A DNA stretch of 64,000 bases from Candidatus Aenigmatarchaeota archaeon (GCA_043802485.1 JAZDKZ010000006.1:2670-66669); one strand, 5' to 3'; counted from the first letter of the stretch, positions 1 to 64,000 are shown. Translations and numbers: made by a program. Notes: generated from the letters alone by a model not told the origin.

Positions 1-62
1 TGATGCTCTGAGAGAGCTGACAAGCGAAAATGTCAAGAAAAGATTAAAAAAGAAATAGGAAA

Positions 63-698
63 TTATTCTGCACATTCGCCGATTTCCCAATAGTCCACGT
101 CGTCAGAGCATGCCCCACACTTGTTGCCGTATGTCTGGGAAGTTCCATCAATCTTGAAACCACATACAGGAGCGTATTCCATGGTGCATATCTCTGCCTG
201 CTTCTCCTCTTCTGTGCAAGTGTGCCTTGTAATTGTCTTTGATACAGCGTTTCCATTGTCTACCAGAACGGTTATCATATCCCTGTCTTCTCCCTGTTCC
301 AACAAAACTTTCAAACATCCTTCACAATCGCCTGGCTCGACTTGTATTATTGTTGTGGCGTACTTCCAACCTACATAATCAACTGCTGTTGTTGCTGTAC
401 TTTTCTGCTCTTCGTCAAGCTCCCATTCTCTAACACATGCACTCACATCTTCATTCCAAGTGTAGCCTGCCGGGCCTAGGCATCCGTTTTCATCCCTGTC
501 CCCACCTATCGGTTCCTCGATTTCCTCTACAAAGTGTTTCCCATCAGGCGTATTGCACTGCCTCGGATAGCTTTCCAATGCGGGATAGCCTGCGTTTATA
601 CAGTCCTCAAAGCTGTTTATCTGTGAATCTGCTATACAACCAGAGACTATTGCTATTGGGAGAACCAATGCGGCCAAAAAAAGCATTTTCTTGTTCAT
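63..698 (-). CDS. Secreted or lipid-anchored Cys-rich protein with C-terminal Kazal-like domain
   Basis: Signal peptide ending in lipobox-like SGC; several Cys modules; C-terminal CTMEYAPVCG...TYGNKC Kazal pattern. Confidence 0.75.
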   Translation of the reverse strand: MNKKMLFLAALVLPIAIVSGCIADSQINSFEDCINAGYPALESYPRQCNTPDGKHFVEEIEEPIGGDRDENGCLGPAGYTWNEDVSACVREWELDEEQKSTATTAVDYVGWKYATTIIQVEPGDCEGCLKVLLEQGEDRDMITVLVDNGNAVSKTITRHTCTEEEKQAEICTMEYAPVCGFKIDGTSQTYGNKCGACSDDVDYWEIGECAE

Positions 699-777
699 AA
701 TAAAGATTTGACAAGTCCTTGACTTAAAAATACCCGTTTTTGATAGGTTTTGGCCGAAACAAGCGGCAGTGATAACG

Positions 778-785
778 TTTAAATA
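778..785 (+). promoter_or_regulatory. Putative TATA box of the 23S rRNA transcript
   Basis: TTTAAATA about 350 nt upstream of the 23S processing stem. Confidence 0.45.
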
Positions 786-1132
786 CTTTTTGAAATTAAT
801 AACTTCTTACGTGATAACATGTCAAGTTCAATGTAACATTGGAAATCTTGCTGATTAGGCGACTAGATGAGGCTTCTTATGACATAATATGTTGTCCGTG
901 TTGACCAAACCATCAGGCTTGGTTATGCCATATGACTTCGATACAGCTAATTTTGAGCCCTGAACAGGCTATGAAAACCCCCTGGGTAGATGATGGCGAA
1001 ATACGATGCTCATTGCGAAATTTTTCGCGGTGTAAGGGTTGAGGACTGTGAATGTTTTCGAACACCTATTGATGCGCAAGCAGATGAGAACAAGACGGTA
1101 AAACGAGTCCATAGATCAATCATGATCAATGA

Positions 1133-1163
1133 TACCGGCAGAGGTAGAAGGTAGGGTCTGAGC
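1133..1163 (+). other. 5' strand of the pre-23S BHB processing stem (partner 4298-4328)
   Basis: TACCGGCAGAGGTA-GAAG-GTA-GGGTCTGAGC pairs with GCTCAGACCC-CTTC-AAT-TACCTCTGCCGGTA: a 4-bp helix flanked by two 3-nt bulges. Confidence 0.9.
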
Positions 1164-4100
1164 ATATTCAAACCACCAGGAGGATAGCTCAGCTCTCGAG
1201 AACGACGAAGATCCTAGCAAGTTGGGATAAGCCTGGGGTAGGCGCAAGCGGCCTTTGAACCCAGGATTGTTGAATGCGACATCGCACCAGTTTCGACTGG
1301 TAGCCCGAAAGGGCGGTGAACCCGCTGAATTGAAGCATCTAAGTAAGCGGAGGAAGAGAAAACAATTGTGATTCCGTGATTAACGGCGAGCGAAAACGGA
1401 ACAGAGCAAACCGAATTGCCGCAGAAATGCGGTTAAGATGTGGTACCCGGTACAACTTAACTGGTTGACTCGAAGTCGCCTGGAAAGGCGCGCCATAGAC
1501 TGTGATAGCCAGGTAGAGGAAGACCAGAAAGCTGATTCGGGAAAAGACTACCATTCCTCGGATATGGAGTGGGAAGACGGCTGGCATCAACGGCTAACTC
1601 TAAACATCTCGAGAGTCTGATAGCGGATAAGTAAGGCAACTGAAAGCTGAAAAGTATTCTTAACAGAAGGTGAAAAGATCTTGAAACCTGTTGGTGATAG
1701 TTATCCATGGCCTGAAAGGTGCTCTTGCGAAGGAAGACTGAGTGATCAGTGTATACGAGCAGGAGCTTACAGGGTTGTGGAGTCCGTTTCGAAACACGGG
1801 ACGGGGAGTTTGTTTCTGTGGCGAGCATAACTGCTTACGGCAGGCATGCGTAGCGAAAGCGAAATGTGCGTAGCGCAAGTCTGGCACTGGGTCTGAAAGG
1901 GCCTGCAGTCACAGCGACAAGACCAGAAAGCACTTGATCTAACCCCAATCAGGATGAAGCGTAGCGAAAGCTGCGTGGAGGTCCGAACTAGTACTGAGCT
2001 GCAAATCGTTTAGATGAATTGGGGTTAGGGGTGAAAAGCCAAACGAACGTGCTGATAGCTGGTTCCTTCCAAAATGTGCCTTAGTACAGCTCTGTCTGAG
2101 ATAGTTAGTAGGGTAAAGCACTGATTGGGGAGTCAAGGGAAGAAATTCCCAGCTTCCCTGTCAAACTAATAATCTATTAACGTCTGAGAAGACAGGAGTG
2201 AGAATACCGGGGTAAGCTCGGTATTCGAAAAGGGAACAACCTTGCCTGAGGTTAAGGTCCCCAATGCTTGACTAATTCATAAAGTTTGTTTCGATCCCAA
2301 GACAGGAGGGGCGTAGGCTCAGAAGTAGCCATCGCATAATCAACGTGTAATAACGGACCTCTCTAGGATCGGAGCGGCGAAAATGGACGGGAGTAAGTCA
2401 AGAACCGATACCTCAGATTGCGAAAGCAATAGTGTAGGAAGGCATTCTGCTTGGATAGAAGCATCTGCTTGAGCAGGTGTGGACCGGGCAGAATAGAAAA
2501 TCCCGCCGGTAGTAGCAGCAAAGAAAGGTTAGAATCCTTTCCGCCTTAAGGATAAGGTTTTCACGACAACATTTATTGGTCGTGATTTAGTCAGTCCTAA
2601 CCCAACCCTTAACTGACGTTGGGGAAGGAAAATCTGTTAATAATCAGATACCACAGACATACGTGCGGCAACGCTAGCCTGATTGTAGACATTTTGGGAT
2701 ATGCTGACGCAAGTTAAGTAGTGAAGACCGGGAAGTTCAGTCATTGAGAGAACCGGTTGAAGCTGCGAATAGCTCTGCTGTATAGCGGAGTTCAGCAAAT
2801 TTCCAGAGTCCGTGAAAATACAATTGGGAAGGATTGTTTGTGACTGTACTGAGAACCGATACAGGTATCCTTGCTGAGAAGGCAATGGCGTGTCGAGATA
2901 TGCCAGTCTAGGGAAATCGGCAAAATAGAGTCGTATGTTTGCTATAGGACTTGCCTATGCAGAGATGCATAGGTCGCAGTGACAAGGAGGAAGCGACTGT
3001 TTAATAAAAACATAGCTGACTGCTAAGGAGAAATCCTTTGTATAGTCAGTGAGGCCTGCCCAGTGCGAGTGTGTTAAAGTTGGTTTCAACCGACCTAAGC
3101 CCTCGTTAACGGCGGCGGTAACTCTGACCGTCTTAAGGTAGCGTAGTCCCTTGTCGATTAAATGTCGACCTGCATGAAGGGCTTAACGACTTCCTCACTG
3201 TCCCAGACTGGAGCTCGGCGAAGCTACTATTGTGGTGAGTAGGCCACAGACCCTCAGGGGGAAGAGAAGACCCCGTGGATCTTTGCGGTAGCCTGTTGTT
3301 GTTATATGGCTACAATTGCATAGTGTAGGCAGTAGTCGCCATGCTATTGGTTTTGGCCAATAGATAGACGCCGATGTAACACTGCCCTTTTGTAAACATA
3401 TGACTAACCCCATTGTGGGGACACCGATTGGTGGACCGCTTGGCTGGGGCGGTACACTCTTGAAAAGGTATCAAGAGTGCCCAAAGCAATCCTCATCTCC
3501 GTCAGAAATGGAGAGTAGAGTGTAAGCACAAATGGATTGTTTATTGGATTCAACACAGTAATGAATCCAATTGTGAAAGCATGGGCTAACGATCTGCCGA
3601 GCGTTATTGATGAATATCGGTTGTTTCAGAAAAGTTACCCCGGGGATAATGGAGTCGTGGCGGGTGAGAGCTCACATCGACCCCGCGCGTTGCTCCATCG
3701 CTGTCGGCTTCCCCTCTCCTGGCCGTGCAGTAGCGGCCAAGGGTACAGGTGTTCACTGGTTAAAAGGGGACATTAGCTGGGTTTAGTACGTCGTGATCTG
3801 ATATGGGTTTAACTCTTCTCTTTGGTAATTAGCATGATTAGCTTTAGCAATAGCGCTAGCGATGACTTCATGTGACCACGTCTGGAATGGGCGATGATTG
3901 CACCGCCCCATTTAGAATATCTATATGATAATTCGGGTGTAACTTATGAGTCCAATTTTAATCGGTGGTATGTCTGGCCCTTGGGCCTATTGCATGCCAT
4001 CGGTATCTATGTCAGACGATAAAGACAGTACGGTCTCTAACTACTGAGGGTGTTGTTACCTGACTCTAAGGAAGAATGAGTACGAAAGGAACGTTCTTCC

Positions 4101-4307
4101 GCGGCCTCTAGTTAACCAGTTATCGAAAGGTAACGCTGGGTAGCCACGCCGTAACATTTAACAGCTGAAAGCATCTAAGCTGGAAATTGCGGGGAAAAAT
4201 AGGTAACTGGCACAGATAGACTATCTGTTTGATGGGGCAGGGATGTAAGCACGAAGCTTCGGCGACGTGTTCAGTTCACTGCTCCCAACAGCCTTTAGCT
4301 CAGACCC
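1154..4307 (+). rRNA. rrl: 23S rRNA (archaeal, unlinked from 16S and 5S; intron at 3796-4022)
   Basis: Universal LSU motifs (GAATTGAAGCATCTAAGTA, TAAGGTAGCG, CTGGGGCGGTAC, GGGGATAA, AGTACGAAAGGAAC sarcin-ricin loop, GCTGAAAGCATCTAAG); termini approximated from the processing stem. Confidence 0.97.
3796..4022 (+). other. 227-nt BHB-type rRNA intron between E. coli-equivalent G2597 and A2598
   Basis: GTCG-TG|A-TCTGATAT...ATGTCAGA-CGAT-AA|A; removal restores GTCGTGAGACAG of helix 93. Confidence 0.9.
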
Positions 4308-4392
4308 CTTCAATTACCTCTGCCGGTAAATTCTCATTGGTTTTCAATGAACTAGCGTCAGCTATTTAAAATTTTAGGAACTATCTTTAGTT

Positions 4393-4692
4393 ATGAACAT
4401 TCAGGGCGAGTATTTAATTCTAGATACTGGAGAAAAGCTAAAGATATGGAAAGAGCCTACACACGAAGAAGAAGTTAAGATGGCAACAGATGGAGCATTG
4501 ACAATATGTTTGAAGCATATGGCCCGTTCTAGGGGTATAATGCCTCCTGAAGACGGAAAAGCCGCGTCAGACTATACACAAATCGGTATGGTAAAAGAAG
4601 TAGAACATGCTTTGGGTGATTATTTAATTCTACCTGAAGACAGGCCACAGATAATTGAAAGGGTCAAGAAAGAGTTTAGCTATAAAAGTTAG
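4393..4692 (+). CDS. Hypothetical protein
   Basis: 99-aa ORF with TATA-like TATTTAAA about 25-30 nt upstream. Confidence 0.6.
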   Translation: MNIQGEYLILDTGEKLKIWKEPTHEEEVKMATDGALTICLKHMARSRGIMPPEDGKAASDYTQIGMVKEVEHALGDYLILPEDRPQIIERVKKEFSYKS

Positions 4693-4724
4693 CTATTTAA
4701 AGCTTAACTTTTAACTATTATGAA

Positions 4725-4949
4725 GTGATAAATATGGTTGATGGACTTATACCAAATTACAAGGAAAGAATACCAATACTCGCAAAGGGAATAATGTATG
4801 AAGTTGTGGCACGAACACTCGAAGATGCTAAAACTCCTACAGAAGGACTCAAAACAGCTAATGAAATTCTATCAAAAGTTAGTCGTGGGACAAGAAAAGA
4901 GATAAAAAGAGATGTTTTGAAACCATACGAACAAAGACATTCCCTTTGA
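4725..4949 (+). CDS. Hypothetical protein
   Basis: ORF with the same AGCTATTTAAA upstream motif as the previous gene; true start may be ATG 4734. Confidence 0.55.
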   Translation: MINMVDGLIPNYKERIPILAKGIMYEVVARTLEDAKTPTEGLKTANEILSKVSRGTRKEIKRDVLKPYEQRHSL

Positions 4950-5030
4950 TCGAATTAATTTAAAATTGTTTTATTTTTCATATTTTTTTGATTAGACATT
5001 TTTATAAAATTCCTGCCCACAATTAGTGTT

Positions 5031-5099
5031 ATGTGTTGCTGCTGCGGTTGTAAGGACAAGAAAGCCAAGAAGAAGACAACAAAGAAAAAGAAGAAATAA
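5031..5099 (+). CDS. 22-aa Cys/Lys-rich microprotein MCCCCGCKDKKAKKKTTKKKKK
   Basis: ATG..TAA frame, TTTATAAA about 25 nt upstream (leaderless layout), biased composition. Confidence 0.6.
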   Translation: MCCCCGCKDKKAKKKTTKKKKK

Positions 5100-5143
5100 T
5101 TCAGACTTAAATAATTTTCTTTCTTATTTTGTTTAGTGATAAC

Positions 5144-5497
5144 ATGCCTGACAGAATTATAACTCCTAACCAATTCGATATCGATAAAGCGGAATACTAT
5201 TTAAAAAACTCGTTATTGAATGTGCCCGTAATTTTGGTTTACGAGGCAGGACCTAAAAATGGTTGTGTCAGGGAATTCAAGCTGTATTTGAAAAGACTCG
5301 GAGAAAATCTCGGAGAGCCTATCAAGGGCTATTTAACATATGCTAGGGGTTCTAAAAACAAAAACGAGGAATATGTGAGTAAAGTAAAACAAATTCTAAA
5401 CAGAGCCAAAAAGTATGAAGAAGAAATAAATAAGAAAAACGAGGAGATTAGGAGACGTAATCAGCACTCAGGCAATACTTTGATCGCTTCTCGTTGA
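5144..5497 (+). CDS. Hypothetical protein
   Basis: ORF track 5129-5497; GTGA ribosome-binding-like motif before ATG 5144. Confidence 0.55.
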   Translation: MPDRIITPNQFDIDKAEYYLKNSLLNVPVILVYEAGPKNGCVREFKLYLKRLGENLGEPIKGYLTYARGSKNKNEEYVSKVKQILNRAKKYEEEINKKNEEIRRRNQHSGNTLIASR

Positions 5498-5538
5498 TAT
5501 ATAGTAACTTTTTAAATTATCGCCTTCAATTCTTTAGA

Positions 5539-5808
5539 GTGGGCTGGGTAGACAACTGCCCCTGAAAAGGGAGGAATTTCCATCCACCATCAACCTACGG
5601 GTTTGCCGTCCTTCGGGATTAGGCCGAAAGGTTTAGGTAGTCCAATAGGGCCACATGTTCGATTTGGATAATACCGGCAAGGTGCAAGACCAGACAGCTC
5701 TGATGACGAAAGAGGAGCGGGTAGGTCGCATAGACGAATGTTGTCGCAATACAGGGGTGAACGCGCCTGCAGGACCTGTTTACAGAAGATGGGATATGCC
5801 CAGCACAC
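5539..5808 (+). ncRNA. rnpB: RNase P RNA (compact archaeal type)
   Basis: P1 GGGCTGGGTA/TGCCCAGCAC; CR-I GAGGAATTTCCATC pairing with CR-V ACAGAAGATGG; GGTGCAAGACC; K-turn-like CTGATGA. Confidence 0.88.
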
Positions 5809-6005
5809 AAATCATTTTGTTATGCGTGCAGGCATTTAATTAGCTGTTGGTTTAATCGTTATATAGATTTTGCCATTAGGATACAATTTCTGTTATTCTA
5901 TCGTTTGAGTATAGATATTAGAACTTAAAACTACACATATATCAAAACATCTAGTATACGTTATATGACCCACTTGATCAAAGCAAAATATTTAGGTAAT
6001 ACAGA

Positions 6006-6542
6006 ATGGCTTTTAAAATAAAAATACAGAACATTGTTGCATGCGCTTCTTTAGGTATTAAGATAAATCTTGATAAAGTTACGTCTCTTATTGACAACAC
6101 TGAGTATGAACCAAACCAGTTTCCCGGTCTGGTCATGAGATTAAAACAACCAAAGGCAGCTGCTTTGATTTTTTCTTCAGGTAAAATAGTTTGCACAGGA
6201 ACTAAATCTCCAAAAGAGGCAAAAATAGCTATAGCAAAGGTTGTTAAAAAGATTAGAGGAATAGGATTCAAAGCTCCTGAAAACTATAAAGTCAATTTAG
6301 TAAATATTGTTGTTTCAACGAAGCTTGATTTGAAAATAAATTTGAATCAAATAGCATTTAGTTTAGAGAATACGGAATACGAACCCAATCAATTCCCAGG
6401 TTTGGTTTATAGAATGAGAGACCCCAAGGTTACATTCTTGTTGTTCGGCAGTGGCAGTATTATTTGTACAGGAGCTAAAAATGTTGCAGATGTGAAAAGG
6501 AGTATAGAAAAACTTTATAAGAATTTAAAGGAAGTAGAGTGA
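6006..6542 (+). CDS. tbp: TATA-box-binding protein
   Basis: Two direct repeats of EYEPNQFPGLV.R...PK..L.F.SG.I.CTG.K. Confidence 0.97.
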   Translation: MAFKIKIQNIVACASLGIKINLDKVTSLIDNTEYEPNQFPGLVMRLKQPKAAALIFSSGKIVCTGTKSPKEAKIAIAKVVKKIRGIGFKAPENYKVNLVNIVVSTKLDLKINLNQIAFSLENTEYEPNQFPGLVYRMRDPKVTFLLFGSGSIICTGAKNVADVKRSIEKLYKNLKEVE

Positions 6543-6710
6543 TTAAATCTCTTTATTTTTTAGATACTCATAAATTGTTACGATTTATGTCTACACACAG
6601 AATGTAGTGCTTTAATTATGCCCATCACCGCCAATTTCAAATAATTTTCAATAGGTTTGAATGTCAAGCATACAATTACTTTTTTATATTTTCGCTTCTA
6701 ATATTCTTTC

Positions 6711-6770
6711 ATGGCAAAGGGATTTATTACAAAAAACAATCTGTTATCCCTAGAGCTACTTCTGTTATAG
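6711..6770 (+). CDS. Leu-rich leader peptide (MAKGFITKNNLLSLELLLL) upstream of leuA
   Basis: 19-codon ORF with 7 Leu in the last 9 codons; TTTTTATA about 25 nt upstream; ends 76 nt before leuA. Confidence 0.75.
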   Translation: MAKGFITKNNLLSLELLLL

Positions 6771-6843
6771 TCTAGTCCGTATTTTCTGGGCTAGGAATTG
6801 TTGATCGTATAGATCCAATTCTATCCCAGATTGATTATAGCAG
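6762..6843 (+). promoter_or_regulatory. Putative attenuator RNA structure
   Basis: CTGTTATAGTC (6762-6772) pairs with GATTATAGCAG (6833-6843), enclosing hairpin TCTGGG..GAATTG..GATC/GATC..CAATTC..CCCAGA (6785-6830). Confidence 0.6.
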
Positions 6844-6846
6844 TAA

Positions 6847-8418
6847 ATGGTGTTGAGAATGAGAAGAGAAAAAATACTAATATTTGACACGACCCTGAGA
6901 GACGGCGAGCAGGCAAGCGGCTTCCATATGTATCCTGAGCAGAAGCTGGAGATAGCAAAGGACCTTGCCAGCATGGGCGTTGACATAATGGAGGTGGGAA
7001 ATCCCATATCCTCTCCAGGCGATTACAAGGCTGTAAGAAGAATCTGTGAGCATGTAAAAGGGCCTACAATAGCAGCCCTTGCAAGATGCGTTGATGCTGA
7101 CATAGAGTCTGCATGCACTGCTCTGGAACCAGCCATCCGAAGAGGTAAAGGAAGAGTCCATGTCTACATTGCAACCAGCAACATACACACAGAGAAGAAG
7201 CTGAGAAAAAGCAGGGAAAATGTAATGGACATGGTGCACAAGAACGTCAGCAAGGCCAGAGAGTTTACAGACGACATCCAATTCTCTCCAGAGGACTTTA
7301 CCAGAAGCGAACATAGATACACGGTTGATGTGATAAGCAGGGCAATAGAAGCAGGAGCCAAGACAATAAACCTTCCTGATACTGTTGGCTACAGCATAAT
7401 GTCTGAGACAAGAGGAAAGGTTCAGAGAACAATAGATGATGTAAAGGACAAGACAGGAAGAGATGACATCGTCTACAGCATACACTGTCACAATGACATT
7501 GGTCTTGCAACAGCCAACACAATAGAGGCCATTCTTGGCGGTGCTAGGCAGCTTGAGGTGACTGTAAACGGTATTGGCGAAAGGGCAGGCAATGCTGCAT
7601 TGGAGGAATGTGTTGCAATAATCAGGGAGAGACCTGATTATTTTGAGAAAGAGCTTGGGTACAACGTCTACACCAACATAGAAACTAAAAAAATATTTGG
7701 CATAAGCAGAAAGGTAGCTAGCTTTACAAACTCCAATCCTCAAAGGAACAAGGCAATAGTTGGGAACAATGCCTTTTCACATGAGGCAGGCGTTCACCAA
7801 GACGGCATGACCAAGGATTCTAGAACATACGAATGGATAAACCCAAAGGATTATGGAGCAAGGAGCAAGCTTACCTTTGGTCCAAGGTCAGGAAGAAAGG
7901 GATTAATGGAAGCTTACAGAAAGATGGGAATCAAATTAAATAACGGCGACTTGTTCAACAATGTCTTTGAAAGGTTCACTGCTATTGCAGATAGGGAGAA
8001 GGAGATAGACCACTATCACCTTGCAAATGCTTTGTCAGGAAAAGCTATGATACCTTACTATAAACTGGTGTCAGCGAAAACATGGTCTGACAATAGTGGG
8101 GGAAGTGCTAGAATAGTTCTTAGTATCGATGGAAGACATCAAGTCAGGTCATCCTCAGGCAGCGGAATGATAGACGCGTCAGTAAAGGCAATAAACTCAA
8201 TAACAGGCTACAGGACAGATATCATCGATTACAAGTCCATATCAGCAGCAATTGGATCCAAATCAAAGGGTGTGGAAACAGTTGTTGTGAGAAACAACGG
8301 CTTTGAGGTAGGTGGTCACGGCTGCGACAGCGATGTTGTAATGGGATCGATAAAGGCTTATGTTGATGCTGTCAATAAAATCAGATATGTTTCAGATACA
8401 TTCAAAGAATACTTTTAA
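6847..8418 (+). CDS. leuA: 2-isopropylmalate synthase
   Basis: FDTTLRDGEQ, HCHNDIG, NGIGERAGN, HEAGVHQDG motifs plus C-terminal regulatory domain; start may be ATG 6859. Confidence 0.9.
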   Translation: MVLRMRREKILIFDTTLRDGEQASGFHMYPEQKLEIAKDLASMGVDIMEVGNPISSPGDYKAVRRICEHVKGPTIAALARCVDADIESACTALEPAIRRGKGRVHVYIATSNIHTEKKLRKSRENVMDMVHKNVSKAREFTDDIQFSPEDFTRSEHRYTVDVISRAIEAGAKTINLPDTVGYSIMSETRGKVQRTIDDVKDKTGRDDIVYSIHCHNDIGLATANTIEAILGGARQLEVTVNGIGERAGNAALEECVAIIRERPDYFEKELGYNVYTNIETKKIFGISRKVASFTNSNPQRNKAIVGNNAFSHEAGVHQDGMTKDSRTYEWINPKDYGARSKLTFGPRSGRKGLMEAYRKMGIKLNNGDLFNNVFERFTAIADREKEIDHYHLANALSGKAMIPYYKLVSAKTWSDNSGGSARIVLSIDGRHQVRSSSGSGMIDASVKAINSITGYRTDIIDYKSISAAIGSKSKGVETVVVRNNGFEVGGHGCDSDVVMGSIKAYVDAVNKIRYVSDTFKEYF

Positions 8419-8450
8419 ATCCTTTGAAGAATCTCTATATATTGATACTT

Positions 8451-8615
8451 ATGGCACACAAGCAGCAGATGAGGCAGCCCAGCTCGATGGCAGGTCTGGT
8501 TAAATACGACGATGACGAAAAGAGCCTGGTCAAGATAAAGCCCATTCATGTTGTGGGCATAGGTGTCGGCCTGATAGTGATGGAACTGGTACTTTTCTTG
8601 GCAATGCCGATTTAG
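8451..8615 (+). CDS. secG: Preprotein translocase subunit Sec61beta
   Basis: SMAGLVKYDDDE..KIKP.HV motif followed by a single transmembrane helix. Confidence 0.85.
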   Translation: MAHKQQMRQPSSMAGLVKYDDDEKSLVKIKPIHVVGIGVGLIVMELVLFLAMPI

Positions 8616-8673
8616 AAAAACATACACTTTCTGTAAATAAAACAGTTTTATAAGCGGAAAACAAATATTCTTT

Positions 8674-9282
8674 ATGATTGACTTCAAGCTCTGGAAGGAC
8701 GCCCTGCTAAAGCCGAAGCAAACCTTCAAGAAACAGAAGCCCAAGGCAGACCTGGGCGTTGCCATGAAGAATGTTGCAATCGCCGGGCTGATAACAGGCA
8801 TCATTATGGGCCTGGTCGAGTTGAACCTTCTGAGCTTTGCTTTCAACATAGTTTTCTATCCCATAGTCATGGTTGTCTCGCTTCTGCTAAACTCCCTTCT
8901 GTATCATGTTTTTGCCCGCCTTCTGGGAGGCAAGGGAAACTATAACACGCAGACCTATCTGATAGCTCTTTACAGCGCACCCATGTCTATCATGAGTTCG
9001 ATAGTATCTATTCCCCTTTTGTCCATGACAGAAGAAAATCTCTTTAACAACTTGCCTGTGTTGGTTCTAGTCGTAATTGCAAGCATGGTAGTTGGCATCT
9101 ATTCGCTTTACCTTCTGATTCAGAGCCTGAAGGAGACCCATTCTATAAGCACTGGCAGGGCTTTCCTGACAGCCATCGTCCCGGCGCTGTTGTTAATGTT
9201 GTTGATAATAGCAGGCGTCTTGGTCTACTACGGTCTTTTCATGCCTGCGGCATACGAGATAGCGCTGCCTTCTACTGTTTAA
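8674..9282 (+). CDS. Yip1-family membrane protein
   Basis: N-terminal LLKPKQTF, ARLLGGKG motif, about 5 transmembrane helices. Confidence 0.8.
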   Translation: MIDFKLWKDALLKPKQTFKKQKPKADLGVAMKNVAIAGLITGIIMGLVELNLLSFAFNIVFYPIVMVVSLLLNSLLYHVFARLLGGKGNYNTQTYLIALYSAPMSIMSSIVSIPLLSMTEENLFNNLPVLVLVVIASMVVGIYSLYLLIQSLKETHSISTGRAFLTAIVPALLLMLLIIAGVLVYYGLFMPAAYEIALPSTV

Positions 9283-9322
9283 AATATATAAGCCGGACAG
9301 GCCAATTAATTAGTGATAAGCG

Positions 9323-9916
9323 ATGTGTTTCAAAACTCTAAAATCAATCCTGACAAACCCTGCTGAAGCTATCAGCAAGGCGAAAAAGTCAAAGAATGTT
9401 TCTGAGACATTATGGATACTTTTCCTGTCGTTTGTCATGATAGGAGCAGGGCTTTCCATAGTTTCCCTTGGTATGTTCACTGCCGTGGTGTCAGCAGCTG
9501 TCGGGATAACCATACTTTTGTTGGGTTCGCTGTTCAGCGCCTTTTTAGGCTACCTGCTTTCGATTGTGATGAACATTCTGGGAGGCAAAGGCAAGGTTAA
9601 AGACGGTCTTGCAGTAGTGTCGTACAGCATATTTCCGATATCGATTGCTGTTTTGGTGACTGCTCTGCTATCAATGATACATCCAACCATAGGTTTTTTG
9701 GGCTTTATTTTGATGGCAGTTCAGACAGCTTTAGGATTCTCAATCTACTTTAGAGCAGTCAAAGAATTGTTCAAGACGGACATGGTAAGGGTCCTGATAG
9801 GCTTTTTGATAATGATTTACGTCATCATGATATCCGCTTACCTTACGCTTGCCATATCGTCTAGCACTGTCCTGCCCTTCTTCAGCGAGATGATGATGCC
9901 TTTGGGTCTTGCCTGA
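9323..9916 (+). CDS. Yip1-family membrane protein (tandem paralog)
   Basis: ILTNPAEAI, ILGGKG motif, about 5 transmembrane helices. Confidence 0.8.
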   Translation: MCFKTLKSILTNPAEAISKAKKSKNVSETLWILFLSFVMIGAGLSIVSLGMFTAVVSAAVGITILLLGSLFSAFLGYLLSIVMNILGGKGKVKDGLAVVSYSIFPISIAVLVTALLSMIHPTIGFLGFILMAVQTALGFSIYFRAVKELFKTDMVRVLIGFLIMIYVIMISAYLTLAISSSTVLPFFSEMMMPLGLA

Positions 9917-10318
9917 TTAAATTTTTGAAATCTTCTATTACAAGGCCTTCTGCTATGTCAATGCTGTCCATCTCGTCGATACCGAAAAATTCCCATTTAC
10001 TGTGCTCTTTTGACAGTTTTATTTCGCCTTCTGTTCTGCATCTGAATATCAGTCTTATCAGAAAGGCTGCGCCTACTTCAGGGAAATCCACTGTAGAAGT
10101 CAAGTAGCCCACGAGACTGGATGAAATCATGTCTAGGTATGTCTCCTCCTTCACTCCCTTTTCAGGGCTTCCAGAGGCTCCTCGCCGTATTCAATCTTGC
10201 CCTCTGTGAATTGCCATCTTTTCTTGTTCGTCCTGTTGACCTCGCTCCTTTTGAGCATGAGGAACTTGTTGTCTTTCTCTATTATGGCAGTCACTATTGG
10301 TATGACTCTTTTTTCCAT
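9882..10318 (-). pseudogene. NUDIX hydrolase, frameshifted within the Nudix box
   Basis: MEKRVIPIVTAII...GKIEYGEEPLEALKRE then TGA; continues VKEET in another frame (one G missing near 10154). Confidence 0.75.
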
Positions 10319-10426
10319 TCTAATAATCTGGGAAAGCTTTGATTTAATCTTTTTTATGACATCATACTGTTGCCTACCTGAAGTGGTAAGTCTTCTATAT
10401 TGTGACTCTGGTATCTAATATCCTTC

Positions 10427-10900
10427 ATGGCAGAGAAAAGGGTGCTGTTCGTTCCGCATTGCATTCTCAATCCTGATGTCAACGACAATTCAAAATCCAC
10501 AAACGAGATTGTAAGGATGATTACCGAGTCGGGCGTTGGCATAGTGCAGCTGCCCTGTCCTATGATAGAGTACAACAGGAAGCTAGTTAGAGAGACCCGC
10601 AAGTCCAAGAGATACGGCGAATACTGCAGGCAGCTCTCGATAAAGATACTGAGCGACATAAAGAAATATCTGGACGCTGACTACAAGGTTCTCGGTGTCA
10701 TGGGCATAGAGTTCTCTGTCTCTTGCGGCGTGCACCACACCAGAAAGAGCAACAGAAAGGTTCTTGGAAAGGGCTTGCTCATTGACGAGCTTGAGAAGGG
10801 AATGCAGCAGAGGAACTTTCAGGTTCCCATCCTGTCGGCAAACTTTGAGAACGTCTTTTCAACGCTGAAGAAAATAGACTTGCTGATTAAAAACAATTGA
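10427..10900 (+). CDS. TudS/DUF523-related putative Fe-S protein
   Basis: HCILN, QLPCP, G.EFSVSCGV Cys triad; paralog at 24787-25293. Confidence 0.7.
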   Translation: MAEKRVLFVPHCILNPDVNDNSKSTNEIVRMITESGVGIVQLPCPMIEYNRKLVRETRKSKRYGEYCRQLSIKILSDIKKYLDADYKVLGVMGIEFSVSCGVHHTRKSNRKVLGKGLLIDELEKGMQQRNFQVPILSANFENVFSTLKKIDLLIKNN

Positions 10901-10909
10901 GGTGATGTT

Positions 10910-11113
10910 ATGAGTGAATATGTGATGAAGGATTCGGTAGGATATTCGCAAAAGGCGTACATGGCGCCGACCGTGTCCTACTTTGGTGGCAACCTTGAGG
11001 CAGGAGAAAACACTGTCTCAGCCCTTGCCAAGACAGCGGCTGCTGTTGCCCTAGCCCTCGTGGCTCTGGCAGCAACTGCGGCAAGAGGTTCGGAGAGCCC
11101 GCTAGAGGAGTGA
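10910..11113 (+). CDS. Putative RiPP precursor peptide
   Basis: GAGGTGA ribosome-binding site; YMAPTVSYFG leader motif; Ala-rich core; directly upstream of radical SAM and PqqD genes. Confidence 0.75.
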   Translation: MSEYVMKDSVGYSQKAYMAPTVSYFGGNLEAGENTVSALAKTAAAVALALVALAATAARGSESPLEE

Positions 11114-11117
11114 TGGC

Positions 11118-12203
11118 TTGTTCGATTTCCAGCAGCTGGTTTCGGATCTTAGTGAGGAAAGACTGTTGCCGTCGGTTCCCTCAAAGCCTGACCGGGTGGG
11201 GCTGCTAAGGACCACTGACAGTTTTTTCAAGGATATGGAAAGCAGGCGGATATATCCCAAGGAGCTGGACAGCCCGCTGGGCTGCCAGCTGGAGCTGACG
11301 CACAGATGCAATTTGAAATGCAAGCAGTGCTACAACATGTCCGGCTGCTCCAAGCCGGACATTTCAATCAAGAGGTGGATGGATGTTGCCAAGCAGCTGG
11401 TGGACATGAACATGTTCGAGTGCGTTATATCTGGGGGCGAGCCGCTGCTCCTCGGGGACAAGCTGTACGAACTGATGGATGTCCTGCATGACAGCGGAAT
11501 GAGGTTCGTGCTCGTCACCAACGGGATGCTTATGGATGAAAAGGTCATTGACAAGCTGAGCAAGTACGACTACTACTGGGTCCAGGTGAGCATTGACGGC
11601 TCAAAGCCCCAGATACATGATAGTATAAGGGGTGTGAAGGGAAGCTGGAAAAAGGCTGTCAATGCAGCAAAGCTGGTGTCCCAGTCAGGGATGCCTTTGG
11701 TCATTTCCCATGTGTTACAGAGGGAGAATGTAGACCATATCGATGAGATGATTGAGACGTCGTATGTTCTTGGCGCTAGGAGGCTGATAACAGGCAAGTT
11801 CACGTTTTCCGGCAGGGCGATAACCAACAAGGATGACATAGGAATCGACGAGAAGAAACTGAAAAAAGCCTTTAGTCTATTGAAGACCAGGCACGACCAA
11901 TACACGGGAAGCATGGAGATAGTCACTTCGACAGACCCTGCATTCTATCTCAGGTACAGGATACTCGAGCCTTGCAATGTTCTGTTGGTAAGGCCGAACG
12001 GAGACGTCAAGCTGGACTGCATACTACCCTTCAAGATAGGCAATGTGAAGAATGAGAGCATCTCCAGTATGTGGAACAAAGTTGGAAAGTCTGCCTGGAG
12101 AAACGAGCAGGTGATAAGGTACATAAGCTCGATAAAGGAGGAGAGTGATATGTTGAAGGTCCGACCAAGGCCTTACATAGACGAGGACATTCTGATAAGG
12201 TGA
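11118..12203 (+). CDS. Radical SAM peptide maturase-like enzyme with reduced SPASM/Twitch domain
   Basis: CNLKCKQC, SGGEPLL, TNG, VSIDG, HD.IRG motifs; C-terminal PC..LLVRPNGDV..C...IGNV. Confidence 0.9.
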   Translation: MFDFQQLVSDLSEERLLPSVPSKPDRVGLLRTTDSFFKDMESRRIYPKELDSPLGCQLELTHRCNLKCKQCYNMSGCSKPDISIKRWMDVAKQLVDMNMFECVISGGEPLLLGDKLYELMDVLHDSGMRFVLVTNGMLMDEKVIDKLSKYDYYWVQVSIDGSKPQIHDSIRGVKGSWKKAVNAAKLVSQSGMPLVISHVLQRENVDHIDEMIETSYVLGARRLITGKFTFSGRAITNKDDIGIDEKKLKKAFSLLKTRHDQYTGSMEIVTSTDPAFYLRYRILEPCNVLLVRPNGDVKLDCILPFKIGNVKNESISSMWNKVGKSAWRNEQVIRYISSIKEESDMLKVRPRPYIDEDILIR

Positions 12204-12496
12204 TAAAGATGGAAGACTATGTCATAGATGTCATGAGATCGGCTGTGCTAGAAAAGCCTAAAGTCCAGAAGGTGAGGAAGGATGGCGAATTCTTGGTTGT
12301 CAGGGACAACAACAAGAAAATAGTTATTCTTAACTCAACAGCAAGGGAAATATATGACATTTGCGATGGTCTGACTGTTGGCGAGCTCATAGAAAGAATG
12401 AAATCAGAGTACGACGTCGGCAGGAAGAAGCTTTCTGTTGACGTCCTGAACTTCCTCAGGGACATGGAGAAAAAGGGTCTGGTTGCTCTGAAATGA
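12200..12496 (+). CDS. PqqD-family RiPP recognition element
   Basis: LNSTAREIYDICDG.TV.E......EYDV....L..DV..FL..M...GLV pattern; overlaps the radical SAM stop codon. Confidence 0.88.
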   Translation: MIKMEDYVIDVMRSAVLEKPKVQKVRKDGEFLVVRDNNKKIVILNSTAREIYDICDGLTVGELIERMKSEYDVGRKKLSVDVLNFLRDMEKKGLVALK

Positions 12497-12540
12497 AAGA
12501 AGCGGCGCTGGAATGGTTCAAAAACAAAAAATAGAAAAAA

Positions 12541-13152
12541 CTAAGAGTAGGACCCTGTTATTGTGCCAGCTGTGGTGAAGATGTTCGAAGATTCTGGCGG
12601 AATCGCATAGCTTATGACCACTGCGGCGCTGTATGCGTCTCCAACCGTTTTCGGTGTCCATCCAGATGCCGGCGTGCAGCCAACCATGAAAGACTTCCCT
12701 GGTTCGATTGTCCAAGCCGGATTACAGCTCACAGAAGTCGCGTCTACGGTATATTCTATGTTTTTTATCTCTAATATCTGGTCAATCCTGTTTTCCAAGT
12801 TCATTGTTATCTGCCCATTGCTTGCGTCAATGACCCACGGGTTTAGCACCTGTACCTCTTCGAACCCTACGGCTGTTTGTGCTGTTGGTCCCAAGAAGCT
12901 AGACGGCGAGTAAAATCCATAATACATCAGAACCATAGGCACTATGACTAACGAAGGCAGTATTGTTATCACGATACCAATGATTAGCAGGTTTCTGGCC
13001 ATCTTCCTGTTGTCTTCCTTGACAACCAGGTAGCCAACCAATCCGCCTATCAGGCCAAAGAAAAGAGGGACCAGGTACCATGCTCTGCTCGGCTTTTTCT
13101 TTTCTTTAGGAGTTTCAGTCGCGTCCTTTGAGTAATAATAATCATCTTTCAT
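12541..13152 (-). CDS. Membrane protein with a pilin-like C-terminal domain
   Basis: Extra N-terminal transmembrane segment, then SPSSFLGPTA..QVLNPW..TAGTITGSYS shared with the adjacent pilin. Confidence 0.7.
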   Translation of the reverse strand: MKDDYYYSKDATETPKEKKKPSRAWYLVPLFFGLIGGLVGYLVVKEDNRKMARNLLIIGIVITILPSLVIVPMVLMYYGFYSPSSFLGPTAQTAVGFEEVQVLNPWVIDASNGQITMNLENRIDQILEIKNIEYTVDATSVSCNPAWTIEPGKSFMVGCTPASGWTPKTVGDAYSAAVVISYAIPPESSNIFTTAGTITGSYS

Positions 13153-13253
13153 GAGAAAATAATCTATTTTTTGCTATAAATAAGCTATAGGAGCGCCTCT
13201 GCATGTGTTCAAAAATAAAAGAAAAAGAAATTAAATTAAAAAATCGGAAAAAA

Positions 13254-13736
13254 CTACGAGTAAGTTCCGGTTATGGTACCTGCTGTGCTAAAATCTACAG
13301 TTGATGCAGTTGAAGGATACCTGTAATTTATGACAAGTGTTGCGGTGTAAGCGTCTCCTGCTTCTGCAGTTGCTGGTATTACAGGTGCTATTGTACAACT
13401 AAATGTTGCGTCGTCACCTGAAGCAATGTACAAATCTCCTAAAACCGGAGTACATGTATATCCTGAGACATCATCTATAGTTGCACTAATCGTGGTTATG
13501 TTAACTGCCCCACCGACTCTGTTGGCTAGGTTTAAGGTCATCGTATCAACTGTTGCTGAAACTGCCCATGGGTTCAAGACTTGAATCTGACCGAATCCTC
13601 TTGCCGTTGGTCCCAAAAAGCTAGACGGTGAGAATATGCCATAGTACGCCAGAACACCAGCTACAATCAAAATTATCAAGATGGCCCATCCATATGTCAT
13701 TAGGTACTCTATTGCTGTTTGTCCTTTCATTTTCAT
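13254..13736 (-). CDS. Type IV pilin (probable major pilin)
   Basis: Class III signal peptide MKMKG|QTAIEYLMTYGWAIL. Confidence 0.88.
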   Translation of the reverse strand: MKMKGQTAIEYLMTYGWAILIILIVAGVLAYYGIFSPSSFLGPTARGFGQIQVLNPWAVSATVDTMTLNLANRVGGAVNITTISATIDDVSGYTCTPVLGDLYIASGDDATFSCTIAPVIPATAEAGDAYTATLVINYRYPSTASTVDFSTAGTITGTYS

Positions 13737-13785
13737 ACCTCCTATTTAGTTAATTTTATTTTGTTAACCCGATACTTAAACTTTA

Positions 13786-14811
13786 CTATATCTGGAAAAA
13801 ACTGCCGAAAAAGAACTGTATCATAAGGTGGGACAGGAAGAAGACTGCCAAGGCCCCCAGCATGAAGAGCGGTATGAACTTTACGCCGTTCTTCTCAGTT
13901 CCTGTCTGTATCAGGCCTGTTATCAAAGCCCCGAAGAACGTGGTTGTTGATATTGATGCTATGGCAAACCAGAAGAGCTGGTCAGGCGTTATCTGCGGCG
14001 CCCCTGCCTTGGCCAGAAGCCCGCCACCCATACCACCGCTAGACAGTTCTATGCCGCCCAGGATTTCAGGCGACCATAGAGTGGTCATGACCTCGATGAA
14101 GAACAGGCTGAGCGAATAGAGCATGGGCGCGCCCAGGACTGCTGCGAAAACTATGAATATCGAATAGGTTGTGACAGATGCCTTTATCTCCTTCTTCACT
14201 GACTGCGTAACCCTGATGTTGTTGGCTGTCTCCTCCAGTAAATTGGCCAGCTCGCCTCCAGACTCTATGCCCTCTATCAGCAATCTCACCGCCTTGTCCA
14301 GAATGTCTGACTTTATCTTTTCTCTTATCTCTAAAAGGGCCATTTTTATCGACTTGCCGCCTACAGTCTTTGCCCCGACCCTTCTTATCTCCTCCTCGAA
14401 TATGCCGAACTCTGGCCTTGCTGCAAGCCATATGGCCCTGTCGACTGTCATGCCTGCCCTTATGTTGGCTGACATGAGCTGCAAAGCATCAGGCAGGACC
14501 TTCTCCACTTCTGCTGCCCTAGAGTCTGCTATCAGTATGATCAGCACCTGGATGATCACCAGAGCGAGCGCCCCTGAGCCAAGCCCCAGCGCTATGCCGC
14601 TCAACCCCCAGCCTATCATGTAAAGGTCGAAGGCGATTACCACCCCTAGAAGCACTGAAAAGAAGAAGGTGAACCCTATGAACCTCTCTATTATCTTCTC
14701 GTTCACGCCAGCATACACAAGTTCCTTTTTCAGCTTCTGCTTGTACTTTATTGGTGTAAAGTAGAACAGCCTTTCCCTTATCCTGCCGACATTTATTTTT
14801 TTCAGCTTCAT
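13786..14811 (-). CDS. Type IV pilus platform protein (TadC/GspF family)
   Basis: LPDALQLMSANIRAG, EGIESGGEL motifs; multiple transmembrane helices. Confidence 0.88.
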   Translation of the reverse strand: MKLKKINVGRIRERLFYFTPIKYKQKLKKELVYAGVNEKIIERFIGFTFFFSVLLGVVIAFDLYMIGWGLSGIALGLGSGALALVIIQVLIILIADSRAAEVEKVLPDALQLMSANIRAGMTVDRAIWLAARPEFGIFEEEIRRVGAKTVGGKSIKMALLEIREKIKSDILDKAVRLLIEGIESGGELANLLEETANNIRVTQSVKKEIKASVTTYSIFIVFAAVLGAPMLYSLSLFFIEVMTTLWSPEILGGIELSSGGMGGGLLAKAGAPQITPDQLFWFAIASISTTTFFGALITGLIQTGTEKNGVKFIPLFMLGALAVFFLSHLMIQFFFGSFFQI

Positions 14812-15684
14812 CTATTTCACCATCATAGGCCTCTTGGTCTTTATCACGCCCATGTAAAAATACTGGAACACGGACAATACCACGATTATCATGGGGAATA
14901 TCATAAGCGGAATCTCCAGGCCGGAGAACGAAGTGAGTATTATCAGGAAGGTTGTGCCCAGCGTGGGCATTATCACGGCAACAAGCATGTACATAAGCGT
15001 GTAGGGCCCCAGCTCCTGCCCGTACTTTCTTATGCCTATCAGCTGCTCCTTTGTCAGGTTCTTGACGATTGATTGCAATGTCACGGCGACATCGCTTCCA
15101 GACTTCATGGAATTGGTGAGCTGCCATATGGCCCTTCTGAAATGTAGCGAGGGATTCCTCAGAGACGCCTTTTCAAAGGCCTTGATCATTGACAGGCCTG
15201 CGTTTATCTCCATGAGTATGGTCTTGAACTCCTGGCTTATCTCGCCGTATCCATCACTGACGCTAATTATTGAATTGAAAAGCGGGACGCCAGACTTTAT
15301 TTCTATGAGTATGTGGTCCAGGGAGTTCAAAAGGTCTGCCTCTAGCTTCTTCATCCTTCTGGCAGCCATCAGCTTTGGAAACCTAAGCAGGTAGTTGAAA
15401 ACAAATATGGAAAAAACAGAGCCTATCCCCAGAGGAAGAAGCAGCTCAGGCCTTCCTACTATAAGCCCTACCAGAAATATGAGGAGCGTCAAGACGCAGA
15501 AATAGAAGAAAGACGTCAAAGCGACTATGGACGCATAAACCTTGGGATGTATGTTGATCTCTGCCTGATAGAGGTCTAATTTCAATGATGGGTGGGACTT
15601 CCAGATGACATTGCCTGCCCTATCGAATATCTTTGCTTCTTTCATGGCCTTCCTTATAGGGAATGGCACGAATGGTATTATCAT
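14812..15684 (-). CDS. Type IV pilus platform protein (TadB/GspF family)
   Basis: IKSGVPL..YGEISQEF..SMKSGSDV motifs. Confidence 0.88.
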   Translation of the reverse strand: MIIPFVPFPIRKAMKEAKIFDRAGNVIWKSHPSLKLDLYQAEINIHPKVYASIVALTSFFYFCVLTLLIFLVGLIVGRPELLLPLGIGSVFSIFVFNYLLRFPKLMAARRMKKLEADLLNSLDHILIEIKSGVPLFNSIISVSDGYGEISQEFKTILMEINAGLSMIKAFEKASLRNPSLHFRRAIWQLTNSMKSGSDVAVTLQSIVKNLTKEQLIGIRKYGQELGPYTLMYMLVAVIMPTLGTTFLIILTSFSGLEIPLMIFPMIIVVLSVFQYFYMGVIKTKRPMMVK

Positions 15685-15685
15685 T

Positions 15686-17236
15686 TCAATCAGCTTTTTC
15701 TTTCAGTTCGCTCATCAAATTTTTTCCTACTAACAGCTCCGCGTTGCCGTTGGAGTTGACCACTTTCATTACCTTTTCCCTGTCATGGTAGTATTCTGCC
15801 ACCACCTTACCCACAGTGTTGACAGTCATTATTCTCTTCTCCAACATCCATTGCAATATCTTTTCCTTCTCCTTCAGGTCGTCCTTCATATCGTCGTCGG
15901 TCATACCTGTGTGCAGCCTTATCTCGTTCAGCAGACGGACGCTGTTCCTCACCTTTTCTATTGTGTCTGTTGCAGGCCTCCACCTGTATAGCAACTCCAG
16001 TCTTGATGAGAATATGGTCCTGCCAGCTTCCCCTGGGATGAACTCGGCTACTTCCAGAGTTCTCCTTATGCCGTATTTCCTGTGCCTGTATTGTACAATA
16101 ACCAGGTGCAATGATTCAAGCAAGCTCTCGGGCAGGTTTATGGGCGGGTTTGTCAATCTTCGGACAACCTGCTCTGCCCTATCAGCGTGCAGTGTAGCAT
16201 AAACGCTGTGACCGGTGTGCATAGCCTCGAATAGAACTTCAGCCTCGCTTTGCCTTCTGATTTCTCCTACTACAATCCTGTCAGGTCTCATTCTCAGCGA
16301 GTTCACTAACAAATCAAGCATTGACACCTCTCCCTTTCCCTCAGGGTTGGCCTCTCTTGTTGTCAAGGGAATCCAATGTAAAAAGTCTGGTAGCCTCAGT
16401 TCCCTCGTGTCCTCTATTGATATTAGCCTCTGGTTCGGCGGCATGAACGCCATTAGCGCGTTGAGTATGGAAGTCTTTCCAGAGGCTGTTCCTCCTGCGA
16501 CCAGAATGTTCAGCTCGTACTGTATGCACAGCCAGAGCAAGGCAGCGACTTCTGGCGAGATGGTCTTGGTCTTCGGGTCTATGAAATGAATTATAGTCCA
16601 TGGATCTCTCCTGAACTTTCTTATCGTTATGGTGTTTCCTTTTGTGGATATGGGAAACAGCGTAGCATTGACTCTGTCCCCTGTTGTCAGGTGGGCGTCC
16701 ATCAGGGGATTAAGATTGGTTATCTGCCTGCCCACCTTCCTTCCGATCAGGCTGGCATAGTTGTATATCTGCTCCTCTGTGGGGACTGACAGGTTGGTCT
16801 TAAGCCAGCCGAGTTCCTTGTGGAAGACCCAGACAGTTTCAGAGGAGTTGTTGATGACAAGCTCCTCCAGATTTGCATCCATCAAAAGGATCTCCAGTCT
16901 TCCTAGGCCGAGCATCTCGTGGACAAGATGACCTGCCAAGATGTTCTTCTGGTTCTCTGAAAGCGCCGGAAGCTCCAATGATATGGCCTCCCTTGCGCTG
17001 TCGATGAACCTTTCCTTTATGCCCTCGGCTGCCTTGGGGTCCAGAATCTCAGAAATCTTGATCTTGACAACCTCAACCAGCCTCTCCTTTATGGAATCGA
17101 GAATAGCCTGGGTTGCCGGCTCTATGGTCGGGAACTTTACGTCGTAGATTGGTGTGTATTCGTCAGGCTTTTTGATTATTGTTACCTCTCCAGGAACATT
17201 CTCAGCAATTACAGTATAGCTTCCTATTACTTCCAT
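15686..17236 (-). CDS. Type IV pilus assembly ATPase (CpaF/VirB11 family)
   Basis: Walker A GGTASGKT, SIEDTREL, LRMRPDRIVVGEIR, MHTGH. Confidence 0.95.
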   Translation of the reverse strand: MEVIGSYTVIAENVPGEVTIIKKPDEYTPIYDVKFPTIEPATQAILDSIKERLVEVVKIKISEILDPKAAEGIKERFIDSAREAISLELPALSENQKNILAGHLVHEMLGLGRLEILLMDANLEELVINNSSETVWVFHKELGWLKTNLSVPTEEQIYNYASLIGRKVGRQITNLNPLMDAHLTTGDRVNATLFPISTKGNTITIRKFRRDPWTIIHFIDPKTKTISPEVAALLWLCIQYELNILVAGGTASGKTSILNALMAFMPPNQRLISIEDTRELRLPDFLHWIPLTTREANPEGKGEVSMLDLLVNSLRMRPDRIVVGEIRRQSEAEVLFEAMHTGHSVYATLHADRAEQVVRRLTNPPINLPESLLESLHLVIVQYRHRKYGIRRTLEVAEFIPGEAGRTIFSSRLELLYRWRPATDTIEKVRNSVRLLNEIRLHTGMTDDDMKDDLKEKEKILQWMLEKRIMTVNTVGKVVAEYYHDREKVMKVVNSNGNAELLVGKNLMSELKEKAD

Positions 17237-17246
17237 CAGTACACCA

Positions 17247-18092
17247 CTATTTTACAAGGTTCAAAAAAAGTTTTGCTTCCTTCTTCTCCACATGCTCTTT
17301 CTGCTGCTTTATCTTCTTTTCTATTTTCTTCGCCTTCTTGTGCATGTCATTCTTTTTTACTTTTATTTTCCTGGTCCTTTTCTCGTGCTTTCCGAAAATA
17401 TTCTTCAGGCTGAAACCAGAAGCATGCTTTTTTGAAAACGACTTTAATAACTTGGCCTCATTGTCAAGCTCCTTTATCTCGTTCTCTATCTCCTTCTTGG
17501 TTTTGTCAAGGTTCTCTATATTGACTTCATGCTTCTCAATCATCTTTATCTGCTTCTCTATCTTGCTTTCCATCTCATTGATGTTCGACTTTATTTCTTC
17601 AATGTCCTTGCCTACAGAGTCTGCCATTACCTTGAGCTTGATAGATTCTTCTACCATGTCCTGCTTTTTCTTCTCGACCGAATCAAGGTTCTTTAGGTTC
17701 TTGTCAAGGTCGCTCATCTTTTTGTGCAGCTCCTTTTCCAAAGAGCTAAAGTCTTTGTATTTCTCTTTGTTTTCCTTCTCTGTTTTTTCGACCTTTACCT
17801 CGAACTTTTCAGCCTTTTGTTCAATCCTTTCCCTTTTCTTGTCAAGCTTCTTTGCGCTCTTCTTCATATTCTTCTCCCCTGCCTCTTTCAGAATTATCTG
17901 GGGCTGGCCTAATGCAGGGTATATCAGCTCTACAAAGCCGTGCTCCTCGAGAATCTTGACCCATCTCTCCACCTTTGAGGTTTCCACGTTCAGGAGGGAC
18001 GAAGCCTCTGTTAGCGATATCTTGTTCCTTTCCTGCAGCAGATTTATGAGCAGGTCTATAGGAGTTTCTATTTTGTTCTCTTTTTTGGCCAT
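17247..18092 (-). CDS. Winged-helix plus coiled-coil protein in the pilus operon
   Basis: N-terminal HTH-like segment followed by long K/E heptad repeats. Confidence 0.7.
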   Translation of the reverse strand: MAKKENKIETPIDLLINLLQERNKISLTEASSLLNVETSKVERWVKILEEHGFVELIYPALGQPQIILKEAGEKNMKKSAKKLDKKRERIEQKAEKFEVKVEKTEKENKEKYKDFSSLEKELHKKMSDLDKNLKNLDSVEKKKQDMVEESIKLKVMADSVGKDIEEIKSNINEMESKIEKQIKMIEKHEVNIENLDKTKKEIENEIKELDNEAKLLKSFSKKHASGFSLKNIFGKHEKRTRKIKVKKNDMHKKAKKIEKKIKQQKEHVEKKEAKLFLNLVK

Positions 18093-18165
18093 GAATCTTC
18101 CCTATTAATTATCAAATCCGGTCCATATTAAGTCTTATTATTTTATATTGAGATAAAATAATTAT

Positions 18166-18708
18166 ATGGAAAAACGGTATATAATGATTATACTAGCGTT
18201 GTCGATTCTAGTAATCGCGGCGATTCTCTATTTTTTGACGCCTTCCAGAGTCTTATCTGAAATAATCACAGGAGACATTCAAACAGAGGAGAACGAAAGC
18301 GAAAGAGCCGCTCGCATTAGCCAGAATGTCACAGGCAACGAGACCGGTGCGGTGTCCGAAGGAGGCGGGGGCACTGGCGGGACCGGCGGTTCAGAGGACT
18401 ATACCGTTGAAAAGGTCAACTACACCATCAGCGTCGACTCTCAACCAGAGGGCCTTGGGATACTTGTGAACTATTCCATGAACAGCAATTATTCTACCAT
18501 CAGAAAGTATGCTCCATATTCTGTTGAAGCAGAGTCTGGTACTGAGGCGTGCGTCCTGTTGACAACCAGCGTCAAGGGAGGCAGTGTTGTCACATGGGAT
18601 ATTGACGGCGAAGATTGCGTGCCTTCTATTTGCGCAGGCTTTATGGGCTGTAGCATTTTCATGGACATGCACCATACGGCCATAGTGTATTACAGCACGC
18701 CCGGCTAG
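18166..18708 (+). CDS. Membrane-anchored hypothetical protein
   Basis: N-terminal transmembrane helix, Gly-rich linker, beta-rich domain. Confidence 0.7.
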   Translation: MEKRYIMIILALSILVIAAILYFLTPSRVLSEIITGDIQTEENESERAARISQNVTGNETGAVSEGGGGTGGTGGSEDYTVEKVNYTISVDSQPEGLGILVNYSMNSNYSTIRKYAPYSVEAESGTEACVLLTTSVKGGSVVTWDIDGEDCVPSICAGFMGCSIFMDMHHTAIVYYSTPG

Positions 18709-19916
18709 ACTAGGTCTGATATTCCATATTCTACTGCGCTTGTTGCATCTATCTTGAACCATGTGTATATGGGGTCATAGTTGTTGTTTCTTATTTCACT
18801 GCCCGCAACGCCGTTCCAATATCTATAATCAACACAACTGGCGTCGTTGTCCACACCCACGCCAGCGCTGGTGATGTCTGGAAGATAAACAAAAGTTTCA
18901 AGGCCGAATGCGTACTCTGGCGACAAAGCGGTGTTGCCCTCCAGCCTGTCCAAGAAGCTTGCTCCATAAAGCGAGCTGTGATAGTATTCGCTCTTTATAT
19001 CCGAGGTGAGGTTTCCCAGGTCCCAGACTTTTTTCGTGTCATGGTCAAGGTATATCTTTGTTCCGTTCGCTATTGCCTGTCTTGCTCCTGCTGCGCCTGT
19101 TATTGCCTTGCCCCATATCCCAGGTGGAATCAAAGCATCGCTTTCTGACACAACACCTTTGAAAACCGAGGCTATGGACTCTTTGCCTGCTATGCTGTCT
19201 GTGACAAGTACCTTGTCAGAATATCCTGTGGTAAGTTCGGACGAGTCTATCACAAACGCCTCACCTGTCACGTAGCCTGAGGCATTGGTTCCTTCCACCA
19301 AGTAATGAGTTTCCTTGCTAGCATTGGACTGCCTTATGAACCTCACTACACGGCCGTAAGTATTAAGCGGGAATGTCGGATCCTCGACGCCCTCTATTGA
19401 GACCTGGACATCAGTAGATATACTCTTCAGGACGCCCATGACCTCTATCTTGTCAGAGATGTTGATGGAGATGTTGACGCTGAACAGAAGGTTGAAGCTG
19501 TCGCTCTGGTTTACGTAAATCTGAATGTTGTCGAACTCGACAAAGAAGCCGGACCTGTCAGCTATCTCGTTTATTCTTTCCTGCCAGAAGACTAGGTTGC
19601 TCTCGTCAACCAAAGGCGACGGCTCGCCATATAGCGTCCCGTTTATCATCATTTCCCCCAGTCTTAGCTGCGCGTCGTCCAGCCCTGTGCCGTTGACAAC
19701 TATCTTTGAGACAGCTGATATCAATGCCCTCTTGCCATTTATCTCTATGAATCTTTCCAGGTCCCTTTCTATGCTCTTGGAAAAATATTCCAGCTCATTC
19801 GCCCTGATGTCAGTGTCAATGTCCCTGATCTGGGACGACTGGGAATAGAATATTACCAAGGCCAGTATAGGTATCATCATCAGTGATATCATCGTACTGT
19901 AAAGTATGCCTTTCAT
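18705..19916 (-). CDS. Large pilin-like protein
   Basis: MKG|ILYS class III-like signal plus hydrophobic helix; co-oriented with other pilin-like genes. Confidence 0.7.
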   Translation of the reverse strand: MKGILYSTMISLMMIPILALVIFYSQSSQIRDIDTDIRANELEYFSKSIERDLERFIEINGKRALISAVSKIVVNGTGLDDAQLRLGEMMINGTLYGEPSPLVDESNLVFWQERINEIADRSGFFVEFDNIQIYVNQSDSFNLLFSVNISINISDKIEVMGVLKSISTDVQVSIEGVEDPTFPLNTYGRVVRFIRQSNASKETHYLVEGTNASGYVTGEAFVIDSSELTTGYSDKVLVTDSIAGKESIASVFKGVVSESDALIPPGIWGKAITGAAGARQAIANGTKIYLDHDTKKVWDLGNLTSDIKSEYYHSSLYGASFLDRLEGNTALSPEYAFGLETFVYLPDITSAGVGVDNDASCVDYRYWNGVAGSEIRNNNYDPIYTWFKIDATSAVEYGISDLV

Positions 19917-19917
19917 G

Positions 19918-21837
19918 TTAAACCCACATATTTAGTTTTATCTGCGCAGGCCCCCACATATAGGGAACTCCTGCAACGCTTACCGACTCGACGATTATGT
20001 CTATCGTTGAAACGTCCTCGCCCAACAAATCTTCTAATCTTTGGACAGCATCGTCTACAGCTTCTGCCTGCGTCTCGAATATTTCCCCATAGCTGATCGA
20101 TGCTGGTATCAAAAAGGTGGTATGGCCAAGCGAGTACTCTGGATTGATGGCATAGCCATCAGAAAAATTAAGCTCGAATTTGTTGTCGCCTGCTATCAGT
20201 ATACCGTCCGGGTTGGTGTCATGACCGAACCTGACGAACTCTATTATCAGAGGGTTGCTTGACGGATTGCTAGGATCATGATGATAAAGGACTTGATCGT
20301 TTGACAATGCCAGCTGCTCGGGGTCAGAACCGCTAAAGTAGAGCCAGGCCAGCTGCCATTTTGACAAGAGAGGTATTTTATTGGTAAGATTATAGTCCCA
20401 TCTCACATACCTGTAGAAACCGTAAAGATCCGGATTGGCGACAGAATAGTCTTCCATAGTCCTTGTAAGGTCTATAAAGTTGTAGATGTTCTCATCGTCT
20501 GAATAATTCAAACTCACGTAGGAATCCTCGCCTTCAATATATCTTTCATAGTCCGTGAGCTCTGCTCTGTGATATTCGTCCACATCCATCGAGAACCAAA
20601 AGTACCTTCCGCTCAGTTCGCCATAAGATATGCCATGATAGCTCAGGTTATTCTTCAATTCCTCATCGCTCCATTCGACTACGCCGTCCACAGGGGCTTT
20701 GGTGCTAAGGTCATACGAGCGCCCGTTAAGTAAAAATCTTAGCGTTACTTCCTCGACTTGCGTCTCGTCTGTGAGGTTTATATGGACGCTCATGTTGTAC
20801 AAGTCACCGACAATGAATATTGGTTTTTTGTACCTGATCGAGGCTTCTGACACGACAGTCTGGAAATATTGCCTGTCAAACTGCTCCAAGGTAGTGAGCT
20901 GTGTTGTGTTGTAGTGAACAACAAAATGGGTTGCCCCGTCATCGCCGCCTTCACAGCCTCCGCCTGCGTTCTCATCAGGATTCCCCCACCTGTATTCCAC
21001 ATTTCCCACGTTCCTTCCAGTGTGAAGGCTGTCTCTCAGATCATCATAAGTAAGCAGGGACCTTCCGCCATCAAGGGGATTACCAGTACTTTCAAAAAGA
21101 AAGTCTCCGTTTAGGAATATCTTGAATTTGTCGTCTGCCCAAGAAGATTCCACGAACCAGTAAGCGTCAGTGATGTTGGCACCGATCGGCACGTCTATAA
21201 TATAGCTGATGTTGACCCTGTTTCCGTTGCTACCCTTGCATCTGGTAATCTCGTCTGTTTTGGAGATGCTGCTGTATATGACATCCCCCATGACAATCAA
21301 GGTGTTGCTCTTCTCAACGCTCTTTGCAAGGGCCCTTGCAACATAGCCTTCTGTCGCTTTGTACTTTTCATAGCCTGATGCTATCCTGTTAGACGAGATG
21401 GCTATGGTAGAATCCTCGAATCTGGGCCTTGGCGTGTCTGACGAATTGTAGACCTCATCGTTGTCTATCAACAGGCCATAACCCAGGTTCTGGGGCACAA
21501 AGCTGTCCAGTATGTCCTTTGTGATGTTGGCTGCCTCGTCAGCCCTTCCTGCAGACCATAGCGCGCCTATAATGTCTATGGTCTTCTTGTCAACGTCAGT
21601 CTCGTTCAGAACGCCGATTGAGATATAGTAACTTAGAAGAGATGGCGAAGCGACCTCGCTTATCTTGGATTCGCTGAACACTGTGAGCACGTCCTCTGAC
21701 ATGGAATGCAGCTGCTGCGCTGCCAAATATGGGGAACTGGTCTCTATCCTGAAGAACAATAGGAAAGACAATACGAAAATCATCATGCCGAATGCTATTA
21801 TGGAATCCAGCGTGAAGACTATCCCTTTCAGCCCCAA
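19918..21837 (-). CDS. Large pilin-like or adhesin protein
   Basis: LKG|IVFTLDSII class III-like signal; 639 aa. Confidence 0.72.
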   Translation of the reverse strand: MGLKGIVFTLDSIIAFGMMIFVLSFLLFFRIETSSPYLAAQQLHSMSEDVLTVFSESKISEVASPSLLSYYISIGVLNETDVDKKTIDIIGALWSAGRADEAANITKDILDSFVPQNLGYGLLIDNDEVYNSSDTPRPRFEDSTIAISSNRIASGYEKYKATEGYVARALAKSVEKSNTLIVMGDVIYSSISKTDEITRCKGSNGNRVNISYIIDVPIGANITDAYWFVESSWADDKFKIFLNGDFLFESTGNPLDGGRSLLTYDDLRDSLHTGRNVGNVEYRWGNPDENAGGGCEGGDDGATHFVVHYNTTQLTTLEQFDRQYFQTVVSEASIRYKKPIFIVGDLYNMSVHINLTDETQVEEVTLRFLLNGRSYDLSTKAPVDGVVEWSDEELKNNLSYHGISYGELSGRYFWFSMDVDEYHRAELTDYERYIEGEDSYVSLNYSDDENIYNFIDLTRTMEDYSVANPDLYGFYRYVRWDYNLTNKIPLLSKWQLAWLYFSGSDPEQLALSNDQVLYHHDPSNPSSNPLIIEFVRFGHDTNPDGILIAGDNKFELNFSDGYAINPEYSLGHTTFLIPASISYGEIFETQAEAVDDAVQRLEDLLGEDVSTIDIIVESVSVAGVPYMWGPAQIKLNMWV

Positions 21838-22325
21838 AGTATTACCTCCAGTATTACTTTCTTGTTGGCAGAAGTAATGTCAGCTATGCCGAGCCTCTTT
21901 ATCGAGACAACGTTTTTTGTATTGACAAGCGGCAGACCGAAAGAGTAGACCTCACCGCCTTCATCTATTGTTGCTCCGGTCTCGTTTTTCAGGCTTATGT
22001 TGAGATTATAGACACCTGTCCCAAGCATTACTTTGACGTCCTGGTGGTCAAGCTTTTTCAGCTCAAGGAACTTTGTCAGGTTGATTTTACCAGCGTCATG
22101 AAGGCCTATTACATTGACGCTTGTGGCGTCCCAATACTCTGGGTTGCCGCTGCTTGTGGCGAGAAGGTCTGACACGCTTATGGCTTTCCTTTGCATGTCG
22201 TTCAGCAGGTAGCTCTGATATATGTCGTTCTGCATGTTGTTGTAATAGAATATCAGTATCAATAGGACGGAAAGGAACAATATAATGCTTGTTATGAAAT
22301 CAGTGGAGAAGAGTTCAGCTTTCAA
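21828..22325 (-). CDS. Minor pilin-like protein
   Basis: MKA|ELFSTDF plus hydrophobic helix. Confidence 0.72.
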   Translation of the reverse strand: MKAELFSTDFITSIILFLSVLLILIFYYNNMQNDIYQSYLLNDMQRKAISVSDLLATSSGNPEYWDATSVNVIGLHDAGKINLTKFLELKKLDHQDVKVMLGTGVYNLNISLKNETGATIDEGGEVYSFGLPLVNTKNVVSIKRLGIADITSANKKVILEVILWG

Positions 22326-22719
22326 CCACTATCACCCCCGCGTTGTTCGATATCCTGTTAAGGCCTGGAACCATCGCCCCGCTTATGTTCTCGGTCACTA
22401 GGGTTGACATGACATTGTTCACGCCCCAACTAATCTCAACCATCCTGATATCCTTGTGGAATATTATGGAATATACATCGCCGTTGACCAGCTTTTGCGG
22501 CAGGCGGAACTCCCTGTAGTAGCCGTCGAACCTTGCTGCTATGCCGATTTCGTCCGATATCTTGTCCGCGATGCTCTGCGCATTGCTGTAAAGAGTTGCC
22601 TGGTTTATCTCCTTTGTCTTGCCGCCTATTATGGCAAAGAAGAACACGAAAAAAGTTAGAAGAATGCCTATAAACACCAAGAACTCTATGGAGATCTCAC
22701 CCTTTCGTGATGTTGACAT
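22315..22719 (-). CDS. Minor pilin
   Basis: RKG|EISIEFL class III signal. Confidence 0.8.
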   Translation of the reverse strand: MSTSRKGEISIEFLVFIGILLTFFVFFFAIIGGKTKEINQATLYSNAQSIADKISDEIGIAARFDGYYREFRLPQKLVNGDVYSIIFHKDIRMVEISWGVNNVMSTLVTENISGAMVPGLNRISNNAGVIVVES

Positions 22720-23101
22720 AGTTCTCCTCTGCTATGACCTTTATCTTTTTCATGCCAGAATCCGAAGAGATGTCTCCTTGCAGCGGGGCCTTTGACGTTG
22801 CGATGATGTCGCTTATGCTGGAGCTAATCATCACCTTTATCACTATTGTGTTGCCGACGAATTCTACCGAGCTCACCTTCTCAGGAATGTATACTGACAG
22901 TGTTATCTGCGACGGCTTGCCCTGCGTGTAGACTATGTTGGAGGCGTCCACTATCTTGTTGACAGCCATTATTGCATTGGCCACTATCATGTCGTCCCTG
23001 TTCCTTTCAGTCATTTGCTGCGAGTACCAGACAAGGATTCCTAGAAGCAGAAGGGCTATGGAAAAAAGTATCAAATACTCGAAAGCAGCTTGGCCACGCA
23101 T
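22697..23101 (-). CDS. Minor pilin
   Basis: MRG|QAAFEYL class III signal. Confidence 0.82.
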   Translation of the reverse strand: MRGQAAFEYLILFSIALLLLGILVWYSQQMTERNRDDMIVANAIMAVNKIVDASNIVYTQGKPSQITLSVYIPEKVSSVEFVGNTIVIKVMISSSISDIIATSKAPLQGDISSDSGMKKIKVIAEENYVNITKG

Positions 23102-23136
23102 AATTATATATAATTTGTTCTTATATAAGAAAAACT

Positions 23137-24786
23137 ATGGCAAACATCTGGAATTCTTTGAAATTTGAGATAGCAGATGTTCTTGAAGTTAATGTTGAGG
23201 AGATAGAGGAGCCTGATAAGTATGGCGACCTTGCCTATCCGTGTTTCAGTCTTTCAAAGAAGCTGAAGAAGAATCCTAACGAGATAGCAAAGGACTTGGC
23301 TGGAAAGCTGAAAATAAAGTTTATCAAAAAGATAGAAGCGATAGGGCCTTATATAAATTTTTTTGTGGACTGGGATGAATTCGGGAACGCGCTTCTGGAA
23401 AGTATCGATGAAGAATACGGTTCGTCTGAAGAAGGAGGAACTGTGATTATGGACGTTTTCCAGGCAAACCCTTTCAAAGCCTTCCACATAGGTCATGTCA
23501 AGAACGCGGCTACAGGCGAGGCGATAAGAAGGATGCTAGAAAAGACTGGTATGAAGACTATCACTGTCAATTATAATGGCGATGTTGGCATACATGTGGC
23601 CAGGTGGCTGCTCTACTACAACAGGTTCTGCAATGGACAAGTTCCTGAAGACTTTACAAGATTCTCGGGCGAGATATATGCAAAGTCGTCGCAGTTGTCC
23701 AAGGAAGACCCCAAATTCGAGGAGGATGCCCAGGAGCTTAATAGAAAAATAGACCAAAGAGACCCTTCTATAGTTGGGCAGTGGAAAAAGCTCAGGGACC
23801 TATGCTACAGGGACATTGAGAGAATAAGGAAAGACTTGAATGTCAAAGTGGATGTGATGATACCTGAGAGCGAATGCGAGGAACCTGGCAAAAATATCGT
23901 GATGGAGCTCTTCAAAAAAGGAAAGCTTGCCAAGAGCGAGGGCGCGCTGGGCATAGACATGGAAAAACACGGCTTGGGATTCTTCATAATGTTAAAGTCT
24001 GACGGAACAGCAATATACGCCACAAAGGACGTCGGTTTGTTGCATCTGAAGCAGGAGAAGTTCGAGTTCGACCGTATGATATACGTAGTAGGGTCTGAAC
24101 AGAACTTCTATTTCAAGCAGCTCTTCAAGGCGTTCGATTCCCTTGGCTTATATCCTCTTGAGAAAAGTAAGCATGTGTCTCACGGGGTTGTGACGCTAAA
24201 GGATGGCAAGATGGCCTCAAGGCTCGGCAACGTGATAACCTACGAAGACCTCAGGGACATAATGATAAAGAGGGTTCTTGAGGAGATAGAAGCTAAGAAT
24301 CCTGACATGGAAAACAAAGATGATACTGCTAAGAAAATAGCATTGGGCGCTATAATGTTCCAGATGCTTGACATGGAAAACAACAAATCGATAAAATTCG
24401 ACTGGGAGCAGGCGCTTGACATCCAGGGGAGATCAGGGCCGTATTTGCAGTATTCGCTTGTCAGGGCCCTTAACATAATCAAAAAGGACTCGGTCGGTAG
24501 CTATGATGCCTCGATGCTGAAGGAGGAAGCTGAAATTAATTTGATGAAGAAAATAGCAAAGTTTCCTGATATTGTAAAGAATGCTACTGACAATTATGCT
24601 CCCAATACCATAGCCAACTATCTTTTCGAGCTGTCTCAAAACTTTAATTCTTTCTACCAGTCAGTGCAGGTCCTTAAAGCAGAAGAAGACTTGAAGAATG
24701 CTAGGCTGAAGCTTGTAGAAGCTTTCGCCATAGTTATGAAATCTGGTATTTACCTTCTCAATATACCTTTCTTAGAAAAGATGTGA
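23137..24786 (+). CDS. argS: Arginyl-tRNA synthetase
   Basis: GPYINF, HIGH, KMASRLGN, GPYLQY motifs. Confidence 0.96.
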   Translation: MANIWNSLKFEIADVLEVNVEEIEEPDKYGDLAYPCFSLSKKLKKNPNEIAKDLAGKLKIKFIKKIEAIGPYINFFVDWDEFGNALLESIDEEYGSSEEGGTVIMDVFQANPFKAFHIGHVKNAATGEAIRRMLEKTGMKTITVNYNGDVGIHVARWLLYYNRFCNGQVPEDFTRFSGEIYAKSSQLSKEDPKFEEDAQELNRKIDQRDPSIVGQWKKLRDLCYRDIERIRKDLNVKVDVMIPESECEEPGKNIVMELFKKGKLAKSEGALGIDMEKHGLGFFIMLKSDGTAIYATKDVGLLHLKQEKFEFDRMIYVVGSEQNFYFKQLFKAFDSLGLYPLEKSKHVSHGVVTLKDGKMASRLGNVITYEDLRDIMIKRVLEEIEAKNPDMENKDDTAKKIALGAIMFQMLDMENNKSIKFDWEQALDIQGRSGPYLQYSLVRALNIIKKDSVGSYDASMLKEEAEINLMKKIAKFPDIVKNATDNYAPNTIANYLFELSQNFNSFYQSVQVLKAEEDLKNARLKLVEAFAIVMKSGIYLLNIPFLEKM

Positions 24787-25293
24787 TTATGTGAATTTCA
24801 GCAAAGACTGTATCTTGTCTATCGAGCTGTAGACGTTGTTAAGGTTCACGCCTATCATGGGGACTTGGAAGTTCTTTTTCTGCATCTCAAGCTCCAGTTC
24901 TTCCATGAAAATGCCCTTTCCCGGGGTGCTCCTTCTGCCGTTTCTCACCTGATGGACGCCGCATGTTTTCGAGAACTCTACGCCTATAATGCCCAAGACC
25001 TTGTAGTCCTTTTTCATGTAGGTCTCTATCCTTTCCAATACTTGGGAAGACATCTTCTGGCAGTTCTGCTTAAAGCCGTTGTTTTCGTACGAACCCTTTG
25101 TGGCAGGTCTTCTATCCAAACCGTTGTTAAACTCCATCTGCGGGCATTCCAGCTGTACTATACCTACACCTGATTCTGCAAAAAGCTCCAAAAGATCTTT
25201 GACAGAACCGGCAAAACTAGCCTTGCCTACTGGCATTGTGTTCTGATTTAGAAGGCAGTGTGATACAAATACAATTTTCTTTCCCCGTTTCAT
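24787..25293 (-). CDS. TudS/DUF523-related putative Fe-S protein
   Basis: SHCLLNQN, QLECP, GVEFSKTCGV. Confidence 0.72.
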   Translation of the reverse strand: MKRGKKIVFVSHCLLNQNTMPVGKASFAGSVKDLLELFAESGVGIVQLECPQMEFNNGLDRRPATKGSYENNGFKQNCQKMSSQVLERIETYMKKDYKVLGIIGVEFSKTCGVHQVRNGRRSTPGKGIFMEELELEMQKKNFQVPMIGVNLNNVYSSIDKIQSLLKFT

Positions 25294-25445
25294 GTATTAG
25301 AGTATTGATACCTATGTCTTATAAACTTACTCATAACAAGTAGTAAAAGTAAAGGCGAAGACGTCAATCAACGAGTCAAGTCGTAATTTTAAATATTTTG
25401 AGGACTTAAATGTTATTCTAGGCTTATTTTTAGACTCTGTTATTT

Positions 25446-25460
25446 TATACTTTTAGTATA
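25446..25460. promoter_or_regulatory. Palindromic operator TATACT-TTT-AGTATA next to a TATA box
   Basis: Perfect inverted repeat abutting TTTTTAAA; resembles TACT-N3-AGTA TrmB sites; TrmB-family gene nearby. Confidence 0.5.
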
Positions 25461-25494
25461 GATTTTTAAAGCTTTAGAAATCAGTATTCACTAC

Positions 25495-26245
25495 TTGAAA
25501 GGTGAAAAAAATATGTTTAAAAAAGAGCCCACTTTAGAAGGCACCATAAAATATTTCATAAATAATGTCAATTGGACTAACAAAATAGGGAAAGGTATTG
25601 GGTTTTTGAACTCATTAGATATACCTTATGAAATTGTGAATAAAAGAAGACAGATAGAAGAATTTACTTACTTGCCGCTTTTTCAAATGAAAGAGGATGA
25701 TTATCACCTGTCCAAGGGAGGAGACCGTGATGACATCAATGAGAAAAAAAAAATATGATTTCATAGGCGGGGAGGAAAGAAAGAAGGCCTTTAGAACAGC
25801 TGCAGAGAATGGGGCTTTACTAAAGGCTATTACCGAATACAAAGGCGTTGCCAAGGGCGGCCAGGTTGCCAGAAACATTAACGACCTTTTGAAAGTGGGC
25901 TTTAAAGTCAGATGCTTGGATTATCCTCTTTACGGAGCCCTTAATTGCATAGACAAGGAAAAATCCATATGTGTTTGGAACAGTTTTCTGTTAGATCAAA
26001 ACTATAAAAGGGTGGACGGCTTTCCCCAAGATCCTAGTAAAATGAGATATGAGGGTATGATATTAGATGGTAAGACCCCTGAGCATACACCATTTATTAA
26101 ACGTTTTGAGAAAATCTTTACAGACATGTGGGACAAGGCCGTTCCTGCGCAAAAGGTTTTGGATGATTTAGAAGAAAAAAGAAACAATTACCGCAATTTT
26201 AAACCTAAAGATAACGCAATCAGTGAATTATACAGAATGGAATAG
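25495..26245 (+). pseudogene. Hypothetical protein split by a frameshift in an A10 run (25744-25753)
   Basis: Removing one A joins ...DINEKKK to YDFIGGEE... as one ORF. Confidence 0.55.
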
Positions 26246-27055
26246 TCACTTTAGCTTTTCCCACCAAAAGTTAAAGTTTTCTTTCAACGTCTCAACCAAG
26301 ATGTTGTTGTTGGAGGTTATGAGCTCGTACTCATCTCTCGAATCAGAACTAGGCTTGCCGTATGAATCTATGCCAGTGTCGTTTGTGCTGGTTTTTATGG
26401 CTATAGAGATTAGTTTTCCGTCTACTATGTGCCCCCTTAACAAGCCGTTGTAACCACTTCTTACAGAAATTCCGATTTTTTTGGCAAGATTTATGTTTTT
26501 TTCCAACAACTTGTTTTTGGGATTGCCGGCAATAGCCTTTATCTTAATACCACTTTTAATTATGTATTTTATCGCATTGATGTTTTCTGATAGCCATGAC
26601 AAATCACCGGAAAAAATCAGAACCTCGTCCTTTGCCATTCCCTTCTGCTCGTCTAGAATGTTGCGTATGTTAGACCTCTTTTCTGTGAACCATACCTCCT
26701 TTTTCTTTTCTCTCATGATTTCCGGAGATATTTCTGAAAGCAAGCTTATTATTTTTTTACTATCAGTCTTCATTTCTTTGATGTTTTTATCAAAATTGTT
26801 TTTTTTCAATTCGATGAGATTATTTATTGCCTTCTGCGGTTTTTGGGGCCTGAACTTTTTGGGCCTGCCCTTGCTTATCAGAACAAACCCCTTCTTCTGT
26901 AGTTCTGTCAAAGTGTCATAAACTCTGGGCAGCGGTATGTTTCCCAAAGACGAAATCTGATCAGCTGTAGCTATTCCTAGCTTTAGTAGACTGATGTATG
27001 CCTTTATCTCATATTCTGTCAGACCAAAGTCCCTCAGTATCTTTTCGTCTTCCAT
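26246..27055 (-). CDS. TrmB-family transcriptional regulator
   Basis: FGLTEYEIKAY...IPLPRVYDTL..L.KKGFV....GRPKKF. Confidence 0.92.
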   Translation of the reverse strand: MEDEKILRDFGLTEYEIKAYISLLKLGIATADQISSLGNIPLPRVYDTLTELQKKGFVLISKGRPKKFRPQKPQKAINNLIELKKNNFDKNIKEMKTDSKKIISLLSEISPEIMREKKKEVWFTEKRSNIRNILDEQKGMAKDEVLIFSGDLSWLSENINAIKYIIKSGIKIKAIAGNPKNKLLEKNINLAKKIGISVRSGYNGLLRGHIVDGKLISIAIKTSTNDTGIDSYGKPSSDSRDEYELITSNNNILVETLKENFNFWWEKLK

Positions 27056-27185
27056 TTAATCATCATTGAATTTAACTCTTAGAGAGTAAAAAGTAGTAAT
27101 CCCCTGAACTATTTAAAAGTTTGTTTATTTTTGGTACAAATACTGTACAAAATTGTTTTATAAAAAATAAAATTAATTCTCTATT

Positions 27186-27602
27186 ATGAAGTTCAGGTTT
27201 TTGGAGGATATGGCAAAGGCTGATGTGGCCTTCGAAGCTTTTGGCAAGACCTTGGAGGAGGCTTTTGGCAACGCTGCTCTGGCCATGTTCGAGGTGCAGA
27301 CGGACGTGGAAAAGGTCAAGCCTTCCATTTCTAATAATATTGAATTGGTTTCTGAGAACAAGGAATCTCTATTGTTCGACTGGCTTTCCGAGCTAATCTA
27401 TCTGAGAGACACAAAGAGCATGTTCTTCAGCAAGTTTGAGATTAAGATAGAAAGGAATGAAAAGTTCAAATTAACTGGCAAGATTTTTGGAGACAAGATT
27501 GAAGGCTATGAGCTGAGGACAGAGGTGAAAGGCGTTTCTTATCAGATGATGAAGATAGATGAAGAGCCAGAGTTCAAAATCAGAGTCATTCTGGACGTGT
27601 GA
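27186..27602 (+). CDS. Archease
   Basis: ADVAFEAFGKTLEEAF.NAA, EVKGVSY, C-terminal LDV. Confidence 0.93.
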   Translation: MKFRFLEDMAKADVAFEAFGKTLEEAFGNAALAMFEVQTDVEKVKPSISNNIELVSENKESLLFDWLSELIYLRDTKSMFFSKFEIKIERNEKFKLTGKIFGDKIEGYELRTEVKGVSYQMMKIDEEPEFKIRVILDV

Positions 27603-27650
27603 AATCACTACTGTTCAGTATTTAAAGTTTATCATTTAAATCTTGTTAAG

Positions 27651-27935
27651 TTGATTTGTATGACAGGATTCGATAAAGCTATGAGGGTTTCATTGGACAG
27701 CCTAAAGTTCCATCTGAGACAAGAAGACATGTCTCGGGACGAAATATGCATAAAGACAAAGGCTGATATGCTGCTTGACCTTGTTAAGAAAAGAAAGAGG
27801 ACTGTCCCTGAACTGTGCAGCATACTTGATGTTGAAGAGAGGACTATAAGAAACTGGATAGATGCGCTTGAAATGAAGAACCTTCTCAAAGTCGAGACCT
27901 CCTTGCTTGGCGACTGGTTTATTGTTGGTTGCTAA
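27651..27935 (+). CDS. Small winged-helix protein
   Basis: HTH pattern similar to the N-terminus of 17247-18092. Confidence 0.6.
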   Translation: MICMTGFDKAMRVSLDSLKFHLRQEDMSRDEICIKTKADMLLDLVKKRKRTVPELCSILDVEERTIRNWIDALEMKNLLKVETSLLGDWFIVGC

Positions 27936-27973
27936 ACTTTCATAATATTCTAATAGAAAACTAATCCGTAATG

Positions 27974-28001
27974 TGCGGAGGGCAGGATTTGAACCTGCGA
28001 A
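27974..28001 (-). other. Isolated 3' fragment of a tRNA (Leu-like; T arm plus acceptor strand)
   Basis: Minus strand TTC-GCAGG-TTCAAAT-CCTGC-CCTCCGC-A immediately after the rtcB stop codon; no 5' half nearby. Confidence 0.75.
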
Positions 28002-29435
28002 TTAACCTTTGACAACACCCAAAGGCTTCAATCTACAGACAATCTTGCTTACGCCTGCCTTCTCACATGTCTCGACGACTTCTGAAACGTTCTTGTAGGC
28101 AAAGTCAGCTTCCTCTGCTAACGTCTTCCAGCCAGCGCTCATAATAGAAATTCCTCTTTTTTCCAGGTCATTCTTCACATCTTCCCCTCTTTGCTTCTGG
28201 CGTGCCGCGTGCCTTGACATCACCCTGCCAGCTCCGTGAGCAGTGCTGAAAAAAGTGTCCTTTCCTGTTTCAGCCCCCACGAGCAAGTATGAACATGTTC
28301 CCATTGAACCGCCTATTATGACAGGTTGGCCAATCTTCTTGTAAATAGACGGCAGAGCCTGATGGCCTGGTGGGAAGCCTCTTGTGGAGCCTTTCCTATG
28401 TATCCATACATTTGACTTTTTCCCGTCGATTTCATGCTCTTCCAACTTTATTATGTTGTGGCTGACGTCATAGATTAACCCCAAGTCCAACTCTTCTGCG
28501 CTTCTTCTGAAAACCTCTGCAAAGCTTTCCCTTACCCAGTGAAGTATCATCTGCCTGTTGGCAAGGGCGAAATTGACAGCACAGCAGGCAGCCTTGAAAT
28601 AGTTCTGGCCCTCGTTGCTCTGGGCTGGCGCGCATGCCAGCTCCCTGTCAGGAATGTCTATCTTGTACTTCCTCATAGCCCCTTCCATGACTCTAATATA
28701 ATCGGTGGCAACCTGATGGCCTAACCCTCTTGAGCCGCAATGAATCATGGCAGTTATCTGCCCCTCTTTCTCTATTCCCATTGCCTTTGCAACCTCGGGA
28801 AGGAATATCTTGTCCACCCTCTGCACTTCCAGATAGTGGTTGCCAGAACCCAGGCTCCCAAGCTGTGGCATGCCCCTCTGCTTTGCCTTGTCCGAGACCT
28901 TTGATGGGTTTGCGTCCCTCATGCTTCCATTGTCTTCCATGCATTCCAGATCCTTTTTCCAGCCATAGCCGTTCTTTACAGCCCACTCGGCTCCTGAATT
29001 TAAAACAGAATCCAGTTGATTATAGTTTAGCCTTATCTTGCCCTTTGATCCCAGACCGCTTGGAACGTTCCTGAAAATCTTTTCTATCAGTTCCTTTATT
29101 TTCGGCTTGAGGTCCTTTTCATCAAGATTGGTTCTGAGCATCCTGACCCCACATGATATGTCATAGCCGCAAAACCCTGGTGAAATTATGCCTTTGTTAA
29201 AGTCGAAAGCGCCCACAGCTCCGATAGGAGCACCGTAGCCTTCGTGTGCGTCTGGTAGTAAGGCAATGTGCTTCAGAACTCCTGGAAGGCTGGCGCAGTT
29301 CACTGCCTGACCTACTGTCCTGTCCCCTTCGATGCTCTTCATCATCTGTTCAGAAGCATGAAGCCTGACAGGAACCAGCATCTTGCCGGTTTTGGGTATC
29401 TCCCAAGTAACGTCGTTTATCCTTTTCATCTGCAT
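28002..29435 (-). CDS. rtcB: tRNA-splicing ligase RtcB
   Basis: PDAHEGYG, GYDISCGVR, GSGNHY, HCGSRG, HRKG, STAHGAGR. Confidence 0.97.
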   Translation of the reverse strand: MQMKRINDVTWEIPKTGKMLVPVRLHASEQMMKSIEGDRTVGQAVNCASLPGVLKHIALLPDAHEGYGAPIGAVGAFDFNKGIISPGFCGYDISCGVRMLRTNLDEKDLKPKIKELIEKIFRNVPSGLGSKGKIRLNYNQLDSVLNSGAEWAVKNGYGWKKDLECMEDNGSMRDANPSKVSDKAKQRGMPQLGSLGSGNHYLEVQRVDKIFLPEVAKAMGIEKEGQITAMIHCGSRGLGHQVATDYIRVMEGAMRKYKIDIPDRELACAPAQSNEGQNYFKAACCAVNFALANRQMILHWVRESFAEVFRRSAEELDLGLIYDVSHNIIKLEEHEIDGKKSNVWIHRKGSTRGFPPGHQALPSIYKKIGQPVIIGGSMGTCSYLLVGAETGKDTFFSTAHGAGRVMSRHAARQKQRGEDVKNDLEKRGISIMSAGWKTLAEEADFAYKNVSEVVETCEKAGVSKIVCRLKPLGVVKG

Positions 29436-29502
29436 TGTATCACTAGTAATAATGTTCCTCAAACTTAATATTATTTATAAAGGTCTGATTACAATAACTC
29501 TT

Positions 29503-29787
29503 ATGCCAGTAAGTACAGCGCCATACAAGAGAGAATACGCCCACACAAAGGGAAGGGGCAGGGAAGGGATGGTAAGGTGCGGTTTCTGCGGCAAGAGCTG
29601 TCCTAGATGGAAGGCTTTCATAAAGTACAAGGGCTTTAGGATAACGGATCCTGTTTTAAGGAAGCAGATACCAAGGTACAACATACACACATTCCAGCAG
29701 AAGATATATGTATGTCCAAGCTGTGCAAGATTCAGGCATATTGTCCAACCTGGCAAAAGTGTCAGGAAGAAACATCTCAAGACTTAA
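29503..29787 (+). CDS. rps26e: 30S ribosomal protein eS26-like
   Basis: KGRGR..VRCGFCG...PR.KA ... YVCPSCAR...IV zinc-binding pattern. Confidence 0.75.
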   Translation: MPVSTAPYKREYAHTKGRGREGMVRCGFCGKSCPRWKAFIKYKGFRITDPVLRKQIPRYNIHTFQQKIYVCPSCARFRHIVQPGKSVRKKHLKT

Positions 29788-29820
29788 AAGCTTAGATTTC
29801 TATATAATTAAAGTGATTTT

Positions 29821-30150
29821 ATGAACGTAATCGATATAAAACCAGTCGGGATGCCAGAAGCAAAGGTTATAATGTCTAGCATTGAGAAGGACAGGGAGTT
29901 GACATACGAACAGAAGCTGGCTTTGGAGCATTTGAACAAATTCACTATTTTAGCGCCTGCAGAGGCAAAAAAACTTTTAGAGGAAATTTCAGGCGTTCTA
30001 AGAATGTCTGATGAGACCAAAATACAAATTCTGAATCTCTTGCCAAAGAACCCAGATGAGCTTAGAATGATATTTACAAGAGAGAACTTTAGCCTAAAAG
30101 AGAACGAGATCAAGAAGATTCTGGAGATAATCAAAAAGTATCTCAGGTGA
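29821..30150 (+). CDS. rpoF: RNA polymerase subunit Rpo4 (F)
   Basis: ELTYEQKLALEHL, LLPKNPDELRMIF; conserved adjacency to DUF655. Confidence 0.92.
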   Translation: MNVIDIKPVGMPEAKVIMSSIEKDRELTYEQKLALEHLNKFTILAPAEAKKLLEEISGVLRMSDETKIQILNLLPKNPDELRMIFTRENFSLKENEIKKILEIIKKYLR

Positions 30151-30716
30151 TAACCATGCCATTTCTACGAGACGAGAACGTCATAGTATTAGATTTCCTT
30201 TCAAGGGGGCATGCCACAGGTAGGCAGGAGCCAATAGCTCAGGTCATAGGCAACAAGTACTTTTCCTTGTTAGAGGTGGTTGTGAAAAAGGACGTTATCC
30301 TGAAGACAGGTGATGTTGTCTACATAGGCGAGTCTAAAAGGGACAAGATAGACCACATAAAGAGAAGGATAACTGTAAGGGACCTTACAACATTCGCAAA
30401 GTCGGAGCTCCCCTTTGTGGTCGAGAAGGTTGTTGTCGAGAACGAGATAATATTTGTCGAGTTCTTCAACAAGGCGCAGTCAATCTCCACCAGGCTTCAT
30501 CAGTTGGAGCTGATACCTGGCGTTGGCAAGAAGCACATGTGGGACATCATAAAGGAGAGAAAGAGCGGTCCCTTTGCAAACTTTGCTGACATAAAGAAGA
30601 GGATAAAGCTCATGCCCGACCCAAAGAGTTCTGTGATCAAGAGAATAATGGAAGAGCTTGATGATGACAACATCAGGTACAGGCTGTTTGTTGCAGGCCC
30701 GGTCAGAAGATTCTGA
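30147..30716 (+). CDS. DUF655 family nucleic-acid-binding protein
   Basis: VLDFL..G, STRLHQLELIPGVGKK HhH motif. Confidence 0.9.
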   Translation: MITMPFLRDENVIVLDFLSRGHATGRQEPIAQVIGNKYFSLLEVVVKKDVILKTGDVVYIGESKRDKIDHIKRRITVRDLTTFAKSELPFVVEKVVVENEIIFVEFFNKAQSISTRLHQLELIPGVGKKHMWDIIKERKSGPFANFADIKKRIKLMPDPKSSVIKRIMEELDDDNIRYRLFVAGPVRRF

Positions 30717-31006
30717 TGGACGAATTAGAAGAGATGCAAAAACTTCTTTTGAAAATACCAAAGGGTAGGGTCGTTTCTTACAAGGAACTTGCCAGGAAGC
30801 TCGGCATCCATCCAAGGACTGCTGCTAGGCTTTTGAGCAGGAATCCATTTCCTGACAGATATCCCTGTTACAAGGTAGTCTGTTCTGACGGCAGACTCGG
30901 TGGCTATTCTGGGGGTCTGAAAGAGAAGAAAAAAAGGCTTGAGAAGGACGGAATAGATATTAGAAATGGTGGGATCGATATCAAGCGCTTTTATCACTTT
31001 TCTTAG
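30716..31006 (+). CDS. ogt: Single-domain methylated-DNA-protein-cysteine methyltransferase
   Basis: IPKGRVVSYKELA, NP....YPCYKVV, LGGYSGG. Confidence 0.85.
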   Translation: MDELEEMQKLLLKIPKGRVVSYKELARKLGIHPRTAARLLSRNPFPDRYPCYKVVCSDGRLGGYSGGLKEKKKRLEKDGIDIRNGGIDIKRFYHFS

Positions 31007-31346
31007 ACCTTATTAGATATTTGCTTTTGGTGGGAAGCTTGGGTAAAATTATTTCGCTCACAGGCTCCTTTTTTCTGTTGTGTTTATCACATCCCCTATG
31101 CAAGAAAAATGAATAATCCATATGAGTAATAACAAAGTCATAGTTAGGAGAAAGGCTGATATTAGAATCATCGGTAATGATAGAGGCACCAAGACCTGTC
31201 AATACAGTCTCTAAATTCTTTACCTTTGCCCCTAATTCGTACATTTTTAGCTTGCCATGTGCCTTAAGCAGTCTGACAGTGTAATGATTTTCAGAGCCTT
31301 TGACTAGGCATTTCAAAAATATACGTTCTTTATTCACTTCTTCCAT
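30981..31346 (-). CDS. Hypothetical protein
   Basis: 121-aa AT-rich ORF, no recognised motif. Confidence 0.5.
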   Translation of the reverse strand: MEEVNKERIFLKCLVKGSENHYTVRLLKAHGKLKMYELGAKVKNLETVLTGLGASIITDDSNISLSPNYDFVITHMDYSFFLHRGCDKHNRKKEPVSEIILPKLPTKSKYLIRSKKSDKSA

Positions 31347-31447
31347 TCAACATATTGCTGAATAAAGCTTTATATTATTACTGTCCAGTGATAGTTTTAT
31401 ATATGACCTATACCTTAATATTATTACGGCTAAGTGATAAAGGTGTT

Positions 31448-31648
31448 ATGGTGATACAGTTCAGAAACGGTGACTATATGTTCAGGAAAATAAAACCCAA
31501 AAGACCTGTTGTGATAAGAAACGGCAACACGGTTAAAGTTTGCTATTACTATCAGGGCACTAAAACGTGTCTGGGTCCTATGTGCTATTGGCTCAAGATA
31601 GGCCATTGTCCCATATGTAAAAGGATAAAGACCAGAAACGCAAAGTAA
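31448..31648 (+). CDS. Small Cys-rich hypothetical protein
   Basis: GGTG ribosome-binding-like motifs; C-terminal Cys cluster with CPIC; start uncertain. Confidence 0.5.
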   Translation: MVIQFRNGDYMFRKIKPKRPVVIRNGNTVKVCYYYQGTKTCLGPMCYWLKIGHCPICKRIKTRNAK

Positions 31649-31658
31649 GGTGTAAAAT

Positions 31659-31892
31659 ATGGTCGAATATTGTAAACATTATGAAAGAGAGGGAGATTGT
31701 CCCACTATGACAGCTGCTAGAAACCTAATTAATCACCACTCAGATGAAGCCCGCGTTTTTTATATATCTCCCACAAGTGGTACTAGAGCTAGTTCAAATG
31801 TTATAGCGCACGATGCTTTTTTAGAAATATATTGTAGAAAAGGTGGTGCGGGTTGTGCTGTTAAACGCCATCTTGATAGTTGTACAACATGA
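31659..31892 (+). CDS. Small Cys-containing hypothetical protein
   Basis: AGGTG ribosome-binding site; 77 aa. Confidence 0.55.
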   Translation: MVEYCKHYEREGDCPTMTAARNLINHHSDEARVFYISPTSGTRASSNVIAHDAFLEIYCRKGGAGCAVKRHLDSCTT

Positions 31893-31910
31893 TAAATCTT
31901 TCATGAAATC

Positions 31911-33020
31911 TTAAAATTTTAATAATTTTTTAAAAGATTTGAAATCAGCATCAGTCTTTATTGCCGTAAGGCAGAAATGTGTTCTGGACGCTTTGAAGCC
32001 TTTTTTCCTCAGTTTTTTCAGCAAGACTTCTGTTTTGGGTATTGTGAAGCCTTTTGCTTTGGCTAAGCAGTGTATATCATAATAGAAAGGCGGCATGCCT
32101 GCTTCCGCTATCAACATATCCAGCAACTTCTCTTCCTTTTTTGCTAAAGCGAATTTCCTTTCTTTTAAATCTTCCAAGACCTTTTTGCAGAACGTCTTGT
32201 TGTTTATCTCTCCCAAGTACAGAGGGCCTGTTATCTGGAAGTCCTTGCCGCAGGAGCACTTCTCCTTTATCTTTCCGAAAACTCTGTTGCCGCATGAGCA
32301 GTGCATTACATAGCCGAACTCGTTGACAAGGTCATTTATCTTGCCCAAGCTTTCTATCCTTCCTATTGTTCTGAAATAATGCCTGTCAGAATGCGTTATC
32401 ATTGGTATGAACGCCCTTTCCCTCTTCGATAGAGCCAGTATTATGTTAGTTAATAGTATCCTGATTCCAAGCTCTGCATAGTATTCTGTCTTCATTGACT
32501 TCAGTCCGTATTTCTTCAGGCATTTCAGGGGATAGGTTCCTGAAAGCGGAGCCTGGTCAGTTGCTGTTACACATAACAGACCTTTGTGATGAATAGACCT
32601 TGCAGCAGAGTCGAGAAAGTTGACAGGCGAGCCGAAAGGATCAATGTCAATGACAACGAAAACGTTTTGATGTAGAAGCACGTTGGCGTCGCTCTTGCTT
32701 GTCTTGCATTTTTTCGTGAGCTTATTCTCCTTTATATTTTTCTTTATGAGTCTAACTGCGACAGGATTATTGTCATTCAGCACAACCTCTTTGGCATTCT
32801 TTATTTCCTTGGCATACCTCAGGCCTCTTGCGCCTGTTCCTGACAGTGCGTCGCATATGCTTATCTTGTCATCAAAATCTTTCTGAAAGACTTGTATAGC
32901 TGATATTGACAAATCCCTTAGCAATTCTGCTTCTGGGTTGTAGAATACAGAAGCTTTATGCTTGTCTTCCATGGGTATCCAGATTTTTGCCTTTCCTTCC
33001 TTGATTTTCTTTAGTTTCAT
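31911..33020 (-). CDS. trm1: tRNA (guanine26-N2)-dimethyltransferase
   Basis: VFYNP, DALSGTGARGLRY, DIDPFGSP, VTATD, SRTHF. Confidence 0.95.
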   Translation of the reverse strand: MKLKKIKEGKAKIWIPMEDKHKASVFYNPEAELLRDLSISAIQVFQKDFDDKISICDALSGTGARGLRYAKEIKNAKEVVLNDNNPVAVRLIKKNIKENKLTKKCKTSKSDANVLLHQNVFVVIDIDPFGSPVNFLDSAARSIHHKGLLCVTATDQAPLSGTYPLKCLKKYGLKSMKTEYYAELGIRILLTNIILALSKRERAFIPMITHSDRHYFRTIGRIESLGKINDLVNEFGYVMHCSCGNRVFGKIKEKCSCGKDFQITGPLYLGEINNKTFCKKVLEDLKERKFALAKKEEKLLDMLIAEAGMPPFYYDIHCLAKAKGFTIPKTEVLLKKLRKKGFKASRTHFCLTAIKTDADFKSFKKLLKF

Positions 33021-33144
33021 AAGAAAAGAATTGGTCTCTGTTGTATTTCTTATTTTCTATGTCTTCGACCTTTGACGAAACAATCAAATGTCGTGGTTAG
33101 TTTTATAAACTTTTCAGCGGTATCTTTTTAGATAAGGTGATAAG

Positions 33145-34218
33145 ATGGGTATCGATATTAAGAAATTCTTGTTGGAGAAGAAGCCCACAATCGACAAGCT
33201 GGTCGAGAAGTGGATACCAAAAGAATTTGACAAGGACTATATGGACTTTGTTTTCGGCAATACGAAATACGAGTACAACATAGATGTTGTAAACAAGACC
33301 ATCACCAAGCTCATCTGGGAGTTCCTTGGTCGCGGCGGAAAAAGATGGAGGCCTGCTCTGTTTCTTCTTGTTGTAGAGGCTCTTGGAGGGGATAAAGAAA
33401 AGTTCTTTGACTTTGTGATAATACCCGAGATCATCCACAACGGCACCCTGTTCGTCGACGACATAGAGGACAGGAGCGAGTTGAGGAGGGGCAAGCCGTG
33501 CATGCATCTGCTTTACGGAGTTGATGTTGCTATCAACACGGGAAACATGATGTACTATCTGCCCTTGTTGCCCTTGTTGAAGAACAGGGAAAATATCGAT
33601 TCTCAGATACTTATCAATGTTTACGAGACATATGTTCAGGAAATGATAAACCTGAGCCTTGGTCAGGCAATGGACATAGCATGGCATAATGGCATGTGCA
33701 ATTCGGACAACCTTTCCGAGAAAGAGTACCTGCAGATGTGTGCTTTCAAGACCGGGACCTTGGCAAGGATGTCAGCCAAGATAGCCGCCATACTTTCCGG
33801 TGCTAGCAAAGACTTGACAGAAAAAATCGGTAGCTATGCGGAAACGATAGGGGTGGCCTTCCAGATACAGGACGATGTTCTGAACCTTGTAGAGGGAGAG
33901 TTCACCGAGAAAAAAGGTTTGGGAGAGGATATAACAGAGGGAAAGAGAAGCCTTTTGGTTATACACACCCTTAAAGAGGCAAGTCCTGAGGACAGGAAGA
34001 GGCTGCTGGAACTTCTTGAGATGCATACCTCTGACCAGAAACTGAGGGACGAGGCAATAGCGATAATCAAAAAATACGGTTCCATCGAATACTCAAAAGA
34101 TGTTGCCAGGAATATGATTCTTGATGCATGGAACGATATCGATAAGCTGATTCCAGATTCTGACGCCAAAAAGAAGTTGAAAGCATTTGCTGACTATCTG
34201 GTTGAGAGAAAGATATGA
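33145..34218 (+). CDS. idsA: Polyprenyl (geranylgeranyl) diphosphate synthase
   Basis: GGKRWRP, DDIED..RRG, GQAMD, KTG, FQIQDD, EDITEGK. Confidence 0.92.
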   Translation: MGIDIKKFLLEKKPTIDKLVEKWIPKEFDKDYMDFVFGNTKYEYNIDVVNKTITKLIWEFLGRGGKRWRPALFLLVVEALGGDKEKFFDFVIIPEIIHNGTLFVDDIEDRSELRRGKPCMHLLYGVDVAINTGNMMYYLPLLPLLKNRENIDSQILINVYETYVQEMINLSLGQAMDIAWHNGMCNSDNLSEKEYLQMCAFKTGTLARMSAKIAAILSGASKDLTEKIGSYAETIGVAFQIQDDVLNLVEGEFTEKKGLGEDITEGKRSLLVIHTLKEASPEDRKRLLELLEMHTSDQKLRDEAIAIIKKYGSIEYSKDVARNMILDAWNDIDKLIPDSDAKKKLKAFADYLVERKI

Positions 34219-35006
34219 AGGACACCATAATACTGAAAATAGGCGGTTCTGTAATAACAGACAAGTTCAGTGATACGCCTAAGGTTGACTTGAAAAATCT
34301 CAAAAGAATCTCAAAGGAGGTTGCTTCTTCATACGATAGAGATAAGATGTCTTTGGTTATCGTTCACGGCGTCGGCTCTTACGGGCATGTTATCGTGAAA
34401 AAGACTGGAATACACAAGGGAATAGAAAGAAATGAACAATTGAATGATTTTGCGGAAACGCAGAGGCTCCAGAACGAGCTGAACTGCATAGTCACCAAAT
34501 ATCTTATAGAGGCTGGTCTTCCTGCTTTCCCCTGTCAGGCTTCTGCTTTTGCTGTGATGGATTCTGGCAGGCTTGTTAAAATGGATACTTCTGCGATAGA
34601 GGGACTTGTCAGTATGGGAATGATACCAGTCCTTTACGGCGTTCCTGCTTACGACAGGAAGCAGAAATGCTCGATACTTTCTGGGGACCAGATAGCTCCC
34701 TTTTTGGCCGTCAGGCTCAAAGCCAAGAAGATAATACACGGCACCAATGTGGACGGTGTTTTCACGTCAGACCCTAACAAGAATCACGATTCCAAAATAA
34801 TACCTAGAATAAACTCTGGCAATATAGATAAGGTGAAGGAGTGGTTGACAGGTTCAACGGCCACTGATGTTACCGGGGGCATGTTCGGGAAGATAAACGA
34901 GCTCTTGAACATAGGTGTCAAGTCGCAGATAGTAAACGCCCTTGTCGAGAACAACATTGTTAGGGTCATGAACGGCGAGGAGATAGGCACAATAATAGAG
35001 ATGTGA
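34215..35006 (+). CDS. ipk: Isopentenyl phosphate kinase
   Basis: LKIGGSVITDK, HGVGSYGH, SGDQI, DVTGGM. Confidence 0.92.
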   Translation: MKDTIILKIGGSVITDKFSDTPKVDLKNLKRISKEVASSYDRDKMSLVIVHGVGSYGHVIVKKTGIHKGIERNEQLNDFAETQRLQNELNCIVTKYLIEAGLPAFPCQASAFAVMDSGRLVKMDTSAIEGLVSMGMIPVLYGVPAYDRKQKCSILSGDQIAPFLAVRLKAKKIIHGTNVDGVFTSDPNKNHDSKIIPRINSGNIDKVKEWLTGSTATDVTGGMFGKINELLNIGVKSQIVNALVENNIVRVMNGEEIGTIIEM

Positions 35007-35090
35007 TTTTTCTATAGAAAAAAAGAAAAAACAAACACTTGACTATTTGTCTGGAGAACGACAAGGCTTGGTTCGAGAAACCTACTTTCT

Positions 35091-35285
35091 TTATTTCTTA
35101 GTAACATAGTAGATTTTGTTTGGGTTTTCAATGACCCTGTAGATTCTATCTACTGTTTTTCTCCCTTTCCCAAGAGAATAACCTGCAATTTTAATATTAG
35201 AGTCAGAATTTATTATTCTGTTAAATTCCCCTTTGCTCACTCTTACTACTTCTCCTGTTCTTCCCGCGTCTTTAAATCTTCTCAT
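35091..35285 (-). CDS. Small hypothetical protein (paralog of the next gene)
   Basis: GGAGAGG ribosome-binding site; TGEVV.VS..E.N.II motif shared with neighbour. Confidence 0.6.
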   Translation of the reverse strand: MRRFKDAGRTGEVVRVSKGEFNRIINSDSNIKIAGYSLGKGRKTVDRIYRVIENPNKIYYVTKK

Positions 35286-35314
35286 TTTATTAGCCTCTCC
35301 TTTAGGTCAAGGTT

Positions 35315-35491
35315 CTATTCATCTGGGGAATAGCGGCCTACTAACTTTCCTTTATTAAAGACCTCTGTCACACCAGTCGGTCCGTCGTAAATCATTTCAT
35401 GAGCATTTTTGATTATTTTGTTGAGCTCTTTCTGACTAACACTTACTACTTCTCCTGTTTCAACTTCTTTTTTTCTTTTGTAAAATCTCAT
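35315..35491 (-). CDS. Small hypothetical protein
   Basis: AGGTGA ribosome-binding site before MRFYKRKK; TGEVVSVS motif. Confidence 0.6.
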   Translation of the reverse strand: MRFYKRKKEVETGEVVSVSQKELNKIIKNAHEMIYDGPTGVTEVFNKGKLVGRYSPDE

Positions 35492-35535
35492 GTAATCACC
35501 TTTTTCACTTACGATGCTACGCCATAATAAATTGT

Positions 35536-35985
35536 TCAAAATTTAGAAGCGTAGTTGTATGCTTTAAGTTTATTATCAACTTCAATTGTTACTTCTTCTA
35601 CTTTTCTTTTGCCCCTGAAAATGTCTAATACAGAACCCACAGGGTTTGCCTCAAGATATAGATTATAATTATTTATTTCTGTCTTACCGTCCGTATCAAT
35701 GCCTAATGGTTCTGCTCTGGTTTTTATTCTATAACGCTTACTTTGATTTCTTTTATTGTAAGCATCAATGAAGTATGTTTTGGAGCATTTATCATTGTCT
35801 TCTATAGAAACAACAAGGAATTCATAATCATCTGTTTGGTGTCCCGAGAATAAACCTACTCTCTTACCCTTTTCAAGTATCTTGAATTTAGTACCACCCT
35901 CTGGCAGCATTATAATTCCTACATCGTTTACTTTCTTGATGCGACAATTAATTATTGACTTTGTTGTTATGGACATATTTATCAT
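35536..35985 (-). CDS. Hypothetical protein
   Basis: 149-aa AT-rich ORF. Confidence 0.6.
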   Translation of the reverse strand: MINMSITTKSIINCRIKKVNDVGIIMLPEGGTKFKILEKGKRVGLFSGHQTDDYEFLVVSIEDNDKCSKTYFIDAYNKRNQSKRYRIKTRAEPLGIDTDGKTEINNYNLYLEANPVGSVLDIFRGKRKVEEVTIEVDNKLKAYNYASKF

Positions 35986-36323
35986 CTTTGAACTCTATCA
36001 GCAGTAGCTACTTTTAGTGCTGTATAAACAGGTGGTCCGAATGTTAAAGCATATGCTGCTCCAGAAATGAGAAATTCAACAGGATCTTTAGGATAATCCA
36101 TACTATCTTTAATTTTTAAAACATAAACTGGAACAGCTTCTCTAAGAAAATCTAATACTACACCTGTTGCCAAAGCCCCTGTGATGTGTTTTTTCAATCC
36201 CATGTTCATCATCTTTTTAGAGGTCAAAACATACCTCTTTTCATAACTACTATTATGTGATAAATATACAAATTTCTCCTTTACCAGAATCTCCGGTGAG
36301 GAAGCTTTAAAAGCAAAAACCAT
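35982..36323 (-). CDS. Hypothetical membrane-associated protein (true start probably near 36210)
   Basis: ORF with two moderately hydrophobic segments. Confidence 0.5.
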   Translation of the reverse strand: MVFAFKASSPEILVKEKFVYLSHNSSYEKRYVLTSKKMMNMGLKKHITGALATGVVLDFLREAVPVYVLKIKDSMDYPKDPVEFLISGAAYALTFGPPVYTALKVATADRVQR

Positions 36324-36360
36324 AAAGCTTTTTAAAGCTTTGTGGTTTAACTATTAGGAA

Positions 36361-37182
36361 GTGGTAAATATGATAGTCGAAGGTATGCTCGTTGATGGGA
36401 ATAACACAATTTTTCCTAAAAATTATGTTTTAAATGCTGTCAAAGAAGTTGACAAGGATCACCCTGGTATATACAAAGACGCGATAGATATCCTCTCTAA
36501 AGGTGAAGATAGAGATAAGGCCGTTTCAAAGGCATATAGTCTTTTCAACAAATATGGAATAACAGACGTCGAATATTATCTTGCTAACAAGAGAGTTATG
36601 GGTGAAACAGAAATTGCGGAACCTTTCAAGAAAGTGGTGAGAGAAAATCCATATCTAAAAATGATAGGTGTGCTCACTCATTCAGACTTCATATCTACTT
36701 TTGCTAACATATACGAACATCTGGATCCCTTGACCCCGGCAAAAATATTGCCTTTTACTACTGGAATCGAGATGGATAAGTATGGTGTAATAAAGAAACA
36801 TCCGACAGACATAATAGATTCTTCTGCCAGAGCCGAGATAGCAGAGGGGCTGAGTAAAATAATCAAAGTTGTGGGTATCGGTGACAAGGACTGGGGCATA
36901 AACCTTGATTTTGTGGGGAAATGTCATGCCGGGATTGAAATCGACAACCAAATGAATGATTATAAGAGGAAAAAAGGTAAAGATGCTGTTTTTGTCGGTG
37001 GGATTTCAGACTTGCCCAACATGTTCAAAGAGATATACAAACTACCTGATCCTAAAATTAACAATAAAAAACCTTTGGAATACTATTTTCAAAAAATTTT
37101 GGATAATCTGGAACCTGGCGAACCAATACCGCGTTTTTTGGATAAGCCAGAGTTTAATTCCGAGTTATCGATTATGGTGTGA
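36361..37182 (+). CDS. Hypothetical protein, possible HAD-like fold
   Basis: LVDGNNTI N-terminal motif and VGIGD motif. Confidence 0.55.
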   Translation: MVNMIVEGMLVDGNNTIFPKNYVLNAVKEVDKDHPGIYKDAIDILSKGEDRDKAVSKAYSLFNKYGITDVEYYLANKRVMGETEIAEPFKKVVRENPYLKMIGVLTHSDFISTFANIYEHLDPLTPAKILPFTTGIEMDKYGVIKKHPTDIIDSSARAEIAEGLSKIIKVVGIGDKDWGINLDFVGKCHAGIEIDNQMNDYKRKKGKDAVFVGGISDLPNMFKEIYKLPDPKINNKKPLEYYFQKILDNLEPGEPIPRFLDKPEFNSELSIMV

Positions 37183-37185
37183 ATT

Positions 37186-37947
37186 ATGAACGAAAAACTA
37201 CTAAATGATTTGATTGAATTTGGACTTACAGAGTACGAGGCCAAAGTATATCTGAAGCTGGTCACAAGAGGGCCTCTGACAACTTCCGAGATAAGCAAGC
37301 TTGCAAAGATTCCCCAGACCAAGGTCTATGAGATAATAAAGAAGCTCAGTATGAGGACGATAATAGAAGAATCTTCTGAGAATGGTCACAAGAAGTTCAA
37401 GTCGGTTGGGCCCGAACATGCCATAAACAAGATAATAGCAAATAGGGAAGATGAAGTTAACAATATGAAAAGTATAGGTAGGGAAATCCTCAAACAGATT
37501 GAGGAAAAGACAATCCCGTTTGATGGCAAGAAAGGCATATGGTTGTCTGAGGGCAAGAGGGAATTCCTGGAAAAATCTTCTCTGATGATAAAAAGGTCAA
37601 AGAAATATGCTTACGGAATAACAAGAGAGTTTTCCAGAATCTCTGATTTGGATGAGGAGATTTTATCTGCTTCAAAGAGGGGCGTTAAGGTGAAACTTCT
37701 AGGTATAGGGGAATTCGGTGCTTTGAATAAGGAAAGGGCCAAATGGTATTCTTCTAACAACGTTGAGATAAGAATGATAAAACTAGGTGTACAGCCTAGG
37801 ATTTGCCTTGTCGACAACAAGGAAGTGTGCATAAGGATAGACAACGAGCATAATTCAGAGTTCATGTGGTCGGACAACGAGGCCATGACGAATCTCGTGA
37901 AATCTTATTTCGAAGTTCTCTGGCAGAACGCACAAAAGTACAATTGA
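37186..37947 (+). CDS. TrmB-family transcriptional regulator
   Basis: FGLTEYEAKVY...IPQTKVYEII. Confidence 0.92.
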   Translation: MNEKLLNDLIEFGLTEYEAKVYLKLVTRGPLTTSEISKLAKIPQTKVYEIIKKLSMRTIIEESSENGHKKFKSVGPEHAINKIIANREDEVNNMKSIGREILKQIEEKTIPFDGKKGIWLSEGKREFLEKSSLMIKRSKKYAYGITREFSRISDLDEEILSASKRGVKVKLLGIGEFGALNKERAKWYSSNNVEIRMIKLGVQPRICLVDNKEVCIRIDNEHNSEFMWSDNEAMTNLVKSYFEVLWQNAQKYN

Positions 37948-38034
37948 AATTTCGTCTATTGCCTGATATGGCAAAAGTCGAGGTTAGGTATATATCCTGC
38001 CTTCTATAAAGAAAGGGAATAGTTTGGTGATGAG

Positions 38035-39450
38035 ATGGCAAAGATTGTTGGTATTGATGATATAGCGACATATGTTCCAAGAACATTTCTTGAACTTGTG
38101 CCAGAAGAAAAATCAAATGGAAGATATCTAGAAACCGAGTTTTCTAAGAGTAGAGAACTGCAACCTTCTTATCTTGCAGAAGGCCTGGGAACCTACCAGT
38201 TCGGTTGGCCTGATGGACATCAGGACCCAATCACGATGGGTGTAATGTCCTTAAAAAAACTAATAGAGAACAACGACCTTGAACTTTCTGAAATTGGTAG
38301 GGTTTATGTTGGGACGGAGAGTTCTGTTGACCATTCCAAACCTAATGCCATGTACATCGTAGGCGCTATTGAGAGACTAAAAGGCAGGAAAGGTGAAATG
38401 AAGAACTGTACTCCTGTTGATGTGAAATTTGCCTGTGCTGGTGGAACAGTCCCTGTCGAATTTTCGGCCGAATGGATAGAGACGGGAAAAAATAATGGAA
38501 AGTGTGCTGTAGTAATCACAACCGATGTTTCTTCTTATAATCTTTTTAGTCCTGAAGAGGTCACGCAGGGTGCTGGTTCGGTTGCCATGTTAATCAAAGA
38601 AAATCCGAGACTGTTGGCACTTGAAAACGGTATGAATGTAGAGATTGCGTCGACCATCAGCAGAGATGAGAGAGATTTTTTCAGGCCGGCTGACAAGCAT
38701 TTTGCAGTCGTGGACGGTCCTCTTTCTGTAGGTTGCTATCTTGATACATGCAAGGCAGCTTTTTTGGAATATAGAAATCGAGCAAAAAAGCAAGGACTTA
38801 TCAATGATGGAGAATGTCTTACAGACAAGACGGATAGAATACTACTCCACCTTCCTTTCAATAAAATGGGGGAGAAAGCGTCAGCCGAACTATTTAATCA
38901 CGAAAGAAGAGGCAAGTCTGTGTGGCAAGATATTACAAATGAGATAGGACAGGAACCGAGTAAGGAAGATTACAAGGCGAGTAAGTTATTCATGAAAAAA
39001 CTTAAGAAGACTCAACAATTCAGAAATTTCTTTGATGAAAAACTAAAAAGCGGAACAATTGCTTCGAAAAGAACAGGTAACACTTATACAGGTTCTCTTT
39101 ACAACGCCTTTTGCAGTATGCTTGAGGCGGATTCACAAAAAGGAATCGATTTAGCTGGGAAGAGAATAGCTTTTGGTTCTTATGGTAGTGGTGCTATTTT
39201 CAAAGCATTTACTGGGGTCATACAGCCGGATTACAAGGAAGTCGTATTGAACCTCGACCTGCTAAAGCAGTTGGACCAGAGAGAAAAAAACAAAAAAGGA
39301 TCACTCTCTCTAAAGAATTATGAAAGACTTCACGAAAAAAAGATGGGGATAGAGGAATCTGTTATTGAGCCTGAGAATGAATTCATTCTCGCTAGAATTG
39401 GCGACACACCTCTCGATAGGGGCTATAGATATTACGAGTTTGCTGGTTAG
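38035..39450 (+). CDS. mvaS: Hydroxymethylglutaryl-CoA synthase (bacterial/haloarchaeal type)
   Basis: VGTESSVDHSK, KFACAGG, TQGAGSVAML, DFFRP, HLPF, GNTYTGSLY, SYGSG. Confidence 0.92.
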   Translation: MAKIVGIDDIATYVPRTFLELVPEEKSNGRYLETEFSKSRELQPSYLAEGLGTYQFGWPDGHQDPITMGVMSLKKLIENNDLELSEIGRVYVGTESSVDHSKPNAMYIVGAIERLKGRKGEMKNCTPVDVKFACAGGTVPVEFSAEWIETGKNNGKCAVVITTDVSSYNLFSPEEVTQGAGSVAMLIKENPRLLALENGMNVEIASTISRDERDFFRPADKHFAVVDGPLSVGCYLDTCKAAFLEYRNRAKKQGLINDGECLTDKTDRILLHLPFNKMGEKASAELFNHERRGKSVWQDITNEIGQEPSKEDYKASKLFMKKLKKTQQFRNFFDEKLKSGTIASKRTGNTYTGSLYNAFCSMLEADSQKGIDLAGKRIAFGSYGSGAIFKAFTGVIQPDYKEVVLNLDLLKQLDQREKNKKGSLSLKNYERLHEKKMGIEESVIEPENEFILARIGDTPLDRGYRYYEFAG

Positions 39451-39497
39451 CAAGCTGAAAACTTTTAAGCTTCTAAAATCAACTATTCTTGATTGAT

Positions 39498-41213
39498 ATG
39501 ATTAGGCAGCCTATTGTTGTGACCATCGGTCATGTTGACCACGGGAAGACCACTTTGCTAGACAAGATTAGAAAGACTGCCGTGCAATCCAAGGAAGTCG
39601 GGGGCATAACGCAGGCAATAGGCGCCACCGAAATCCCGCTGGATGTTGTGAAGAACATATGCGGGGACCTTCTGCAGAAGATGAAGATAGAGATCAAGAT
39701 TCCTGGCTTGTTGTTCATAGACACGCCAGGACATGAGGCGTTCACATCAATAAGGAAGAGGGGTTCCTCGTTAGCGGATTTGGCGATTCTTGTCATCGAC
39801 ATCAACGAGGGCATCCAGCCCCAGACTGACGAGTCTATACAGATATTGAAGGAATTCAAGACTCCATTCCTTGTTGCCGCCACAAAGATAGACAGGATGG
39901 AGGGATGGATAAGGAGCGAGGGCTCATGTTTTTTCGAGAGCTATCAGAAGCAGCCTGACTGGGTGAAGGAAAGGTTTGAGGAAAAGTTCTACAGGTTGGT
40001 CGGTCAGCTGTCAGAAAGGGGCTTCCAGTCCGAGAGGTATGATAGGGTTGACGATTTCAAGAAAACAGTATCCATAGTTCCCTGCTCAGGCGTAACAGGC
40101 GAGGGCATACCAGAGCTGTTGATGTTTCTTGCCGGTCTGGCGCAGAGTTTCTTGAAGGACGAGCTGGAGGTTTCACAGGGAGTCGGCAGAGGTTCTATAC
40201 TCGAGGTAAAGGAGCTTAGAGGATTAGGAACCACATTGGACGTCATATTGTATGATGGTGAGATAAACAAGGGAGACTGGATGATTATCGGAGGAAGAGA
40301 ACCTGTGGTCACAAAGATAAAGACCCTGATGAAGCCAAGGCCAATGAAGGAAATAAGAGTCGAGAAGCAGTTCGAAAACATCACACATGCGTCCGCAGCC
40401 TCAGGAGTGAAGATTTCAGCGCCTGGTCTTGATAATATAATCGCAGGAAGTCCTGTTGCCTTTGTTTCTGACGAGAGCCAGATAGATGAGATAAAGAAAG
40501 AGCTACAGAGCGGCATTGAGGACATTGAGTTCGAAAAACCCATAGACGGCATAATGCTAAAGGCCGACAATCTAGGCAGCCTTGAGGCTTTGATTGGCAT
40601 GTTCGAGAAGAAGGTTCCTGTAAACAAGGCCAGCATAGGAAGCGTGTTAAAGAAGGATGTCATAACAGCCGACGCGGTCAGCAACCCTTTGATGAAAGTA
40701 ATAATTGCGTTCAATTCCCATGTAGATGAGTCTGTGCTAAGCTATGCGAATGACAATAATATCAAGATTATCAAAAGCAACATAATATACAAGCTGATGG
40801 ATGAATATGAGGAGTTCGTGGAGGAGACCAAGGAAAGGATAAAGCAGGAGAAGCTGAAAACCATAACCCTGCCTGCAAAGATAAAGCTGATACCTGGTCA
40901 TGTGTTCCGTGCGAACAACCCGGCCATTGTCGGTGTTGAGGTTCTTGCCGGAAAGATAAAGGCAGGCTACAAGCTGCAGAAGGACGGCAAGGAGATAGGT
41001 TTTATAAAAACCATACAGTCTGAAAGCAAGACTCTGGAGGAGGCCAAACTAGGCGACAAGGTTGCTCTTTCGATTGACGGTCCCACTGTGGGCAGGCACA
41101 TAAGGGAGGGTGACGAACTGGCGACTCTGATTACAAAGAAGGACCTCAAGGTCCTGGAAGAGCTGAACATGAAAGAAGAGATTGCTCTAGCAAGGGATAT
41201 TTTAGGAAAATAA
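39498..41213 (+). CDS. infB: Translation initiation factor aIF5B (IF-2)
   Basis: RQPIV..GHVDHGKT, GGITQAIGA, DTPGHEAF. Confidence 0.97.
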   Translation: MIRQPIVVTIGHVDHGKTTLLDKIRKTAVQSKEVGGITQAIGATEIPLDVVKNICGDLLQKMKIEIKIPGLLFIDTPGHEAFTSIRKRGSSLADLAILVIDINEGIQPQTDESIQILKEFKTPFLVAATKIDRMEGWIRSEGSCFFESYQKQPDWVKERFEEKFYRLVGQLSERGFQSERYDRVDDFKKTVSIVPCSGVTGEGIPELLMFLAGLAQSFLKDELEVSQGVGRGSILEVKELRGLGTTLDVILYDGEINKGDWMIIGGREPVVTKIKTLMKPRPMKEIRVEKQFENITHASAASGVKISAPGLDNIIAGSPVAFVSDESQIDEIKKELQSGIEDIEFEKPIDGIMLKADNLGSLEALIGMFEKKVPVNKASIGSVLKKDVITADAVSNPLMKVIIAFNSHVDESVLSYANDNNIKIIKSNIIYKLMDEYEEFVEETKERIKQEKLKTITLPAKIKLIPGHVFRANNPAIVGVEVLAGKIKAGYKLQKDGKEIGFIKTIQSESKTLEEAKLGDKVALSIDGPTVGRHIREGDELATLITKKDLKVLEELNMKEEIALARDILGK

Positions 41214-41214
41214 A

Positions 41215-41694
41215 TTATTTCATGTGATATTCGAATGATTTTCTGTTGAATTCCTCAGAATCGTATACAGTTAGACCTTCTTCATGTAAAAGAACAAATT
41301 CTTCTATCCCACTCCTCAAAACTAATACACTGCACCTAGTACATGAAGGTTTTCCAGACGGTTTTATTTCTCCTTCCTTTACCTTTATATGATACATCCT
41401 CGAACCCTTCAAACTGTTATATCTTTCCAGTGCATCTAAAATTGCTTCTTCTTCGGCGTGATAAGCGGGGCATTTATCTTTATTTCTTTTGTCCTTCGGC
41501 CTTTCCAATGCACACGGCGGTTCACAAAGCTCCTCCATAACGGTGTTATTGTTGCCTCTTCCGATAATCTTCCCGTCCTTGACAATGACCACACCTCTTT
41601 GAGACTTTCTGCAAGTTGAATTCTTTGCCACCTCTGCTGCTTGGAGAATGAATTTCATGGCTTCTTCGGCTTCTTTTCCTTTCAAGTACCTCAT
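41215..41694 (-). CDS. dCMP/cytidine deaminase family protein
   Basis: HAEEEAI and PSCTRC zinc motifs. Confidence 0.85.
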   Translation of the reverse strand: MRYLKGKEAEEAMKFILQAAEVAKNSTCRKSQRGVVIVKDGKIIGRGNNNTVMEELCEPPCALERPKDKRNKDKCPAYHAEEEAILDALERYNSLKGSRMYHIKVKEGEIKPSGKPSCTRCSVLVLRSGIEEFVLLHEEGLTVYDSEEFNRKSFEYHMK

Positions 41695-41732
41695 AACACT
41701 TTATTTCTTCGGTAAAAATTTAAAACAGTTCA

Positions 41733-42449
41733 TCAAATGAAAAAGGGAACACTTTTTTTGTAAGCCCTGTATTTTATGAATTGCTTTGAAACTTCGTTTT
41801 CCTCTTTTCTGCAGACATCCAGGTACTTGTAGACAAGTATGGGCGTGAAAACCAGGGTTATCAGTGTAGGCCAAGCCACGAACCAGCCCCATGTCATTAG
41901 TATGAAGCCTAGGTATTGTGGGTGTCTTGAATACGAATAAATGCCTCGTGTTACAAGGCCTTTCTTGACGTTTTTGTACAACGTAATCCAGCCTGTAATT
42001 ATTAGAAGCATCCCGACAACTATTAGGGCTGCTCCGTATACCATGCCTATGTCCATGCCGAAGCCCACACCAAAGATTTCGAAGCCTGTTAGAACCCCAG
42101 GCGTCTGGGCGCCCGGGTTAAAGAAATAGCTTGATGTTAGAAGTATCGTGAGCGGTATGCCGTACATCTCTATGAAAAGCGATACGAAAAACGCCCCCGC
42201 AAGGCCGTACTCGCCCCAGTTTGCCTTTCTCCTGTAGGACAGCGGTATCATGAAGGCCATGAAAAGCGCTATGCTGATCAGCACCACATGCCACTGTTGG
42301 CTTATGACTTCCCTGATTATGTTGCCGCTGAGGTATGATGCAAAGTGCTCATAGAAGCCTGGAACGTTTAGCAGGGGCAGGAGCAAAAGCACTATGAAAA
42401 ACGCCTTGAACAAAATACCCTTAACCATGTCTATATGTTGTTTTCTCAA
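41733..42449 (-). CDS. Isoprenylcysteine carboxyl methyltransferase/PEMT family membrane protein
   Basis: LVTRGIYSYSRHPQYLG, EE...Y..Y...VP.F. Confidence 0.85.
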   Translation of the reverse strand: MRKQHIDMVKGILFKAFFIVLLLLPLLNVPGFYEHFASYLSGNIIREVISQQWHVVLISIALFMAFMIPLSYRRKANWGEYGLAGAFFVSLFIEMYGIPLTILLTSSYFFNPGAQTPGVLTGFEIFGVGFGMDIGMVYGAALIVVGMLLIITGWITLYKNVKKGLVTRGIYSYSRHPQYLGFILMTWGWFVAWPTLITLVFTPILVYKYLDVCRKEENEVSKQFIKYRAYKKSVPFFI

Positions 42450-42606
42450 TCTTTAAAATATTAGAATAAAATTGAATTATACAGATTTGTTTGAAAGAAT
42501 GAACAAAGAAGTTAGTGGCGAGGTTTAAGTTTTAAATACTTTTATTATAATTAATAAACAACCCGGATATGTGCCTAGATAAGCAAAAACTGGGAGGTAA
42601 TTGATT

Positions 42607-43164
42607 ATGGCATTCAAAATCGTAATAAGCGAACCAAAAAGCAAAAAGGCTTGGCAAATAGAAAAGGAAGTTCCATTTCTGAACGGCAAAAAGATTGGCG
42701 AGAGCTTTGACGGATCTCTGATAGGTCTTTCTGGCTTCATGATGCAGGTAACAGGCGGAAGCGACAAGGATGGAGTTCCCATGAGGCCTGATTCAGAAGG
42801 TTCTCAGAGGAGAAAGGCGCTCCTAACAAAGGGTGTGGGTTTCAGAGGCATCAAGAAAATAAGGAAGAAAAAGTTCAAGAGAGAGGGCATGAAGAAGAGA
42901 AAGCTCATAAGAGGCAACACCATTTCCGAGGACATCATGCAGGTCAACTGCAAGATAGTCAGCGGCGAGGGCGATATCCCGAAGCTCTTGGGAATAGCAC
43001 CTAAGGAAGAAGCGCCAAAAGAGGGAGAAGCACCCAAACAGGAACATCCTAAAGCAGAAGAGAAGAAGGAAGAACCAAAAGCCGAAGCTCCTAAAGAGGA
43101 GCCAAAGGTAGAAGAAAAGCCCAAAGAAGAAGCAAAGCCTGAAGAGAAGAAAGATGGTGAGTAA
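42607..43164 (+). CDS. rps6e: 30S ribosomal protein eS6 with E/K/P-rich tail
   Basis: FKIVISEP, TGGSDKDGVPMRPD, RKLIRGN..QVNCK. Confidence 0.93.
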   Translation: MAFKIVISEPKSKKAWQIEKEVPFLNGKKIGESFDGSLIGLSGFMMQVTGGSDKDGVPMRPDSEGSQRRKALLTKGVGFRGIKKIRKKKFKREGMKKRKLIRGNTISEDIMQVNCKIVSGEGDIPKLLGIAPKEEAPKEGEAPKQEHPKAEEKKEEPKAEAPKEEPKVEEKPKEEAKPEEKKDGE

Positions 43165-44353
43165 ATTCAAGAAAATAGACGAGAAGCTGATTCCAGAAGT
43201 CAATATCGGTACTCTGGGTCATGTTGATCACGGCAAGTCTACTCTGGTTCAAGCGATTTCTGGCAAGTGGCCGGCAACCCATTCTGAAGAGCTGAAAAGA
43301 GGAATCACTATCAAGCTTGGCTATGCTGATGCAACCATATACAAGTGCAAGAAATGCGATATTTTCTGCTCTACGGAAAAATGCCCCAAGTGTTCTGAAA
43401 AGGCTGAGGTTGAAAGGACAGTCTCGTTCGTTGACGCTCCAGGTCACGAGACGCTCATGGCAACGGTTCTGGCAGGCGCCAGCCTGATGGACGGTATCAT
43501 GTTCATAATAGCTGCGAACGAAAAGTGCCCGCAGCCGCAAACGAAAGAACATCTGATGGTTCTGAACATTGTCGGGATAAAGAATATTGTCATTGTCCAG
43601 ACAAAGGTGGACCTGGTCTCCAAGGAAAAGGCGCTTGAAAACTATAACCAAATCAAAGAATTTGTCAAGGGTACGGTAGCCGAAGGCGCTCCCATAATAC
43701 CTGTCTCTGCGCAGAAGAAGATTAACATGGAAGTCCTTCTAGAAACTATTCAAGAAAAAATGCCCACGCCGGCAAAGGATGCCAGCAAGCCGCCGAAAAT
43801 GCTGGTTGTCAGAACATTCGACATAAACAAGCCTGGCACTGAGATAGAAAAGCTGTGCGGAGGTGTTCTTGGCGGAGGGCTTGTGCAGGGAGAGCTGAAG
43901 GTCGGTGAGGAGATCGAGATAAGGCCTGGTATAAAGATCAAGGACCAGTGGAATCCCATCAAGACAAAGGTAATCGGCTTGCAAAAGGCTGGCAAGAACT
44001 TGGAAAAGGCTGATGTCGGTGGCTTGCTTGGGGTTCTTACAGAGCTTGACCCTGCTCTGGTAAAGACAGACTTTCTTTCAGGCTCGGTTGCTGGCAGGGA
44101 GCTGCCCCCTGTGCTTGACAAAGTGACATTCAAACCCAACCTTTTCGAGGATTCGGACCCGCTAAGGGATGGGGAAAAGCTCATGATAAACGCTGGGACA
44201 GCAAGGACGGTCGGCGTGATAAAGAATCTCAAGAACAATGTCTGCGATGTTGACCTGCTGCTTCCAATATGCGCTGCCAAGGGCGACAGGCTGGTCATAT
44301 CAAGACGAATCGCAGAAAGATGGCGACTCACCGGCTGGAGCCTTATCGAATAA
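43154..44353 (+). CDS. eif2g: Translation initiation factor aIF2 gamma
   Basis: EVNIG..GHVDHGK, HSEELKRGITIKLGY, DAPGHETLMA, PQPQT.EHL. Confidence 0.97.
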   Translation: MVSKFKKIDEKLIPEVNIGTLGHVDHGKSTLVQAISGKWPATHSEELKRGITIKLGYADATIYKCKKCDIFCSTEKCPKCSEKAEVERTVSFVDAPGHETLMATVLAGASLMDGIMFIIAANEKCPQPQTKEHLMVLNIVGIKNIVIVQTKVDLVSKEKALENYNQIKEFVKGTVAEGAPIIPVSAQKKINMEVLLETIQEKMPTPAKDASKPPKMLVVRTFDINKPGTEIEKLCGGVLGGGLVQGELKVGEEIEIRPGIKIKDQWNPIKTKVIGLQKAGKNLEKADVGGLLGVLTELDPALVKTDFLSGSVAGRELPPVLDKVTFKPNLFEDSDPLRDGEKLMINAGTARTVGVIKNLKNNVCDVDLLLPICAAKGDRLVISRRIAERWRLTGWSLIE

Positions 44354-44388
44354 CAAATTATTTAAGCTTAAATGCACAAATGATTCTT

Positions 44389-45786
44389 ATGAAAAAGTTA
44401 TTTTTATCTTTTCTAGCCATAACCCTTGTCTTGTCCCAGGTGGCTTTTGCACAGGATTTCAGCATGACAATAGAACCAACGGACATTGTGAAGCACGAGT
44501 TCCTCGCGACTCACACAGAATACATAAAACTTACTATCGAGAACCCTCTTTTCGAGAGCTGGTTCACTGTTTCTGTTGTCGGCTTTCCACAGGAATGGGT
44601 AACGGCCAAGGAATCCCTGATAAGGGTTCCCGCCTATTCGAAAGGCGAGGTCCTGATAGAGGTCAACCTGCCAAAGGACGCGCTTCCTAATATTTACGAG
44701 TACTTTTTGAAGGTCACCAGGACTAACACAGGTTCTGTGTCGGAAAGGTCCTTGTTAATTAATGTCAAGCAGGTTACTTCTGCGATACTGAGGGACATTT
44801 ACCTGAGCTGCGGCACATGCACAGACGAGGTGCTGATATCTGGCAATGTCTACAATGTCGGCTCCAAACTATTGAACAATCTGGTTATAGTTGCCAATGT
44901 GGGCAACCAGCAGAAGACGTTCCCGATAGAGCGATTGGGAGTCTTGGAGAGCAAGGAGTTCACCATGGCCTTTGACTTGGACGGCAAGAGCCCGGGTTCA
45001 TATGATGTTGATTTCGAACTGGTGGACGATATTGGCAGGATATTCTACACAGAGCAAAAGTCCTTCAAGATACCGTCCATAGAGAACATTGTCTATGACA
45101 ACGATGTTTCGTCAACGCCTTTCGGAAGCTCTGTCACCCTGACTGCGACCAACACAGGGAACATTGACGCAGAGGCAGACCTGAGTTCTGTTTCCCCAGA
45201 AGGCTGGTATTATTTTTACTCTGGTCCTAACCCGACAGGCATGATACTTGGCAAGTACTATTGGAAGACTACCATTGCTCCGGGCGAGAGCAGCAGCGTA
45301 ACCTATTCGGAGATTTACTGGCCAACTTATGTCCTGATAATCGCGGCAGTTCTTGCCGGAGTTTTCATATATTGGCAGTCCACCGCTTTGACGTTCTCAA
45401 AGAGGCTGATCACCAAAACAGACGGACACGCCTCTGTCTCGCTCCATCTGAGAAGCAGGAAGAAAGGGGTTGACGGAGTGTTTGTAAAGGACACTGTCCC
45501 TTCCCAGTTCTCCATAATGAGCAATTTCGAGTCTGTCAAGCCCATAATAAAGAAGATTGCTGACGGCGTCGAGCTGCACTGGAGGCTTGGCAAGATGGGC
45601 TCGAAAGAGGAAAGGGTCCTTCACTATACCATAAAGCCTGCCGAGAACATGGTAGGTGACGTGAAGCTGCCTGCGGCAAAGGCAAAGGGCAAGAGGCACA
45701 AGGCGCCCATCTACAAGAGGTCCAACAGGGTCTCTGTGCGCGCTGGCGGCAAGAAGAGGACTTTTTCAGTCGCTGTGAACGAGTAG
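44389..45786 (+). CDS. Secreted Ig-like-domain single-pass membrane protein
   Basis: Signal peptide, beta-sandwich-like segments, transmembrane helix YWPTYVLII..., cytoplasmic domain. Confidence 0.7.
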   Translation: MKKLFLSFLAITLVLSQVAFAQDFSMTIEPTDIVKHEFLATHTEYIKLTIENPLFESWFTVSVVGFPQEWVTAKESLIRVPAYSKGEVLIEVNLPKDALPNIYEYFLKVTRTNTGSVSERSLLINVKQVTSAILRDIYLSCGTCTDEVLISGNVYNVGSKLLNNLVIVANVGNQQKTFPIERLGVLESKEFTMAFDLDGKSPGSYDVDFELVDDIGRIFYTEQKSFKIPSIENIVYDNDVSSTPFGSSVTLTATNTGNIDAEADLSSVSPEGWYYFYSGPNPTGMILGKYYWKTTIAPGESSSVTYSEIYWPTYVLIIAAVLAGVFIYWQSTALTFSKRLITKTDGHASVSLHLRSRKKGVDGVFVKDTVPSQFSIMSNFESVKPIIKKIADGVELHWRLGKMGSKEERVLHYTIKPAENMVGDVKLPAAKAKGKRHKAPIYKRSNRVSVRAGGKKRTFSVAVNE

Positions 45787-45827
45787 CTTTTCTGAAGCAA
45801 TTTAAAGCTTTCTGACAAATATAGGAC

Positions 45828-46118
45828 ATGCCTGATGCAAAGTGCTTTACAAAAAGAGATGAGCTAGATATATGCTATCTGATAGTCGAGAAAGCAAAAG
45901 AAATGTCTGCTCATGGCGGCGCCACTAAAAACGACATGGCAAGACATGCAAAAATAAACATCACAAACCAACTTAATGACTATTTGTCGCGTCTTTTGAG
46001 TGGGAATATTCTTGAAAAGAAGGATAAGAGATACGTAGCTACTGCAGGCGGGTTGAAATTCGTAGAAACTTGCAACAAGTTGGATAACCTGTTTCCTTTG
46101 TCTCAAAGAACCGCTTGA
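45828..46118 (+). CDS. Winged-helix transcription regulator
   Basis: KRDELDI...ATK..M...A.I....YLS.L....ILEK....Y..T..G pattern. Confidence 0.7.
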   Translation: MPDAKCFTKRDELDICYLIVEKAKEMSAHGGATKNDMARHAKINITNQLNDYLSRLLSGNILEKKDKRYVATAGGLKFVETCNKLDNLFPLSQRTA

Positions 46119-46156
46119 ATAAAGTTATAAATACTTCTCCAAATAATTTTGATTAG

Positions 46157-46286
46157 CCCCAGGTAGCTCAATGGCAGAGCGATCGGCTGTAGACGAGTAC
46201 TGTAGTGCTTGTCGCTTAGCAGTCGCTCGGCAATCACCGATTACATAAGTCGGTAAAGGTTGGGGGTTCAAATCCCTCCCTGGGGA
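46157..46286 (+). tRNA. tRNA-Tyr(GTA) with two introns (46193-46235 at 37/38; 46242-46256 at 43/44)
   Basis: CCCCAGG/CCTGGGG acceptor stem (C1-G72), ATCGG/CCGAT anticodon stem, GGTTCAAATCC; both inserts have BHB-like junctions. Confidence 0.88.
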
Positions 46287-46346
46287 CTTTCTTTTTTCAA
46301 TTCCAGAATCCTTAAATTTTTATGCTGAAATTTCTAAATTAGAATT

Positions 46347-46967
46347 ATGAAATTTTACTTATCCTCGTATAGCTTAGGGAACAAAGTCCAGAAGCTGAAA
46401 AAAATGCTTTCAAAGAATAAAAAGACGGCTTTCATATCAAATGCGATGGACTATGTTGATGATATGAACAAAAGAAAACAGAAGGATCTAAGCGGTATGG
46501 AAGAACTGAGAAAGGTCGGCATGAAGCCGGAGCTTTTGGACTTGCGTGATTATTTTAATAAAAGAGAAAAGCTCAAGAGAAAGGTCAAGGAGTTCGGTGC
46601 TTTCTGGGTGACAGGCGGCAATGTCTTCGTTCTTAGGCACGCCATGAAGTTGAGTGGCTTTGATTCTATTTTGGTTGGTATGAAAAACAGAGATGATATC
46701 TTGTACGGAGGCTACAGTGCCGGCGTATGTGTGCTGGCGCCAACCCTTAGAGGTATGAATCTCATGGATTACACTGGCTTCAAACTATATAGTAAAGAAC
46801 CCGTACTGATTTGGGAAGGTCTCGGCATTCTGGATTATTCTGTTGTTCCTCACTACAAATCGGATCACCCGGAATCGAAACTGGCAGACAAAGTCGTGGA
46901 ATATATGATAGAAAATAAACTGCCGTTCAGGCCACTCAGAAACGGAGAAGTTATAATCATAGAGTGA
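46347..46967 (+). CDS. Peptidase E (S51) family protein
   Basis: VTGGNVF, YGGYSAG, VVPHY motifs. Confidence 0.85.
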   Translation: MKFYLSSYSLGNKVQKLKKMLSKNKKTAFISNAMDYVDDMNKRKQKDLSGMEELRKVGMKPELLDLRDYFNKREKLKRKVKEFGAFWVTGGNVFVLRHAMKLSGFDSILVGMKNRDDILYGGYSAGVCVLAPTLRGMNLMDYTGFKLYSKEPVLIWEGLGILDYSVVPHYKSDHPESKLADKVVEYMIENKLPFRPLRNGEVIIIE

Positions 46968-47013
46968 TATCAATATTCAGACTTGTATGGGATTTGAACT
47001 TTTGGGTTAACCT

Positions 47014-47028
47014 CTCCCTGGGGACTTT
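47014..47028 (+). repeat. 15-bp direct repeat of the tRNA-Tyr 3' end (att-like)
   Basis: CTCCCTGGGGACTTT at both 46276-46290 and 47014-47028. Confidence 0.7.
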
Positions 47029-47064
47029 TATTCTTATCAAACCACATATAGGATAGGTTACAAA

Positions 47065-47757
47065 ATGTACGAATATTTCATCTTTTCGCTGATACTGCTT
47101 GGCATATGGCTTGCCATATACATAGTGAAAAAGTCCCTGAGAAGGGAGATGCTTATAGTTAGCTGGTTCACTGCTCCAGTTGGACTAACACAACCGCTTT
47201 TTCTTGGTGTCTACTGGAATCCTTCTTCTCTGTTCAACCTCAACAATATCATAGGCTTCGACATAGAGAGCATCATGTTCTCCTTTGCGATAGGAGGAAT
47301 TGTGGCAGTTCTATACGAGTCCATGCTAAGGATAGAACACGTCAAGGTAGGCAAAGGAACCTACGACAGAGGAGGGTTTTTCCACAAGGTTGCCATAGTC
47401 TCGCCGATATTAATATTCTTCCCACTATATTTTCTGACGGACACAAACCCGATATTTTCCACTGTTTTCGCCCTGTTCATTGGCGGAGTACTTACCATAA
47501 TATGCAGACGCGATTTAGCGAAAAATACTGTAGTGGGAGGGGTACTGTTCACTGTATTATATCTGGTTTTCTTTCTGTTCGTTAACCTTGCCGATCCCAA
47601 CTTTGTGAACTATTGGAACCTGTCAGAGATAACTGGGGTGCTTGTTTTTGGTATACCTCTAGAAGAGCTCTTATTTGCTTTCGCCTTTGGTATGATGTGG
47701 TCAAGCGTCTACGAGCACACCTTCGGTTACATGATAAAGGCAAAGAGCAGAAAATAA
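47065..47757 (+). CDS. Lycopene cyclase domain-containing membrane protein
   Basis: Two internal repeats, GIPLEELLF motif, multiple transmembrane helices. Confidence 0.7.
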   Translation: MYEYFIFSLILLGIWLAIYIVKKSLRREMLIVSWFTAPVGLTQPLFLGVYWNPSSLFNLNNIIGFDIESIMFSFAIGGIVAVLYESMLRIEHVKVGKGTYDRGGFFHKVAIVSPILIFFPLYFLTDTNPIFSTVFALFIGGVLTIICRRDLAKNTVVGGVLFTVLYLVFFLFVNLADPNFVNYWNLSEITGVLVFGIPLEELLFAFAFGMMWSSVYEHTFGYMIKAKSRK

Positions 47758-47807
47758 AGCTGTCTGAAGACTGCTAATTTTATATTTCTGTTTTTTAAAG
47801 AAATAAT

Positions 47808-48119
47808 ATGGTAATCAAGAGAGTCAAGCGTCACTGGGGCATACACATGGACTACTTCAAGCTACATCTGAGGAACAGGCGCAAGGTTGCCAGATGCCCG
47901 ATATGCGAGAAGAATATCAACGAGATAAAGACCCTCATATTCTGCAGAAAGTGCGACGCAAAGTTCTCCAGATACACAGAGAAAAGGAAGAAGAATGTAA
48001 TCAACAAGATGACATCAATTCATAGCAATAAAAAGTGCTTCCTGTGCAAAGAGGAAGTGACAAAGTCAGAGAATAGGATGTTCTACTGCGCTCATTGTGA
48101 CATCTCCTTTCATCTATAA
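47808..48119 (+). CDS. Double zinc-ribbon protein
   Basis: Four CxxC motifs. Confidence 0.7.
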   Translation: MVIKRVKRHWGIHMDYFKLHLRNRRKVARCPICEKNINEIKTLIFCRKCDAKFSRYTEKRKKNVINKMTSIHSNKKCFLCKEEVTKSENRMFYCAHCDISFHL

Positions 48120-48163
48120 AAATAAACTTAAATATTTAATCAGTTCATTAAATTCTAGATTTT

Positions 48164-48505
48164 ATGACAATATTCAAAGACGTTAATTCAGAAGCATTGA
48201 AATTCTTGAGAGATAGGAAAGGTATGGTAGAATATTTTGGCACGGAGATGGATAATCCTGTCAGAAACAGTCTGATAGAGTCCGTTCTTTATGTTGGCGA
48301 TGTTCTGCAGAAGGGTTCGGGAGATATCAGCATGCTAGAGAACTATGCTCAACTTTTGCTGGATTCTGGAATAATCCAAGAAAAGGACGGAAAGATTGCC
48401 ATGTCCGAGGAAGGCAAAAAAACTTTCAGAGACCTGTATAATGCATATACAATAAGTAGGATAAAGGCTCTTTACCCTGTCCTTGAAGACCTCAAGAATT
48501 CCTGA
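48164..48505 (+). CDS. Hypothetical protein
   Basis: 113-aa ORF with TATA-like sequence upstream. Confidence 0.6.
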   Translation: MTIFKDVNSEALKFLRDRKGMVEYFGTEMDNPVRNSLIESVLYVGDVLQKGSGDISMLENYAQLLLDSGIIQEKDGKIAMSEEGKKTFRDLYNAYTISRIKALYPVLEDLKNS

Positions 48506-48626
48506 TGGGTCTTTAAATACATAATCAGCTCAATCTATAAAGTCCCAAAGGGACAGGTCAGATTCGGTTTATGAAGCTCGAAAAAAGAGATGGTTCTGAA
48601 AAAGACCAAAGAGTTGTGAATTCTTT

Positions 48627-48896
48627 ATGTATGATTTCCAAAGCCTAAACAATATATCTAAAAAGATTAAAAATGCCAAAGGTAATGGCAAGCAGCTTCT
48701 GGACACGTTTGATGGTGATTCGGAGGACCCGCCCGATTCTATTGAAGAAAAGGAAGATGTTGAAGACAAGAAAAGTGGGGTCGTCTACAAGTTGAAGACC
48801 ATTGAACCAGAGGAGATTGATTATGAGATATACAAAAGCATCTCCTACGAGCAGTTCACTTTCGACTGGGAATCTTTAAATACTTTTATAAGATAA
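48627..48896 (+). CDS. Hypothetical acidic protein
   Basis: 89-aa ORF; start uncertain. Confidence 0.4.
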   Translation: MYDFQSLNNISKKIKNAKGNGKQLLDTFDGDSEDPPDSIEEKEDVEDKKSGVVYKLKTIEPEEIDYEIYKSISYEQFTFDWESLNTFIR

Positions 48897-48903
48897 TAAG
48901 GAA

Positions 48904-49022
48904 TGGTTGCCGGCCAAAGAGTGTAGGCAAGATCCGTTCCCATCCCGAACACGGTAATGAATCTACACTTCGTTTTCGGTTGTACTATAGAAAATATGGG
49001 AAGCCGAGGGCGCTGGTTACCA
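48904..49022 (+). rRNA. rrf: 5S rRNA
   Basis: CCGTTCCCATCCCGAACACGG loop C motif; terminal helix TGGTTGCCGGC/GCTGGTTACCA; about 119 nt. Confidence 0.92.
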
Positions 49023-49321
49023 CTTTTTTTCATCTCTATAAATATTTTGGGACCTATAATTCTATTAGGTAATATGACAGTTCCAGAGGGTCTCGATAGA
49101 TGCCAGTTTGGAGCGTTTTTTGTTTCTTTAGACTCGGTTCAATATAAGCAGACTGAGAAAGAATATGCCGCAAGGGGTATCGCGAGACGGAGACGCATGA
49201 GAATTGATAGTGTTAGAAATGTGTATCTTATCAACCTTTGTAAAACCATTAGCAAGACCGTGTAGCGGTTTTCTTCAAAGAAAAGATATTTAAATAATCT
49301 TCTAAATAAAAGAATAGATAT

Positions 49322-49393
49322 GCCTCGGTAGTATAGCGGTTAGTATATGGGCCTGTCGAGTCCGTGACCTGGGTTCGAATCCCAGCCGAGGCG
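49322..49393 (+). tRNA. tRNA-Asp(GTC)
   Basis: GCCTCGG/CCGAGGC acceptor stem, CTGTCGA anticodon loop, GGTTCGAATCC. Confidence 0.95.
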
Positions 49394-49404
49394 CAGTGAT
49401 TTTT

Positions 49405-49665
49405 ATGTCGGTCACACTAAAATTGGACAAGGGGATGATAGAGAGACTTGTCGAGTGGACCGACATAGGACCTGACGATTCGAGGAACCTGACAGGCAAG
49501 GAGCTGACCCTGGAGCTGAATGACAGGGAGGTTCTGATAGAGCTGCACAAGAAGGACAGGACTATGGAAATATCTGACCTAAACGGCAGCTTTGGTATCT
49601 GGTTCAAGATCACGGACGAAAAGGTCGAGAAGTTTAAAAAGATAATTGAATTCATGGGCCCGTAA
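49405..49665 (+). CDS. Hypothetical protein
   Basis: ORF between two tRNAs; stop overlaps the first bases of tRNA-Lys. Confidence 0.6.
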   Translation: MSVTLKLDKGMIERLVEWTDIGPDDSRNLTGKELTLELNDREVLIELHKKDRTMEISDLNGSFGIWFKITDEKVEKFKKIIEFMGP

Positions 49666-49777
49666 CTCAGTCGGTAGAGTGCCAGGCTTTTATCTGTTAG
49701 ATAAAAGCATGTGTAACGCGAAAGCGTGATGACAGGAAGAAACCTGGAAGTCGTGGGTTCGAACCCCGCCGGGCCCA
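49656..49777 (+). tRNA. tRNA-Lys(TTT) with 49-nt intron (49693-49741, 37/38)
   Basis: GGGCCCG/CGGGCCC, CCAGG/CCTGG, BHB central helix CTTT/GAAG. Confidence 0.92.
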
Positions 49778-49809
49778 CTTTTTTATACACGTGTTCTAAT
49801 AATTCTATT

Positions 49810-50190
49810 ATGAAATTCCAGAAGGAGTTCTATTATTGCTTTGCCGGAGTTATTGCCCTTCTTTTAGTTTATCTTCTCTTCTCCTTCACACTCAATCTCA
49901 AGCTACAGCTGTTGTTCTCCTTCCTTTCTATAATAACTGGTTCGGTGATGGTCGTGCTCGGCTTTTGGGGGTCTGACTTTGCCTTTGCCATTGCCCTGAA
50001 GCAGCTGGATCAGAGCAGGGCTAGGGGCAAGTTCAAGGGTAAGAAGAGGATGGTCTTCGTCCCGTTCATGGGCAACTACACGCCTTTGGAATGGTGGAAC
50101 ATCAACTGGTTCGTGACTCTGATGGGTGTTTTCCTTGTCGTCTTGGGCTCACTTGTTCTCGGGATAATGGTTGGTGTGTATGTTTTTTAA
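49810..50190 (+). CDS. Hypothetical membrane protein
   Basis: Three hydrophobic segments. Confidence 0.65.
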   Translation: MKFQKEFYYCFAGVIALLLVYLLFSFTLNLKLQLLFSFLSIITGSVMVVLGFWGSDFAFAIALKQLDQSRARGKFKGKKRMVFVPFMGNYTPLEWWNINWFVTLMGVFLVVLGSLVLGIMVGVYVF

Positions 50191-50216
50191 TTGTTGGGCA
50201 CAATAAAAAGTATAAC

Positions 50217-50328
50217 GTCGAGATAGCTCAGCCTGGTTAGAGCGCCGGTCTCATAAAATCATTATGAGATTTGACATCCAAGATGATATGGAATCCGGAG
50301 GTCGTGGGTTCAAATCCCATTCTCGACA
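50217..50328 (+). tRNA. tRNA(CAT), probably elongator Met, with 37-nt intron (best BHB at 38/39, 50257-50293)
   Basis: GTCGAGA/TCTCGAC acceptor stem, spliced CCGGT-CTCATAA-TCCGG, central helix TCAT/ATGG. Confidence 0.88.
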
Positions 50329-50387
50329 TTCTTTGAAATCTTTAAATAGATTTACGGCACCAATACTGGTTCTAGAGGTGATAAAAA

Positions 50388-50492
50388 ATGAAAAATGACA
50401 AGATAGAAAACGGGCTTCCTGAAATTGAAAAAAAGAAAGAAGGCGTTTATAAGAACAAACTCGAAGAATCTTGGTACTTTATACATTCCTGA
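50388..50492 (+). CDS. 34-aa small protein
   Basis: TTTAAATA box and GAGGTGA ribosome-binding site upstream. Confidence 0.45.
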   Translation: MKNDKIENGLPEIEKKKEGVYKNKLEESWYFIHS

Positions 50493-50500
50493 AAATAATT

Positions 50501-51169
50501 CTACCAGTATGTGTTCTGCTTCTTACCCAACCTCAACCTGATAAAGTTGAGCAGGTAGAACTTGAAGGCCTTTCTGTGGAAAGAGTCCTCGAACCTTCTT
50601 GCTGAGATGGGCATGTAGAGCTCTCGGAAGAATCTTACTCTTCCATATTTCCTTATTCTTGTGCTTAGTTCGAAATCCTCGAGGAAATTGACCTTGAACG
50701 GGTGCTTTAGCAGTTTGCTTCTCTTGAAGGCGCAATTGGAGCCGCAGATGCACGGATACTTGAAGGCCGATGTGGCTTCAAGGAAAAGGTCGCCCCACAC
50801 CTTGAGGCCTATCTTGGTTTTGGTGTTGGCATCATAGGGAATTATGGGTCCGTAGACGCCGATGTTGTTGTCTATCAGCTTCTCTATATTTTCCACCCAG
50901 TTCTCTGGGGGTCTGGAGTCTGCGTCGCAATAAGCCACTATGTCGCCTTTTGCTGACTTGCAGCCGAGGTTCCTCGCGTCTGCTATGCCCTTCTTATTGT
51001 CCTTGATAATCCTGTCCGCGTACTTTTTTGCTATCTTTATTGTCTTGTCTTTGGAGTGGCCGTCGACAACAATTATCTCCGGTTTCACTGTCTGATTCTT
51101 TAGGCACTCTAGGCACTTTTTGATGTACCTTTCCTCGTTCTTGGTGCAGACAACTACAGAGACTGACAT
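50501..51169 (-). CDS. Glycosyltransferase family 2
   Basis: SVVV...NEE, VVDGHSKD, ARNLG, DAD, ED motifs. Confidence 0.92.
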   Translation of the reverse strand: MSVSVVVCTKNEERYIKKCLECLKNQTVKPEIIVVDGHSKDKTIKIAKKYADRIIKDNKKGIADARNLGCKSAKGDIVAYCDADSRPPENWVENIEKLIDNNIGVYGPIIPYDANTKTKIGLKVWGDLFLEATSAFKYPCICGSNCAFKRSKLLKHPFKVNFLEDFELSTRIRKYGRVRFFRELYMPISARRFEDSFHRKAFKFYLLNFIRLRLGKKQNTYW

Positions 51170-51210
51170 AAGAAAGATATTTAAAATATGTCAATATATA
51201 ATTGATTTAT

Positions 51211-51284
51211 GCCTCGATAACTCAGTTGGTTAGAGTGCCTCACTTGTAATGAGGATGTCGGGGGTTCGAGTCCCTCTCGAGGCT
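51211..51284 (+). tRNA. tRNA-Thr(TGT)
   Basis: GCCTCGA/TCGAGGC, CCTCA-CTTGTAA-TGAGG, GGTTCGAGTCC. Confidence 0.95.
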
Positions 51285-51331
51285 TTTTAATTTCAGAAAG
51301 CCTTTTAAACCAGTCTTTGCAATATAGAATT

Positions 51332-51595
51332 ATGAAAATGGTATTGACAATGATATTAACTGTTATACTTTTTGTCATAGGAATAGCTCTTGTGGTGATG
51401 AACCCTTTGAACGCCTTGGCGATAACATTCGGTATGTTCCTTGTGGCGGTTTCGATACTGAATGTTGCTATACAGGTGTACTTTCCTTCTCAACCGTTGA
51501 GCACAGTTGAATTGAGGGTCGTCCAGCCGGAGAAAAAAGCCAAGAAAAAACCTGTCAAAAGGGTCGCAAAAGGGAAAAAGAGCAGGAAAAGATAA
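51332..51595 (+). CDS. Small membrane protein with basic tail
   Basis: Two transmembrane helices and K/R-rich C-terminus. Confidence 0.65.
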   Translation: MKMVLTMILTVILFVIGIALVVMNPLNALAITFGMFLVAVSILNVAIQVYFPSQPLSTVELRVVQPEKKAKKKPVKRVAKGKKSRKR

Positions 51596-51695
51596 ACATT
51601 CGACAAATAGTAAACTTTATAAGCATTAAAAATCTATAAATGAAATACCTTTTAAGGTTTTACTCTATTTTTAGAGTAATCTATATGGTGATGAA

Positions 51696-51947
51696 TTGGA
51701 AAAGGAGTATAGTGTTCTAAAGCACGTGTTAGTTCCGAAACATACTATTCTTAATGATGAAGAAAAAAAGGAACTTTTTGACAAAATGAAGATAAAATCC
51801 AGAAACCTGCCCAAGATATCCAACACAGATCCTGTCGTAAAGGAGCTTGGTGCGAAAGAGGGCGATGTTCTAATGATAGACAGAAAGTCTCCAGTTTCCA
51901 AAAGCACAACCTACTACAGGGTTGTTGTCAAGAAAAAGAGAGCGTGA
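51696..51947 (+). CDS. rpoH: RNA polymerase subunit Rpo5 (H)
   Basis: HVLVPKH..LPKI...DPV...GDV..I.RKS.....YYRVV. Confidence 0.96.
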   Translation: MEKEYSVLKHVLVPKHTILNDEEKKELFDKMKIKSRNLPKISNTDPVVKELGAKEGDVLMIDRKSPVSKSTTYYRVVVKKKRA

Positions 51948-51951
51948 TTTT

Positions 51952-54900
51952 ATGAATGATGTTTTAAACGCCTTCAAAAAAGATGTCGGTTTTGTCAGAT
52001 TCCAGATTAACAGCTACAACAACTTTGTTGACAACCGTCTGCAGAAGATAATCGAAGAGATTGGGGAGATAAGACCAGAGGTTCCCGAGATTGGGGAACT
52101 GGTGATAAAATTCGGCAAAGTCTCCATCGGCAGGCCTTGCGTCAAGGAGGCAGAGGGAGGTATCAGGGAGATAATGCCTACTGAGGCAAGGTTAAGGGAC
52201 TTTTCCTATACTGCCCCGGTTTACCTTGAGGCAACGCCTATTGTCAACAAGGTGGAGCAGGAGCCTGTGAGCGTTCTTCTGGCTGAAATACCGATCATGG
52301 TCAAATCCAAATTATGCCCGTTGAGCAAGATGAACAGCCAGGAGCTGGAGGAAATCGGAGAGGACCCAGACGATACTGGGGGCTATTTTATCATCAACGG
52401 AACAGAAAGAGTGCTTGTCCTGATAGAGGAGATAGCGCCCAACAGGATGATTCTTGAGAAGCAGAAAGTGAGCAACTATACCGAGATGATAAGGATAAAC
52501 TCGGAGAGGAACGGCTTTATCCAGAGGCATACGATAGACAGGAAGAACGACGGTTCTATTTACATTTCATTCGCAAACATAAGGAGACTGCCGATTGTTG
52601 TTCTGCTAAAGCTTCTTGGCCTGGAAAAGGACAAGGAGATAATCGATGGGCTGGAAGACGAAAAGATAATCAACGAGTTTTATGTTAATTTGTACGAGAC
52701 TGACGTGCAGACAAAGGCCGATGCCATGGAGTTTGTGGGCAAGCACCTGAAGATTGTCCAGAAGGAATACAGAAAGCAGAGGGTCGAGCAGATAATAAGC
52801 AAGTACCTGCTGCCTCATCTGGGACAGGACGCAAAGAACAAGATTGACAAGGCAAACTACTTGTTAAAGGCGATAAGGAAGATTATTGACTTTTCTCTGG
52901 GGAACATACCAGAAGACGATTTGGATCATTATGGTAACAAGAGGATTAAATTGTCAGGTGACTTGCTTGAATTATTGTTCAGGTCAATCCTTGTCGGAAG
53001 ATGGGGTTTGATTGCAAGGATAAAGTACAACTATCAGAAGATGGCCAAAAGAGGCAAGCTGCCTCCTGTTCAAACAATAGTCGAGGCTAATGTTGTTACA
53101 AACCAGCTGGCGTCTGCAATGGCAACTGGTGCATGGATTGGCGGAAGGACAGGCGTCTCGCAGAGGCTGGAAAGGAAAAATTATATTGATACGCTTTCTC
53201 ACTTGAGATTGGTTCTCTCTCCTCTGACATCAACACAGGAGCACTTTGAGGCAAGAGAGCTGCACCCGACACACTGGCAGAGGTTCTGCCCGGCAGAAAC
53301 TCCAGAAGGTCCGACAATCGGTCTGAGAAAGCACCTTGCCTTGTTTGCAGAGGTGACAAAGGGTCTGAACGATGTTGAGAAGAAGAAAGTGATAGCATCC
53401 ATAAAGCTTGATGAAGCCGGTGTTGATGTTTATCTGGACGGTGTTCCTATAGGTTATTCATCGAATCATGAAAAGTTCCTTGCTGACCTGAGAGAAAAGA
53501 GAAGGAGCGGTAAGATATCCAACGAAGTCAACTTTGTGTTCCATCCAAAACTTGACGAGATAAGGATAAACACAGATTCTGGAAGATTGAGAAGGCCTTT
53601 GATAATCCTTGAAGACAGCAGGCCCAAGCTGACAGACGAGATAATGCAGAAGCTGAAGAACAGCGAGATAAAGTGGAAGGATCTTACAAAGCTCGGCTGC
53701 ATAGAGTATCTTGACGCAGAAGAGGAGGACTCTGTTCTTGTTGCATTGAAGGACAAGGACATAACCACTGCCCATACTCACTTGGAGATGTCCACCATTG
53801 CCATATTCGGTTTGACAGCAAGCCTGATAACTTTCCCCGAGCACAACAGGGGAGACAGGGTATGCTACGGAGCAAAGATGATAAACCAATCCATAGGTTT
53901 CTACCAGTCAAACTTTTTGCTGAGAAGCGACACAAAGTCTAACATTTTAATCTATCCTCAGGTTCCTTTGGTCGAGACTGACACTGTCAGCGCCTCTGGT
54001 TTAGATCACCATCCTGCAGGCCAGAACGTTGTGGTAGCAATAGCATGCCACAAGGGCTACAACATGTTTGACTCGGCAGTTTTCAACAAATCCTCCATAG
54101 AGAGGGGAATGTTCAGGTCCATGTTCTACAGGGTCTATCCTGCAGAGGAGAAGAGGTACTGGGGAGGTCAGGAGGACGAGATGAGGGTACCTGACAAGGA
54201 TGTGAGAGGCTACAGGAGCGAGGAAGAGTATGCCAGGTTGGCAGACGACGGAATCCTGTCGCCAGAGACTCAGGTAAAAAGCGATGACGTTCTCATCGGC
54301 AGGGTGTCGCCGTTAAGATTCCTTTCCGCAAACGAGCTGATGACAGGCATCGCGAACACCAGGGAAAGCTCGATAACAATGAGGCATGGAGAGATAGGCG
54401 TTGTCGACAGAGTCCTGCTATCAGAGACAACGAACGGCAACAAGTATGTCAAGATATCCATAAGAGACTTGAGAGTTCCAGAGCTTGGTGACAAGTTCGC
54501 CTCAAGGCACGGACAAAAATCTGTCGTGGGTTTGATACAGACTCATGACAACATGCCCTTTACATCAACAGGCGTAGTTCCTGATGTCATTCTTAACCCG
54601 CATTCCATTCCATCAAGGCAGACCATCGGGCAGCTGTTGGAGATTATAGCTGGCAAGACCGCTGCTATGAGCGGCAAAAAGTCGAATTCTTCTGCCTTTG
54701 AAAGCGAGAACGAGTATGATCTGAGAAAGAAGCTTGGTGAGCTTGGCCTCAGGTCTGACGGAAAGGAAGTCATGTACAACGGCATAACCGGAGAGAAATT
54801 CGATGTGGAGATATTCACAGGAGTTCTCTATTACCAGAAGCTGGACCACATGGTTGCCAACAAGATACAGGCAAGGTCAAGAGGGCCTGTCACGCTTTTG

Positions 54901-57687
54901 ACAAGGCAGCCTACAGAGGGAAAGGCCAAGGAAGGTGGTTTGAGGTTGGGAGAGATGGAAAAGGACTGTTTGATTGCTCATGGCGCTGTGCTGACATTGA
55001 AGGAAAGGTTTGATTCTGACAAGGTTGTGATTCCGTTCTGCAAGAAATGTGGCTTGGTTGCCTTGTGGAGCAAGGTACAGGAAAAGAACGTTTGCCCTGC
55101 GTGCAAAGGCGATGATGTTGCTGATGTCGAGATGTCTTATGCTTTCAAGCTTCTGTTGGACGAGTTAAAGTCCATGCTGATGTACCCGAAGATCGGCATA
55201 AAGGGCAGTCTGATAGATTCTGTGGGTTTCAATCTCATGTCGCCGCAGATGGTAAAGAAGATGGCTGTGGCAGAGATAACCAAACCAGAGTTGTATGACA
55301 ACGACGGCTTCCCGTTAGAGGGCGGTGTGATGGATCCAAGGTTGGGTGTCATCGACCCAGGTCTCAAATGTAGGACCTGTGGCAAGGGAATGAGTTCGGA
55401 TTTCGGCCACTTTGGTTACATCGAATTGACAAAGCCAGTCATTAATGTTCTATACTCAAAGCTGATTTACAAGGTGTTGAAGGTTCTTTGCAAGTCTTGT
55501 GGAAGAGTTACGTCCGTGTCAAAGACATCAACGCCAAAGAAATGCCCGCATTGCGGCGAGGAAGTCGAGCCAGTAAAGTTCCAAAAGCCTTACAGCTTCA
55601 TGGAAGGGGAAAGATATCTCACTTCTCTTGAAGTCAGGGAGAGACTGGAGAAGATAACCGAAGAGGACTTGGAGCTATTGGGCATAAGGGGCGGAAGGCC
55701 AGAATGGCTGATCATAACCCTGCTGCCCGTGTCGCCTGTCACAATGAGACCTTCAATAACCCTGGAGACAGGAGAGAGAAGCGAGGACGACCTGACACAT
55801 AAGCTGGTTGACATCATAAGAATTAATCAGAGGCTAAAGGAAAACATAGAGATAGGCGCGCCAGACTTTATCATAGGCGACCTATGGGAGCTATTACAGT
55901 ATCATGTTGCAACATTCCTGGACAACAGCCTTTCAGGAATACCTGCTGCAAGACACAGGTCTGGCAGACCTTTGAAGACTCTGTCCAGTAGGTTAAAGTC
56001 AAAGGAAGGAAGATTCAGGCAGAACCTGACCGGCAAGAGAGTTAACTTTTCCGCAAGAACTGTCATATCGCCTGATCCGTGCATAAGCATCAACGAGGTC
56101 GGCGTTCCAATTGTCATAGCAAAGGAGCTGACAATACCGATGACAGTCACAGAGGGTAATATTGACGACATAAAGGAAATGATAGAGAGGTCGCCCATGT
56201 GGCCTTCTGTCAACTACATATTCAGGCCTGACGGCAAGAGGAAGAAGGTATCTGACGAGACAAAGGCAGAGATTATAGAGGAACTTGCTCCTGGCTACAT
56301 AGTCGAGAGGCACCTTAGAAACGGCGACATTGTCCTTTTCAACAGGCAGCCTTCTCTTCACAGAATGTCCATAATGGCTCACAAGGTAAAGGTGACTCCT
56401 TGGAGAACCTTTACCCTGAACTTGTGCACATGCCCTCCTTACAATGCTGATTTCGACGGCGACGAGATGAACCTCCATGTCCTTCAGACAGAGGAGGCGC
56501 AGACCGAGGCAAAGCTCTTGATGAGCGTGCAGAACCATATCAGGTCGCCAAGGTTCGGAGGTCCTATCATAGGATGCAGAGAGGACCACATATCAGGATG
56601 CTACATGCTTACTCACAAGGACACTGTGATGAGCAGGGAGGATGCGTTCAAACTGCTTTCCGATGTCGGTGTGTTTGCCGACCTTCCAAAGAAGAAGACG
56701 TTTACAGGCAAGGAAGTATTCAGTTATCTTCTGCCAAAGGATTTGTATGTGGAATTCAAGTCAAAGGCATGCGGCTGTGACGATTGTGTCAAGGGAACAT
56801 GTCCGAATGATGGTTATGTTGTTATCAAAGGAGGAAACCTGAAAAGAGGCCTGATAGACTCCAAGGCAATAAGCTCAGAGCACGGCAAGCTTATCGATGT
56901 CATTGAAAAAGAATTCGGCTGCGATGTTGCGCATGAGTTCATAGACAGGGTCTCTTCAATAGGTATAAAGTACTTGGACAGGACTGGTTTCACAATCGGT
57001 CTTGATGATATCGATTTGAAAAAAGATGTAACAGAAAAAATAGCCAAGTATATTGAAAAGGCAAAGATGGAAGTTAACGAGTTGATTGAAATGTACAGGC
57101 AGGGAAAGATAGAATTGCTGCCAGGGAGCGATGCCAAGGAGAGTCTGGAAGCGCACATACTCATGACGCTCTCAAAGCCGACAGAGGCTGCTGAAAAGTT
57201 AATAAAGGAATCAATAGGGGACAACTGCGCTATTGCCATGGCAAAGTCTGGAGCAAGAGCATCCATAACACACATGATACAGCTCTCGGCTTTCACTGGT
57301 CAGGCTAGGATACTAGGAGAGAGAGTCCACAGAGGTTTCAGGGACAGGACGCTGCCTCACTTTATGGTCGGAGACCTTTCCCCAAGAGCTCACGGTTTTT
57401 CGTCAAACAGCTTCAAATCAGGTTTAAATCCTTTCGAGTTCTTCTTTGATGTAGTGTCGGGAAGGGAATCGCTTATGGACAAATCTTTGAGGACAAGGCA
57501 TAGCGGTTACTTGGAAAGAAGGCTCATGAACGCCTTGCAGGACCTGGTAGTCGATTATAATTATGTAGTCAAGGACAACCATAACATAATAATCCAGTTC
57601 ACTGCAGGAGAGGACAAGATAGACCCTGCAAAGTCTGACTGGGGAACCCTTGACATAAAGTCAATCATACAGTCCGTGATTAGGTGA
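51952..57687 (+). CDS. rpoB-rpoA1: Fused RNA polymerase subunits Rpo2 (B) and Rpo1N (A')
   Basis: B motifs ([30 protein letters not shown]) continue in frame into A' motifs ([27 protein letters not shown]). Confidence 0.93.
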
Positions 57688-57691
57688 TAAT

Positions 57692-58828
57692 GTGAAATTG
57701 AAAGAAGCAGAAGCAATACTACCCCTGAAGATTATTGACGACTTGGATAGAAACTTCAAGGAGTTCAAGCTTACTAGCGCTCAGAAGGAAAAGGTTATCA
57801 AGAAAACTGTAGAGCTGTACAAGCAGAGCTGCTACGACCCTGGCGAGGCTATTGGAGTTGTCGCAGCCCAGTCCATTTCTGAGCCAGCAACGCAGATGAC
57901 CATGAGGACTTTCCACATAGCAGGGGCTGCAGAGATTAAAGTGACACTTGGTCTGCCAAGGCTTGTGGAGATATTTGATGCAAGAAGAGTCCCAAAGACA
58001 CCTACCATGACAGTCTACATGAACAGCAGACATAACACGATGGAAAAGGCCCAAAAGGTCGCGTTCGACATACAGGAAACGCTTCTCGAGGATATTGCCA
58101 TTGAGCCTGCTGTTGATTTGTTGAACATGAGGATTGAGATTCAGCTTGATGAGAAGATGCTAAAGGAAAAGAAGCTGACAGTAAAGAAAGTCGCAGAGAA
58201 CCTGATGGAGAACACGAGGGTGAAGAAGATAAAGCTGAGCACAGGAAAGGACAGCCTTTTGATAAAGTCGGAGGATGAAGACATCACAATCAAAAAGTTG
58301 CAAAAGATAAAGTCAAAGGTTCTGAAAACCCACATAAAGGGCGTCAAGAAGGTTACCGAGGTGAGGGTTTCCAACAAGGATGGCATGTGGGTTATAACAA
58401 CTCTGGGCAGCAACCTTGCCGATGTACTGGAAGTGGAAGGAGTTGACACCACCAGGACAACATGCAACAACATACATGAGATAATAAAGGTCCTTGGCGT
58501 AGAGGCTACAAGGCAGTCCATAGTAGACAATGTGATGGAAACCATGGAGGAAGGTGGATTGGATGTTGATGTTCGCCATGTTTTGTTGGTGGCAGACATG
58601 ATGACATCGACAGGAACGATAAAGGCCATAGGCAGGTATGGAATTGCCGGTGCCAAGGGTTCTGTGCTGGCAAGGGCCAATTTCGAGGAGACCATGAAGC
58701 ACCTGACAAAGGCTGCGGTAAGCGCCGAGGTCGACAATCTGGATTCTATAATAGAAAACGTCATGATAAACCAGGTCGTGCCCGTAGGCACGGGCATGTT
58801 CGATCTGGTATTCAAACCTAAAAAGTGA
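57692..58828 (+). CDS. rpoA2: RNA polymerase subunit Rpo1C (A'')
   Basis: [40 protein letters not shown]. Confidence 0.96.
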
Positions 58829-58832
58829 TTTT

Positions 58833-59087
58833 ATGAAAGAACTGAAAGATGCATTGAAAGAGAAAAAGGTCATCATGGGCACTGAGAGGACTGTGAAATG
58901 CCTAAAGTCTGGTGACGCAAGGGTCGTCGTGGTCGCAAGCAATTGTCCGGACGACGTGAAAAGCGACCTGGAAAAGTACACAAAACTTTCTGGCGTAAAA
59001 CTAGAGAACTTTGACGGAACAGCAAAGCAGTTGGGCGTGTTCTGCGGTAAACCGTTTTCAATAGCAAGCCTAGCAATAGTGAAATAA
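58833..59087 (+). CDS. rpl30e: 50S ribosomal protein eL30
   Basis: G...T.K.LK.G.A..VV.ASNCP, LG..CGKPF; conserved operon position. Confidence 0.93.
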   Translation: MKELKDALKEKKVIMGTERTVKCLKSGDARVVVVASNCPDDVKSDLEKYTKLSGVKLENFDGTAKQLGVFCGKPFSIASLAIVK

Positions 59088-59486
59088 ATGAGAAACTTCG
59101 ACAACAGCACCATACAACTGATAACAGCTTTTGAGAACATAGCCCAAACCGAGGTCAGGGACTGTGTCTGTTCTGATACTATCTATTTTCTTGTGAATCC
59201 TGGCAAGATGGCCAGGACCATAGGCAAGAACGGCTACAACATAAAGAGTGCCGAGAAGATGCTCGGCAGGCAGATAAAGGTCTTTGAGTGGAGCGAGGAC
59301 GAGAACCAGTTCATAAAGAACCTGATACCAAAGGTCCAGAAGGTTGAGATAAAGGACGGCAAGTGTACTGTCTCCCTTAGTTCTGAGAACCGCGGCTCCA
59401 TAATAGGCAAGAAGGGCTCGAACATAAAGGTGCTTAGAATCCTTCTTGAAAGAAACAGCTCGATAAAGGATTTGAAGGTTCTATAA
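59088..59486 (+). CDS. nusA: Archaeal NusA
   Basis: Two KH GxxG motifs (IGKNG, IGKKG); conserved operon position. Confidence 0.92.
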   Translation: MRNFDNSTIQLITAFENIAQTEVRDCVCSDTIYFLVNPGKMARTIGKNGYNIKSAEKMLGRQIKVFEWSEDENQFIKNLIPKVQKVEIKDGKCTVSLSSENRGSIIGKKGSNIKVLRILLERNSSIKDLKVL

Positions 59487-60668
59487 CAAAGGCCCTACAA
59501 AAGTAAATACAATGACCGCCAGTATGGCCAAGGTTATGGCGATTGTTATTCTTCCGCCCCATTTCTTCTTGAATACCTTCTCAGCCAGTGTCTGAACGAT
59601 CAAGCCTCCGTCCAGCGGGTATATCGGAAGTATGTTGAATATGCCCACCATTATGCTAAGAGACGCTATCATGCCCAGCAGCGGGAACAGCACAGAGAAA
59701 AGACCAATGTCGCTTGTGTTGGCCCTTGACTCTATGCCCATGTAAGGAAAGCCTTTCAGCTTGGGATGCTCTGCCAGTTCGATGTCATAGTAATTCCCGT
59801 CAACTTTCAGTTCCACGACATCTCCTGGTTTGTATTGGGAAAGGCTCCCCAAGAGGATATAACTGGACATTGTCTGGGTCATGCTTTCTGTGTTGGACTT
59901 TTCTACTGTCAGCACAATGAAAGCGTAATCATTGAAGGACATGGTTGACTCTCTGCCGCCTATGCTCTGCAGGACCATGCCAGGCTCCAGGCCTAATTGC
60001 CCTGCTGGTGACGTCTCGTTGACACCTGTTATCAGGACGCCGCTCACATTGGGAGACCATACAAGGGCTTGGACAAGTATCAGAACCAGAACACCTATCG
60101 ATATGTTGATGAAGCTGCCCGCGGAGAATATCCTCAGCTTTGTCATGAGCTTTGATTTCTTTATCTGCTTCTCGTCCGGCTCGACGAATGCTCCTGGGAA
60201 TATTGCCAGCAGCAAGAGGCCTACATCCTTCAGCCTTATACCTTCTGCCCTTGCTATTATGCCGTGCATCGCCTCGTGGGGAATCAATATTATCGCTATC
60301 GCGATTATCCAGAACCAGAAAGGTATGCCGATGAAACCCGGGCCGACTACCATCTGCTCCGAAGGTATGGGCAGGGCTATTGACAGAGCTGGCTGTTCTA
60401 TGACCCCGCTGTAAACAAGATAAGCGATATTGACCATGTTCCATGTCCCATATAACATGAAGAACAGGCACACTAGGAAAGCCAGGGTCCCTATAATCTT
60501 CCAGAAGCCTATTGATTTCTTGGCTATCCTGTCAAGGACGTCCCTGAACTTCTTGGTCCTTCTCATTATCAGTATGTATTTGAAGTCGATGTTCTTCCTG
60601 TCCCTGTATATCACTATTCCCAGAAGACCGAAGAACACCAAAACTGACGCCGTGTAAAGGTCAATCAT
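59481..60668 (-). CDS. Site-2 (M50) membrane metalloprotease with PDZ domain
   Basis: HEAMH, GAFVEP, NILPIYPLDGG. Confidence 0.93.
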   Translation of the reverse strand: MIDLYTASVLVFFGLLGIVIYRDRKNIDFKYILIMRRTKKFRDVLDRIAKKSIGFWKIIGTLAFLVCLFFMLYGTWNMVNIAYLVYSGVIEQPALSIALPIPSEQMVVGPGFIGIPFWFWIIAIAIILIPHEAMHGIIARAEGIRLKDVGLLLLAIFPGAFVEPDEKQIKKSKLMTKLRIFSAGSFINISIGVLVLILVQALVWSPNVSGVLITGVNETSPAGQLGLEPGMVLQSIGGRESTMSFNDYAFIVLTVEKSNTESMTQTMSSYILLGSLSQYKPGDVVELKVDGNYYDIELAEHPKLKGFPYMGIESRANTSDIGLFSVLFPLLGMIASLSIMVGIFNILPIYPLDGGLIVQTLAEKVFKKKWGGRITIAITLAILAVIVFTFVGPLL

Positions 60669-60719
60669 ATGTTCTTTTTATTTGTTGTAGTATAAATAAT
60701 TTTAATATCAGTGATTTTC

Positions 60720-62360
60720 ATGAACGATATTTTTTGGTCAGACGAGATAGCAAGCCTCATGATCAATAGGAAAAAATACAATCATATTGACAAGAGGATT
60801 GAACCTTCAAAGAGCTTTGCTATAAAGAGCTCCACTTCCATATCCGGAGTTCCGCACATAGGCAATGCTTCTGATGTCATAAGGCATGATGCGGTCGTCA
60901 GGTCCTTGAAAGAAAAGGGGATGGATGTAAGGTTCATCTGGGTGGCTGAGGATATGGATGCTTTGAGAAAGGTTCCGGCAGGAATACCTGCCAACTTCGA
61001 GAAATACCTGGGCATGCCTGTTGCGGATGTGCCATGTCCTGAAGGCTGCCACAAGACCTACAGCGAGCATTTCTGCTCAAAGTTTGTTGACAGCCTGAAA
61101 GAGTTCGGGACGTATCCAGAGTACCTGTCGACCTCGAAAGAATACAGAGCAGGCAACTTTTCTAAATGGATAAAGACGGTTTTCGAGAACCTGGATGAGG
61201 TAAGAAGCATTCTCAACAAAGGCAGGAAGATCCCTCTCCCGGATGATTGGAATCCTTGGAAGCCTGTCTGCCAGAACTGTGGCAAATTAATGACGACAAA
61301 GGTGATTGGGGTTGACGGCAACAGCGTAAGATACTCTTGCGATGACTACCAGTTCAAGCCGTACGGCGAGAAGGCCTACACAAAGCTCACAGGTTGCGGT
61401 CACAAGGGAGAGAGCGACATGAAGAACGGCAAATTGCTATGGCGTGTCGAATGGGGGATGCTCTGGGCTCACTGGAAAATAAACTTGGAAGGCGCTGGCA
61501 AGGAGCATTTCATGCCGAGCGGTTCGTTCTGGAGTGCTGGCGAGGTCGCTGAAAAGATATTCGGCTGGCCGGAGCCTTATCCTGGAAAGAACTACATACA
61601 GCCTTACGAGTATCTGACGATATCAGGCAAGAAGATGTCTGCTTCTGTTGGCAATGTCGTTTCCACATGGGAATGGCCAACGTTCGCTCCGGCGCAGATA
61701 CTCAGGATGATATTTCTGAAAAAGCCGAATCGTGTGAGGGACTTTTCATATGAATATATTCCAAAGTACATGGACGAGTTCTACAGACTGCAGAGGATAT
61801 ATTTCGGCAAGGAGGAGGACGACAGGGAGGAATTCTCCAAGAGGCTCTATATGATGAGCGAGGTTTATGTGCCTGATAAGATGCCTGCGCAGATACCTTT
61901 TGAATATGCTGCCATGGTATCTCAAATGGTTCCTGAGAAAAATTCTTTAGAAAAGGCTGTGCAGTTATTCAGGGCTACAGGTCATCTTGGCCAGGATTAT
62001 GACGAAGCCAGAATCAAGAAGATTCTGAGCATGGCAAAGAACTGGTCTGACAGGTACGGAGGCGACAGCTACAAGATAAAACTTATGGAAGAGCCGTCAA
62101 GGGAATTTTTGGAAAATTTGAGCAGCGACCAGAAGAAAGCGATAAAGATGCTGGCCGAAGCGCTTGCCGAAGACTTTTCAGAGAAAGAACTTTATAATAA
62201 GATTTTTGACATAATCAAGGAGACTGGCATAAAATCAAAGGAGTTCTTTGGAGCAGTTTACAGCATCCTCTTAGGCAAGCCTTGGGGTCCCAGGCTAACT
62301 CCTTTCATATTGATAATCGGAAGAGAAAGAGTAAAAAATATTCTGGACAAGGTTCAATAG
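60720..62360 (+). CDS. lysS: Class I lysyl-tRNA synthetase
   Basis: SGVPHIGN, LRKVP, GKL.WRVEW, KMSAS.GN, GPRL. Confidence 0.96.
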   Translation: MNDIFWSDEIASLMINRKKYNHIDKRIEPSKSFAIKSSTSISGVPHIGNASDVIRHDAVVRSLKEKGMDVRFIWVAEDMDALRKVPAGIPANFEKYLGMPVADVPCPEGCHKTYSEHFCSKFVDSLKEFGTYPEYLSTSKEYRAGNFSKWIKTVFENLDEVRSILNKGRKIPLPDDWNPWKPVCQNCGKLMTTKVIGVDGNSVRYSCDDYQFKPYGEKAYTKLTGCGHKGESDMKNGKLLWRVEWGMLWAHWKINLEGAGKEHFMPSGSFWSAGEVAEKIFGWPEPYPGKNYIQPYEYLTISGKKMSASVGNVVSTWEWPTFAPAQILRMIFLKKPNRVRDFSYEYIPKYMDEFYRLQRIYFGKEEDDREEFSKRLYMMSEVYVPDKMPAQIPFEYAAMVSQMVPEKNSLEKAVQLFRATGHLGQDYDEARIKKILSMAKNWSDRYGGDSYKIKLMEEPSREFLENLSSDQKKAIKMLAEALAEDFSEKELYNKIFDIIKETGIKSKEFFGAVYSILLGKPWGPRLTPFILIIGRERVKNILDKVQ

Positions 62361-63079
62361 CCGAACCTTCTCTGCCGTCTGCTGTACTCTTTGACGCATC
62401 TTATGAGGTCCCTTTTGGTAAAGTCTGGCCAGCATTTTTTCATGACTATGAGCTCTGCGTAAGCGACCTGCCATGGCATGAAGCCGGATATCCTCTTCTC
62501 GCCTCCGGTCCTTATCAGCAGGTCTATGTCGTCCTTCACCAGCAGGTTGTCCTTTATCGTTTTTTCAGTGACTGTGACAACGCCTGTCTCCAAAGCTTTC
62601 TTGGCTATCTTCTTTACAGCCTGCGTGAGCTCGAACTTGCCGCCGTAGGCAACAAGAATATTGAAGACCCTTCTGTTGTACTTTTCAGTCTTTTTCATTA
62701 TCTTGCCCATCACTTTTCTCAAACCCAAGGGCAGTTTTGTCAGGTCTCCGACAAACCGCATTCTTATCTCATACTTGTCCAGAAAGCTCTTCTTCTCGTT
62801 CTCTAGCTTTTCTAGCTCTTTCTGGAAAAGACCTAGAAGGGCATTGACCTCCATTTTGGACCTGTTCAGGTTTTCAGTTGATAGGGCGAAAACAGAGACT
62901 TTGGGTATCTTCAAATCGACGCACCACTCGAACAATTGCTCCAGCTTCTCAGCTCCGAAAGAATGCCCTTGCCAGGGCTTTAGGCTGTGCTTAAGGGCCC
63001 ATCGTCTGTTAATGGGGTTTTACTAAACCTTTCCATCCAGGATGACGCCCAAGTGACTAGGTATTGCTGTTGCCTTCAA
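62354..63079 (-). CDS. uppS: cis-prenyltransferase (undecaprenyl diphosphate synthase family); exons 63079-63031 and 63009-62354
   Basis: IPSHLGVILDG|NRRWA after removal of 21 nt; FALSTEN, AYGG, DLLIRTGGEKRISGF, WPDF, RRFG; TTG start with GGGTGGT ribosome-binding site. Confidence 0.92.
63010..63030 (-). other. 21-nt BHB intron in uppS mRNA
   Basis: Minus strand ATGG-AA|A-GGTTT-AGTA-AAACC-CCAT-TA|A; unspliced frame contains TAG TAA. Confidence 0.85.
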
Positions 63080-63965
63080 ATAAATACCACCCTATTTTTG
63101 TTCTTTTCATTATGCCAGATTTGACTAATATGTGCAAATAAAGCAATATAGTGTTTCTGTGCATTTTAACATTATATTTTTTCTCTATATAAGTTTTCAA
63201 CTCCCTGAAATTCAGATTTTCAGGATACGAACCTCTTAATTTGCTATAAAGCTCTTTCAAAATTGGCGCTTTGGCGTTAGCCCTTACAGGGAACAACTTA
63301 ATTAGTTCTTCTATATCTGTTTTTCTATTTCCCCTGATTATTTCCAGTTTAGTCTTTTTAGGACCTTCAAGATTCTTCAAGAAGAAACCAAAAGATTTGC
63401 TATAGAAACCGTACTTCCATCTTTTCGACCATCTTTCGAACTTTCTTTTGAAAAGCTTAACTCTGAGTTTGTTTTCCTTTAGAATATAGACCATTTGATC
63501 CCTTAGCTTCTTACTTATCGATGTAAATTCTATTGTTCCGTCCAACTTCACAGAGCCGTCAAAAATCAATGCTGATGAAACAAATGATATCTTGTATTTA
63601 TTGCCTCCCTTCATGATTTCTTCTGGTATTCTGACTATGCTCCCTTTCTTTCCATAGGGAAACCCTAGGCTGTGAAGGTATGGTATCAGATGTTTATTGC
63701 CTATTCTGAACCTAAAACCTCCCTTTAGAGGTTTTATTGAGCCTTTCTTACCTGTTATCTCCTTTACCCATTCCGAGATCAACTTTACATTCTCAAACCA
63801 TTCATCCGTCAATTCGAAATAACTAGAATAATAGTGGTGACCATTCCACATCTTTTTCTGCCTGTAAATAGTGCCGTCTGTGGCAAGGGCGCCGCACAGC
63901 TTGCATATCGTAATTCCTATATTTCCTTCATGGATTTTAGAATTTGTAAGGGAAAAACCTTCCAT
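63057..63965 (-). CDS. Free-standing double-motif LAGLIDADG endonuclease-like protein with C-terminal winged helix
   Basis: LCGALATDGTI and FVSSALIFDGSV motifs, intervening LGFPYGKK..IPEEI; overlaps the uppS start. Confidence 0.8.
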   Translation of the reverse strand: MEGFSLTNSKIHEGNIGITICKLCGALATDGTIYRQKKMWNGHHYYSSYFELTDEWFENVKLISEWVKEITGKKGSIKPLKGGFRFRIGNKHLIPYLHSLGFPYGKKGSIVRIPEEIMKGGNKYKISFVSSALIFDGSVKLDGTIEFTSISKKLRDQMVYILKENKLRVKLFKRKFERWSKRWKYGFYSKSFGFFLKNLEGPKKTKLEIIRGNRKTDIEELIKLFPVRANAKAPILKELYSKLRGSYPENLNFRELKTYIEKKYNVKMHRNTILLYLHILVKSGIMKRTKIGWYLFEGNSNT

Positions 63966-64000
63966 GAGAACTTTATTACATTCTCTGCTTAAATCTGTTT

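Follow-up and report, generated by a model that had tools for sequence, protein, structure and literature searches.

The window, i.e. the whole stretch of 64,000 nt that was analysed, belongs to a groundwater Aenigmatarchaeota (DPANN) genome, here G000, and carries uppS on the minus strand at 62354-63079, as read from the window sequence. G000 is a metagenome-assembled draft of 768,849 nt in 7 contigs with 43% G+C and a completeness of 89%. Starting from TTG at 63079, the uppS frame reads M KATAIPSHLGVILDG, continues with KV, two stop codons and NPI, and then resumes as NRRWALKH... The two stops are TAG at 63025-63023 and TAA at 63022-63020, and the gene ends with its own stop, TGA, at 62356-62354. 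In the order of UppS, GVILDG is followed by 21 nt at 63010-63030 and then by NRRWA. A previous sequence-only reading had described uppS as split in this way, by 21 nt with TAG and TAA between the two peptide motifs, and direct reading of the frame bears this out.

Three parts can be distinguished, all on the minus strand. Exon 1 (63031-63079) consists of the TTG start, 16 codons (MKATAIPSHLGVILDG) and the first base of an Asn codon. The predicted intron (63010-63030) reads A-GGUUU-AGUA-AAACC-CCAU-UA and contains both in-frame stops. Exon 2 (62354-63009) begins with the AC of the Asn codon, followed by RRWALKH... to TGA. Deletion of 63010-63030 leaves 705 nt, which correspond to 234 codons plus the stop, and restores ...LDGNRRWA. 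The match to PF01255 is confined to NRRWA onward, i.e. to exon 2 (model 5-219, E 3e-67 to 9e-67, 225 bits vs a cut-off of 27). With X placed at the two stops, TIGR00055 (uppS) spans the insert and starts in exon 1 at model position 1 (model 1-228, 205 bits vs a cut-off of 109.6). The catalytic role of the Asp in the DGNRR(W/F)A motif is known from the E. coli UPPS literature. This motif is split in the genomic frame and is contiguous only after 63010-63030 is removed. Exon 2 has no internal stop, no further lesion was found across the 234 codons, and the 89%-complete genome holds a single PF01255 locus.

At 63087-63092 of the same strand, 7 nt upstream of TTG, lies GGGTGG, which may serve as a Shine-Dalgarno-like element and is located within the last codons (GWY) of an upstream ORF. 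The arrangement GGGTGGTAYAAA...TTG also occurs in four other intron-bearing loci (G065, G046, G108, G117). The upstream ORF itself (63057-63965, minus strand, 302 aa) ends 20 nt inside uppS exon 1 and gave no Pfam or NCBIfam match. It is syntenic with uppS, since a similar C-terminus (HRNT.L.YLN.LVKS...GWYK) precedes uppS in the same four loci. An Rfam search over 62300-63300 returned nothing relevant, its sole match being at chance level (E 0.75).

RNA structure and covariation

EndA cleaves each of the two bulges in bulge-helix-bulge (BHB) motifs behind the second base. The elements of such a motif that had been named for the insert are each found where they were placed, on the minus strand. 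The 5' strand of the central helix, AUGG (63033-63036), belongs to exon 1 and begins at the third base of the Asp codon region GAU-GG, while its 3' strand, CCAU (63012-63015), lies in the intron. Between them are the 5' bulge AAA (63030-63032) and the inner hairpin GGUUU/AAACC with the loop AGUA (63016-63029; GGUUU 63029-63025, loop 63024-63021, AAACC 63020-63016), and the 3' bulge is UAA (63009-63011). Applied in silico, the EndA rule puts the cuts at 63031/63030 and 63010/63009 and excises exactly 21 nt; the junction GAU GGA AAC AGA CGA and the 234-aa protein of the sequence-only reading were reproduced in this way.

The minimum-energy fold of 62990-63060 (-21.5 kcal/mol) contains the inner hairpin and the central helix, together with extra exon-exon pairing (CUG/CAG, UCAUC/GAUGG, GGGC/GCCC). 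In this minimum-energy register U63011 pairs with G63037, which lengthens the helix to 5 bp and shortens the 3' bulge to 2 nt, in place of the canonical 4 bp and 3 nt. As the fold reaches a z-score of just -2.0 and is equalled by 7 of 200 shuffles, the G000 sequence by itself is weak evidence. The case is therefore carried by comparative data.

These data come from an alignment (A2) of 15 distinct sequences with an insert at the G000 position (site 1), in which the pairing of a specified structure was counted in comparison to 500 shuffles. In the alignment 84% of the cells are paired vs 77.3% in the shuffles, and the covariation score is 0.293 vs 0.181; for both measures 0 of the 500 shuffles scored as high. 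When the register was slid, at most 55% of the cells were paired. The central helix (columns 14-17/47-50) is paired in 98.3% of its cells, and its pair 15-49 is C-G in nine sequences, U-A in five and U-G in one. The wobble position of the exon-1 Asp codon (GAY) falls in column 15, so that covariation here links a synonymous exon site to a base of the intron. For the inner helix, 88.4% of the cells are paired and four of its five pairs are altered on both sides; this helix is absent only from the 13-nt variant of G038. The outer exon-exon helix had been called weak before, and at 71% pairing it is weak though not absent: columns 12-55 are unpaired in 11 of the 15 sequences, the first pair is kept as G-C or G-U in all of them, and G046 has the full 6 bp. 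Such a weak outer helix fits a relaxed (HBh'-like) BHB.

Both bulges are three columns wide in 15/15 sequences, and the first bulge is AAA throughout. In silico removal of bulge-1 base 3 through bulge-2 base 2 regained DGNRRWA in all 15 site-1 sequences. The lengths removed are 13, 16, 19, 19, 20 (six times), 21, 21, 22, 26 and 33 nt; 12 of the 15 introns shift the frame, and all 15 unspliced frames meet stops. The same rule, again applied in silico, regained the frame at a second position further downstream (site 2) in four of four cases, where 29, 29, 32 and 52 nt are removed, and likewise for the 31 nt of G004. The Gly codon of the motif, which provides the first A of the first bulge, is GGA in all 15 bearers, compared with 16 of the 37 DGNRRW genes that are intact (Fisher p 9e-5, with the caveat that relatedness makes the genomes non-independent). 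Minimum-energy folds display the helix-bulge-hairpin core for 9 of 10 site-1 sequences, for 3 of 3 distinct site-2 sequences and for G004; the core is missing from the minimum-energy fold of G118. The folds of G046 and G004 have textbook hBHBh' shapes.

Recurrence and evolution of the uppS insert

The insert is common to other genomes and is not private to G000. The site-1 core pattern matched 10 of the 371 phylum genomes, once in each; these 10 come from three families, and a control with the reversed pattern gave 0. A pattern scan of metagenomes returned 68 stretches, 6 of which (5 distinct) adjoin UppS-coding sequence; in one case the protein is 71% identical to that of G000 and the intron is very similar. 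The other 62 matches lack homology to UppS and were put down to chance.

Within the order of G000, PF01255 was found in 40 of the 41 genomes searched; of the 38 loci examined, 35 contain an uninterrupted DGNRR, including three genomes of the same genus (G001-G003). The three interrupted loci are those of G000, of G038 (13 nt, same phase) and of G004 (31 nt, two codons upstream). In a second order, that of G117, a PF01255 match was obtained for 93 of the 118 genomes searched. From these, all 11 fetched loci were considered in which the match starts after model position 2 and is not cut by a contig end. Nine of the 11 have an insert exactly at the G000 position, and G067 is intact. Four of the 11 (G123, G128, G125, G135) have an insert at site 2 (GHKYGA/K, 24 codons downstream), three of them in addition to site 1, and the site-2 hairpin shows compensatory changes. 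The uppS genes of relatives, to which the sequence-only reading had pointed, thus display both presence or absence of the intron and compensatory changes. Overall, uppS introns occupy three distinct sites with up to two per gene, and at least 13 of 371 species-level genomes carry one or more. These counts are lower bounds, as other orders were screened by the site-1 pattern only and the phylum-wide PF01255 search covers the 150 matches listed out of 370.

A maximum-likelihood tree of 56 uppS sequences, based on the region downstream of site 2, places G000 as sister to the intronless G003 (support 100/94), with a terminal branch of 0.031 for G000 vs 0.13 for G003. The 13 intron-bearing rows of the tree need 11 state changes, at least 10 of which are forced by well-supported branches, and the bearers show no clustering beyond that of shuffled labels, 150 of 500 of which gave a number as low. 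This scattered presence requires many losses, gains or recombination events. For the pair G135 (two introns) and G133 (none), the DNA is ∼95% identical downstream of site 2 and roughly 60% identical upstream, which suggests an exchange of the 5' segment by recombination with the breakpoint at site 2. The history of the introns is not necessarily mirrored by a tree that covers the 3' part.

Logan contigs X1 and X2, obtained from two groundwater runs (1149 nt each), contain 62912-63400 with 0 differences over 489 nt. The insert is hence supported by a separate assembly, whose runs may be the source samples of G000 itself. None of the sequencing runs listed for the locus is from RNA. A ∼90%-identical variant occurs in the same two runs and in a third run from another study. 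Its contig departs from the window at 62986 and reads DGNRRWAVKK, the insert being absent. Of the listed differences between variant and window, 33 of 40 are located at third codon positions, as counted by hand.

These observations bear on the possibility that uppS in G000 is a recently inactivated pseudogene, in which the 21 nt would represent a disabling insertion and the polyprenyl carrier or lipids would be obtained from a host. DPANN archaea often have no lipid pathways, and no PF01255 was found in 52 of the 371 phylum genomes searched; the closest relatives G001-G003 and the ∼90%-identical strain are also without the insert. However, a disabling insertion is difficult to reconcile with an insert of the same phase in 10 genomes of three families and in five metagenome contigs, with its covarying pairs and with the fixed GGA codon. 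Nor would it account for the essential EF-2 gene of G125, which has two such inserts at its only locus (see below). The sequence-only reading had raised a second intact uppS combined with relaxed selection on this copy, but only one PF01255 locus was found in the 89%-complete genome and the gene is undegraded. Judged by its single copy, the lack of any other stop or lesion in 234 codons, its short terminal branch and the prevalence of third-position differences, uppS in G000 is not decaying. We therefore consider a pseudogene improbable.

Splicing machinery and competing explanations

G000 encodes EndA in one ORF of 182 aa at 89235-89783 of contig C7 (PF01974 and PF02778; TIGR00324 at 116 bits). 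No further match to PF01974 or PF02778 that could indicate a second EndA subunit was obtained at E<=1 in the 89%-complete genome. The gene of the RNA ligase RtcB is part of the window (28002-29462, minus strand) and comprises an ORF of 486 aa (PF01139 model 1-426, 575 bits, at window 28005-29309, corresponding to G000:C6:30674-31978); RtcB is the presumed exon ligase here. Aragorn predicted an intron in 22 of 44 tRNA calls of G000, which are uncurated and include at least one call that overlaps rtcB and is probably false. For tRNA-Gly(CCC), visual inspection showed a 15-nt intron with the BHB uucc-caa-loop-ggaa-aca, from which the EndA rule yields the mature anticodon loop.

In agreement with the sequence-only reading, we regard it as highly probable that 63010-63030 is a real BHB (tRNA-type) intron of the uppS pre-mRNA. 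This view is based on the same phase of the inserts in relatives, on the covarying pairs, on the frame restored in 15/15 site-1 sequences, 4/4 site-2 sequences and G004, and on the encoded enzymes. We propose that the exon sequence AUGG pairs with CCAU of the intron, flanked by the bulges AAA and UAA, while the hairpin GGUUU/AAACC would stack on this helix. The single 182-aa EndA, which would also remove the tRNA introns, is predicted to cut after base 2 of each bulge, and RtcB would then ligate the exons to GAU GGA AAC AGA CGA. The spliced mRNA would encode a cis-prenyltransferase of 234 aa with an intact DGNRRWA. The unspliced mRNA would be expected to yield nothing more than a peptide of 18 residues, or else a protein truncated at its N-terminus and without the catalytic Asp. 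Synthesis of UppS would in this case depend on both cleavage and ligation.

The ribosome could also hop over the 21 nt by a programmed event, like the translational bypassing in phage T4 gene 60. The stop codon soon after the take-off region and the hairpin in the gap would fit such a mechanism, and in G038 the codon GGA indeed recurs just before the resume point. In G000, however, neither GGA nor AAG has a matching landing codon ahead of AAC AGA, and in G004 the only downstream AUA lands out of frame. Moreover, bypassing predicts neither the helix of 4 bp and its two 3-nt bulges nor the covariation between exon and intron, which leaves it very unlikely. 

An equally slim chance is given to a BHB that is cut by EndA but acts mainly as a switch, with inefficient or conditional splicing throttling UppS or destroying the mRNA. 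The location of the site in the catalytic motif at the 5' end, where unspliced RNA would yield no active enzyme, is in line with a switch. The same holds for HVO_1309 of Haloferax, the expression of which, according to PMC7714728, seems to be influenced by the removal of a BHB intron from the 5' UTR. On the other hand, the exact restoration of the frame in every case argues for productive ligation as the selected outcome, and close relatives manage without the intron. A switch overlaps with the explanation as a BHB intron and differs from it only in purpose. 

An assembly or sequencing artefact, as might be suspected for a metagenome-assembled draft in 7 contigs, can practically be dismissed in view of the 21 nt in the Logan contigs of two runs, identical over 489 nt, and of homologous inserts in assemblies from other studies.

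Other protein genes and related systems

Further BHB mini-introns in protein genes were searched for by a scan that demanded a helix of 4 bp containing no more than one G-U pair, two or more A per bulge, an inner helix for introns above 16 nt, and an intron length of 11-80 nt. In addition, the ungapped junction peptide had to match an ORF of a partner genome over at least 10 residues on the left and at least 12 on the right, with at least 50% identity per side. By its construction the scan is blind to introns common to both partners, to long introns and to C/G-rich bulges. For G000 vs G003 and vs G125, uppS alone passed; nothing passed for G003 vs G000, and cbf5 of G000 is uninterrupted.

Other approaches mainly produced false candidates. 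An initial genome-wide BHB scan gave ∼3600 ORF joins, equal to controls with shifted cuts. Since any BHB-like pair across a gene boundary joins two ORFs, such counts are uninformative. In the first version of the partner scan, six of seven passes in G000 were false, being either antisense or cases in which the ortholog is matched by the unspliced frame as it stands, and so were all five passes in G003. A tblastn comparison of HSP pairs between G000 and G003 yielded 15 candidate breaks, and the eight inspected were all antisense ORFs or gene boundaries; this comparison missed uppS, because an exon of 16 codons is invisible to the method.

In the genus g64 of the second order, the scan was applied to the nearly complete fetched genomes G125 and G124. 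It recovered site 2 of uppS in G125 and detected two introns in the only EF-2 locus of this genome. The first has 13 nt (AEEMAG/KVMFTW; CGGC-AAA-UUUAAA-GCCG-AAA) and the second 20 nt (DTPGHVD/FGGDVT; GUGG-AUA-hairpin-CCAU-AAU), and by tblastn the middle exon lies in another frame than its neighbours. Candidates in G124 are a 35-nt intron in the gene of RNase HII (GIDEAG/RGALIGP), a 21-nt in-frame intron with TAG in that of DNA polymerase B (EVRGFE/TVRRDW) and a 31-nt intron (CPYCGY/RIFVKMR) in a gene that we take to be RpoP-like from its motif. Pfam confirmed the EF-2 domains, RNase_HII from model position 9 and DNA_pol_B. The EndA cutting rule also works in silico for the EF-2, RNase HII, PolB and RpoP-like introns of these two genomes. 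Each of the g64 introns is absent from the sister genome, which follows from the design of the scan. A further candidate in G124, L19e, turned out to be false on inspection.

The expectation of the sequence-only reading that such introns are systematically missed thus holds only in part: it gains from EF-2, RNase HII, PolB and the RpoP-like gene in g64, but within G000 the genome-wide scan for further inserts found uppS alone. As a tentative generalization, which we think somewhat more doubtful than credible, BHB mini-introns of 13-50 nt might be a general and fast-turning-over feature of protein genes in Aenigmatarchaeota and perhaps in other DPANN. They would favour codons that belong to highly conserved catalytic motifs of essential genes (uppS DGNRR, EF-2 DTPGHVD/F, RNase HII GIDEAG/RG, PolB RGFE/VRRDW) and would be gained, lost and exchanged by recombination. 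Expression of these genes would be tied to the tRNA-splicing enzymes, while standard gene calling and estimates of completeness would overlook or truncate all of them.

For archaeal protein genes, the known precedent is the BHB intron in the pre-mRNA of cbf5 (pseudouridine synthase) from Crenarchaeota (reported in Watanabe 2002 and Yokobori 2009, PMC2738675). PMC7714728 names this case, first reported in 2002, as the only mRNA intron known by 2020 besides its own 5'-UTR case. The introns of uppS and cbf5 have in common that a tRNA-type BHB intron is located in a protein gene, with presumed cutting by EndA and re-ligation, and that presence is patchy, through gain or loss between relatives. Unlike cbf5, the gene is uppS, the lineage is Aenigmatarchaeota of the DPANN, the introns are far shorter (13-33 nt at site 1), and uppS has three distinct sites with up to two introns per gene. 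Work by Yoshinari in 2006 reportedly linked the splicing of cbf5 to a hetero-oligomeric EndA, whereas the alpha-beta type is not seen in G000, with one EndA ORF in the 89%-complete genome. In kind, the uppS intron matches that of cbf5; its novelty lies in the gene and the lineage, in the size of the introns and how many sites they occupy, and in the apparent type of EndA. According to PMC5829648, the alpha4 EndA was long regarded as strict, which counts against the intron reading, although DPANN alpha4 enzymes with an extra loop accompany more disrupted tRNA genes. If our finding holds, a single-subunit EndA may handle mRNA substrates as well.

With uppS, a second archaeal coding gene would have a BHB intron, in a different superphylum and with comparative structural evidence, and the candidates from relatives indicate that a few essential genes (EF-2, RNase HII, PolB, RpoP-like) may have such introns. 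Some archaeal protein genes apparently need RNA splicing, and splicing of mRNA by the tRNA machinery would not be a crenarchaeal curiosity. Gene callers would truncate or pseudogenise the affected genes and so distort metabolic reconstructions of DPANN; G000, for instance, would wrongly be scored as having no functional UppS. The scattered presence among near-identical genes would also offer a tractable system for the gain and loss of BHB introns.

Like BHB introns of archaeal pre-tRNAs, among them short and non-canonical ones, the uppS intron has a 4-bp helix, two 3-nt bulges and predicted cuts after bulge base 2, presumably by the same enzymes. It differs from them in its weak outer helix and in the host RNA, which is an mRNA, so that Asp-Gly-Asn has to be encoded by the helix strand of the exon as well, as reflected by the fixed GGA and the covarying wobble base of GAY. 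An mRNA as the substrate of the archaeal splicing endonuclease is shared with HVO_1309 of Haloferax volcanii, for which PMC7714728 describes a BHB intron in the 5' UTR; unlike this untranslated leader, it is the coding sequence that is interrupted in uppS, and removal is needed for the frame. In full-text searches of the main text of open-access papers, we found no report of a BHB intron in uppS, EF-2, RNase HII, PolB or any DPANN protein gene. The accessible parts of PMC13149111, PMC12397907 and PMC3082918 contain nothing on mRNA introns, apart from a mention of IRE1 splicing in PMC13149111.

A comparison can also be drawn with a eukaryotic system, to which no homology is claimed. In eukaryotes, HAC1 and XBP1 are cut by IRE1 and joined by a tRNA ligase or RtcB. 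They differ from uppS in the nuclease, which is IRE1 and not EndA, in their twin stem-loops and in their regulatory role. Common to both is a small coding intron that is independent of the spliceosome, the removal of which changes the frame and is finished by a tRNA ligase.

Genes adjacent to uppS

On the minus strand, uppS is preceded by an ORF of 302 aa (63057-63965) that has no family match in Pfam or NCBIfam and whose 3' end lies 20 nt within uppS exon 1. The GGGTGG motif ahead of the uppS TTG start is made by the last codons of this ORF (GWY). Since a similar C-terminus is encoded upstream of uppS in four other Aenigmatarchaeota genomes (G065, G046, G108 and G117), the ORF and uppS look, from sequence, like a translationally coupled and syntenic pair. 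On the other side, a class I lysyl-tRNA synthetase gene (60711-62360, plus strand; PF01921, 324 bits) is convergent with uppS, and the 3' ends of the two genes share 7 nt.

Variation of uppS between genomes and populations

Judged by sequence comparison, uppS of the Aenigmatarchaeota genomes G135 (L110) and G133 (L134) is a mosaic with its breakpoint at an intron site, because identity drops from ∼95% downstream of intron site 2 to only ∼60% upstream of it, and because G135 has introns at both sites and G133 at none.

A second population with intronless uppS, ∼90% identical to the window over 62358-62986, occurs alongside in the groundwater metagenome runs X1 and X2, and was found in run X3 from another study too. 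Position 62986, where its similarity to the window stops, lies 24 nt downstream of the intron. Additional matches to PF01255, the UppS family, were obtained in G029 (C49:13764-14444; 107 bits) and G106 (C98:2916-3281; model positions 1-119), with one in-frame stop each, TAG and TAA, respectively. Each may be another copy that is interrupted or in decay.

Other putative interruptions

The PolB frame of G124 has a second break ∼70 codons upstream of its 21-nt intron (L277:12824-13373, minus strand, contig C4). The open frame begins MNEKIEYL and is preceded by ∼200 nt holding stops in the same frame; the gene could be split, or could contain a longer insertion exceeding the 80-nt limit of our scan.

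In intron mode, Aragorn called a tRNA-Phe with a 180-nt intron at 27973-28237 of the window (C6:30642-30906 of its genome, G000). This call, probably a false one, overlaps the rtcB ORF (28002-29462) at its 3' end. Outside the window, Aragorn predicted a tRNA-Cys with a 454-nt intron (G000:C6:219794-220322). This intron is Cys-rich and coding-like in appearance, and may carry an intron-borne ORF.
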